From Atractiella rhizophila (Eukaryota): 64,000 nucleotides of DNA. This document shows, piece after piece, positions 1-64,000 of this stretch. The notes beneath the pieces are model-generated. The model searched no databases. It saw nothing but the letters and a program-made list of their open reading frames with translations, and was not told the origin of the DNA. How positions within the stretch are numbered: position 1 is the stretch's first letter; every line of letters begins with the position of its first letter. The position numbers were made by a program, and so were the translations under genes. Location: positions 139,189 through 203,188 of the forward strand of contig MU271181.1 of NCBI GenBank assembly GCA_021432655.1. Direction: 5' to 3'.

Positions 1-559
1 GGTCCGAATCAGACTCAAGTGAAGGGTCATAAGCCTTCTTCAACATTTGCCTTTATGGAGTAGGAGCGCAGGCTTTGATTTGATCTGAGGGCCGGGAATA
101 GCGTGACATGTAAGAGAAGTGGCATCTTCTGAAGATTGAGTGTCAGTTTCTTCAAGAGAAGACATGATAACAACGTAGAAGCACTGATTAAGTTGCAAGT
201 TAGGCACAGCACGTCGAAGCTTTTGTGCAAGAGACATACCACTACATAATGGAACAGAAGGGCCAGAAATTTCAAGCGAATATGTGTGCTGTCCAACAGC
301 ATGAACTGCAATGGGACTCGAAAAACTTGCCCAAGTTCGAAAGATGAACCACCCAGGGGCTCGAAAAGCAGCTCGTTGGTGATGAGAGAAAGCGCTGTCA
401 GTGGGAGAAAACTGGAGGTTGAGTTGCTGTGGCCTAAGTTCTTGGTGACGTGCGTTTGTGAAAATGATGGTGCTTCCATCCTGGCATTGTCGTTTCATGC
501 ACGACCGTCGTTCTACAAAGAAGACAGGAGCTCTGCAAAGCTGCAAGAAGGCTGCAAGG

Positions 560-1290
560 CTTGAAAACTAACCTTGACGTGAAGGTACCTTCACAAGTAC
601 CCAGACAAACGGCGGCCTTGCTTCAGGCAGAGCTTTTGCACGGCACGACAAGTATCCGTCCCGCAAGATAGCCAAAGATTGCTGCTCCATAACTCGTTGT
701 GTGCGAATACCCGTGGCTCGAGTACCTGCGAATACCGAACTCATCGACAACTCTAGTGTCACCGGACATTCGTGTCAAAAGAGCCCTCTTTCCAGTTGTT
801 GTTCACAGTGTTCCAACCACGTTTAATCCATCCTCTGAAGATCACATTGAACAATTAGCGGCCTTGATGGGGACACTTATCCCATCCTATATACATGACG
901 GCTCAAACCCAATGGCCTACATCCAAAGAATGTATCCCGAAAACCCACTCTCCCCTAGTCCTCTTCTTCGAAGATGAACGACCAGCCAAGCACTTCCTTA
1001 CCCACCAAGCAAGCCTCAACGTAGCGCTCCTCCAAACCGAAAAATACCGATATCCCACAATTCAGTGCTTCAACTGCCAAGGTCTCAGACATCTCGCATG
1101 TTCCTACAACAAACCAACTCCCACATGTGCTGTTTGTGGGGAAAGCCACCATATCTCTGAGTGTGATCAACATTGCAACCGCCCTCACCATGTCAAGATC
1201 GATCAAAGTGCTCACACATCAACCTAAAGTGTGCACTCTGCTCTGGAGCACACCGTTCAACCAGCAAAAGGTATGCCAAATTTAGAAGAA
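560..1290 (+). pseudogene. LINE (Tad1-like) ORF1/gag fragment with zinc knuckles
   Basis: Broken ORFs 699-977 and 895-1227 contain VVVHSVPTTF and IQCFNCQGLRHLACSY...CAVCGESHHISEC (tandem CCHC-like knuckles typical of fungal LINE ORF1), interrupted by stops and frameshifts. Confidence 0.7.
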
Positions 1291-1558
1291 GGAATTAGAA
1301 ACCACAGCAGTGTTGGCCTGAAGGGCAAAGGCCTTAAATTCTTTAAGGGTTAATAAGGTTTAGCTTAAGACCATTGCAAAATCGACAATGTCAAGCCTTC
1401 CTTTAATAAGGCTTAACCAGCTCTATATGTATGTAGAACCTTTCAGGAATTGTTTTCAAGATCATATGTCTGGATTTCTGTCACAGCAAAAGCCTTTGAA
1501 AGCAGTTTTTCTCCCAAAGTTGATCATTAAAGAAATTTAGGCAAACTTTGATCAAAGC

Positions 1559-2313
1559 TTGCACATTGGATTTCCCAAACTCACTTCTTTCCATGCTGTA
1601 GGGATCAGGTGGAGATTTGGTGGTTTGGCCGATTTTGTGCGACACCACCCTCTCATCAAAGAGCTTTATTTCGTGGGATGCAATTTCTACCGTCCCCGTG
1701 TGGGCACGATTCAGAATAAAGTTGCGACAAATGTACAGCGTTTTGGAAATCAGTTGGAATGCCTTGACCTAAGCGTGACCGCTCCTAGTGTCATTTTGGA
1801 CGGCTTGTTGCCTCACTCTCCGGTTGGTAGTCTCGCAACTCTTAGGCTTACAGATCCCTTTCATAATGCCCGGACTGGAAGCAAGACGATCTTCTTGCTC
1901 TTCAGAACTTCTTTGGTCGACAACGTACCTCGTTGCTCTAGCTCCTCGCATCGCAAACAGGATCTAGCAGTTTCGAAGAAATTGGTTGGTTTTCACATTT
2001 GCCTGATTGTCTGTCACAGACTTCATTGCAAATAGCCGATTTTGCCTATACGAGGCTAAACACCAACCAAAGCAAGGACCAGGAAACTTTCAAAGACAAA
2101 TTCTTTGGGCAGTGGCACAGTCCCATGCTCAGAGAGTTCGCTTTATGGCATTCGAAGTGGACTGACGACGTGGTAGAAACCATGAAAAAGAATATTACCA
2201 GAGAAAAGTTTCCAACGTTAGAGACGATCATCTGCGAGAATACTCCCCACCTAGGGCTCGAGTCTCTGCGGAAGCATCTTACTGAAATAGGAATAACTGT
2301 CCACTTGCAATAG
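1559..2313 (+). pseudogene. 3' fragment of a leucine-rich (F-box/LRR-like) protein gene
   Basis: Repeated LxxLxL-like segments (FPKLTSFHAVG, LIKELYF, QLECLDLS, SLATLRLT, FPTLETI); no N-terminus found; frameshifted. Confidence 0.35.
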
Positions 2314-3019
2314 CGATATCCATGAATTTTAGCGAAAAAGGTAGCCGTGCATCTCATGATCGAAGCCTCTACACACCAGAGTAAATATCACAGTTTGAAT
2401 ACACTGAAAAGTGTGTCTTACAGTAACTTAACGTGCAGTTTCTCGATGTCAAACAGTTTCCCACCCCACTGTCAGCCCTAACTTGCCTTCAAAGCCATCC
2501 GAAATCCATCCCCTCCTCCCTCCCTTCCAATCCATCAAAATTGAAACCCAACATTCCATCTTCCTCCGCATCCAACCTTCTGTTTAAATCCTTGTACCAC
2601 AATATCTGGCACCAGCATCTGCACACCTGGGCCACACAATGAGTCCTGCTTCCGTTTCCGTTCCTGAAGAGGGATAAATAGGGCAGGCGGACCAGGTATC
2701 TACATGAACCCAGGGTCCCATGGGGTGGCATAACCTGCCTAGACTCGAAAAGGAGGTTTTTACTTTGGAGGTGTAGCTGAGATGGTGCGAAGAAATAGAG
2801 CGAATACAGATTGAAAGAGTCCCCGACAAGTTCTAGTTCTTCAGACACGAATTCAAGCCTATATTCCGTGGAACCGTCAATTTTGGACTTTACACCCAAC
2901 AAAGTATTACTTACCACGGTAGCTTTGGACACCATTCAACCACAATACCATGCATCCCTTTCTCGACAAACGTCCCACCCACCCAGCAAGCCTTCTTGAG
3001 CCGACCATTAGTGCCATTT

Positions 3020-5000
3020 AATGTAGGAACAGGGTTCTTGATTCACATACGGGAGATAACATTGCTGCTTTGGTCTGTGGCTTATTGGATTCATATGAAG
3101 TGTGCGAGACGGTGCGTGTTCAAGTCTGCTCATGGAGTCTTTCTTCGAGAGTTGACATTCTGCGCAGGTCATGGCTCCAACGTGCGACAGTGCGTCTAAC
3201 AACGATACATTCACAATGGCAATGGAAAACAGGGTCAAGTATCCGAAGATGCTTCTCTGGAGAGCAGATTTACGAGTGCAATGCTTTGACCACATACTCA
3301 ACTTGGTTGCAAAGGTACGGTTCTGGCAGTAAAATGTGATGCGAGACTGATTAGATGAGGCAATGTCCAGGGATTTTTGAGTCGTTTCAAGAAGCCAGTT
3401 ACGAAGAAACGAGTCATAGCAGGCATTGGGACTTCCATCACTGCGGATGAAGTGGCATTATCACAATTGGAAGCAGAACTAGAAGGTATGGTTTAGCCAA
3501 TTGGTCAAACAATCTAACGCTTCTGCTATAGACCAAAGTGAAGAAGTGCAAGCACAAGCGGCTGCAATTGATCTAATTCGGGAAGAGGCTGCTCCGAAAG
3601 CACCTTGTTCTCCGAAGGAAGAATTAGAGGCACGTTTCATGCTCATGAAGGTACGCTGCATGCATTGTCTTTCACCCTTCACCGTCTTTAATCAACAAAA
3701 TAGCTTGCGAATCTGGCCAAAAGGACAGCCTTGAACGATGGGCTTAGAAGCAAACTTGACAACGAGGTTGCCGCTCTCCAAAAAGAGGATCCTGAAGGAC
3801 CTCTTAAGTTTCTATCTCCTCCTGTGCACCTTGTCAAAGCCTGTCCCACACATTGGAATGGCGAAGGTGCGATGATTGATTGAGCAATAGACTTGAAGGA
3901 CGCATTGCGAAATCTTTGTGGTAAACCGAGCTTAAAACTTGAGCGATGCCGATTGACAAGAACGGAGTGGGAAAAGTATGGAGCAAGCAAATCCGACCCT
4001 GCAAGTATGTTTTTCCCGTTTATTTTTTTTATCCAAAAGCTAAGACTTTGCTTTAGGTGTTCCAACAGGCAACAGACTGGATGTCGAGGGCCAACTTCTC
4101 CAATTTAGCCAGTGTCATCCCCCTCTTCAATAATATCGGTGTCCATCTCTCTCGCCTCTATGAAACTTACGAGCTTGATGGCGAAATCCACTTCCCTGAC
4201 AAGCACGCTGCTGTCCAAGCCGGCGCTACAACTGTACAGGCAGTTTTGGACAAATATTTTCTGAAAGTAGTTGAAGTTTCGAAGATCTATCTATGGGCTC
4301 TTTGCAGGTTTTCACTACTCAAACATTTCAGCATTGAAACTGACAGATACTCAAGTGCTTCATCCCAACCATCGGGCTGCATACTTGAAAAAAATTGGAT
4401 TGGGAAGAGGCTTAGATCATGGAAGCCATGGATAGCTTACAGGAGTTTCAGCAGCAGCATTACAAAGCAGAAACGGGTAATTCTGTGCGTCCAACCCGGA
4501 ACCTCTATACTTTCCTTCCCACAATTAAGTCCTAATTTGTTGCTCACGGGCATCCACCTCTGTGCCATGCCTACGAAAGAAGGCTTGGACATTGTACGAA
4601 CTCGACGCAATGATTGACGATGCAGACGATACCTCCACTGCCGACTACCTTGTAGAGTTTATCAAAGGTGTCCCGTTGCCTATCAAGACCCTGCAGGATG
4701 ATTCTGGGACAACAGAATTGGATGGCCTCAAGTACCACTATCAGCAATGGCGAGAGGCGAAGTGCGCAAAGGAGCATTTCCGTGTGAAGTTCCACGAGAT
4801 GGCCATGGATATTATGGCAGTCCCAGGTATGCAGCTTCATTCATCTCTGTTTTTACATTGATTGAAGGTGCTAGCAACTTCGGTGGATGTTGAGCGTGCC
4901 TTTTCAGGGGGTCGTCTGACGGTTTCTTACTTGCGTCATCAATTGTCGGACCCCGTCTTTCGTTCGGCCATGATGCTCAAACTCTGGGAGCAGGATGGAT
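3020..5000 (+). mobile_element. hAT transposase remnant 1 (intron-containing)
   Basis: Motifs in order across GT-AG introns: DSHTGDNIA, TCDSASNNDT, QCFDHILNLVAK (CxxH), CPTHWN, and the C-terminal dimerisation region MDIMAVP-ATSVDVERAFSGGRLTVSYLRHQL. In-frame stops present. Confidence 0.9.
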
Positions 5001-5244
5001 TCATGCCTCCTATGAAGGGGAGAGGGAGTGAAGGGTTTAATGAAATTTGGTTGTCATCAGTTTCGGCCTCCCGCCACAGGATTCACAATAATGAGCTCTC
5101 AAGCTCCCACTCCTCCACAATTGGTCTAGCACCTACTTCAAATCAACTAAAAGTAACGCCTCGACGGACCACCAGTCGCTCCAGCTATTACAGTCAAGCT
5201 TTGCAGAGTGAAGGGTCGGATGAGGCAAAACTTTCTGCTGCTCG

Positions 5245-6400
5245 AAAGCTGCAAGATGAATGACGTGAGGAGAACAGAACATGCAGCGTTCTTTTGCGTT
5301 GAAGGGGATGCCACGCTCTAGCAATCTGGACTCAATCTGTTCCACAGGTTTCTTGTTATTTGACACACCATCGCCAGTGATACATCCTAGCTGTAAGAGT
5401 TTGGAAAGCTAAGCCCTTTGCCAGTAAAGGGAGTGTAGAGAGACCCTTACCTGCCTGTCAATACCATAGTCGTCTGCCGCCTTCATAATTGCATCTACAA
5501 TGGCTTCTCCTGTATGTGCACCTTCAATCTCTTGGAAGTCGATAAAAATCTCTTTGTGCACCCAGTCATCACTATGAATGACGCAACGAAGGCTAAGAAT
5601 GAGTAACAGTTATCAGATGTCCATAAATCTTGAGCAAGGTGGATCTTTGTTTCCAGTGCCTGCGACTTTAAAGTGAAATTGCGTCCGCATGCTTGATGAA
5701 ATCATACACCTGAAACATTTCTCCTAACTGATGCCTAACATCCTTTGCCATCGACATGACTTTTCTCTTAACAGTTCCACGGCTCGGTAGTTTGAGCCTT
5801 TTCTTTCCTCATTCACTTCCATGGTCTCGTCACCACTCGTGAGCAAAGTGTCCTCGTCTCCAACAGTACTGTCGATTGGAGCTGGAAACTCTTGATCCTT
5901 GGATATGGGGACTGTCCACTCCAGGTAAAGGAGAAGTTCAAGGAACTTGCAAGAGGTGACAGTTGTAAAGGGCTGGTCGATGCTGACGATGTACTTGATG
6001 AGAAGATTATCGAACACATTTGGTCGAATGTCTTTACATAGTGAAATGAGGAATCAACATGCAGGGATTGACATACCTGATTCTTGTACTCTTCCATCAG
6101 TCGGTTCTCATCTTCTTAATCGACATAGCCTGTAACTTTACCTTCTTTTTGTCTGAGTCTGTAATCTATGATAAAAGTTACAATTAGTAAGTGAACATTA
6201 AGTGCAGAGCTAGAGTGAATACGGACAGGAATGTGTCCCATTGCCCTATCAATATCCTCTTGAGGGATGTCCACTTTCTTCTGCACCATGAGCTATAACT
6301 TCTGGTAAAGGGCATAGACCTCCCTGTGATTTTGAGCCATCCTAAGATGACATTCCAGGCTAGAGTTGTGACTTGTTTTTGCTACTCGGCAGATGAAATC
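5245..6400 (-). mobile_element. hAT transposase remnant 2 (N-terminal half, convergent with remnant 1)
   Basis: Minus-strand motifs IVSIDQPFTTV, AQDLWTSDN, IDFQEIEGAHTGEAI, VSNN and CSPHVIHLAA (CxxH); truncated just after CxxH. Confidence 0.85.
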
Positions 6401-7799
6401 ACAGTGATTTCACTCGTAGTATTTGTCCCCTTCCTGATGACATTTCTTGATATTTTTTGGCGTCTCATCCGTGGAAATCTGTTTGAAAAAGTAATGGACC
6501 GTGGCCTGTTATCATGGGCCAGTTACCTGAATGAGTTGGTAAGTAAGAACAGAAACCTGAGATGTAGTAGAGACACCTTCGAGCATTGAACATGCCGCTT
6601 ATTAGGACTAAGGGCTGTCAATGTAGAGGTAGGTTGGCCATTCTATTACCATGGCCATTTTTCAAGGCTGTTTGAATGGAATAAAGGACGAACCTGGACT
6701 CGTTTCTTTGACTTCTTGAATGTCTTCCCTGGCAGCATCTCGACTAGCTCATAAAAGATACCTCCATTTCATCATGCTCCACCTGTTCAGCATCCGCTTA
6801 CTTCCATCTCATTTTCTTCTCCTGAAGACAGCACAAAGAGCCCTCCGTCACCCTCTGCTCATCTACTACTAGATCCGCAACCAGCAGTTGGTGGAAATGG
6901 ACTGCTACAGCGCACAATGAAGCTTTCTGAGCTTGCACAATATAGGACGGTATGCCGTATTTATTCTCACGTTGGCATAAACCGTCCCAGAGCAGTTTGA
7001 GGCTCCTAAGACTGTGTTGAAAACCAGAATCAGACGAAGATTGGGGGCGGTATCCAGAGAATGCGTCATGAAATGGGCATCGTTATCTTCTTCCTTAGGA
7101 GAGAGCTGTTTCCTAAGCTCCTCACCCGTCTTGTAAAGCCAGAAGAAGCCTAAGCAATGAGTCAGAATTAAATAGGAAGGGTGAGAGAAATAATGTACGC
7201 AGTTTCTGTCCTGCCACATGGTTGTGACTGCACTCTTCAAGACTTCAAGCTCGTCGTAACCCAGAATGGCAGAGTTTCTGTAATGCGTATATGGACCCAG
7301 CCGACCTGGCCTGGTTGACCGAAAGATTCTACATAGATTGCACAAATATAGAAATCTGGAGTCACATTAGGAGATGTGTTGGCGACGAAGACTGGAACAG
7401 TCCTTCATGTCTGCTGCACGTCTTCCTGTCCCATCAAAAATGCTTGCAGTTTGAGACGTGTTTAGTGAGTTCTACGAGCAGACATGTCGCCCCGAGGATC
7501 GGCGTCCGTCGGCATTAAAACTGGTCCAAATGTAGTGGACCAGTTCTTCATTACGATGCACAGCGCTGGAGATGCGACTTTGGATTTGGATCCCGACATT
7601 ATCGAAATTACACTAGCCCTAGTTTCTGAGACTCACAATGAATTTCAGGCGGAGTTCTACCTCTTCTATCTCTGCCAGACTCTGCAGCAAGTTTCTTCAA
7701 AGTGATCTCAATCAAAGTCATCCAGTTCACTTTCTAAGCAAAAGACGCTCCTTCTGTTCAGGGCAGCCTTCTTGTCATTGACCCCTTTCCAAAATCTGT

Positions 7800-9330
7800 T
7801 GCCCAGATGCATGACAAGAGACTGCTCCTGGCAATGATAGACACTTCAGCATCATTTTTCACTTGTTAATAACCCATTCTTTCACCGATGGGTGAACGGT
7901 ATTCAACCAAAACTATAGCATGCTTGAAGAAACAGCATTCAGAACAGATCTGTTAACAGAGCTCTATGCTGACATTCAAAAGAAAAACATAAAGATTCTA
8001 AAGACTGCCGACAACATCAGTCTTGGCCGTGACGGATGGGAAGATCAGCAGAAGAGATTCATTTACCTATTGCTTGCAACGGTAAAAGGGCATGATCCTA
8101 TTATCCTTGAGCTCCAAGATCTCAGTGATGTCTGTCATACTGCTTCCTGTCTGCAACAGTTTGTTAATGAATCAGTTGTTAGAGCTGGAGTTAGTTGGGA
8201 TGCTGTTTCTTCTCTGTTTACGGATTCACCTTCTACAATGGTAAAGTTATGGGCAGATCTTGAGAAAGAACATCCTTCATTGCTTATTGGGCCATGTTCT
8301 CTGCATCACTTTGCTCTTTTGATCCGTGATATTTGTAGTTTTGTCGAAGCTTCCACACTTATTAAAGAAAATTCTGCTATTATTCGCTTTTTTACAACTT
8401 CTCATATTTAGAAAGCCAGATTAGGCGACATACGCAAGCTTGAGAATGTTACCTGTGGCTTGAGAAGTGAAGTCGCAACAAGATAGTACTATATTGGACA
8501 TCTCCTCTGTGCTCTTATTGGTCATGAGTATGATGTCTATCTTTTCACTTACTCACAGATCCACTAATGTAAATGTTGGTATTAGGCCTGCTTTTGGAAA
8601 GATTAGCATGCATTCAGATGCAACAGATCGCAAGGGAACGGGTATCAATGCCGACGTCCTGACTTCACTGTGTCATATCTCTTCTTCCCAGAGAACAAGC
8701 TCCTTCTCCATGTTGTCGGTCCTGTAGTTGATATGATTGGAAAGCTGGAGAGGTCCGACTGCACGTTAGCCGACGTTGTGCTTGAGCTGCTTTGTCTTGC
8801 AAAGCACTTCGATCAAATGGATTTAGAGCAAGAGGAAGACCCTGATATCGGCTGGGAGAACTTATTTGTCGAGTATGCAGTCTCGTGTTTCAAGAACCGG
8901 TTCCACGCCATCGATTCCGGCCTCTTTTTCGTCGCCCTTTACCTTCATCCAATGCGCCGTGGAATCGCCGTCTCCTGACGCGTCGCGAACTCTTGCAACC
9001 TCATCGATGTCAAGTCCTTCTTACTTCGACTTGCGGAGCGCTGGAAGCTTTCCAGCAAAGCCTCCACCCTTCTTTGTGACAATGTCGACGAGTATCATAA
9101 CTTTGAGAGGAAGTTTGCGGAAACCTCCCTTAATGCCCTGAAGTATTGGGAGGAATTGGCCCTTCCTCCATCGCAGTATCCACCCATTTCCGTTGCCATT
9201 CGCATCTTCAGCATGCTTCCACATGCTGGGTTGTTGAAAGTACCTGTTCTGTTCTCAGTCGCATTCATACTCGAGATCGCAATCCTCTTACAGTCTCCAA
9301 GCTCAAGCAATTGGTCGTGATCAAGTGATG
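7800..9330 (+). mobile_element. hAT transposase remnant 3 (DUF659-like region plus dimerisation domain)
   Basis: SLGRDGWED, HTASCL, TDSPSTM, PCSLHHFALLIRDI, ALYLHP and VAIRIFSMLPH...LSRIHTRDRNPLTVSKL; several stops and frameshifts. Confidence 0.85.
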
Positions 9331-10264
9331 GACCACTTACAACAAGAGAGAGAAAGGAGAAGGGAAAGAATTTCAACGGAGAAAAGGTGGAAGACAAGAC
9401 GAGTTGGAGATGCAAACCGTTGAGGGGATTGAAGGTTTGTTTTTTCCAATTTCTTGATGATCTGGCAAGCTATTTACATTAATACCGTAGATTACAACGA
9501 GCTGGATATCATTGGAGGCCTTGAGGAAGCTGTATCTGCCGATGAGGATCTTGTAACCAACTTACAGCAGGAGTTGAAGAAGGCAAAGGAGGAAATAGCC
9601 GAAGTGACACGACTTGGGCAAGAGCACCTTCCCCGACCCTCTGACCGCTACGATCTCATCGCTTACGACGCGATGCTTCAGAATGGAACAGCAGCTAAAA
9701 CGACGAGACAGGTCGTTGTCGGAACATCAAAGCACCTCAGATTCGGCGCCCTGGGATGCAAACAAAATTCTTCAAGTAGATCTCGCGAAGTCTCAGCAGC
9801 GACACGGCCACAAAGAGCACTTCTCAAGGAGTAAAGGAGGGTCATCTTCTGTGCTACGCATTCCTGCAGCTTTCCCGATGGTTCGAAGAGCAGAAGATTC
9901 AGGATCAGATGTCGTGAGCAAGCTTGCCAGTCTCTCCCTTTATTATATGCTTCTTTGAAATAAATGATATTGCCTGACTGCTAGATATGCCTACAATCCT
10001 CTGAAAGTGCAATTTAGCGTTCTGCCCTTCTGCCATTCATATTGCCATCTGCCATGGCAATACCTTCATCCCGCCTGTCAAATATCCCACCTAGCAGTCA
10101 TTTTTCTCCCCCACCAATCCACACCATTCAGGTGTGGCGGCCAAAGGTTATTGGTGAAGCTAAGTACCTTGTATGATGTTTGGTCATTGGTAAGCCTGGT
10201 GGCATGCAGATAGCTGAACACTGGTGTAGGAACGATTGGAAAGCGCGATTCCTCAATATGAGTG

Positions 10265-10560
10265 TCACTAACAACAAAATGGTTCAACATGTGCAAGTTC
10301 CACATCCTTGCTCACCTTGTCGACAATTTCAAGCAATTTGAGGTTCCCATGAACTTTGCCACAGAAAAATTCGAATGCTACAACGGAGTGATGTGACTGA
10401 AATCAAATCTGCACAGTCAAACGGCCAAGCTCCAGGAAAAGACATCGCTTGATTTTTCAGCGGATATGACTGGGTCAGGCACATTTCAGTGACACCTACT
10501 GGAAGGATGCTTCTACTAGCCAGTGAGTTTGTGCTTCCCCCAAAGTGTGCAGCATTCTCC
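10265..10560 (+). mobile_element. CACTA/EnSpm-like transposase C-terminal remnant
   Basis: Translates as KWFNMCKFHILAHLVDNFKQFEVPMNFATEKFECYNGVM*...NGQAPGKDIA, matching the KFHxLxH...FATExFE pattern of fungal CMC-type transposases. Confidence 0.65.
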
Positions 10561-10624
10561 AGGACAGCACTTTCAGACATCTTTTGGGTCTCACAATCGA
10601 TATTGCACCTCACATGCCTCTTCT

Positions 10625-10625
<1 letters not shown>

Positions 10626-10657
<32 letters not shown>
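10626..10657 (+). repeat. poly(A) tract, 32 nt
   Basis: Uninterrupted A run seen directly. Confidence 0.98.
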
Positions 10658-10660
<3 letters not shown>

Positions 10661-10974
10661 CCACATACTCTGACATTTGGTTCACAGGATCGTGAGTTTA
10701 GCACTGAATCGCAAACGGGCTATACCAGCGCAGGAAACCATCCTATACCGCCTTCATCCTCAACTTTCACCTTCACAGTATGGGGTTAGGTTTAATGCCT
10801 TTTCTTTGGCTTTGGCCCTGCACAGTTTCAAGACCCAATCTGAAGAAGACACAACAGACGGAAGTTTTGTTATTGTGAATCCTCCGGACCACGTGTGTTT
10901 GAGATTTACTCTTCTGATTCTGTAACCTATTAATCTTGCAAGTGTGATTAACTGCACAATGTCAGGTCACTTAT

Positions 10975-12597
10975 ATCTTCGAAATCCGAGATGCTCGACA
11001 TTATCTAGTCCAACCTCGATATTGGTTCAGTTAAGGTTTTTGGCCGTCGAATGGACTTTGTTGGTGTGCCGTTGTCGAATCGTTCATCCCGCCAGTCCAA
11101 GTCCGTTGATCATCCAATAAGGAATTCAACAACGTTGTGAATTAAAAGCCACCACAGCTCGAGGCAAAGAACAGGCAGGTGCAGTCGCCTGGCATGCTTC
11201 AGTGACATCGTGCACTTCAACCTGACTTCGAAGTGCAAAGCTTATCCGACCAACAAATCCGCGACTTCTTACAGCAAACTGGGTAAAATGTGCCCAACAT
11301 CAAACTTAGAGTATTCGTTTCAAACCCGCTCTGATGTCTGCACTTCGTACTAATGTTAATATTGCGCATTGTAGCGGACCTTATTATGCATCTGCAGCAC
11401 ATGATTGACGCTTTGCGAACTCGGCTGCATGAAGCTAGAGGGGTGGGTCGCCACAACCGACGAACAGTGTGGGACTCTTGACAATGGATAGCTGGAGATG
11501 CTGTTTTGTGGCGTTGTGGCAGGCAGAATGACGAGTGAGGAAGGTAGAAAGAGGGGACACAGACGGAATGCGACAGAGCTAGTGCAGAAATGTTGTAGGA
11601 CTGGTTCGATTGCAATAGACATGTGCACGACAGTACTTGAGTTATCTGGGACAAATGAACTGTTGAAAGTGCTCGTCTACATCACAAACATCAGTCCTGA
11701 CTCCCACAACGATGACGTTGGAGAGGTGACAGACCATCTTGCTCTTCAATGACCTCTGACTCCGTTCGCTTTCGGCGTCATACTCCGCACATTTAGGGAA
11801 GTGTTCATACTCAAGTTCAGTCGTATCAGCAATCACCTTTGCAGCTTCATAGCCTCTCTATCTCAGCAAGTTATGTGAACTCGCACGAATCCTCTCCAAC
11901 AGTACGCACCTGGTTGAAATAAAGAGCCTTCAGGAAGTCTCCTTATTTCCTTCCGGAGAAGGAGATGGCGCTTTGTAGTCTTCTGCAAACCCTACATCGA
12001 GCAGAGAGCATGACATGTGAGGATTTGGCTCAAGGAATAACGTGCCCGTTCTGTTCGAATGCCCAATGCTGTCCGCCACAACCGTTGCTCGCCCTGCGCG
12101 GGGTTTCGGGCTGGAACAGCACCATCATCAGCATTAGTGTGAAAACAATAAAAATACGAACCGTGAGCTCCCGTCTTGCGGTGTGGACGGCTTGTTATCC
12201 GTCGCGGAGCTCTTACACTTTGCTTTGAACAATGCTGTCAAATAAGCCCCATAGTGCGGTTGCCTCGTTTGCCCTATCAACAATCGAGCAGTGACATATT
12301 CAACATAAATGGAGAGCTAACCTGAAGTGGGTGGTTGCCGAGAATACGTACAAGTTCATGATATCGATCACAAGTTGTGATGACGCTTACCTCTTGGATC
12401 AGTGAGGCAACGCTCAAGTGCACCTGTTTAAATAATAACTGCTTTGCTTCCTCTTGATTGACATCAGATACACACGACTCAGCCAGACCCCAAAGATTGG
12501 TATCTTCGGCATATGCCTTCTCCACTCCATCTCCCCACCAGTAAGTTTTCCGCAGCACTTGTCCCGCTTGAAGCTCTATGAAAACGGATTCCGTCAT
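10975..12597 (-). pseudogene. Fragmented transposon-like gene, possibly DUF6589/Academ-like N-terminal region
   Basis: Starts MTESVFIELQ; later pieces HQSGFETNTLSLMLGTFY, EVADLL and IEVGLDNVEHLGF loosely resemble the Q..N.L...LG.F and DN motifs of that family; TCAGT-rich upstream region; homologous start near 23770. Confidence 0.35.
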
Positions 12598-12976
12598 TTG
12601 TCAGTTGGATGTCAGCGTGAAGTCAGTGCTTGAGTTGTGACCGAATTTTGACTGACCAGACTTCAGTTTGTGCCAATCGAAACGACTTTTAACTCAGTGT
12701 GCTGCAGTGAATATTCAGTACGCTCGGCACGGAACTCACTAGCCTTAGTCAGTTGGTTTTCACTCATATTCAGTTGAAATTCAATACGCCTCAGTTAATT
12801 TCCTGGTCATCATCATCGTTGGATATTCAATACTATGCATTTGCAATTCATTATACCTCTACTATATAAATATAAAGTGGTTGGACTTTGATTGATCTGT
12901 ATGAAGAAACGATCCAATGCCAGTCTGAGAAGGATCCGGAACGTTGCATGAGGGATGTGCCAGACAGTACTGTGGT

Positions 12977-13168
12977 TGTTGTTCTTGGTTCATCCTGCCA
13001 TCTCAGTTGAGTGGTCATTACTTGTTCTAGAATATTCTTACTTGGTCTCATGTTTTCTGGTTTCTCACTATCTTACTTTTTCTTGAATGTTCTAGAATAA
13101 TGTTTCTACAAGTATATAAAGACTCAAAAAGGCGAAATAATAATCATTGCAATTCCACAATAACAACA
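12977..13168 (+). repeat. 5' LTR of copia element
   Basis: Matches 17443-17634 with 3 transitions (189/192); 7-bp terminal inverted repeat. Confidence 0.97.
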
Positions 13169-13180
13169 GGTTATGAGCCC
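13169..13180 (+). promoter_or_regulatory. Primer-binding site of copia element
   Basis: GGTTATGAGCCC directly after the 5' LTR, a sequence commonly seen at this position in fungal copia elements. Confidence 0.85.
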
Positions 13181-13284
13181 AACGAGCTCATAGACACGAA
13201 AGAAGAAAAAGAAGCACCCTCCCAGCCAAGCACAAACCAAAACACGCACGACGCACCAATCCCCGCTAGCAGCACATCGTAACC

Positions 13285-16200
13285 ATGTCGGAATCCTTTA
13301 ACGCATTTAAGATCGAACCGCTGAAGCCGAATAACTGGGTGGCGTACAAGAGACGCATCACAGCCGTCCTGCGAGAACTCGATTTGTTAGACTACGTTAA
13401 CGGAAAAAAGAAAAGACCTACACCAGTCGTGGTGAAAGGCGGAGAAGGTGCAGAAGACACCATATCGAACCAAGAAGAGATCGACGCATGGGAGACGAAG
13501 GACGCCAAGGCCCAGACGCGCATCGAGTTGACGATAACCGATGGCGAATTGATCCATTTGACTGGCGCGAAGACGGCGGCGGAGATGTGGACGCAGTTGT
13601 GCGCGGTGAAAGAGGCGAAAGGGATAATGGGAATCCTGGCAGCGAGGAGACGGTTGTATCGCTCGTATGCTGAGGAAGGATTCAGTATGGTGGAACACAT
13701 CTCCGCATTCAGAGGAGTTCAGGAAGAACTTGCCTTGATGGGGGACACCTTGAAAGACGAAGATTTCGCTTTCCTCCTTATCACATCACTTCCCGAATCC
13801 TGGGACACATTCACTTCCGCTTATTTTGGTGCAAACTCCAACCAACCGACCCCTATCTTCCTACGAACTATCAGCATTGCTGATCGAAGAGGAGAGGCGG
13901 AGGAAGGAGAAATCGGGAGCGCTAGAGACAGCGCTGTTTGCGAAAGGAAAAAGGGTGTCGAAACAGAAGGCAGGAGGAGGAGGTGGAGACAAATCCGACA
14001 TCGAATGTTTTAACTGTCACAAGAAGGGACATGTTAGAGCAGAATGCTGGGCAAAGGGAGGCGGAAAAGAAGGCCAAGGGCCGCGAAATAGCAATGGAAG
14101 AAAAAGGAAAAAGCGTACCAAGGAACGGCGCAAACGTCGAACGTAAACAACGCACTCGCTGACTCCGCGTTCAACGTGCAGGAGCATTTCGATAGCACAC
14201 TCTCCAAGAGCGTGTGGCTCGCCGATTCTGGAACAACATCGCATATCAGTAACAACTTAATGGGTTTCATCAAAGAAAGCTGCGTACCTCTATCCAATTT
14301 CAAGATCCACGGTCTCTCGAAAACACCCATCGACGCAACAATGCGTGGAACATATGAGCTACCTGTCCAAACAGGCGATCAAACAGCCGTTATGACGCTC
14401 AAAGAAACCTTGTACGCACCGTCAGCCCCCAACAACCTCCTCTCCATCAGCCGACTCGACAACGCCGCGGCAAAGGTGTCTTCGGAGGAGGAAAGGTGCA
14501 GCTGTTCAACAAGAATGATCAGTTGCTGGGAGGAGGAAGGAAGAAAGGAGACTTGTACTTACTGGAAACAGTTGAAAGAGGGGGTGAGAAAGTGATGGCG
14601 GTGGAAGGGAGACATACGCGAACGTGGGACGAGTGGCACCGCGCGTTCGGCCACATCAACCCGAAGACTTTGGAGGAGCTGCATAGAAAAGGGTTAGTGG
14701 AAGGAATGGAAGTGGATGAGAGCAGCTCACCTTCGCAGTGCGAAGCCTGCATCCAAGCGAAACAGACACACGGAGCCTACCCACAAGAAGCATCAACACG
14801 ATCGGAGACGCCAGGAGAACTCACTTACTCAGATGTATGGGGACCTTCTCGCGTTCCCTCGTATGGTGGATCCCGATACTACATCTCATTCACGGACGAT
14901 TGCACGCGGCGCACAACCGTCCTCTTCATGTCCTCGAAGGATCAAGCGCTCGCGCGCATTCAAGCCTATGTCCACCTCGTCGAGCGCAAGTACGAACGTA
15001 CTCCGAAACGAATTCGCGTCGATCGAGGAACGGAATACCTAAACGAAAAAGTCAAGGACTGGTTAGAAAGAGAAAAAGGAATTAAGCTAGAACTCACCAC
15101 ACCACACTCGCACCAACAACTTGGCGTTGCGGAACGAATGAACCGCACGTTGATCGAGCTCGCACGCGCGATGCTAATCGCAAAGAATCTCAGTCCAAAA
15201 CTGTGGGCTGAAGCAGTCAAACATGCGGCTTACCTTAGGAACCGGTCACTCACCCGAGCTCTCAAGGAGAAGACTCCTCACCAAGCCTGGACCCCGGAAA
15301 AACCGAAAGTGGAGCACCTTGAAGAGTTTGGAGCAGATGTATGGGTGTTGGATGAAAGGCTAGAAAGATCAAAGTTAGATCCGAAATCAATCAAAGTAGT
15401 TTTTGTTGGGTATGAAGATGGTCCCAAAGCAATAAAGTACTTCAATCCTCGAAACGGAAAGGTCCTCGTCTCTCACAACTATGTCTTTAAAGACTCAAAT
15501 GGAAAAGAGATTGAAATCCCGACAGAACCGATTCCAATAATCACAGAAACGCAAGGAGACAACATACCAGCTTCCCCGAATGCCCCAGATCCACCTCCAG
15601 CACTCTCAACCCAAGAACCATCCACACAAGTCAAAATCCCAACGGCGGACGCAGCGAGAACGAGAAGCGAAACCTATGAATCAGGATTAGGAAAAAGAGC
15701 AAGACCTGAAATAGACTACTATACCTTGAACTACGGGAAAGCGAGGCCAAAGCCTCGAGCCAAACCAGCAACGTCTCCATTGCCCAAAGCGCCAACTCAA
15801 CCAAGCGAGGCACAAACAGTGGCAACCGATGCCGCCAACTTCGCATTCGCTTTCGCAACCTCAATCGCATTGAACGACGACCCTGCCAGTTACGACGAGG
15901 CAAAGCAATCGGAGGACCATAAGCAGTGGGAGGCTGCGATGGAAGATGAAATTAATCAGTTGAAAAATTATGGAACTTGGAGAAAAGATCTAGTGGACTT
16001 ACCGGAGGGAAGAAAAGCAATAGGATCTAAGTGGGTATTTCGTCGCAAGAGAGATGAAAAGGGGAGAGTGAAGCGCTATAAAGCAAGGCTAGTAGCACAG
16101 GGATTCAGTCAGATCCCAGGGCAGGATTTCAACCAGACCTTTGCCCCTGTGGCTCAGTTAGAATCCTTGCGAGCCATTATCGCACTCGTAGCAATTAGGG

Positions 16201-17435
16201 GATGGAAAATACATCTTATGGATGTCATCGGAGCTTATCTTAATGGAGAGTTGGAGGAAGAGCTCGAGCTGTACATGAAACAGCCTCCTGGATTCGATGA
16301 CGGCTCAGGAAGGGTCCTGAAGCTTGTGAAAGGACTTTACGGGCTCAAGCAAGCCGCAAGAATATGGAATATACGACTTAACAAAGCTCTGACGGAGCTT
16401 GGATTCACGAGAGCGAACGCAGACCACTGTGTCTATGTTAGAAGACAAGAAAACCAAATAATTGTCCTCCTAGTTTGGGTGGATGACATTGTCATTATCG
16501 GCGATGATGATGATGAGATTGCAGAAGTCAAAAAGACAATTCAGCAAGTCTTTGATGTGACAGACCAAGGAGAAGGAAATCTACTTCTTGGAATACAAAT
16601 TATACGAACCAATGGAACCATCGCCTTATCGCAGGCAAGCTACATTGAATCGATGCTTGCGAAGTACCGTTTGCAAAACGCCAAACCGGTACCCACTCCG
16701 CTTGATATCAACACCAAGCTACTCCCCAACGAAGAAGAAGTCAATGTCGAAGCCCAGAAGCTGTATCAAGCGGCGATTGGCTCACTCATGTACGCTGCGC
16801 TTGCCACACGACCCGACATTGCATTTGCAGTTCAAACCCTCTCTCAATTCTCCTCGAACCCGAATCCATCGCACTGGACAGCAGTCAAACGTGTCTTTCA
16901 ATACCTCAAGACGACAAAAGACTTTGCACTCACTTATGGAGGAGAAGGAGGAGGAATTAGCGAAGTTATGGGATTTACGGATGCGGATGGAAATTCAAGT
17001 GAAGCAAACAGGAGGAAAGCCATCTCCGGGTATGTCTATTTACTTTCAGGGGGTGCAATATCTTGGTCTGCGAAGAAACAGACAACAACGGCACTCTCAA
17101 CGACGGAAGCCGAATACGTCGCCCTCTCGCACGCCGCACGCGAAGCAATTTGGCTACAAAAGCTGTTTGCAGACTTGGGATTTCAGACAGACGAACCAAC
17201 GGCTCTCTTCGGCGACAATCAAGGAGCGATCGCGTTGGCCCACAACCCCGAATTCCATCGTCGCACTAAACACCTCGACATTATTCATCATTTCATTCGC
17301 GATCACATCGAACTTGGATCAATCGCAGTCTCCTACATCCCCACAGAGGAAAACCCCGCTGATATCTTCACGAAGGCACTTGCAAGAATGAAGGTAGAGA
17401 AATTTAGTGAAGAAATGGGATTGATGACAGTCTGA
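13285..17435 (+). CDS. Copia gag-pol polyprotein, frameshifted in the 5' part
   Basis: Gag LITSLPESWD; knuckle CFNCHKKGHVRAEC; protease WLADSGTTSH; WHRAFGH...CEAC; integrase SDVWGP, VDRGTEY, GVAERMNR; RT YKARLVAQGF and WVDD; RNase H DAD...EAEY...DNQ...ADIFTK. At least 3 frameshifts (about 13850, 14120-14140 and 14470), then 979 open codons. Confidence 0.95.
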
Positions 17436-17442
17436 GGGGGTG

Positions 17443-17634
17443 TGTTGTTCTCGGTTCATCCTGCCATCTCAGTTGAGTGGTCATTACTTGTTCTAAAATA
17501 TTCCTACTTGGTCTCATGTTTTCTGGTTTCTCACTATCTTACTTTTTCTTGAATGTTCTAGAATAATGTTTCTACAAGTATATAAAGACTCAAAAAGGCG
17601 AAATAATAATCATTGCAATTCCACAATAACAACA
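17443..17634 (+). repeat. 3' LTR of copia element
   Basis: Copy of 12977-13168, preceded by the GAGGGGG purine tract. Confidence 0.97.
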
Positions 17635-17639
17635 GTGGG

Positions 17640-18890
17640 TGGGAGAGGAGTATCTGTAATCACTATTTGGTTTGTTTCAGCAGATGCAGCACAGGGGACT
17701 CACCTTGGGTCGGCTCCAAAGAAGGAGAATCCTGTCCAACGTCATGTCAGCTTGCTGTTCTTATGATGAAAATTAGATGTGTACCTGTGATTATACTTCG
17801 GCTTCACCACTGCCGTTACTTGAGGCGCCGGTTACTCTTTTTGCTCTCGTTCGCTGCAAAGAGGAAATTTATTGGAAAAAATGCAGAGAGGAGTGAACAA
17901 CTTGCCTTCGAGAGGGGGTTACTGCCATCGGACGGAGGCACTTTCAGTTTAATTACCCGTTTCTTCTTTCCTTCAGGCTCAACAACCCTGTCTTGTTTGG
18001 ATTCCATCAAAACAGCGGTGGTAGAGCCCTCTTGGGTGGTTACGCTTGTTTCTATGTCCTGTAGTATTACCCTTCATCAGTGAAGTTACTTGTTTAAGTT
18101 GGAACATACCAGACGCTTTCTTTTCAAGGTATTGACATTGCTGCCACTGACGTTAGACATTGCCGTGGGTGTCTTCTGTTGCATCCTACTAATCAACGCT
18201 AATGGGGAAGCGGAATTGAGGTACTCACAAGTTTCTTGCCCGGGACCCTCTTTGCATGTTCTTCATAGAGAGTAGTGAGCAGCATCTCGACAACTTGTGG
18301 TGCGTATGCGTCCAAGAGGGATTTCCCCCCATTCTCTTTTTGAACCTGAGTCGCTTCCGGCATTTTCGATTTCTGTAGAGAGGATGTGCGTGAAATAATA
18401 ATTGAGCATCCCAGACCTGCAAGTAAGCGTAAAATGTTGGTCAGAGAACCTAAAGAATCGTAGCTCTTTGCGTGAGTCCTCCAATTCAAGCTCAGAACAT
18501 CATGTAAAAATAAAAAGCCGCCATGGTCTTCATCGTCAGGATTATCCTGGGCCGTAGAAAGCTGCCGGATAATATGTTCCAGAGCGGGATGAGCAGGTTG
18601 AGATGGGAAATTGAGATCCTCCAGCTCTCTGACAAGTTGAAGCAACCCTGTTACATGAGGAATGGATGGAAGACGAGTGGAAAAGAGTCCTGCAGCGTTA
18701 TAAGCAGGACAGCAGGCGGAGAAAGGCACTTACTCTTAACATTCGAAACTTTTTACAGTATAGAGGTTAGAAACTTGAAGGTGGTCACCCACGTGCGAAA
18801 AAAGTGCGTACCAGTGGGAGACAGATCAATATCAATCCCTACGTTGGCAAGCGCTGCCAAAGCAGTGGTTGTTTCGGATTCTATGGACAT
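17640..18890 (-). pseudogene. Unknown intron-containing gene fragment, apparently interrupted by the copia insertion
   Basis: Minus-strand ORFs 18199-18729 and 17816-18010 with intron-like gaps; no recognisable domain. Confidence 0.3.
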
Positions 18891-18999
18891 TTTGAACTGA
18901 GGCTACCAAACTGGTTAGAATCTAGCCAATGTGGATAAAGCACATACATTGCTCTTGACTGCACTTTGAACGGTTGACTGGGGAGGGAAGTTTGGGTGG

Positions 19000-20118
19000 T
19001 AATCTGATGAAGTGCTCCCTAGCAGCCGTAATCAATACCAATCAATCAACAAAGGAAGAGACAAACATGGGGCCAGTTTCTTGCGGTTGTTTCTGGAAAT
19101 TTTTGTATGTTTCCCTGCACCAGCTCCAATCAAGAAAGGTTTACATTGAGGATGGAACTAAGCTTACCGGTGTATGCAAGTTTGAGATAATTTCTACTTC
19201 AGGCTATCAAATAACAAACCATGTTCGTTACTCAGCAAAGAATGTTCAAAAGCAATACGCACCAAAGTGTTTGTCCTGTCTGCTTGATTTCTTGTTCTTG
19301 ACAAGCCTTTTTTCTCCTTCTTTCTCTGAGCGTCATTCCGATTCGCAATATAGTTTTGAATGAGCTTCTTTGCCTTCCAGTTATTATAACATAGGCCAAT
19401 TCTGGAATCTGAGCTGACTAGAGATTGACAACCAAGCTGGATGACATGCAGATGCCCTTTAAGAAACTGAAAAGATAGTTTTTTATCTGGAAAAGAGTCC
19501 ACCGGGATTTTCTGCAACATGACAGCGATCGCAACAGGTAGAAACACATCCTCTACCTGCCTGACTTCATCTGATGAATATTTTGACCCATCTGGGTTAC
19601 ACAGCAGACGGCTATTAGCAAAGCCGGTTGGATTTTTGCCTTCCACTCTGCATCAGGCACATCCTTTGCATCTTTCTCATCCCACAACACTTCGATTGGA
19701 TATTCAGGTGGGCGATGCATTGGTTGTGGTGTTGTAAACACTCCACCACGCTGTCATTGAAATGAAAGTAGAACAAGAAAGACACACATTTTGTGAGCGA
19801 GTCCAGTTCGCAGTTCTTTAGTTGCAGTTCCTGATTCTTTGCCTCCAAGTCCACAATTCGACTTCGTTGATACATTCTGTCCTGGTCTGCCTCAGCAATA
19901 CGAGCCTTGAAATTGTCTTGATTTTCAAGGAACGAACTAAGGAGGAGTTGAAGGTTGTTGGAGGAGAGATTTGGGGTTGGTGGAGCTTCCGGTGCAAGGG
20001 CATTGAATGAGAGAGCGGTTGAATGGGTTCCTTGGCCATAAAGGCCAGGAGATGATCCTAAAAGTGCTGACAAGTCGCTGTTAGACCATGTAGCGTGTGG
20101 TGTTGAGTCTGAAGACAT
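19000..20118 (-). pseudogene. Accessory gene of CACTA-like element 1, divergent from the transposase
   Basis: MSSDST start, coiled-coil stretch, then RPPEYPIEVLW...LLCNPDG...IGLCYNNWKAKKL; same layout as 52200-53551. Confidence 0.6.
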
Positions 20119-21054
20119 CTTGAGAAGGTCAGTGGCTGTTTTGAAAGTAAAAAAAAGTATTTTTTTTGCACTGTAGCTGCACGTGATTCTACAAGCTGCC
20201 TGCTACTCAATTATCTGCAAATAAATCAGAAGCAATCTCTTCAAAACCCTTCTTTACCAATAGCTTTATGCCACGGCAGAATTGACATCAGAATGCGAGC
20301 CAAAGAGCCATGTCTCTGCTATTCCAAAAGGTGTTGTGAAAAAGCGGAATGGACAGCTGGTTTGGCTTGATCCTAGAACTATTCGAGAGCATCGCAAAAA
20401 AGATCTCACTCTCGCACAACGTTTGCACTCACAGTGGTCTCCCTATTATGCCAGAGTTGCAGGTGGCTCTGGATTTTTCAACCAAGTACCGCCGGCAACC
20501 TATACAGCCCATATCTGCTTTAAGAAGACAGCAAGCACTTGAAAATCAGAGAGATGATGGAGACGAGACTCCAGAAGAACAACATGCAGAACTCATGCTG
20601 GATGTAATGGCATCAAGCCTAGGAAGGTATGCACTTATAATCATTCACCTGACAATCCGCTAATTGCCTTGCAGCTCGAAAAATACTCCAACTGATGTAC
20701 ATCACGACCTCTCCACACTCTCAACCCTTTCTCCTTCTCCTCTCCATCAAGCCATAACAGAGGATAATGAAGATCAAGAGTCGGACGATGAACTGCACCT
20801 GCATCTAGATGGGCAATATTATTTTGCAGACGTGCAGGTGGGATCGTACATGGCAGGAGAATCCGAAGAAGAAGACGTGGAGAATTCGGCAGGATTAGAG
20901 GGATCAGACATTGAAGATGGCGGTGAGGGGGTGGCCAATCCTGAGAGTGGTAGTGAGGGACATGATCAAGGTGGCATCGATCCGGACGAGTGGATTGCAC
21001 AGAGTTTCCGACGTCGGTATGAGGAACTCAAGCAAGAATTTCCACACCTTCTAC

Positions 21055-21555
21055 NNNNNNNNNNNNNNNNNNNNNNNNNNNNNNNNNNNNNNNNNNNNNN
21101 NNNNNNNNNNNNNNNNNNNNNNNNNNNNNNNNNNNNNNNNNNNNNNNNNNNNNNNNNNNNNNNNNNNNNNNNNNNNNNNNNNNNNNNNNNNNNNNNNNNN
21201 NNNNNNNNNNNNNNNNNNNNNNNNNNNNNNNNNNNNNNNNNNNNNNNNNNNNNNNNNNNNNNNNNNNNNNNNNNNNNNNNNNNNNNNNNNNNNNNNNNNN
21301 NNNNNNNNNNNNNNNNNNNNNNNNNNNNNNNNNNNNNNNNNNNNNNNNNNNNNNNNNNNNNNNNNNNNNNNNNNNNNNNNNNNNNNNNNNNNNNNNNNNN
21401 NNNNNNNNNNNNNNNNNNNNNNNNNNNNNNNNNNNNNNNNNNNNNNNNNNNNNNNNNNNNNNNNNNNNNNNNNNNNNNNNNNNNNNNNNNNNNNNNNNNN
21501 NNNNNNNNNNNNNNNNNNNNNNNNNNNNNNNNNNNNNNNNNNNNNNNNNNNNNNN
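21055..21555. other. Assembly gap (501 N)
   Basis: Run of N. Confidence 1.
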
Positions 21556-23337
21556 CCCTCTGTTATCTAGCGTACTGAATGTTACTTCGCTGCGCGAGCG
21601 GAATATCGTAATGCAACGGCTGAAAGTAAAAGGTTACTCGCTTGGTGACAAGGCAGACGTTCTACGTAGAAGGGGCTGAAGAGACTAACTCTTATATAGG
21701 ATCGTTGCAGAAGTGAAAGTATAAGTCAAGGGTATTGCCTGCATTCCATTCTGACTTCACGTCAATTCTACGGCGAAAGTTCTCGTCTTAGTTTGCAGGA
21801 TCTGGTACTAAACCGCCTTTTTCACAAACAAGAAAAACAGCCAAATCCTGACCACAGTTGCACTCCTTACATCTCGAACTCTTATAAGTCAACAAGCGCG
21901 ACCTAGTCCAATAAGCGATCAAGCCGTATACCGTCAGAAGCACTTGGATCGAACAGAAAGAGTCAAGGATCTAAAGCGAGGTTTCCTTCAACACACTTCA
22001 AGTAATCCGAAGGATCTTAGAACGAGTTCCCTTGTTATACGTCTTCGACTACGTCCGAGTAACCTTGTGCCACTTGGTCTCGTCCCTACAAGGCGTGCAT
22101 CTCGAGGAGTTTAGGTCACGTTTTCGGCGAGTACTTCCTTGAACGTGAAACTTCAACACTATTTCTCCGCCGTACCTACAAACACTACTAAAACCGACGT
22201 CTCTGTTTAAAGCAGGTTACAACATACTCGAGCTACACCTTCGGTTGAAGGTCGTTATACCCTTACCTTATGGTTACGTGGGTAGGTTCGGTGAGCATAT
22301 AACTTATAGCGCATAACGCCTTGAACAGATCTAACGCTTACGCCAAACTCTTCGCACGACCGTTTAGTTAATGGCGCAACAGGTATTCGAGTGGTTGTTC
22401 CTAAAAGACTAGACATCTTTCTTCCACAGCCAGAGGAAGTTGTCCGAGGTGGAAAGGCGAGGTATTCAGGGTATCTACCCCTCAATGTAAGAGTATCTCT
22501 TCCACCCGTTCTAGGCCACCTTTCTTCTTTCAACCCTTCTTTCAGCGTTCGGACCTGGTCTAATGTGTGAAATGTTAAGGTTTGAGTCAAGCATCGAAAA
22601 GAGAAGTACAGACTAAACCACGTAAAAGCTAAACAAGTTCTATAAGCTTTATCCTGAGCAAACAAGCTTCTCCCTCTCGTAGACCTAATGTTCACAGGCC
22701 AGCTAAACGCAATTCCAAGCATTTCCCTCTGTCGACCAGTATTGGGACTTCGCTCCACAGCAGTCTCCTTTCATCAACCATGACTGTAAACCACGTCCGG
22801 CTGTAGGAGAGTTATCTGTTTGGACGTGGGTGCTTGGGGGACCACAGGACAGTAAGGTAAGTAGAAGACCCTTGGTCCGTATAGCCGTGTTGTACGCGTT
22901 TCCATAGGAAAGGTATCCTTCCCCGCAAGAAGATGCGATAGGTGTAGGTGTGAGGATCTCTACGAACACGTTTTAGAAGGTGTTTACCTATTTTTTTTGA
23001 GAGCTATAACTGTCCTCCCAAACCGGGTCCTTACCGTCGTTAACCGTCGAGCTAACACAGGACGTAGGACGGAGAGAAGACATCCTTGTAATTTTCTAAA
23101 CTTCGTATTAGTAGGTTTGGAGAGGAAAGAAGAAGTACGATTCGACTCGTGGTAGTCACCTGTCCCTCTTTTTGGGTCATGCTCCTAGTAGTCTCTCCAA
23201 GTCTGTAACAACATTGCAAACTTCTTCAAGTGGTAGACGGTTTAGGAATATATGAGCTAGGCGAAGCAAACGGTTTCGCTCTGGAACGTAGTCTCAAGAC
23301 ATCAACGAGGCGTAGTTACGGCGGTAAGAAGATAGCT
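21556..23337. other. Reversed-but-not-complemented segment (probable assembly artefact)
   Basis: Read right to left without complementing, it gives FSLSTDGAQ, AIPGPNPPVNIESFFYPF, ADMPGSQKMNGMTGHQGVRGCRF, FFPPDLAHLLYEN and GSLMNFTQLPLERNLG, colinear with the transposase at 53707-56830. Confidence 0.95.
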
Positions 23338-24589
23338 TGACTGGTTTATGGAAAGTATGAATATGGCGGGAGGGAAGGATATGCTGAGGCAATAATATAC
23401 ATAAGATTGCCCGCCAATCTAGCGGTTTCCAGCGCAACACACATTGTTGTCAGCCGTTGTATTTCTGTTGCACAAACTCACCCAGGAGAGACTCTTTTGG
23501 GAATGTGAGACGAAGCCATACACAAACGTGACAGTGGGACGATACCTTCTGACTTTCTAATGCCTACTGCTGGTACTTGTGCGCTAGAACAAGAAGTACA
23601 ATATGAGCTGAGAACCTCATCGACAGACGACGGACGGCGTTGATACAAGCACCAACACCGAAACGGTGCTGAAAAACTGCTGACATCGGACTGTCGAACA
23701 TTCAGTCACTTTTGGCAGACTGAACTTTGCCCGTGCAGTAACTGGCTTTTGACGGAACTGACTTAATTCTTACCGAACCCTGTTTTCATAGAGCTTGAAG
23801 GTCTATCAGCTTGAGGAGATTTCATCACTTCCTTGGATGGAAAGGGACCGCAGGGCTGTTCTTGGGACTAGGGATAGAGACCATTTCCTTGCTCGCGGAG
23901 TGGACGAGACTGGGCTGTGATGGATGGGACAGAGCAAAGATGCACTGGGGGAGAACTCCATCTGGAGACGCATTGCCCCTACAGCTGCCAGATAACGAAA
24001 ATTGGCGCGTTGATGTCCGGGTCAGGCTCTTCGGATACTGCCTGTTTTGACCGCAAAGGTGTTTGAGCTCAAAAGGAGCCTGAGGACTTTCAAATGTTTA
24101 GACCAGAAACAATAAACATTCTTCTCAGACATGGGTTAACTTAGAAATGAGCATTGTCTAAGAACCGAATCTAGCTTACTCATCTTGACACCATTTGTCA
24201 ACTTATGCATCTCCTTGAGGTTAGCATAGGGCTTGTCAGCCAGCAAGCAGCTAAGACATGCTAGTGTGATCCAAAATTCATAATTCGAAGCAATGACAAA
24301 ATCAACGTGGGAACCCACAGGTTCCTGCGGAATTGGTGGGGAAGGATCCTAACCCGTCACCCTCCCTTTATCCCTCACGGGTTTTCGCCTGCACCCACAG
24401 ACAACCCGTACGGTGTACTCCTATTGCCAGTTTGTGTTCCCACAAATGATGCTCTTCTTCTGCCCTCACGTCAGCTTCCTCCACATCCAGTTGAGCAGCT
24501 TTCATCGCTCCAACACCTTTCTTTACAACCCTCTGGGTCTGGGTCGCCTTTTACTCAATGTATGAGTTCTTCCATCGTTGGATTTCCTT

Positions 24590-25445
24590 ATTCTATTGTA
24601 TGACAAGTGCCTGAAGGCATTGATTAGATGCTTGTAGACCCTCGACAACCTTGAGTGCTCGTCCTTCGGTGGTTTGAAGATCAGCGGTGGAAGGTCGGTT
24701 GTTAAGAAGGAGAAGGTCCGCAGTTCGTCTTGAGGTATTTGGGGTGAGCTTATGGAAGGGATCAGTGAAGACAGAAGAGAGTGACATTGAGGGGGATGAT
24801 CCAGAGTTGGCTGCTCCATGTGCAAGTCGACGAAGAGGTTCAAGACCATGATTCATACTGATGTCAACTGGCCAAATTCCGGAGACTTTGAATGCTTTCT
24901 TGATCCAATCCGGCATGTAAGTATTCTTCCTGGTTTCCCTAAAGTAATATGAAAATTGATTCTTGTTTATGTCTTAGCTCATTTGTTGTTAAACTCAAAC
25001 AAATTTATTACGTTTGGCTAAGCTCTTGCAAACACATGAGCAGCAGAAACACAAGAACAGGTGTTTATATACATGAGAGCTTGTGGCAAATAGAAACTTC
25101 CAGAATGTTCATGAAGAAAGTATTACTAACATTTTATACATCTCCAACATCATTGTCCAATGTCCCAGAATAAGACAGCTACAGAAAGCTGAAAATCACA
25201 ATGTCTAGTGGGGAGGTGAGATGGCTAGTATGAGGGATGAGGACGAAGGGAGGGATATAATGAGCAAGTGTGAATGGAGGAAGGAGAAGGTGAGTCAGAG
25301 CCATGACCATCCATCGAGAGAAGCTGCCATTTATGATCGGGGAGCGATTCTCCTCCTCAAAGAAGGCTAGCCACTCACAGCCTAGTTCGTCGTCGGTCCA
25401 ACCGCTGTCTGAATTGGCATAATGTGCCATCTTGATTCTTCCCTC
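24590..25445 (-). mobile_element. pogo/Fot1-type DDE_1 transposase remnant
   Basis: NSDSGWTDDELGCEWL, a degenerate MDGHGS, PHTSHLTSPLDIVIF and IKKAFKVSGIWP; interrupted by an unrelated insert at about 24975-25150. Confidence 0.85.
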
Positions 25446-25469
25446 CATCCAGCTCTTCATGGCCAATTT

Positions 25470-26048
25470 CTGCAGTTGTTCCGGCAATATTTGTATGTTT
25501 CCCTGCACTGGCTCCAATCAGGCAAGGTTTTCATTGAAGATGGAACTAAGCTTACTGGTGTATGCAAGTTTGAAATAATGTCTACTTCAGGTTGTCGGAT
25601 AACAAACCATGTTCGTTCCTCAGCAAAGAATGTTCATAAGCGACACACATTAAAGGGTTTGCCCTATCTGCTTGACTTCTCACTCCTGACAGGCCTTTTT
25701 CCCTCTGAGCGTCATTTCTATTTGCAATATAGTTTTGAATGAGCTTCTTTGCCTTCTAGTTATTGTAGCATAGGCCAATTCTGGAATCTGAGCTGACTAG
25801 AGATTAACAACCAAGCTGGATGACATGCAGGTGCCCTTTAAGAAACTAAAAAGACAGTTTTTTATCTGGAAAGAGTCCACTGGGATTTTCTGCAACATGA
25901 CAGCGATTGCAACGGGTAAAAACATATCCTCTACCTGCCTAACTTCATGTACTGAATATTTGGACCTATCTGAGGTACACTGCAGCGGCTATGGAAAAGT
26001 GGGCTGGATTTTTTGCCTTCCACTCTGCATCGGGCACATGCTTTGCAA
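25470..26048 (+). repeat. Diverged direct copy of about 19080-19668 (CACTA accessory-gene fragment)
   Basis: Long shared blocks such as GATGGAACTAAGCTTAC, GGCCAATTCTGGAATCTGAGCTGACTAGAGATT and TTTTTATCTGGAAAGAGTCCAC (1-nt indel). Confidence 0.92.
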
Positions 26049-27219
26049 GGGCTGATCAGTAAGTTCTCTATGCTTAGAGGAGGGGTCTTGGAGCTTCTTA
26101 TGATCCAACTTCATAAGCCCAGCTTATCCATTTCGTTATGTCTTCTGTTAAACTTCTGGTGGCAAAACAGCGCCTTGATGTTTTGACAATGCATCATTTT
26201 TTGGCATAGCACTGACAGCCTCTATGGGAATAGGTCAACTGTCAGCCTCAAACAATCAAGATCACTTGAGAGATGTAGGGATGGAGAATGTAGACTAACA
26301 ATTGGTTTAGGAGAAGGCATGGAAGAGGAGGAAGAAACAGTGACGGACTGTATCTTCACTACGAGTTGTGAATGGAATGACAGGGGTTACAACATGTTTC
26401 AGGAGCTCTCAAAGCAAGAGGCTCTTGATTGGGATAAACCGAAGTATCATCGATTTAGATAAGCCACTTTGTTTCCTTCTGGAAGGAGCTCATACACTAT
26501 GGACTAGGAATGGATCAGAATTTCCGCTGCAGTTGCCAATATACACTTCAAGGATGCACTATGGGGCTGACAGTCCATCGCAAACAAAAAGGTTGCTATC
26601 AAAAAGTGTGCTCTCCTGGTTTAGCCTTCTCTCATTCGCCTTCTTACTATTGACTGTATTTAACATGTCCTAACTGGAACAAACCTTTGAATACTACTCT
26701 TACTATGAGTTTTACAACTCGAGAGCCAGACTACTTGCCAGCAAGGCTCTGCAAGAGCACTCGCAGAACTTGTATGATAATATCAGGAAAACGGGAAACA
26801 AGATTACAAATCACTATATGTGCGGCGCACCCACGTCCATTCATTCTTCTTCACACCTAGATTTGACTGATGTCGATGAAGCCTCCTCTTCTCCCTGTAC
26901 CATGAATATGGTCATGTCCATGTCTGGTATGAGTAGGGACTCGCATGACAATTAATGATAATATCATAACGGCTAGTCATGACTTTTCAACCAAAATTTC
27001 AATTCATCAGTCATATCACTGATCATACATTGCATTCATGATAAGTCATGATTCTCAGGTGATTATTCATAACATTTCATGATTCAGTCAAGAGGCAGGG
27101 CGAGAAAGAGTAGTTCTGATTGGTTTGTATGTGTATATATGTCTACTTTGTCTTAAAGTACTCAAAAAGCTCTTTGTCTGTCCCAGAAAGCAATCCAGCA
27201 TCATACCAGGAGCCTAAAG

Positions 27220-28876
27220 CTATAGCAGCACGGAATGAATCTTGTGATAGATTTTGCTGGTGATCTGAAGTCCTCCCACAATGAAAGCACATTCCGCATT
27301 GGTACTGGTCACTAAGGAAGGGTCACCAGAAGGCAAGGAGTAAGGAAATGGTACACAACAGGGCAGGAGAGCACAGCTATTGCTAGAACTGCAATCGCGT
27401 GACAAGCACCCAACCGAATAAATGGATTCGCGTTTTGGTTAAGCTTGATGTTGCGAAGGTTATGGTCAAACTTATTGAGATAAGGGATTATGTCAGTAAG
27501 GAGCACCGGTTTCTTAGTAGATACCTTGACCGTTGCTCGATAGAAAGGCTGCAGTCCAGGCTCAGAGCTGCACACATAGGGGACTCCAAATTCTACGCTG
27601 TGAACACTTTTCAAGGCCTCCTGCTCAAATGCGAATAACTCATCAACGCGGATATGCCATGAACGGTGCCTGGCATTTGTTTTCAGAGGAGACATGGCAC
27701 CTAATGTGAATCTAATGGGACGCAACACCACTTCGTTGTGGTTGGAAAACAAGTTAAGGAGGGGTGGAGATCGTTACGGAAGGGGCAGCGTGAGTTATGG
27801 GAAGTATATAACATGCGAGGGAAAACGCTAGGCATGAATGTTCAATATCACCATCAAATTACCCAAGGAATCAACAATATTATTTAAGCAGTCATGCGGC
27901 CATTAATTGCAACGAGTTGAAGTATTTGTAATGTACTAGTAGAAACAGAAGGCATATGGGCACAGAATGAAGAAAGCTCAAGTCATCTAAAGTCGGACAA
28001 TAATGTCTATAAACCGAAGGAATAAACATCTAATCACGGTGATGGTGAGGATCAAAAACCCGTGGGCGTTGGCCAAATGATACGGAATATGCGCAGCAGA
28101 AACGGTTGGCAACTGCGGTTTGACATCTTCCAGAAGACTAGGCAGACGTAGCCTGTCGTATGAGACTGGACATGCGATTTGAACATGCGATTGTAGAGAA
28201 GATGTTAATTGGAAGTCTACAAGACAGTTAGTACTCGCGCACTTCGAGTCTAAAACTCACGGTCAGGGAACGGAGGTGAAATAGAGCCCACCAAGCTTTG
28301 ACCATTCAGATGGTTGTCCAATGGGAATGGAGGGAAAATCGGTGCTCGCATGGCTTGTGGGTAGACGTGAAAAGGCATACTCCATAAAGGGTATACGGTG
28401 TTGACGGAGTTGGGAGGCTGAAAGAGGAATCTATGTGGTCCATTGATGATCGACATCAAAAACCGAAAAGCTAGCGAGGACATACTTGACAGCCTCGGCT
28501 TGCTTTGTTGCCTTATCACTTGAACGAGGTTTACGGACATAGATGGTTTCGCAGCTGTACTACCAAGTGAGAAAGGGAACTGATGTCCTGCAAAGAAGCA
28601 CACCAGATCTCCCTGTCGCTGCAACCCTTGCATTTGTCCATCTCACTCTCCTTCTCACACTTCCTCCTCCATTTGCGGCACACCTAACGAATGACAAATA
28701 GTATTAAGAGAACGGGAGGGGGAAGAAGGGGAAAGACCAACATCGCAAGCCAAATACTTCCTGTTACGTGTAATCTTGGTCTTGTTCTGTTTCTTCGGAG
28801 CAGTCGTTGACACCAGGGAGGAAGGAGGTGAAGGGGTCTGAGAGGTGCTAGCAATTTGCTCTGCTTGTGATTGCAT
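27220..28876 (-). pseudogene. Zn(II)2Cys6 transcription factor gene, probably degenerate
   Basis: MQSQAEQ...RKYLACD, intron (GTTGGT...TTAG), then VCRKWRRKCEKESEMDKCKGCSDREIWC, giving CX2CX6CX8CX2CX6C. Downstream exons cannot be joined cleanly, so the 3' boundary is uncertain. Confidence 0.7.
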
Positions 28877-29376
28877 GTTAAATTCAGAATGCAAGAATAT
28901 GGTGGCGATCACAGGATTATTTGTGCTTTGAAAGGGATGAGAACAGTCTTCGCACTTATACCTTACGTTACCTTACTTTACTCTTTACTTTACCACAAGT
29001 TTGGGGAGCCCCTCGTCCCTCGGGGGAACCACAACCTGTTTTGCAATAAGAAGTGGCTGACTACACTGTTGGGAACATGCTGAGAGATAATTAGTGATTG
29101 AGTGCTCATAACAGCTCCTTGGAAACTACCTTATCTGTTAAATTGTATGCAGGCACTCATGGCTTCAAAAGTGACAAAATGTGAGCAAACAGAGAATCGA
29201 ACCAACACCAAAAACAAAATTATGTTATATCCTCAGCATAACACCAACTACACCATCATACCAAACTCTTTACCTTGCATATTATTTTGAGTAGGTAAGA
29301 AAAGTCTTGCCAAAAGAGGCAAAGTCAGTCACTTGACTCAGTGATGGAGACAATTATTTATTGTCTTTTAGATAAG

Positions 29377-29597
29377 CTTTATTGTATACTGTTCGAAAGG
29401 TGCTGACACGTGTATTCTGGTGGTATGCTCAGAATTTTGAGGGGGTTGTTGTGGACCAAGAAGAAGAAGTCACATGAGTCAGTAGGGAAAACAATTTTTT
29501 TTCGTCTTTCAAATGGGCTTTGCTGTATACGGTTCGAAGGGCGCCGACACGCGTATTCTTGCTGTATGCTCAGAATTTTGAAAGGACTGTTGTGGGC
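29377..29597 (+). repeat. Two imperfect direct repeats of about 80 bp, about 141 bp apart
   Basis: TGTATAC(T/G)GTTCGAA...GACACG(T/C)GTATTCT...GTATGCTCAGAATTTTGA occurs at about 29384 and 29525. Confidence 0.85.
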
Positions 29598-30379
29598 GGT
29601 GAGAGAAGTGCTCAAAAGGACATGCGTGAGTCACGCTAAAAACCCGTCGTGCTTTATAAGGAAGGATTATTTACTCGTGATTTTCTTGGTAAGAGGTTTC
29701 CAGTTTCCGGCCGCCCAAACACTGCAACACAGCAAAATGCTTGAAGCCTTCGAATCAACTGGAGAAGATCAAGTGCTGAAGGAAAGGAGGCACATAGGTT
29801 TGTGGTGCAATAGTCCTTCTTGACAACAGTTTCTGACCCTCTTTCTAGTACTACCCGTTGTTGATTCCAGGGTCTGAAGGAATGCACAGAGCGTGAGATG
29901 GAGAAGCTGGTGACTAGAAGAGTTATCCCCACAACCCTCACCCTGACCCTCCCCTCCAAAAGCCTGCACATCTCCATTACCCGTCCCATTCGAAATTGAT
30001 CAGAAAATCTCCATTCCCGCCAACTATTCCGTTAGATGTGGCAGAAGCGCTGGTAAGTGATGTCGAGATTAGAGTGATAGAGAGAGCTCGTCTTAGGGTA
30101 GAGGAGAGGCAGCGACAGAAATGGTTGTTCGTATCTGTTCGTCGATTCTGGATGATTGACGGGAAAGGTTGACGAGAGGACTTCGTGCAATGGAATGAAG
30201 TGAGGCCCTGGTTGCTTCCGCTGGAGATCAGTTCATTGATTCTGTTCCGTCCGCTGAGGTGCTGTAGTCGCCTGTAGGAGGAATCTGAGAGCCAGTGAGC
30301 TGACCTGCAGAAAAAGAAAGGAATGGATGGATCTCGGTGCTGGCCCGATTGCCTCAGAGTTGTGTGGCAGGCTCTTGGG

Positions 30380-31978
30380 TCAGCCTCCATGACACGTAAC
30401 CCTGCAGCTCCATTGAAATTGCTTTTCGATTTGGGGGACCGGCGGCGCATTACAGCGGTGGCTCCTACCTCCCCATTCCATACCGCAAATGTTGCAGTCG
30501 TTTGAGTTGGCCGGAAGGGTTCCTGGCGAGAGGGGAAACGGGTTTAAGGGAGATGCTGCTGTGCCCCTGTCAACGAATCGTTTGAACGCGGCGCTGTATG
30601 CTGCTCGCTCGTTCAAAAGGTATGTTCTCCACGCTCCGTGTTCGATCCTGGTTGGGATTAGGGGCGAGGATAGTCGCGGTTCGATGATCGTTCGGTGCGT
30701 TGCGAGGGGACGTTGTTGAAATGACGGGTTCGGACGGTTTTGCGTGAAGGGTTGCTGGAAGGGTTGTTGTGTCGTTGAAGGTTTGAATGACATCTTACCA
30801 CTTTTCCATAACGTGAACATCTCCTCCTTCTCTCTCAATCGCTCCTCTTTTTCCTTTCTTGCTTCAGCCCTAGCTTCCGACAGCTTTGCAACCGTATCTG
30901 CTACTTCTCTAACCGTTGTAAGGCCTAAAAGGTGGGTTCGGATAGTTCGAGGGAATGAATCCTTGAGTTTCTGAGCTAGCACCGGTTCGTTCTGGTAATC
31001 GTCTGGTAGGGCAACGAATCGCGACTTGACTTGTAGGGCGCATGAGATGTGTTGTAGAACCAACTGGGATTCTGGGTTCGATGGGTCGAGTGGAATCTTC
31101 TTTTCGAGTTCCTGTCCCTTGCTTCCGTAATCGTCTATTACTGCCTCCAATTCCTGATACTGCGTAAGACCTTGCTGCACCTGCACTCTTGGTGGTGCAA
31201 ATGCCTCCTCTATCCATGTGCATGCTTCTTCCAGTGACTGCCAACTTGTTCCACAAACCCTCATGTCCCTCCTTCGTTGTTGAAGCACGTACAGAACGTG
31301 GTCGTCGGCTTGGAGCAATCTCTCCAACCACTCCATAGCCTTCATTGGGCTGTACCGTTCTACCTCCGTGACTTCTCCAACTTCGTCCTCTCTTTCCACC
31401 ACACTTCGAAATATCCCCCCTTCTGCTCCTTATGGTAGGCTAGGACGTTAGCCAGGAAACTCCTCAATTCCTCCCTTTTCCCACTCCAGCTGTAACGTTT
31501 TTAATGCTCACCTCCCTTTCCCTTCTCCGATGTTCCTCTCTCTCTCTCTGTTCCTTATTATCCTTTCATAATTCCCTCAACTCCATTAAAAGCATCATCT
31601 GCATCCTGTCTCCTCCTTCTCCTCCCTCGTCCTCTATCCCTGATCTTCCTTCCCGTTGCTCCAGGTCCATCGGTAATCTCTTGTTGAATGCGAGGTCTAA
31701 GGTTCGAGTTGTCAGTAGCGGTGTTAGTGTCGGAGGTTTGTTCCGGTGATGGTGAGCTGATCGGTGAGATCCGTGTGTGAGGAGGTGGTGCTCTTCGTTC
31801 GGCTATGGGAGAGAGGCGATGAGAGGGGGGTATGGGCAGGAGCGGCGGGGCGTTGTTGATGAGGTGCGAGGTGGGTGGGCGTGATCTGAGAGAGGTGAAG
31901 CGGGAAGGGTCCTGATTGTAGGGTTTTCTGGGCGGGTGCCAGCATGGGTGTGGGTGGGTTCAGGTGCAGGCTAGCCAC
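30380..31978 (-). mobile_element. Ty3/gypsy-type gag remnant
   Basis: 340-aa ORF ending PFPLSPGTLPANSNDCNICG...H.C, the PxPLSPGT plus knuckle pattern of basidiomycete gypsy-like gag; Pro-rich, frameshifted N-terminus; no pol seen. Confidence 0.6.
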
Positions 31979-32099
31979 CTGTAGTGGTTCTTGATGTGGG
32001 GATGGGACGTGAGTGAAGATGATGGATCAATGTTAGTTTTCATTCTATGGATTGTACATGTTTGTGCCTGCCACGACGAGGGGTAACATTGAGCTTTGC

Positions 32100-32820
32100 C
32101 TTAGCTTCTTCGGCATGATCATTGTCTTCACGGAGGGTCTGCATCGTCGTGTCGTGTCCCTTTTGGCATCATCCACGTGCGTATAACGCCAAAATATTTC
32201 GCGGAGGCGGGGGGTCGTAATGTAGTTGAACACCGGCATCACTAGGAAACCCGCACCAGAATGACAGAGAAGACGAGCGGAGTGCTCGCGAACACAGAAC
32301 GAGAAGACTCTCGTTCTCTGTTGGGAAGAAAGAACCACGCTGCTGTAAATCGTAAGTTGGCCTAACGCCATTCACTTGTAGAAAATCTCGACCAGTCTTG
32401 CCACTAGTGTTGACGAGCTGCCACGGTTCATTGATGAAAGGCTTCATGTACGTTATCTAAAGATATAATATGAAAAGGAAGTTTAAGAAACCAAGACGCT
32501 CGCGAAGGCGTGTGAGTGGGTTCGACTCCTGAACATCCGGTGCTGAGAGGGAGCTGTGGGGTAGGTCCCCATAGGACGGCAGCGTTTGTAGAAACTTGTC
32601 CACAGACAATGTTGCGTATTCCCCCCTCATATCACCGCAGATGAAGTCGTAGGCATCCTCATTTTCTGTCACTGGAATGATTTGACCGTCATGGTTGGAG
32701 CTGCTGGCTAGCTGCTTCGGGGTCGGCTTTATTACAGGGGGATTGCCGGAGTTGCTAGTAGGGGGGGTAGGTTGGGGAGTAAGGGGGCAGTCAGACTTGT
32801 GGCCATCGACATCGTTGGAC
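32100..32820 (-). pseudogene. FunK1 (Pkinase_fungal) N-terminal fragment
   Basis: LGQLTIYSSVVLSSQQRTRVFSFCVREHSARLL...FNY...LREIFWRY matches the GQ..Y..Q.R...F...ARL segment upstream of FunK1 kinase domains; the kinase core is absent. Confidence 0.7.
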
Positions 32821-33229
32821 AGGCAGCGGGGTTGAAGTGGTGGCAAGCTAGTCGCCCGGTTTGCACAGGCGGCCAGAGGCCACAAGCGAAAAATGGTTTT
32901 GCTCTTCAATTTGAAAATGTGCAGCCAAAAGCGGGTCAAAACGGGTGGACCAGTTTTATCGCCAACCAACCCTTGGCACGGGCCTGGTGTGGGTGTGCTG
33001 TTGCAGCAAAGGCATGATGGTGCACATACCTGTTGTGACGCAATCAACCAAAACACTGAGTTGAAGGACGAAGTTTACCGGACGTGCCAAGTCCCACCCG
33101 CAGTGGTTGCTTCGTCCGTCAGCCCTTGCCTGTAGTGGATGTCAACGTTTGTAATGTTTAAGAAGAACACCCCTTTTTGACAGCATTTTGAGAGGAGATC
33201 AGTTTGCTGTAATCCAGACAACCTTCAAG

Positions 33230-33900
33230 ATGGCAGAAGAGATGCCCAAGATGCCCACCTACACAAAGCTGAACTTTGCCCCCGACTTCCCACCATTGGA
33301 TGATTGCAATTTGATCCTTGTGTTGAAAGATGGTACAGCCTTTGCAAGGAAGAGACCACTTCTTCAGCAGCACTCATCTGTCTTCGCTGACATGCTCCAA
33401 ATTCCCAATATCTGCCGCAATTCAACCCCACCCGAGTCTCCAGAGAATCCGATCCCAGTTGCCAAATTCGACGATAATACTAAAGCTCTCACATTCATTT
33501 TGGATATCTTTCATGCAAAAGATAAGGATCTGACATGAGGGAATGAGCTCTCCATGGACTTTCTTATGGAATTATTACAAGTAGCAGATAAATATCAGCT
33601 CGCATTCATTGTAGGGATATGCAGGCTGAATGTCACGTAAGTCCAAGCCATCGGGGAGCGGTTTTTTCTGACGGTGCCACAGGTGCCGATCGACCAGTGT
33701 TGCTGCTAAGGATGCTCTTCTCCTTTATCTCGCTTTCCACGCACTCGGCAACAACACTGGCGTTGAATTCTGTTCAAAACTAGCCTTAGAACATATACCA
33801 CCCAGCAGTCGTGTCCAGTCTTCTGATTACAAGAATGAAAAATTCTTTACAGCTAGATGGGATGGAAACAAGCACTCGAATATTGCAACAAAATTACTCA
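33230..33900 (+). pseudogene. BTB/POZ-domain gene with in-frame stop
   Basis: DCNLILVLKDGTAF...LQQHSSVFADML...ALTFILDIFH, then TGA at 33536, and the same frame continues LLQVADKYQL, followed by a GTAAGT intron. Confidence 0.85.
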
Positions 33901-36677
33901 AAACTTTGGACTGAGTTGCAAGAATTGACCACAAAGGTATCCTTAGCGTGAATGATCAGACCTGTGCAGGAAGGATGAGGTTGTTGTGTTGCTGTAGAGC
34001 AAATTGGCAGACGTAGGAAGACCTTGGTGCGATCAAGCCAGGACATTAGACAATAAAGAGGTTGCAAAAGATCAAGCAGACTCATCACCCCTAAGAGTCG
34101 GAGTCGGTTAGCGTTATAATCCAGAGTTGGTTGAAGGCTGTATAACAGATTCATTTTACTCATAACCTGTGCATATGTTCTACTTGCCTATCCCTCTGGG
34201 GTTCGATATTTTAGTCCTGAAATGCTGTTGTTCCACATAAGTGGCATTGCACTGCTTCAAGGCTGAAGCATAGAAGTTGAAGGAGAAGAAACCACAAGCT
34301 GGCTTGTCACTTGAATTTTAAGCCGTTTCACCAAATTTCACTTCCTTCTGCTGTGAAACATGTTGCACCTATGAGAAGATGCAAGAAATGTTTGAAGATG
34401 ATCAATGGGTTCATTTGACAAGTGGTCTCACCTTTTTTGAACATCAGTTCTCTGTTTCATCTCCCTATGTCATGACAAGCCTCCTAGCAATACAAAGGCA
34501 GTTGCTTGTCATGTTGCTGCCACTCGTTGGCATGCTATAAAGGCTCTGCTACAGTCACATCGAAGCCCAAAAATGGCTCGCAAATCTGGAACAAGGGAAT
34601 ACACTGATGCTCTCCAGACTCCATTCTTTGCTAAGAGGAACTGGCTGCACCTGATTGCATGAATAATTCGGGACTGTGGTTGGGGCGTTAACGACGATCG
34701 AGGTGGCCAAATGGCAGTGGGACATGCATAGTGTCGCATCGATGATGGCTGACACGGACAGTAGTAGAATACCTGATGGCAGAAAGACCTTTCTCCCTTC
34801 TACGACGTATGATCAGCAAATGCGGTGAATAGGCAAAGTAGAACTCACCCAGAAAGATATCTCAGGTTCCATCTCAGTCCCTCTGTATCTCGAACAGGTC
34901 AGCAGAGGTATTGGAGGATGTGACTGGTGATGAGGTGCCAGGCTGGGGAGGTTGTTTGGAGAGGAGGATGTCATGATGTGGAGATGCCAGGTTTCATGTC
35001 GGTTGGTTCAGCCATGGGTACCATGGATTGCTTCCATCTGCATCATACCTGTCAGATAGATTCATTCATATCAATGATATAAAGCGAATAGAAAACCATT
35101 TACCGACATGACTGTCCTTCGACAAGAAACATTATGTGAAGGGAGGTGAGGGATAGCTGCAACAACAAGGTGACGAGAGATGAATAGATAGTTCGTGTAA
35201 GAAGACCAAGGGAATGCTTCCTCTTGTTGGTGACAAACAACATCGCTCACTCACGCCCTTACACAAGCGTTCAAGGACATCTTCCTGACCACAAGCTCGC
35301 TCTCATCAGGATGAGGACAAACGGAAGTAGCTAAATCACTCACAATGGAAGGAATGAGCCTAAGCTATACAATCTTGTCTGAGACTTCCATTCCGCCTAT
35401 GCCTGAAGACAACCTAGCTCTAAACTGGCGAGCTGGAAAGAAAAGTGTTGCCATACCATAAGGAATCCAATCACTCGATGAAGTTTGCATAAGAAAAGAT
35501 TCCAAATTCATATCAGGCTGATCCAAGTGGTTTGCTAAGCGGCACTTCATTTCGGTTAGTTCCCACACTTTGCCGAGCTTCAATTCACTGACACTATAAG
35601 ACAGCGGCGGTTTGTCCAGGCTGACCTCGAACTCGAAAGTCAAGGGAAGAAGGCTGTCGTTAGGCCAACCACAATGTCGGCTAAGCGGAAGCGTGTTGAG
35701 CACACAGAAGAGGCGACTGACGAGGATCTGTCGTTCTGGGATGCTCTTGACCAGGAGTTGCAGGATCTGTCAAAGCTTTCACATACGGAGTGATTTATGT
35801 ATGCATCCAGGAGCAGATCTTCCCTTATTGATTACCTGTTGACCTATGCTCTGAGAGTAGGAAAATCAGCCAAACTTATGCCGAAGACCTGAATCAATAC
35901 AACGCACCTCCCGAAAGGGAGATACTTGACGCTCACCGGGCCTTCAACAACTACTTCGAGTCGATACTTCCTCAGATCATCGAAGCCGGGAATCTGGCAC
36001 GGGCTGGAAGGCAAGGTTACTAGTGAAATGGGCGGGCTGAACTTGAGATTTGGGAGGTGATGGGATGGAGTGGGTGGAGCAAGGTACCTAGGATTGATCT
36101 ACATGTTTTTAATGGTGTGTTCATGTTCAATTTGGCAATTTTCTCATTCATTCTTTCTTTTCACATTGCTATTCTATACTTCATTGGAATTTAATTCTCT
36201 TTTCAATGTATACTGAGAAATAGTGCCAACTGGAAGATCGAAGGAAATGGAAGCGGTTACGAAGGGGAGGGCTGATGGTTGTGGCCACAGCTGGCCGGAC
36301 CAAATGCCAGCGAAACATGAAGACTGCTGAAGATGATGCTGGGGATACAAAATTTGAGTCCCTCACGATGTTGTTTGGCTTCCTGGCGGGATGCACGACA
36401 GGAATACCCGCATAAAATTCATTTTTCGAGTTGATCGAAATCGCAAACTGAGCGACGCTGAGATTCCCCTCGTTACAGTCCTGCCGTGGATTTCCTAGAC
36501 TCCAAACTCAACCTGCCATGTAGTGTATCTGAGAACATGTACCTCATCCACCAAATATTCATCCTCCACCCTTCTACCATTGTCATGAACTATTCCAAAC
36601 TTCTGCATGATACTCTTAATAGTTTGTTGTCCATTTCAGCTTCCTCCCATCTCCATCAAGCTCATACTTGTCAGAGC

Positions 36678-36870
36678 TAGGGATGGCTATCGCAGTCGAA
36701 CCGTCCCAGGGTATGCCGGCTCGGATACCTATTGTATGTCGGTCAACTGAGGAAAAAGGCTATGACTGACGATTCGACTCGTACGACCCCAAAGGTGTAT
36801 TGAATCACTGGAAGGTGTTTTTTATGACTCCAATACGATACACGATTCTGCATGCCACGTTTTTGGGGAA
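36678..36870 (+). mobile_element. Possible hAT-type terminus
   Basis: TAGGGATGG start followed by clustered CGA/TCG motifs (GTCGAAC, GATTCGACTCGTACGAC, TACGATACACGATT); no partner end found. Confidence 0.35.
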
Positions 36871-37799
36871 CGGCACCATTAGTAAGATGTTCCACCTCCC
36901 AGAAGGAGCACAAGGTAAGAACTCACTTCAATCCTCCGGTCCTCCCATCACCATATAACCCATGGCATCGTCATCACACTGTCTCTCCAACATCTTGATT
37001 GCAATTGATTTCAACCATGGCAACAATGGAGAGCTTTCTCGGGGTAGGAAAGAGGACACAAACTTCAGTGGATATTGTGAAAAGGAACAATGAAGAAAGT
37101 GAGTGACTCATTATCAAAGTCTGCTTGATTGGCCAAATCCTCAAACTTGATGATGTAGAATTCCAGATTGCCTTTCTGTTGAGGGAAGACAGCTTTGTTT
37201 GCGCAATAAGTTTGTGGTCAGTTTTACAAAAATGTGTTTTGAACTCTGACAAATATTGTTCTCACGAAATCTGTTCCTTGTTTCCACAAGTTGGCACAAT
37301 ATCCTAACATCAAATGTTTCATCATCTCCTTCGTTCATATATGACAGAGTAAGTACAATTTTGGACTATTCTGAGCAGACTGTCCTGGGATGGCAGAAGT
37401 GTAGATGTAAATTTTGGGGAGAACAGTCGGTACCAAGCTAGGTATGACTTTGAAGATAGAAGGTGGAGCGAGTCTGACACCTGCATAAGGTGAAACTTGT
37501 GCAGTTTGAGGTTTAGAGAGAGAGGAATTTGTCAGATGGGTTGGATCTATCCTAGATGTGACTGGAGAAATGGCTCCACTGTCTCCAGCAGGTGGTCGGC
37601 TGGAGTCCAGCAGTTCGAAAGGACTAAAGCATTACCTTGAAAAAATCAGCCAGGGAAGTAAGGAATTGCTGGGAGCACTGCTTGACGATGGTTGAAAGAG
37701 AGGGCTTTAAGTGAACCAATCATAAAAAAGGTCTTTATGTTAAGTTAATGGCTTTAGGTCTGTGCCGTCAAAAGAGAACCTGACATCTTTTTGGGGTGA

Positions 37800-39847
37800 G
37801 AAGCATGGGGCAATATTTGAGGAGCCCAAGGCGGACTTTGTTCTCTACAGGCATCTGAGAAAGATGAAATCCGGATTTCGCCACCTCACCATTCGTGTCG
37901 GATCTACAACGATCAAGCAACCGCTGGAGATGAAATATGTTGGGGTGCTCTTAGACTCCAGGTTCAATTTCAACTCTCACCTAAAGGTGATCGAGAAGAT
38001 GGCGAAGTTATCACTCTCCCTCCTAGCAACCCTATCCAACACCACGAAGGGAATCCCCCTACACCTCTATGAGGCTGCAATTTGCACCATGACAGACAAT
38101 AACGCGGTAGTGTGGTACCGAATGGGGAAGAAATCAGGGGCCACAGAACGGCTTGAAATGGTCCAACAATACGCCTAACGCCTCATGCTAGGGGCCTTTT
38201 GCACCACTCCCATCCTGGCACTAGCCTATGATTCAAACCTCGTCCCAGTTGTTGCCCGCCTGGACAAGGCGTTGGCCGGGGCCACTATCAGACTTCTCTC
38301 GCTATCACACTCCAACCCTGCAGGCGTCCTTGCACGTTCCATTTTATCTTCCCCACACTGCCGCTCCCACGCCTCCCCCCTCAACACAGCCTTTTGCTCG
38401 AACAAAATCTCATTCCCGGAGGACCTCGAAATCATCACCTCGTTTATCACCCACCCGGGATGCACCCCTCCCTTCGAAACCATCCTTGTGAACACTAAAG
38501 AAGAAGACATAGAAGAATTCAAATCTCTCAAGCAGGAGGACGATGAAATCTGGGTCTTCACGGATGGGTCTCAAACAGAGGATGGAGTAGCATGCGGCCT
38601 GGTGATAATGGACCGGGACAACAAGGCCGGATACAGAATAGGTGGATGTGATGAGAACACAGTATTTGAGGCAGAGCTGCTGGGGATTGATAGGGACTTG
38701 GCTTTGAGCATCGCACTCAATAAAATATGAGGTTCCCAATCCTCGGTCTGTATATTTACGGATTCCCAAGCCGCTGTCAAGAACCTAGCAAAGAAGCCGA
38801 AATGTAAACCTGGCATCGGTGTCATCAAGAACATCCACCTTCTAGCCACCTCCTTCCGAAAACAATTTCCATTTGCAAATCTCCAACTCCACTGGATCCC
38901 AGGTCATGCTGGCATCAAAGGAAATGAACTGGCAGACTCTGCAGCTAATGGAGCCACAAATAGCAGAGAGGCAACTGGTTCCCACAAAATCCCTCACAGG
39001 CCTTCAGCCTTCCGAGCCACCATCTCAGCATCAAGATTTACACAGAGATATACCTTTTGACATCTTCTTCAGGCAAACACCACAGGTCCCTCTCATGCTC
39101 ACTCCTCCAGGAGGACACATACGACATGCTAGCATCAATGCCTAGGGCCTAGGCATCCATATTCGTCCAGCTTCGATCAGGGCACGATTCAACCAACCAC
39201 TACCTACACAGGATAGGCATCAACGAGGATGATTCATGCAACTACTGTGGCATGCGTGACACAGTTGCCCACTTATTCTTTGAGTGCCAGGAACACGAGC
39301 CAGAAAGAAAGAAGCTCAAAGTCAGACTGAGGAAGAAGGAGTATCCGATTCAGATCGCTTGGGGACCTGTTAAGCAACCCGGAGGCAGTTTCAGCGTCAT
39401 GGGAATTCATTAGAAGGAGCGGCAAATTCACGCTCTAGATCAAAGAGTGCGCAAAGGGTATTGGATAAGAGCAAGGAGGAGAGAAATAAGAAGGGGGATG
39501 GAAAGGAAGAGAGAAAACGGGAAGAATGGGAGGACTAACCACCACCTAGATAAGCCTCTTTTCGGGACATTTCATACATCCTAACTTAGCCATCGCGACT
39601 TAGTGCTCCCCTCACCATGATTACATTCACAGGCTCACTACCTTGCATGGGGTTTCTGGGGTCTTATTGCTTTCTTTTCTCACCCTTCCAGACATTAAAG
39701 TCAGCATGTTATCCCCCACTACGTGTAGAAAACTCCTGGCGACTCTTTATTCTGCTTCTCACCTCGATCTTAACCCCAAATGTAGACTCCGTTGACTATA
39801 GTCTGTATGCTCTGAAATATGACCACAACACCAACAACAACAACAAC
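37800..39847 (+). mobile_element. 5'-truncated LINE (Tad1-like): RT C-terminus, RNase H, zinc finger, 3' UTR and (CAA)n tail
   Basis: MKYVGVLLDSRFNF; VFTDGS...TVFEAELLGI...IFTDSQAA...LHWIPGHAGIKGNELAD; CNYCGMRDTVAHLFFEC; ends in a CAA repeat at 39832-39847. Stops and frameshifts present. Confidence 0.93.
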
Positions 39848-40109
39848 TAAGAACCGCCAATCCTCTGAATCATAGCAAACGAAACTAGTAAGGATTTTGA
39901 CAGTCCTGAGACACCTATTCAATGAGATTGGGAGATAAACTTAGTCCATAACATGTGAAAGTAAAGGGATTGGAATGGAGCCATCAAAACCAGGCACGTC
40001 CTGTCAAACAAACAACTGCAGGGTCATGATGCTTAGGTCATGACTTCACCAAACATAGAACAACAAATAGAATGTAGATTGAGGCAGACAACATTCCCTC
40101 ATTTTGTGC

Positions 40110-41170
40110 AAACTTGATATACTCCAGGAGGCAGACTTGGCACTTCCTCAGTTTGCTTGAACTTCTTGACTGGGTAGAACTGCATTGACTCTCATATGGT
40201 ATCATCATGGCTCACCTCTTTCATGATCTCGATAGGATCCTGTGTATAGACATGATGCTTGACAGTCTTGCCCTCTAACTCCGCTGAAACTATATGGTGT
40301 TGGAACTGTTCATTGCATTAGTAAGAGGTCACTAATGGCTTTAAAGCGAGCTCACCCCTGCTGATATGCTTCGTTTATCCCTCCTTAATGTCTCTTTTAT
40401 GTCCTTGAATGAATCTAAACTGAATTCTGGGAGTCCACAGTACTTGAGGTTCTGAAAAAATCCTGTGGTATCTGATTGTGTCATTCCTTGAGAAAAGGTA
40501 TGGGCAGCCATTTCGTTGTCGATCTTGCTTTTCAATAGATGGTAGGAAGGGAGAGCCAGAACTTTACTAGCAGAGGGAATGATGGATGGATGATCATGGC
40601 ATGAATCTGGATGGTGGTACTGAAAGTATGGGCCACTGGGGATTCTCTTTCAATCTCCATCTTCCTCCTCATTGGAACTGAAGCTGGATGAAGACGGGGA
40701 TGATAAGTTGTTGCCGATGGTAGATAGGATACCGGATGGGAAGTGTTGCGGGAGAGAATTGCCTAGTGGCCCAGAGTCGACAGTGGTGCCGAAACCTGGC
40801 CCTGAATTCAGCTATTGTTGATCTTTTTATTTCGAATGGTTTAATATGAGAACACACAAACCTTGATTATCTTGGATTGCAGCAAAGGGGGATGTGTCAA
40901 TGCCATCTCCATGTTCTTCTGAGAAGTCTGATTCTGAGCACATATGCTCTGCCTTGAAAACTCTTCAGCATCTAGCTTGATCAGCAATACGCATACATCC
41001 TCATCCTTCCTGCCTTCTTCCGTCTACTTGTACCGCTTTCCAACCGGCTCCTTATAGACCAATTGGATGTTGGATTGCATGATGTTTCTTGAGCCCGCCT
41101 TTGGCACACCAGACGACTCGATGGCAATCAGGGAATTCCACTTAATTGCTTGGTAGTTTCTTAATTGCAT
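40110..41170 (-). mobile_element. Plavaka transposase 2, 5' fragment
   Basis: QGMTQSDTTGFFQNLKYCGLPEFSLDSFKDIKE and QDPIEIMKEV...MQFYPVKKFK parallel 45564-45990. Confidence 0.8.
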
Positions 41171-41397
41171 TGATTCTAGTGTAGCGAGGAGCCATTTGAT
41201 TTGAAACAGCACTGAAAACACAGAAAGAGCTGGAAAGACAATGAGGAAGGTGCTGTTTTGATAGACATGTGATGTGTTGCATGAGGTCACACTTGTTTAC
41301 TTTGGCCCAGTGGGCTTGAAAAGGGACGTTTCCTTCTCCTTTTCTTGCACTTGAACAACATGATCACTGTGCTTCTCAATATATACAAAAGGGAATC

Positions 41398-41470
41398 ATG
41401 TCAGACCAAGAAAAGGATACAAGAAAAGCTTGTAAGAGGAAGTATAGAATGTTGAAAGCTCAAGGAATTC
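41398..41470 (+). pseudogene. Start of accessory gene of Plavaka element 2
   Basis: Begins ATGTCAGACCAAGAAA (MSDQE), identical to the first 16 nt of the minus-strand accessory gene starting near 44725; divergent from Plavaka 2. Confidence 0.6.
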
Positions 41471-41624
41471 CCGTCATTCGAGGGAGTAACCTGCAGGATA
41501 GCTGGGACTGCATGGAAGTCAATGGGTTGAAGGTTTTTGATGGGACAAAGGGTATATCTGGGATGCCTGTCAAAAGTTTCAAAGGGCTGCAAGATGTTAA
41601 AGGACATGTAATTACAATCAGAAC

Positions 41625-41790
41625 GTGTTGGAGAAATATAAAATGTTAGTAATACTTTCTTCATGAACATTCTGGAAGTTTCTATTTGCTACAAGCTCTC
41701 ATGTATATAAACACCTGTTCTTGTGTTTCTGCTGCTCATGCGTTTGCAAGAGCTCAGTCAAACGTGATACATTTGTTTGAGGTTAACAAA
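41625..41790 (-). repeat. Inverted dispersed copy of about 24985-25150
   Basis: Reverse complement shares AAATAGAAACTTCCAGAATGTTCATGAAGAAAGTATTACTAACATTTTATA and CATGAGCAGCAGAAACACAAGAACAGGTGTTTATATACATGAGAGCTTGT. Confidence 0.92.
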
Positions 41791-41879
41791 GCAGCAGAGA
41801 AAAACCACAAAATCCTCGAAGTGGAGGGCTTTAGTTGTTCTAATGTCAGTGTGGAATTGATTAGAAGCCTTACGTCATA

Positions 41880-42625
41880 GAACGCGAGCCTCCTGGGAAG
41901 CTTCTGCATTGCCTGTCCTCCGTACCCTCAGGAATCGGTTCTTGAGTTTGTTGACTGCCTTCTTCTTCTCTGTGAGCTGGGCTGTCCACCACCATTTCGT
42001 TGGAAGATTTTCCAAAGCTCTTGGGGGCAGCTTTAAGGCTTTTACCAATGCCTGGTGAGATCCTCCACAGCCTTGTCTATTGCCTCCTGTGTCGAGAGCT
42101 GACCTGCATCCCTGGGGAAATCTGCTAGTAAATGAGATTGTTGTAGTGATTCTCTTACCAACTCCCAATCAGCTGACTGGAAGGTATAACGTGGATGTGG
42201 ATCAAAAGCAGGTGGGATAAGAGACGGGGTGGTGAGCAGCCTGCAGTGATCAGAGTTGTGGCTGTCTCCTGCTTGGTCAGTAACGCAGTATGAAATGAAT
42301 TTGTTAGCTGATTCGTTAGTGAAATGAGATCAATAGTGGTTTCGTGCCCAAGTGCACTAATGAAGATGGGGATGCCTGCTTGTGATCTCAGCGATAGACC
42401 TAATTCCTGAAATCTCTCCAGGAGAAGAGTGGCATTGTTGTCAGATCTCGTGTATCCTGGAGGGTTCCATTCGAGATGGCGCAAGTTGAAGTCTCCTCCG
42501 ATGTATATTAGATCATCATCTCTGAGTAGGCCACTTGTGCGTATTTCCTCTATGATGGAGGCTGCATCGTGTATGGGTTGGGTCTTTCCACCCACATTGT
42601 AAATGTTGGATAACTAGTAGTCGTT
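41880..42625 (-). mobile_element. LINE AP-endonuclease fragment
   Basis: NIYN...IGGDFNLRHLEW...ETTIDL APE motifs, followed by a WWWT motif typical of the linker before RT. Confidence 0.88.
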
Positions 42626-43243
42626 CTCCACCTGGGAGGAAGAAGATGGCAGAGGAGATATCTTCAAAATTGCTTGAGGGGTCAAAATAGGATTCTCCAG
42701 AAAAGGAGTTTCTGTTGACGAGTAGTATGGATCAGGAGATTCCCGATCTTGAGTCAGATGTTTTGACCATTTTTGAGGCTACACACTTGTAGCCAGGGTA
42801 AAGTAAAAGAGAGCTGCTATCAGGCATAACTGGGGGGGGGGCTCCTGTATTAATATGATGTCTGCATATCTACATCTGAGTTCATAAAAGAGTGAGTGAC
42901 AGAGCCCCTTTTGTGATGGTTCTGCTGTATGATGGAAATATGTTTCTTTGAATGGAGAGAGGAAGATTGGGTGAAAGGATTAAATGGAGGTACGAAATCA
43001 TAGTTATCTGTAGTAATGCTAGCTTCACATAACCACGAAAATGTGTCTTGGTTCATTCGATAATATCTTTGTCGCCGATGCCTGGCAGTTCTGCTGTTCT
43101 CTTCCTACATTGGGTCTGCATGGATGGCTGTGTTCCTTCATTTATACTGCCGTCAGACATGCACTCTTCTTGATATTAACATAAAAATAGACAAGAATAT
43201 GCTATCTACAATACTTTTGCTATATGCTTGTAAGGAGATGTTT

Positions 43244-44725
43244 CTATTCTTCAACTTCTTCCTCCTCCGGGTTGAAGTCAACTTCAAATCCTTCTAAAAT
43301 GTCTGCGTCGCTTGTATCATGGTGTGGTGCGGAAGAATCCCTTTCAGCATTGTCCTGTGGAAAGACTTCCTTATTCCATATAGAGATAAGGTCCATAAAT
43401 TTGTCCTCATGCTGTACTCGGATGGTTGAGAGGAGTTTGACCGTTCTTTCGAAATGTTGTCGATAGTCGTTGACTTCTGTTGTACCCGGTTTGATGGGTA
43501 CTGTCCCTTTGGCAGAAAAAGCCACATCGCCACTAAGTGCATATCGAGCCTTCTGGAGCGTGAACATTGTGTTATTTTAAGCATGGATGGGGACATACCA
43601 AAGTGGAGGAATAAGCCATCAATGGAATTGTTATTTGATGGATTGACAGGTTGCTTCCCATGGTTGCTCCGCGAGCACGATGATTTACACTTGTGATAGT
43701 GGCAGATCCGTGAACAATGATGCGTGCAATCTTCAATTTGTAATCAGCAGTTGCTTGGGACAAAAGGGATTCTTACTCTGAAGAGAGCTGGGGAACGAAG
43801 ATATGCAGCAGCCTTGATTGATTTTTGGGGCGAGCTAGTGCCTCGAGCAGGGACTTCGTAAGCAGCGTAAATGTAACTTTAGTGGTTGATATATCGCTGG
43901 ATTTCTTCATCTTCCTGACGATTTTTTTGGATCTTCAGTTCTGCAGACATCGAAGATTTAATTTCGAAGATGTCAACAAGATTACTGCACATTCTAAGAG
44001 CATTGTCGCTTTTCTGTTCAGCAAGACCGCATTGTACCTAGAGCTCAATATCAAAATGCAGCATTACATTGAGTGAAAGTAAATACTTCACTCTGGAACC
44101 AGGCACTGCTGTGCCATTGAACAGCTTCAGGCGGAAGCTGCCCAAAGATGAATTTGAGGAAGTTAGACTTCCGGTACTGACGACGGACCTCCCGTTCTTG
44201 ATTCCTTCGCTGCCTATCTCTTCTCTCCTCACTATCTTCCTCCTCTCCACCTTCATCATCATCAGATACCACATCTGGTTCCGCATCTTGTGGATATTCT
44301 GAGGTGTCTGATCGTTTGGCAAACAAAGACACTCTCAAGATGTGTTGGCCAAGGATGGTAGAGGAGCACCGCAGCCTTGCCAGCACGATAAGCTTGAACT
44401 TTGGCTAGTTTAGAAGGTGCAGAAGGGATGACCCGAGTAGAGCGGCATCTTTTAGAGGGAGGCTCATCTGAATGAAGCTGCTCTTTCACTGCTTCAAGCT
44501 CTTCTCGCATTTGGGCGTGCTCTTCTCCCCAGGTCTGCTCGTTTTCCTCTGCTCTTGCCACAGCCTCTTGTAGCAACATCAATTCTCGATGTACATCATT
44601 ACGCTACAAACATGTCGTCCACTCCCTTCCTTGCTGAACAAAAGAAATGGCGCACCTGCCGCTTCAGAGCCCTGTACAGCTCCCTGTAATTTTTTCCTCT
44701 GTGTCTACTTTCTTGGTCTGACATT
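43244..44725 (-). pseudogene. Accessory gene of Plavaka element 1 (DUF6698-like)
   Basis: Coiled-coil N-terminus, KAAVLLYHPW, and C-terminal ITIPLMAYSSTL/ARYALS...DYRQHF...LISIWNKEVFP; multi-exon with frameshifts. Confidence 0.65.
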
Positions 44726-44870
44726 TGCCCTTGAATGTTGTGCTGGAGAGAAAGAGTTGTGGGCTTTTATAGCCGTAAGAAGAAGGTAAACAAGAATGAC
44801 GTCATGACCTCAAGATGCATCTGCTGTTCTCATCATGATAAATAAGTTATTATTTCTCCATCAAACGCCC

Positions 44871-47800
44871 ATGGCTCCTCAAAACACAAAAGTAAACGCA
44901 ATCAAAACCTTACCCGCTGGCAAAGTAGAAATGCCCTGACTGCCACAAAGTGTTTTCTTTCGCCAAAGGCGGCATTAAAAGACATCGTGCACTCCAGCAC
45001 CCAAAGCCTGCTCAATGAGCAGGCTGGAAAGCCATCAAGCTTGATGGAAGGCGAGTTGGAATATTGTCTGAGAATATGAGTACACTTTCTTCATCATTTC
45101 ATATTGCTGATAATTGAAGCAAGGATATCCCCGACTCAGATGGTTCCGAATCAAATAATGAGGAGGATAATTCGAAGGACGGCACTTGCTCTTGGGTTCA
45201 CCACCAACGTGATCGTGTTTCCAACTTGTTTTCAGCTTCCTTAAGAACACACTACTGACATGTGCACTTATTGAAGAGGCTCTCAACGTATCACAACCCT
45301 ACCAATCTCCGGATCTGTCCATCCCAACGACCTTGCCTCTCTTATATTCATCATCCAATCCAGTTTCCACTCCAACCTCCCCTTTATCTGACAATGAGGA
45401 ATAGCACTTCTACAAACTCGGTGGCCCGTATTTCCAGCTTCTTCATCCGGATTCACTTTCTACAACTCCTTTTTCGTACCATTGCCGCCACACTCATTTC
45501 AAATCCGCTAGTACAAGAGAATTATCTCCCTATCATCCCTTTAAAACCGAAGCTGATTTTGATATGGGATCTCATGTCTTTCATCAAGGAATGACACAAC
45601 GGGACACTACGGCATACTTTCGCAACCTCAAGAAGCACGGCTTACCGCACTTTACACTCGACTCCTTCAAAGATCTTAGAGAAACACCCAAGAAGGACAG
45701 GATGAGTGTCACCACTGAGGTGCGTCATTTTATCAAACACAATGCATTGACTTATGCCGGTTAGTTTCAAGAACACCTGATTTCGGCTGAGTTTGATGGA
45801 AAAGTGATACAACATCGTATATTTCTTCGAGATCCAATTGATATTATGAAGGAAGTGATTCAGGACGACTCCACCCGCCAGCATATGCAATTTTATCCTA
45901 TCAAAAAGTTCAAAAAGACTGGGAACCCGCCGTTCTGCAATGTGAGGGCATATGATGAGCTGTGGACTACTAAGCGCTGGTGGAAGCTTTAAGTGAGTCG
46001 CCTTCATGTTATTCACTCACAAGAGTATCATACTCAAATGTTCTCAGGACTTGTTACCCAATCACAACGGGTGCATTGGTGCCATCATCCTATATTCGGA
46101 TGGGACGAACACAGTGAAATTCGGACAAAAGACAGTTCACCCGATCTATATGTGGCTGGGGAATGTACCTTTACAAGAGAGGAGTGCTAGTGGAAAGGGA
46201 GGGTGCCAACTCATTGGCTTTCAGCCGAAAGAAAGTACAATAGCTTTCCCTATTACTTTATGACATCGATTAATGAGTGAGTAGATTTCAGGTACAGAAC
46301 AGCAGAAAAAAAAACAAAAAGTTTCGCCTATATCGTCGCTCGGTCTATCATAAAGTTTTGCGGATTGGCCTCAGGCAAATACGGCGATTTGAATAAGTGG
46401 GTTTCAGGGTTAGAGTTGGCAACGAGTTCAACAAGCTGGTGTTTCCACACCTTTTCCTTTTGCAGGCTGATCTTGCAGAGCTGTACATCATTTCAAATAG
46501 TGACTTTCTCAAAAACTTGAAATGTACCTTGAGAGCAGCTTCAAAGGATAAAATCTTCTTATTTCACAGCACTGCGATTTGATCTTCATCTTGAACGTGC
46601 ATCTTGACAAGAAGCTCAAAGACAGCTAATGATCGTAAGGCAGGAATAACCTCTTGTTCGATCTCAGCGGGAAGAATCCCGATCATAGCAACAATTAGGC
46701 ACTGCCAATTCTATGATTAGATATCAGCAATACTGAAACGGAGAGGTACCTTCATTGCATCCTGAATTTCCATGCAGGAAAGCTCTCCAGGCTAGTCAAT
46801 CCTCGTTTGGGGACATGGCGTAAAGAGCCATAGGGATGTAAGGAGAGGAGACTGTAATAAAAATTGATAAACAAACTGGATCTACACAAACAATTACTCA
46901 CTATGAGTCCACCTTCTCATTCTTTGCTGTCGATAGCTTCTCAAAAATCTTCTGCATAATGTGATCCTTGTACAATCCACCAAAAACATGTAATGAGTCC
47001 GCTCCAATGGCATCATAAACATCTCTACACCGCAAGCGATAGAAAGCAGACTACCGAGGCATAAGATCCAGCTGCAGAGGGGATGGTAACGCACTTTTCA
47101 GGACATAGTGACGAAGTACTTGTCAACTCTTTAAACGGTGCAGTTGCGCAGTCATGCTGTTCCGTCTGCTGGTATTGCTCTAGATGAAATTGAGCCTGTT
47201 CCACTGTTCTCTTTGGGAATTGATGAGAGAGGAGGTGGAGGTGTTCTTTGGGGACAAGGCAAACAGGACATCTGAATTTAGAGTTAACTCCAAGAAGGAG
47301 GAGCATATTGTAACTTGTCGTAGTAGTTGGACTTATGTCATTGAATGTTGGGGTTTAGACACTGCACGAGCATTTTGGCATGTCGACTAAATTTCCAAAG
47401 TGTCACCTACCTGTACATTTTGTTGACATGATCAGCAAAGGTGGAACACTGGACCATCAGACCACTGCACATGGGGAGCGAGCGCACCGTCCTCTCAAAG
47501 AGAACGTCATCGCTCGTGCTGTTCGCAGTACGATCGATGGAGAAACTGAAGAATCAGTGAGTTCACATATTCACAGTTAACTTTAGCTCAAGCAGGTACT
47601 TAGATGGCGCTTCGTGCATTTGAATTGATGCAGCTCCAAGCGATTCAATGACGGGTTGATGCAGCCAATGCATCGCGGCTTGACCGTGGTGCACAGGAAC
47701 AACGTTCGCCTCAGCATGACACGTCAACTTTCTATCTCTGCAGCTCGTCAAAGGATTTTTATATTAAAACCTACTTCTGCAAAATAGCCATAGAATTCAA

Positions 47801-48374
47801 CACACGTCAAGATCGTATCAATGCTCTTCAACTCTTTCTCCTTCGGCTGATCAATCCTTCGACCCTAGCGCGTGTCCGCCAACAGCAGCTGCCGCAGATT
47901 GATCCGTCTATGGTATGTCCAGCTTCAATTCAAGATAGTCATTGATGTATCTCCCAGATTTGTGATTACATGCTCTTCCATTGCCCGTTTAACTCATGGA
48001 TGGATGAAAGGGAGTACGAAGACCTCATCCGCTGCCACCCCGATTGGCAAACAAGCGGGAAACCACGCTACGATGATGTAATAATCAGAAATGAAGACTG
48101 CACTATCTCTTTTCGGCAACTAGTCCGTTTGTTTTCTTGTCGTGTGGATGGGCAGGAGTTCCAGCTGTTATTACTTCGTGAATACCAGTGGGTCGGAAGG
48201 CACCATTTGTCAGGGATGCCTTTCATCAAAGAACAGGAGGTATTCAGATTCCATCTTCCCACTAGTATTGTTTGCAGTTGCTATGTTCAACCAGATCCCA
48301 TTGACGATGGTTTCTACCATGTCAATGATCTGGCAGAAGCAGATCTATTTCTTCGGTTTCAAAATTTATCCTAA
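44871..48374 (+). mobile_element. Plavaka transposase 1 (decayed, with internal inversion)
   Basis: RDPIDIM...ELWTTKRWW, IILYSDGT...HPIYMWLGN, LQADLAE, [inverted CPVCLVP, DSLH], FPKCH...TAHGERAH, IRCHPDW...RYDDV. Confidence 0.9.
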
Positions 48375-50589
48375 TCATTAGGCTCACTATATATTGACTT
48401 GAAGTACATGCTCGTGTCGTAAAAATTACAATTTTCAGTCTCATTAATGACCAGTACCTAACCAGGACCCATCAGATCATGCATAGTCCATCATTCAGTC
48501 ATCAGGCTTGACCATTTCTCTGTAGGTAGTGATCAGTACCCGTTCCCGTCCCCTCAGACGTGAGGGCCGTCAGGAAATGATCAGTCATTAAAGCTTTTCA
48601 TGATGTCTATCATCCAACAAAACCATCACAAGAGAAACAGTCTCTCATTCCTCCATGAATTCAGACGATAGGAAAGCAGACATTATTTCAATACAGAACC
48701 TCCCACCACTCTTCCAGACAGCAGAAGTCTTATTATATATCCAGGATACAAATGTATTGCCTCAAAAAAAAGTGAAAACATCAGACTCTAGGTCAGAAGT
48801 TTCATGATCAATTATCCACATTAACAATGAGTGGCACTTGCCGTGCAGTTTGATGCCTCAACACACCCTCTCTTCCCACTCTTCAACAGATTACAAAATG
48901 ATCCCAGTGCCCTCACTCTCCTCACCTACAGCTCTGTGTCAAACTTTCCCTTCCCCAGATATTTCTTGATTGCTGCTGCTTTCTCCTTCCATTTCGCACT
49001 CTCTTCCTTTGTATGCTTATTAAAATGGTGACGTCTGTAGCAAGACGTTGTCAGGTTTTCATCATCTTTTGTCCTCGAATGCTTCTCATTTGTTATCATG
49101 CTTTGAGTCAAGGTGGAACAGGAAATGGAACTGGAGAGAGGAGCCAAGGCAGAATGCAGATGAGTGCAAGCTGATTGGGAATTAAGTGATGAAGATAAGG
49201 GAAGTGTGTTGACAATCAATTTCATACTTGTTGTCTTCATCAGAAAGGTCTACAAAGCTGTCATTGAGAGAGTTTGGAAGGCAAGAAAGAGGAACAAGTC
49301 AGGGAAAAGGAGTAGAGGATGATGGTGATAGAGCTTAAGAATGTATTGTAGAATGTATTGTGAAGCTGAAGTCATCCAGCTTCATATAATTTCTGTGAAG
49401 AATCGTCAGAGTCTGAAGTGATGACAAACAGACATACTGTGCCCTCTTTTTCGCTCCTCCTCATGCCTCTCTTTTGTTGTCCTCCCTTGGTTGTGCTCCA
49501 ACTTCAAGTATCCAACACCAGCTGTCCTTGCTCTCTTCAACCAACCCTCTCCAATCTCCCACTGTTCTTTATCCTTTTCCTTCACCAACTCATCATAACA
49601 GATCCTGGAAGCTCATCCAGAACAATGAGGAGCTTCTCTCGACACTCTCTTGTCGATTGGGGAGAAAAAAAGGAAAGAAAACACATCAAGCCTACTTATC
49701 AGTCCAGACTAGCGGTGAAGTGCACATGTTTGGCAAGGCATCCAGAACACAACACAAATGGAACAAACGGATGACATCCACCGATCTCCAACAATACTGT
49801 ACATCCTCTTGCAGCTCGTCCTGATTCCATGTTGAACTCCTCCAAAAATCACCCAAACACACATTTGTATAATCTTCGATAAAAACATGCTGAAGGATCT
49901 TCCTCACTTTAAGGGGTCCCAACACCTCTACATGCCTTGCCAGGTGAAATCCCAGTCCATGGTGCTCAGATCGAGGCAAGGCGCCAACTTGCTCCTCAAT
50001 GGGCAGGTCGGCAACATGGTCATTGATGAGTCCATTCGTCCCTTGTTAAGGACAAATGCTCATTGTGTTCTCACATCAACACCAATGTCACTTTTTCAAA
50101 AATTTCCCTCAATTGTAAGGTCTCCTCCCCCTCACTTTAAGAGGCCCTACTCCTCTGCATGCCTCACTGGATGAATCCCTAGTCACACTGTTGAACATAG
50201 GCCAAGGCGAGGTGTTAACCTGTTCCTCAATGAATAGATTGGCGACCGGACCGTTGGTGAGTTGTCCAGCCCTTTTTTGTAGGATGGACGTGCCCTAACA
50301 GTAAGACAGTATATTCTAACTTGCATTGAGTTTACTTTGTTAAGGTAGGCAAATGTACTTTTTGGCACCTAATATGGGAAATCGCAATGGCACTAAGGAA
50401 ATTGTGTTCAGTTCAGTCTAGTGCTGTTTGGTGTTGTAGAGGACCTACACATAACATTTGCAGCCAAGCAAGAGGCACTAAGCTAATAGCTTTCTGCTTC
50501 CAGCCACAGGTTTGAGTATAATACTAATAATTTCATCTCCTCAGAATAAGATTTCTTCACAGGTTTAGGAAGGGACAAGCACATTGGTT

Positions 50590-51390
50590 AAGATGTAATT
50601 TATTTCATTGAGAGGGTTAATGTGACGGCTTTGAGGAGTTTCAGGTGGGGAAGGGACATGGAATGGTGGACGAAGCTCCAAACGAAACCAATGTACTTGA
50701 ATGGGTGAGTGAAAACGAATGCCTTCTTTCTGTTAATGTGAACGCCTAACTTTTCTAGGATATCCAGGATGTCCTTCTGATCGTACCACTGAGAGGCAGA
50801 GCGAGATCTAAAAAACAGGTTGTCATCAACCCAGTGAATGGCAATCCAGAAGAGTGAAGAGACAAAGTCAATCCAGCAGTCATTTAGGAGCCTGTAATTG
50901 CCGGGGCAAGAAGCGCAAACAAAGGAGGCCACCGTGTCTACCTAGAAGTGACCTTCGAAGTCCTGGAAAACAAAGTAGCGCCTTGAGTCCGGGCTAGCTG
51001 GGAAAGTCCTGAAAGCATCTTTGATGTCCAGAATCATCACCTCAGTGTCTTGTGGGAGTGAGAGGAGTAAGTGCCGCATCGTTGGGAAGCTGTCCCACCT
51101 GTTGCTGAAGAAGGTTGTGTCAATGTACTCGTTGATTGATTTTAGGGTACAGAGTTCTGAGAGTGGGGTTTCTGGGAGAAATCAACAATAAGCCGGAACT
51201 CGCCGGGTGCTCCTGCCTTGTCGACTATGGAGATTGGGCTAGCCCTCCAGACTCCATCAAAGGTTGTGTCCAGGGTAGACTCTGGGAATGTGCCGAGGAG
51301 ATGGTTACGCACACGTTCCTCCTGGCACCAACTGCACACGAAGGCTTTCTTTGCTTCAGAGGAGTGAAGGGCAGAAGTGTTCGGGGGTGA
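50590..51390 (-). mobile_element. DIRS/Ngaro-type reverse transcriptase remnant
   Basis: WRASPISIVDK...FRLIVDFS, SINEYID, LDIKDAFR, HWVDD and FKYIGFVW; stops present; no tyrosine recombinase seen. Confidence 0.7.
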
Positions 51391-52199
51391 ATTTAACGAA
51401 GTCAGAGTCGACAATGCGAGCTGGGAAGCCATTGCGGATCCAGTTAGGGATGTGGATTTCGGAGTTGAGGTACAGGTCGTGAAGTCCGAAGCGGTTGATG
51501 TAGTATTCAAATATGTCTGCGTTGTATGTTGTAATGATTTGTCGTAAAGGTCGTTGGCATGGGCGATTTTGATCGTACGCTTAGCGAGAATCATAGGAAA
51601 TAACCGTGGAGTACAGACCTGGCAAGTCCACGCTATCCCCCGTGTTGCTTTCTCACACATCGGCTCCTGGGTAACTCACTGCTGTGCCATTACGCTCTGT
51701 TGTTTCGAGTTGGCGTACTGGTACAGCACCTGGGCCAGTACAAGGGCTGTCAGCCGCGAAGCAGTCAGGCTGGGCAATGTAGACGTTGGTGGTTTTGGCA
51801 ACCAGAAGAGCATCTAAATGAGACAACAATGGGCTGTCTGAAGGAGCAGCTGAAGCATCGGTTGTTAAGAAATCAACACGTCAGGAATGGAAAGACATAC
51901 GGTGGACATTGACCGATATGCCTGCGCCAACTTGAATGCTGAGTTCCTCTGTGATTTTTGAAGTCGTAGAATCAGCGGCACTGGAGTTGTTTGTGCGAAA
52001 CGGAGTATGAGCTGGCTGGGCGATGTTGAGATTGATGTCTATGCGTAATTGTTTATCAGTAAATGCACCAATGTGATGTGCAAGTGCAACATTAGAAACA
52101 AGGGACAAGTTTGGAAAGAACATACTATTCTCTACATCATTTCTTGTTTTTGGCAGCTCTCCACGAGCATCCGTGACGCTGGACCCAGTTGGTATGCGG

Positions 52200-53551
52200 T
52201 CTGAACAAAGAGGTAAGTGTTCATGTCACATCTTGAAGAGAGTGCATACCACTGGGGTATCCTGAACTCTGCAACGAAGGGTGGATCGGAATATCGGTGA
52301 AGCTGCTCCGTCTATCAGCTTCGTGAAAAGTAAAAGGAAAAGAATACAGGCTTTGATCCTGAAATAGAGTTTGCATTCTTCTTTGCATAACTTTGATTCT
52401 CTGCTCTTTGCTCCTTTCCTGTCACAAGAGGGAGTTACATGCTGAGTCAAAGACAGAGCTGGTGGAGAGAGGGATCCTTCTTCTCCAAGTACCTTCCCCA
52501 CATCTTCCTCGACCTTCAGTCGCTTCTCGTGACGCCTATCACCAGCTCTGTAACGTTCTAATTGTCGATGTCTGCATTCAGCAAGGATGTGATCTGCCAT
52601 GGCGTGTCCTTGACACTGCGTTAGCTCAGGAAACTTGCTTTTGAGCACAGAAACGCCTCAGATGCGATGAGAATGGAGAATCTGATGCCATGTCTTCCAT
52701 TGATGCAAAGGTCCATCATACATGGCATCTAGAATCTCGCGAGCTTCTCGTTTGATGTCCATCACACGTTCTTGAGGAACTGCCATGCCATTGAAGTCCC
52801 TCAACCATTCATACTTCTTCCGCGCTCTGCCCTCAGCTGAAAGTTTCTGAAACTGCGATCTCCACTTCTTGAACTCCTCACGAGTGAACAGGAGACTGTG
52901 AGATGGCCTTTTCTGAGCTGACTGAGGAAGGGTATGCTGTTCATATTCCTCAGGCATGATAAACTGTTGAGAGCTGGTAGACTGGGTAGGAGCAGATTGA
53001 GGTTTGTTTGCTGGCGTGACACTCGAAGAAAGATTGCACACAGCCGAACCTAAGTGACACTTGTTGCCTTATCACCTGCAGGATAAAAGCAAGGAACACG
53101 CACTGAAGGGACTCATTAAGGCTTCTGAGCCTTTCAACCTCTTTTTCAACCCAAGATAAACGGAGTTTCCTGACTTTATCAAAGCATGTTCATCCGCCTG
53201 TTGAATCTTCAGCCAGTCTCGTTCAGAAAGCTCAGAGAAGGGCTTTCGACTTTGCAGAAGGACTGAAGGTCGGGAGGAAGGTGTACGAGAAACATCATGC
53301 CTCTGCGTGTGCCGTGACAGACCATTTGACGGAGGGAGCATTGTAAAGTGTTCATATGGGTCAACATCAGACTCTGGCCACAGATTCATCAGATGGATAT
53401 CATTAGAAGGACTGTGGAAGAAAGGACGGACGGGCTTCATGAATATCCTGAACGGACAAGTCCCCATACCCTTCATTATCTGACCAGGACATAAAAGCAC
53501 CTCCTATATTGTCATCGGACTCGTCATAGTTGTAGGAACTTTTGAAGACAT
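52200..53551 (-). pseudogene. Accessory gene of CACTA-like element 2
   Basis: RPSHSLLFT...WLRDFNG...KFPELTQCQGHAMAD resembles the 19000-20118 product; head-to-head with the transposase. Confidence 0.6.
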
Positions 53552-53706
53552 ATTAAAGAGGTACTGCCGTAAATTAGTAAGGAAAAATAGTGAGGAAATA
53601 TCCAGTTCGTTGTGGAAGAAGAATGAAGTTGACGTACGCACGTGAGTCCCATAATTCTGCGCCATTGAGTCCTTCCAACTACTCTAAATCTACCCCAAAA
53701 CCTGTG

Positions 53707-56700
53707 ATGGCCAAAGGAGATAGCGAGAACAATATTTGGGAGTTTAACTGCATGAAATATTGTGGAGGAGAATGGAGAAGGGTTGGCAAAAGCTCCTATA
53801 ACCGCCATGCTCCGTATCAAGAAGCAGATCAGGCTATGATCGTAGGCATAGGGCAAGAAGACATCTCTGCTAGAGATATGGAGGAACAGGGAGAAATGGA
53901 GGATGATTTCTTGATGGATCTGAGGTTGGGCCACTGGTATGTCGTTATATCAGGTTATTAATTGTCCTAAGATCCTAAGAGAACTTTAGAGCAACAACAA
54001 CGAACATAACATCAACCTCTCACGCCATATTCCTTTGCAACCTCCTTCAGGCTGCGACGGCACTTCTATGCCTGGGGATGGCCCGATCCAAACCATTCTG
54101 AACGAGCTTGAGCGGGTTGAACATCGTTGACTTGTGCGAGACCAATTGGCACATCCAATAGTCGGAGAACCAGGAGAAGAGGAACCCCTAGATGATTTAA
54201 GCGAGAATGAGCAGGAGAAAGATGAAGAGGATGAGGAAGAAGGGGAGGAAGAGGAGGAAGAGGAATGTGATGGAGAAAAAGAAAACAGTGAGCAAATAGG
54301 GGAAAATCATGAGCGTGCGTACTGATACTAGGAATATTATCATACTGACCTTCAATAGTGGACGAGCTGGCTGCAAATCTCTTGTTGGCCGATGAACCAC
54401 TTTGTCGTCTCTCTTGTTAACAGAGAACAACCCAAGATTCTGACAGACAAGTTCATAAGTCATGGAGGAAGAGAAATACGAGTATACTCCATTAACCCAC
54501 GAACAAATTAACTCCCTTGAGCTTTTCATGATTTGCCATGGACGTGCCACTGGAGACTTGTATGAGGATCTTCTCGCTTGGGTGGAGGAGCGATTCAAGA
54601 TAAGCACACTTTCCCTCGATCGAATAAAGTGTTGCATCAAGGAGAAAAGTCATATAATGCCAGAGGCATTTGACATGTGTCCGAACTCTTGCATTGCGTA
54701 TACTGGCGAACGGTCTGAACTCACCGAATGCCCAAAATGTTACCTATCACGCTATCGAGAAGCGACGTCAAAACCAGGCGGCAAGCGCAAGAAGAAGGTT
54801 CCTAGACAACAGTATTTCGTGGTTTCATTTGAAGCTCCCCTCCAGGCTCGCTGGCCACCGAAGAAGGAGCGTCTACGCATAGGGCCAGACGGACGAAAGA
54901 CCTTCTCGAAAAGTGTCCCCAAGATGGGATGCTACCTGATATCCTCGACGATATCTATTGTGGTTCAGATTACCTCAAGCTTGCTCGTGAAAAGAAAATC
55001 TTACCTTCCGATACCGTTCTTGCCTTTTCTCTTGATGGAGCGCAAGTTTTCAACAAGAAGCCTTCCAATGCTATCTTTGTCATTATAATCGATTACAATC
55101 TCCTGCTGGAGATTCGATACAAGCAGCAATATGTCATCCCCATTGCAATTATCCCTGGCCCAAACAAGCCTTGGGATCAAAATTCCTTTCTTCATCCCAT
55201 CTTTCAACGGGTCAAGCAGTTTTCAGTCAAAGGCTATCCGATCCATGATTCCAAGTTTAATATCTGGTTTCGCTCCCGTCCTTTCATTGCCCTGGGCCTG
55301 TTTGATACAATCTGTGCAAGTGAGATGGGAGGGGAGGTTGGCCACACTGGCTGTCGTGGATGCCACATCAATGGCTGCGCTTTAATCGGAGTGCATCAAC
55401 CTGGCACTCCTATCTATTATTTTACTCTGCTGCGGCCGCTCGACTATCAAGAATCTGAATTCGAGCGACCAGATTATGATCTTCGTAAGGCAACAGCTCT
55501 CCAAAGACAGTTTGGAATTATCCGCGATACCCCCTTTGCAGAAATTCCCATATTCGGAAACGGCCCCCTTTCTGTTTTGTTGTCGACGGAATGCATCATC
55601 CGAACCTGAACTTTCCTGAACTTATGCTTGGTCTCTGGCGTGGAACAATTTATCCTACAAACAAGAAACGAAGTGGATTGGGGAAGAGAAAGCGTAGTCA
55701 GATTGCAGCAGCTCCCATTCCCATTCCTGCTGAAGATCGGATGCCCTGGGAAGCTCTCATTGGGCCATTGTGGGAGCAGCATGGAATCGAGGTTGCAAAC
55801 ACCTGAATTCATATCCCCTCATCTTGGGATAAATTCCTTTGCAACATTGACATCAAGTATTCAGATTATAAGGCTAAAGAATGGGAAACATACTTTTATG
55901 GCCTTGGTCCTGGGCTCCTCAAAGGATATATTCCCAAGCTGTACTTCTCACATTACCTCAAGATTGTCTATTGTGTCCGGATCCTTCGAAAGCGTCAGAT
56001 TTCGCAAACTGAGCTCAATCATGTTAAAAATCTCATTATTGAGTTTGTGGAAGAGTTTGAAAAATTGTATTATCAGAGGGACATCCATCGGATCAACTGT
56101 TACAGAATTTCACTGTATAAATTTCTTCATCTTGTTGCCCAGACACAAAGAGTTGGGCCTTTCATCTACGTCACTAATGGACTCTCGAACGAACGATCGG
56201 CATTTTAGGATCACGACTTCAACAGCCTTCACGGCCGTACCAAAATCTGTCTAGACAATGCATCCAGCAAGCTCAATGTCAAGTTTTACGATCAATCGAC
56301 CCCACGCTCATGAAGAAACGTGCACTTTGTACCCTGCCTCGAGGAGCTTTAGATCTGAGAAATTCATATGCTTTGTTGCGAGCTTCTGTAACTTCGATTT
56401 GCAGTGACATAGAAAAGACGGTTGTATCTGCATTTCTACAGCGAATCCATGGGGAGATCGCATTGACGTGGGACGGAAGATTTACGAAATGGGCGCCCTG
56501 CAACTTCCTAACGGCAAGAGAGTTCGCACACGATGGAAAGAGCTCGAGCGGCCTATCAATGAAGTATGCATCAGTCAGAATATTATGTATCTATGACGAA
56601 CCGTACCCTGGCTTGGAACAATGGGGCCCACACGAATTGAAATGCAATATGGTGAGGTATGCTTTTTCTTGGAAGTTTCACTGGCTTCGAGCGTACATCA

Positions 56701-56830
56701 CCTGGCACTCATTCGACCGTACGGCGATTACGAGCAGCGCGACATCCACTCTGTTATTCTGAGCTGCAAGCCGGCTGTTGAAGGTTCCCTATATCACATC
56801 ACTTCTCTGCATTCCCATCCAAGGTAAGGA
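53707..56830 (+). mobile_element. CACTA/EnSpm-like transposase 2 (pseudogene)
   Basis: DMCPNSCIAYTG...CPKC...RY, FSLDGAQ, IPGPNKP, DT...GHTGCRGC, DGMH, YKAKEW, WTLERTIG and YGEVCFF; multiple frameshifts. Confidence 0.93.
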
Positions 56831-57689
56831 AAAGTTTCTGGAATCTCTGTGGACATGAGGAGGAGGCGGTGCGGCAAGATGAGGAGGCAGAGCAAACCGG
56901 CAGATGATGCAAGCGGGTGCCATGGCCAAACGTGAACAAGAGATCGTAAGAGGTCTATATCGGCAAACAACATAGGTCAAAGGCTAGCAAATAGAATGGA
57001 GGACACCTACCTTAACAGGAAGCTGTGCCATTCCAATACTATATCTGGACCACAGCAGACATAGTATTGTGATGATTCCAGCTGAAAGGGCTTTGTCAGT
57101 GAATCGGATCAATGTCCAAGATGTCCTACTCACAGCTGCAGCAGAGTACTATTGGCAGAAAGAGAAAGACTTACTGAGTTTATACAAGCGAAGCTCAAAT
57201 ATTACCGGAAACCATTGCGAGACCAGAGTTCTACTTGGCGGCAAAGTCTCTGAAGGCTGTTATTGAACGCGATGCAGAGCTGACTAGTACCACTGATAAA
57301 AAAAGACATCGTTGAAACTCAATCGACAGATTGCGAAAAGCCTTCGACGAGGGAATCAGAGAAAGAAGTCCAAAGTGTTGGCGATGGAAGCGTACTGGAG
57401 AATAACTAACCCCCTCCTCCCTGCACTCAACAACAGAGAAGCTCACATTAGCATTGATTTCTTGCCAGCCCCTTTCAACCGCCAGAAATTCCTAATTTTT
57501 CCAACTTTTCCGAACTGAGCCAGAGCTGAACTTACTTTGCTGCAGGCGTTGCCGTGTCAGTCGAAAAAATGTGGAAATTTCGTAGATATTTGTCCGCATT
57601 TGTTGCACAATCAAGGAAAGTGTGGGAAATTCAGGAAAGGACTTTTTTGACAGGGGTCTAAAACCCATCCTCATCCCAGTCCACAGCTA

Positions 57690-58046
57690 CAGTCATTTGC
57701 AAAATTAGGGTCATTTGTCGCTCGTCATCAACTTCATGCTGGCCACTCTCCGGGTGACAAATTTACGTCATTGTCCGTGAAGTCGCAGATCACATGCATG
57801 CACCAAATGATTTCTTGGACATTCTGTTTCGAAAGAGAGCTTAATGGGTAGGAATGAGAACACACATCCTGGGGTACACATTAGAACATAGGAATTTGCC
57901 TGAAAGACATGTCAAAAGGTGGTTATTGGACGGGTTGAGTGTTGACGCATGATCAAAAGCGCTATCCTGCGCCGTTTTGCGACGCGGAAGGCGGCCGGCA
58001 TGAAGTTGACGACGAGCGACAAACGACACTAATTTTGCAAACGATG
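57690..58046. mobile_element. Tc1/mariner-type MITE with TIRs of about 55 bp and TA target duplication
   Basis: TA-CAGTCATTTGCAAAATTAG...GGCC (57688-57744) pairs with GGCC...CTAATTTTGCAAACGATG-TA (57993-58048); non-coding interior. Confidence 0.85.
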
Positions 58047-59944
58047 TAGCACGTCCAAGCGCAAGATAGTGGGTTGACCGAGCCGAACGCGACACTAATT
58101 TTGCAAATGACTGAAGTGAATTAAGTTTTGGAACAGCAGTTTGACGTCAAATGATGATCGTCACTTAACCAATTCAGTTTTAAACACCTTTAACATGTGG
58201 TCAATGGAATTGATATAGGAAATGACGGTTATTTCTGTGGTGTTGAAGGATATTTAGCCCTCTGGCTGGACAAGTTGAATTCAAGTACGCAACGCACTAG
58301 AAACAAAGCACGGAGGAAGCACAAAGAAGAGGTTGGCTCCTTTCTTCGTGTCAAGCGTCAAAATCCCAACTAGTACGATGCAAGTTCACCTTGAGGGTTG
58401 TAGCTGCTGTGGAAATAATGTCCCAAGATGGAAGTAGCATCAGGCTGAGCCACTGCTTTGCATCTATGCGCAATCAAGTCATCGGAATTCAATTTTCAAC
58501 CACAAAAATAGACCTTACTTCAATTCGGTTCAGAAGGCTCCATCTTGACCCTGAAGGCTGGCTATGCCGACGATAGGTCTTTGAAATTCCGATGTTCTTC
58601 AATGTTGGGGGTTGATGTACGACTGCAAAATAAAAGGTGGTGGTACAGGTTCTGGCCTGCTTCATCCATCCTTCGAAACGTCTTTGCCTGAAGATGAACG
58701 TGACAGATGAACTTTATATCTGGAGAACAGCGATGGGCAAGTTGTATTCTGTCGAAGACTTTATAACCCTTCACACATGTGGTTCCGTTGAGGACATCTG
58801 GATCGGTGAGCAGCTTACGAACTCTCTAAATTCGCTGTAACCCTTTCCTCGAAGTCTTCCCTGCAGGCAAGGCACTTCTATCGCAATTTCGCGCCACCTC
58901 ACCACCTTTGTAAAGGCTCATACCGACGCGTGTTCGACGAGCATGGGATGGAGTACTTTCCTTCGACGAGAGGTGGCTTACTCTGGCTGCGAGGTAAGCT
59001 ATCTGCCTTTATGTCCTTGCCTTTTTGTTCACTCACGAAGTACCGTGCCAAGGTCAATCGTGCGTCTCTAACAGCTTCAACAGCCTTGTTTCACTCTAAC
59101 TTCTAGTTGCACCTGTCAAAGCTTTGACATGGAGAACAAATGTGAGTAGTGGCTCGCTTCACCCTTTCCCTTCACCTAATGGCGTGGAAAGACAAACGAC
59201 CTGCCGTAATCAGGAAGCACTTTATTTCCTGTAAGTTCCGAGTTCAACAATTCGGTTGGTACGACCCGATAGCAACGTGTTGTTGGTTATGGGAAAATAT
59301 GTGAAACCTCAAAATATAGCCTCCTTAACTGCTTTTGTCAGAGATGGATTAATATTGAAGTGTAGCCGTCGCGGATGAATTGGAAAATGGGCAGCCATGG
59401 CAGCCATATGGCCCCGTCAAAACGTTTGATACCTCCATCGTCCTGGAACCTTGCAGAGATGATTTGGTTGCCCCAGGCAAGACCACTCACAACAGTGCAT
59501 CTTAAGAGCAGCTTTAAGGGCTATTTTGACTCAGCGGAGTGAGTCGACACTTAGTGCCAGTAGATCTCTTTGCGCTCGCTCTGCGCCAGATTGCTGATAG
59601 AATATGTCAAGTTCGTTCCTCACTTTCTTTCGCAAGTGGCGTGCTGGCACCACGCTGTAGTTCCAGTTGAATTCATGGACATGTTGCGCAGACGAGTATC
59701 CTCTTCGAACGAACTTTCATCAAACGCGGAAGAGAATATTTACGATCGGAGAAGTTGGTACACTTCGCTAGCTTCAATCAGGTCGGATCCAGCTCTCCAC
59801 ACTAATCGTTACACATCGGATAATTATTGCAAGACTTAACATTTTTGTACTGAACAGGACTTTTATCGCATCAGTCGGAGGGCAGATTTCGAACTAAGTG
59901 ACAGTCCTTTATATCGAACAAAGTGCCGAACTACAGATTGGCAT

Positions 59945-62900
59945 TCAAGGCATAAACAGAAGCTCGTTAGGATCGTTGAAATGACCTGCATTTGAGAATG
60001 GTAATGTGAGATTGTCTCCTACGAAAGGCCAGTATGAGCTGGAACCTGGTGGAACTTGATGACCGTTGACCGCATTCATGTTCGCCCTGAGTCCAGGATT
60101 GAACATTGACGAACGAGTGCAAAGTTGTTTCACGGCTTGACCGTGACGAGTATCTGTAGAACTATTCGTTCTCGTGGGATCTTGCGGTAACTTGATGCCA
60201 ATGTCGCTGAGCCAGTCTTCGATATCAAAAGAATACGAAGTCGGCATGAAGCCAGATAACATTTCTGCTAGGGAATCCGAGAAGCCAAGGTTTTCATCGA
60301 AAACAGGATCAGGTTTTGATGAATCATGAGGATAAGGCGCCGAATGGACGGGCATGGTCGGAGGATTAAGCTTGGCGTCGAGGGTGTGTTCCGTGACCTG
60401 CGCGGTCAGGCGTTCTGAGAGCTTATGAACACAATCTTCAGTGTCCCATGCCCATCCGAGCTGCTTCAAGGCCTCTATGTACCTGCCAACTAATTCGTGA
60501 ACAGAGACTGAGACGACAATTAAGGGACAAACAGTTGCACCTCCGTCACTTTGGTCTCCATGTTCCAAGTGTTGGGTTGAAGATCATTCGTCGTAGGAGC
60601 GTCAAGCAGAATTTCAGCGGTCGAATAGAGGAGGTCAAAGCTGAGTCCGCCGCCCATGAACAAGGTAGTGGAGAGATTTTTCTGATATGCACGAAGCATC
60701 ACCTTCTGTCAGTAGAAGGTGACATTACTTACTTCGACAATCCTGGCGACGTCTCTCGACGCTTTGAGTACTCTTATCCCACTCTCCCTCCTAAAACCCT
60801 CCCATACCTCCCACTCTCTTTTCCTTCCCCCACCACCGGGGATATCAAACCTCCCAAGCGCATCAACGACTTCCGTATGCCTTTCGCCTACCCAACGATG
60901 CGCCACTTCTATCACTTTAGCTTTGGAGACTGTTAGCACCCTTAATGTGCTTTCGAACTTGTCCGCTAGGCCTCCCAACACTTTCTTCTGGCGCAGGTTG
61001 AACGTTAAGATGAGTGTGTCGCTCTCATCTACTCCTTGCCAGAATTTTTGGAGGGCCATATCTTCATCAGTTTGCAAACGAGAGGGTAAATCTGTCCATC
61101 AAAACTGGTCCGTTATTGACGAGGTCCAGTTTTTTGAATCAAAAAGGAAGAAGAAAACATACGGACAAGACAATTCCTTGCCAGCTCTCTTGCCACATGT
61201 GTCCAATGACTTAAAAGTCCAACGCTTGCCGCACGTGCGACCATTCCCACGTCTTCCGAATTGAGCTGTGCCATGATAGACTCGAATCGTGGGTTCAGAG
61301 AATCCAGTGATAGGATTCCGATATCGTCTTTTGTGCTATGACCGGCCAGTCAGAATACTGCTCTCCTCAAATGTATGAAGACAAACATATGAGGCAATCT
61401 TCGAGAGAGACATGCATTGAGCGCATCCCTCGTCTATCGTCACACAGTCACTTCGAGTTTCGTTCTTCAAACAAGGAAAGCCATACGTAAACGAACCACC
61501 AGATCAGTCCACTCTCAACGTTCCTCAACTCCTTCTCCTTCGTCTCGAAACTCGTTGGGCCGGTGGCACTTCCTCCTACAGCCCCACGCCTCTTTTTTGG
61601 TACAGGATTCCTGGCATAATAAGTTAACTCGCGCATGTGTTCCACAGCCGCAGCAATCATAGGATGCCCTTTGGAATGAGTCGGGTTTCCCCCTAAATAT
61701 CACCGCATCGTTAGATCAGCGGATAACGAGAATAAGCGGAAGGTGACAAACAGTTGACCAAATATTCGAGCAACACCAAACTCCTAACATTATCCACACT
61801 CCTCCTCCTCCATACCCCCATACGATCCGCCGCCTCAAATGCCCTCGACAGCATAGCAGCAGCGAAGGGAGCACGCTGTTTACCATACTGTACAAAATCT
61901 TTGGGATGTTGTGCCAGGAGCGAGGGAATGGTTGGTAACGATGTAGCAGGTGTCCCGTGGCAATTACGAAGAGCAGGTAAGAGGAGGGGTTGCGACGAGA
62001 CGCGCGCACCGAAGGCTTGGATTACAGAGAGAAGACACTAAAATATTCTGTCAGCAACGAAGGGGACATAGTAGTGGTTTTACCTCGTCGACGTGCCCCA
62101 GATCTCCTAATATTCCTCCAGTGTTATCGATAAACTGATCTGCCTCAAGGATTGGAATCTGAGGATGAGTATACTGAATAATGGCCATCAAATCGTGGAT
62201 GGAAGCACCGCTTCATCAGCCAACTTACCAAGAAGTAGCTCTGTATCAGCTCCTTTCCCATCTCCTCATCAATCTCGCAGCCCCAACCTCCACATACGGT
62301 CAGCATTTTCCTTTCCCTCGTAACCGCGCTCGATGCACTCCCATAAGGAGTCACCTGTCTGGCTGTTTCCTCCTGGTCGTGCTTTGAAAGTGTGCTGGAG
62401 TCGAACAACTTCCTGACAAGACATATCGCATTGCATTGAAGAATGGAAGCATGAAAGGTGGAGATCACGAACTTGGCTTCCGCTATCAGTTTCCCTGCGT
62501 GCTTCCCGCCTTGCGTGCACGCGATACCTTTGCTGAATCACGATCAGCCCTGCGCGAAGAGAGGAACCAAAACCAAGTTGAGACAAACCGCTCGCACTGG
62601 CTGCACGAACCCTGTCCCCTATCCCTAGACACAAATCCAGGTTTCTTGACATTTGCCACAAGAGATCAAACGAAAAGGGTAGGGTACAACCTCTCACCTA
62701 TTTGAGTGATATTGGCAAACCATCAGCTCCAATCTTTTGGTGATGGAAAGAATATGACGCACATCTTACTTTTCGTAATCTATTTCCAACAAAGACAGTT
62801 ATGGTCAGCTTGGTAGGACTTTGCGAGATGGAGAGGCAAGCAAAGTCAAACCGGCAAGCACCGCAAACCTGGCTACCTGTCAGCAAAACACGAATCTCCG

Positions 62901-63097
62901 TTCATTTGTCGCCTCTATCGAACAAAACGTGCCTCACCCTGTGCACCGTCATGGCAACAGCGGTCACAGCGATGTAAACAACTTACTCTCATTCTCACCC
63001 TCTTTGCCCGCGCCGGCGTGGCTTGACGCCGTCTTAAAGTTAGCGATGGCAGAATCTGTGATGGAGATGATGATATTAGGGAAGGATTTTGTGGCAT
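59945..63097 (-). CDS. Zn(II)2Cys6 fungal transcription factor, multi-exon, apparently intact (start codon uncertain)
   Basis: Exons 62852-62868, 62763-62779, 62691-62697, 62589-62624 and the exon starting at 62532 splice via GT-AG to VCGACRLRKVRCERDRGQGSCSQCERKGIAC; downstream minus-strand ORFs at 62145-62468, 60709-61077 and 59945-60568. The middle exons were not fully spliced by hand. Confidence 0.88.
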
Positions 63098-64000
63098 GGT
63101 TGGATGGATGAGATGGGAAGACGCGATGGATAAAAGAAGCAATGGACAAGGAAGCAGAAGCAATGCAAAGCGGGGAAAAGAAGCTAAGAGCCCGCAGAGG
63201 TCCGATGTCGGAACGGAACTAAACCGAAGCTGCAAAGGTTCGAAATGGTTCGAAAACAATAATATTCTCTGCCAATCGAAGTTGTTCCGAATTTTCTTGT
63301 GGGCGTCGCAATTCTGAATGAAGATCGTAGGTTAGGTATAGGTATGGCTAGACCGCATTCCGGTTAGCTGGACAACTAGTCCAAGCACGTGATCCGGTTG
63401 TGGGATCGCTCAGATGAAATTCGAATGCATTTTGGTCTTTCGCTACAGGTGTCCAAATTCTTCCACATTGTGTTTGGTTTCTAGGCTCACATGTGTTGCG
63501 GTTTGGCTTGCAAGCATTCTGTGAGCCAACAAGAGCTTGTAAGCCCTTGAAAGGACCCAAACAAGGTGGTAAGCAAGACAAAAGGCTCAGCTGCCACCTC
63601 TAGAGAATTTAGGTAGGAGACAGTTTGAACTTTGCAATGAAGGGAGGGGTTGGGTACACGGCAGGTTGAGCGCACAGTCCCAGGAACTTCGGTCAGGACT
63701 GCAGGGCGAAGAATCCCCTTGTCGATCTCATCGCAATCTTGAGGGACTCGAAATCGAGTTGGATGTAGTAACTCGAAACGCACGTTCAGCCCAGGTAGCA
63801 CGTTCCCAATTCACTGAGAAGTCCAATATCAGTCCCTGGGTTGCATCCTCAGGAGTCCTGAAGGCCGGGCATATTGGCTTTGCGGCTCTCCGGCTCATTG
63901 CAGTCCTCTTCCTCTTCCTCTCCCCTCCCTCCCCTCCCAGATCTCTTACAATGCTACCGTCCTGAGTCTCAACAATACATTGAAGGAAGATATTAAATTG

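Follow-up and report, generated by a model that had tools for sequence, protein, structure and literature searches.

A 1776-nt transposase-related block written backwards without complementation beside an assembly gap in Atractiella rhizophila

Misoriented contigs and gap-closure errors are the nearest described counterparts of the sequence reported here; in ordinary misorientation the affected segment appears as a reverse complement, and it is found by alignment of both strands. Because the two strands are antiparallel, an inversion of DNA yields the reverse complement, and we know of no replication, repair or recombination process that reverses the letters without complementing them. Natural mirror repeats, such as H-DNA-forming tracts, do show letter reversal on a single strand, and they are short tracts of two adjacent arms. 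The gene concerned belongs to the tnp2/Transposase_21 family (PF02992), which bears the Pfam name 'Transposase family tnp2' and is tied to CACTA elements. Plain reversal is otherwise a deliberate device of alignment statistics, and in one article it is adopted as a null model since DNA inversion always gives the reverse complement (PMC5737481). A literature search returned no description of mirror-written blocks, or of a bug that would produce them, in assemblies; the papers listed as using the phrase 'reversed but not complemented' appear to concern designed regulatory sequences or other matters.

We analyzed a 64,000-nt stretch of the genome of Atractiella rhizophila, a basidiomycete of the Pucciniomycotina (assembly GCA_021432655.1, contig MU271181.1, positions 139,189 to 203,188 of the forward strand), which we call the window. 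It contains a 1776-nt block (Table 1) that is sensible only when read from right to left without complementing. The block is reversed but not complemented, as the initial annotation had proposed, and homology, k-mer direction and flank continuity all agree on this; its limits are exact, its gene is of the tnp2 type, and it is colinear with both flanks. The window has a single run of Ns, and the first base 3' of that run is the first base of the block, so the earlier remark that the two abut holds to the nucleotide. Once un-reversed, the block reads as a decayed copy of a tnp2/Transposase_21 (PF02992; CACTA superfamily) transposase gene. Very probably it is real DNA of that kind that a program wrote out reversed without complementation, and not a biological feature, with a geometry that points to leftward extension into the gap.

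Table 1. Features of the mirror-written locus and of the control copy (positions in the window unless given as nt of the reversed text)
Feature	Position	Strand or frame	Remarks
Forward-written 5' exons of the tnp2-like transposase pseudogene	20511-21054	+	blastx to P0152 and P0151; reach the last base before the gap
Assembly gap, 501 N	21055-21555	.	119 residues of P0151 (134-252), equal to at least 357 nt, missing here
Mirror-written block	21556-23331	. (plus strand when read backwards)	Runs from 23331 (about P0151 residue 253) to 21556 (inside the predicted intron)
3' part of the predicted intron, ending in AAAG	23332-23355	+	Run contigs align from 23332; the P0152 junction between ...RRARHF and VYEYGG... 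spans the intron
Next exon, YEYGGREGYAEA..., with a stop at 23506	23356-23520	+	P0152 residues 240-294
Second tnp2-type transposase copy, distantly related, normally written	54423-56782	+	Internal control; split over several frames
Homology along the reversed text	nt 18-233	frame 3	
Homology along the reversed text	nt 236-397	frame 2	
Homology along the reversed text	nt 391-513	frame 1	
Homology along the reversed text	nt ~520 to 1765	frame 2	

Natural proteins were fetched with the window's own sequences as queries and were then compared with the block by blastx. The open reading frame (ORF) at 54833-55609, within the control copy, retrieved 1052 proteins at E ≤ 0.001, and the best 150 of these 1052 were used. 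Of these best 150, 125 were matched by the reversed text (283 HSPs, best E 3e-29), in every case in one of its plus frames, whereas six-frame blastx of the deposited text matched 0/150. Seven further proteins, found via P0151, were matched by the reversed text in 7/7 cases and by the deposited text in 0/7. The best match of the reversed text is P0155 (E 3.9e-61, 33.8% identity over 400 aa), which itself reaches 59.1 bits with PF02992 (cut-off 28.6). Of seven top hits from the set of 150 that were scanned against this family, three lay above the curated cut-off, two lay below it and two were unmatched. These results uphold the initial reading of the reversed text as a CACTA transposase core, and its motifs YKDLADG, FSLSTDGAQ, IPGPNPP, DMPG...GHQGVRGC, PPDLAH, FTQLPLERNLG and LADGTVVRS are all present from right to left. 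The same annotation had found no meaningful protein in the six deposited frames, and we concur: none of the 157 natural tnp2/Transposase_21 proteins is matched there, and the ORFs are short, the longest frames in the deposited text of the block being 100 aa (+) and 171 aa (-). The two longest deposited-orientation ORFs within the block have no Pfam family, and the reversed reading contains one open frame of 349 aa.

The match is confined to the block and to a single letter order. When the whole window was reversed and compared with 152 proteins (P0001-P0152), the sole matching interval was 21621-23338; as deposited, the window matched these proteins at 20511-21053, 23389-23520, 49797-49925 (-) and 54423-56782, with none in the block. 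The control copy behaves in the opposite manner, giving 419 HSPs as deposited and 0 when reversed. The initial annotation had suggested aligning the reversed translation with 54929-56600, and the two do align, but weakly (two tblastx HSPs, 37-39% identity, E 3e-8); the copy at 54929-56600 is of a tnp2 lineage other than that of the block.

Compared with the 150 representatives (the best 150 of 1052), the left flank gave nothing significant (best E 1.8) and the right flank gave a marginal match (P0044, E 0.047); both the N-terminal and the C-terminal part are lineage-specific. Longer relatives sought with the 54833-55609 query were not found, and P0151 as a query returned distant ones alone (25-33%), with no full-length close paralogue; a search of metagenome contigs for an exact 29-nt pattern of the right flank gave 0 matches. 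Among five distant natural metagenome loci found with P0151, the reversed text is colinear with two and the deposited text with none (0/5). No full-length paralogue of near identity turned up, so that for reversed nt 398-1601, the middle of the block, the support comes from family-level homology together with the composition test described below.

The flanks tie the block to its place. The left-flank ORF at 20664-21053 retrieved P0151 and P0152, which are named hypothetical proteins of Atractiella rhizophila. By blastx, residues 1-133 of P0151 (360 aa) correspond to forward positions 20607-21053, up to the last codon before the gap, with 94% identity to the left-flank ORF; on the other side of the gap, residues 253-312 correspond to reversed nt 33-212 and residues 312-360 to reversed nt 251-397, with 98% identity over 109 aa. 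P0152, a 339-aa paralogue with an internal deletion, bridges the other end: its residues 6-152 match from 20511 onward, residues 194-243 correspond to reversed nt 1602-1762, and the exon directly past the intron shares 82% identity with it over 55 aa. The gene models of these two close paralogues are short, truncated or carry deletions, and P0152 lacks most of the transposase core.

At its right end the un-reversed text appears to run into the forward text through an intron. The initial annotation had the reversed text ending in RFI followed by GTAAGT, and that sequence is found in the right-to-left reading; it had likewise assigned the acceptor AAAG and the next exon, YEYGGREGYAEA, to the forward text past the block, which agrees with the P0152 alignment from 23356. 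The intron that we infer across the block end is 50 nt long, made up of 26 nt of reversed text and the 23332-23355 segment, with its donor at 21581 down to 21576 and its acceptor at 23352-23355. Restoring the block in place had been predicted to yield one plus-strand gene, and P0151 and P0152 are indeed colinear through both flanks; the order left flank, gap, block read from 23331 to 21556, right flank is thus the probable true one, judging from these alignments.

Composition gives the same answer independently of homology. In double-stranded DNA a word is about as common as its reverse complement, unlike its plain reversal, and we scored direction as the log-likelihood of the deposited text against that of its own reversal, with training on both strands of the remaining window. 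The block scores -62 to -67 with words of two, three and four letters, which give the same picture (z ~ -7.5), whereas the score is positive in 66/66 other windows of 1776 nt (mean +55, sd 16, minimum +16.5). A running score climbs up to the gap, drops across the whole block and climbs again from ~23346, a turning point to be compared with the contig-defined boundary between 23331 and 23332. The block has the k-mer direction signature that the surrounding genome shows when its letters are taken backwards.

We compared three public sequencing runs as contigs, X1 and X2 from one sample of the same organism and X3 from a rhizosphere metagenome, and aligned them to 21556-25100. In X1 and X2 the aligned part of the contigs begins at 23332 and runs rightward, with loose ends to the left, and the letters of these loose ends at 23332 are found in the window solely backwards, at 21556-21577 (22/22) and 21556-21585 (29/30). 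Since the loose ends at 23332 consist of the letters from 21556 backwards, read-derived sequence joins stored position 21556 to 23332, and the block is therefore 21556-23331. The interval first proposed, 21556-23337, was correct at its start, but its right end lies 6 bases too far. The single mismatch lies in an X2 loose end and replaces Ile by Val, the residue that the paralogue P0152 has, and the summed depth of the family in X1 is ~1000, compared with ~80-105 for error-free single contigs (about ten copies' worth). Because the family is repeated and the mismatch is as in P0152, contigs with the un-reversed junction may come from paralogous copies; they show the natural arrangement, not the content of this very locus. 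X1 and X2 may also be the assembly's own source sample, and hence non-independent.

A third loose end, in X2, precedes 23655 and equals 21710-21734 backwards (25/25); this junction suggests a family member derived by deletion, and with P0152 it adds to the internally deleted derivatives that the family includes. Contig depth is 0 in 14 bins over 21556-23221 in X1, X2 and X3 at 85% likeness, and such a hole proves nothing; the shares of sampled words in the runs (0.28, 0.24 and 0.06) are compatible with the right half alone being present and are not evidence. In X3, three 151-nt contigs match the right flank (24065-24411 and 25069-25100) with no differences and a depth of ~2, which fits a root-associated fungus as the source and agrees with the species named for P0151 and P0152.

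The initial annotation favored a software artefact, and this is the best explanation here, although the gap-filling step itself is an inferred part of it, whether gap filling or extension. Position 21556, beside the gap, is the true neighbor of 23332, and 23331 is the outermost base; the left flank is normal up to the gap in both colinearity and composition. In one scheme, a contig starting at 23332 would have been extended leftward into the scaffold gap, and the letters met while walking outward would have been appended, instead of prepended, in the order of their discovery, the product then being placed on the contig's left side. Equally, a reverse-strand extension may have been complemented but not reversed.

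An artefact made elsewhere, whether by a finishing or editing script, by file conversion at submission, by some later change to the record or as a control planted on purpose, is unlikely. The N run could be a mask instead of an assembler's gap, and the evidence, drawn from a single case, points to no particular program; however, the N run is followed immediately by the first base of the block, whose other end falls inside an intron without any other landmark, and a start at the gap edge with a landmark-free end fits contig-end extension better than an arbitrary edit. It is very much less credible that the deposited order is real and that the chromosome carries a 1.8-kb true mirror copy of the gene. 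The run evidence consists of contigs, so that the deposited order is not directly disproved by it, but the block is bounded exactly by the gap, its un-reversed form joins on to both flanks with the frame kept and across an intron, its k-mer signature is that of genome DNA read backwards, and in the run contigs it is the un-reversed form that adjoins 23332. Polymerases and recombinases are not known to make such a copy, a matter of established knowledge with which the null-model article agrees (PMC5737481).

An ordinary inversion or a minus-strand gene, present as a reverse complement, is refuted and ranks lower still: the deposited text matched no transposase of either protein set in six-frame blastx, all 283 HSPs lie in plus frames of the reversed text with none in the complemented reading, and the 171-aa minus-strand ORF falls within the range of 1000 shuffles of the block (99th percentile 165 aa, maximum 245 aa). 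That the motifs of the reversed reading arose by chance is the least tenable proposal and is likewise refuted, given an E value reaching 3.9e-61 over 400 aa, the 98% identity to P0151 over 109 aa, a 349-aa frame exceeded in 0/1000 shuffles and larger than any reversed or complemented frame outside the block (212 aa at most in 136 windows of 1776 nt), and the absence of any match when the rest of the window, including the copy at 54423-56782, is reversed.

The reversed text has in-frame stops at nt 398 and 725 and at least two frame changes without an annotated intron to account for them; the P0151 gene model has an intron at the first of the frame changes, and P0151 ends at the nt 398 stop. 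The 1-nt indels pointed out earlier are real frame changes, but they say little for a software origin: the first frame change and the nt 398 stop are common to the paralogue P0151 and are not gap-filler noise. A noisy gap filler as the cause of the indels was rejected also on identity, the reversed text being 98% identical to P0151 and the left flank 94%. We found no inverted repeat of 40 nt or longer in 16000-28000, and among candidate CACTA-type termini the best CACT-initiated pair matches at just 11/20 positions, with none convincing. A complete CACTA (En/Spm) element was therefore rejected; with no terminal repeats and a frame broken by shifts and stops, the sequence is filed as a decayed transposase copy of that superfamily.

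Other sequences in the window were noted as well. In the normally written copy, the ORF at 54833-55609 matches PF02992 at E 1.7e-6 (27.8 bits, just below the 28.6 cut-off), the ORF at 55807-56208 gives a Pfam match of the Pox_VLTF3 kind (E 7e-6, 26.3 bits, cut-off 25), and P0002 is 94% identical to part of the copy. The single short blastx match to the transposase set at 49797-49925 (-) is possibly a fragment of a further copy. Closer to the block, the ORF at 25179-25517 (-) has a weak DDE_1 (PF03184) match (E 0.006, 16.6 bits, below the cut-off); it may have been left by a transposase of the pogo/Tigger type, and this suggests that decayed mobile elements are nested around the block. A direct repeat of ~520 nt (19091-19607 and 25479-25985; three adjoining pieces, 86-94% identical, ~6.38 kb from start to start) encloses the transposase pseudogene, the gap and the DDE_1-like remnant; it could have arisen by segmental duplication, or its copies could be the ends of a larger repeat unit.

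The biological weight of the block is nil, the underlying gene being an ordinary decayed transposase copy, and its value lies in curation. Mirror-written DNA is invisible to alignment and gene-finding tools because they check two strands and not two letter orders; as a result a known repeat becomes an apparent orphan sequence, a gene model is split in two and repeat annotation would be distorted. If the fault is systematic, similar blocks would be expected at other gap flanks of this assembly and in assemblies from the same pipeline. The k-mer direction score, which set the block apart from all 66 normal windows without recourse to homology, could serve as a scan for them. The block also contradicts the premise on which reversed sequence serves as a null model (PMC5737481).

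Among known systems, natural mirror repeats share with the block the reversal of letters on the same strand; unlike them, the block is one 1776-nt coding segment with no forward-written partner in the window, and comparison of the reversed window with the window gave no blastn match at E ≤ 0.01 and, in a smaller search, a 25-nt match alone. With the tnp2/Transposase_21 (PF02992) family the un-reversed text shares homology over ~1750 nt, although this copy is decayed and no CACTA-type terminal inverted repeats were found for it. Misoriented contigs and gap-closure errors resemble it in their position where a contig ends at a scaffold gap, in their software origin and in leaving a broken gene model; they differ in that the block lacks the complement step, so neither strand aligns. 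The reversed, non-complemented decoy of alignment statistics is an identical transformation of text, but the decoy is deliberate and presupposes that such sequence never occurs in real data, whereas the block is accidental and stands inside a sequence record (PMC5737481).
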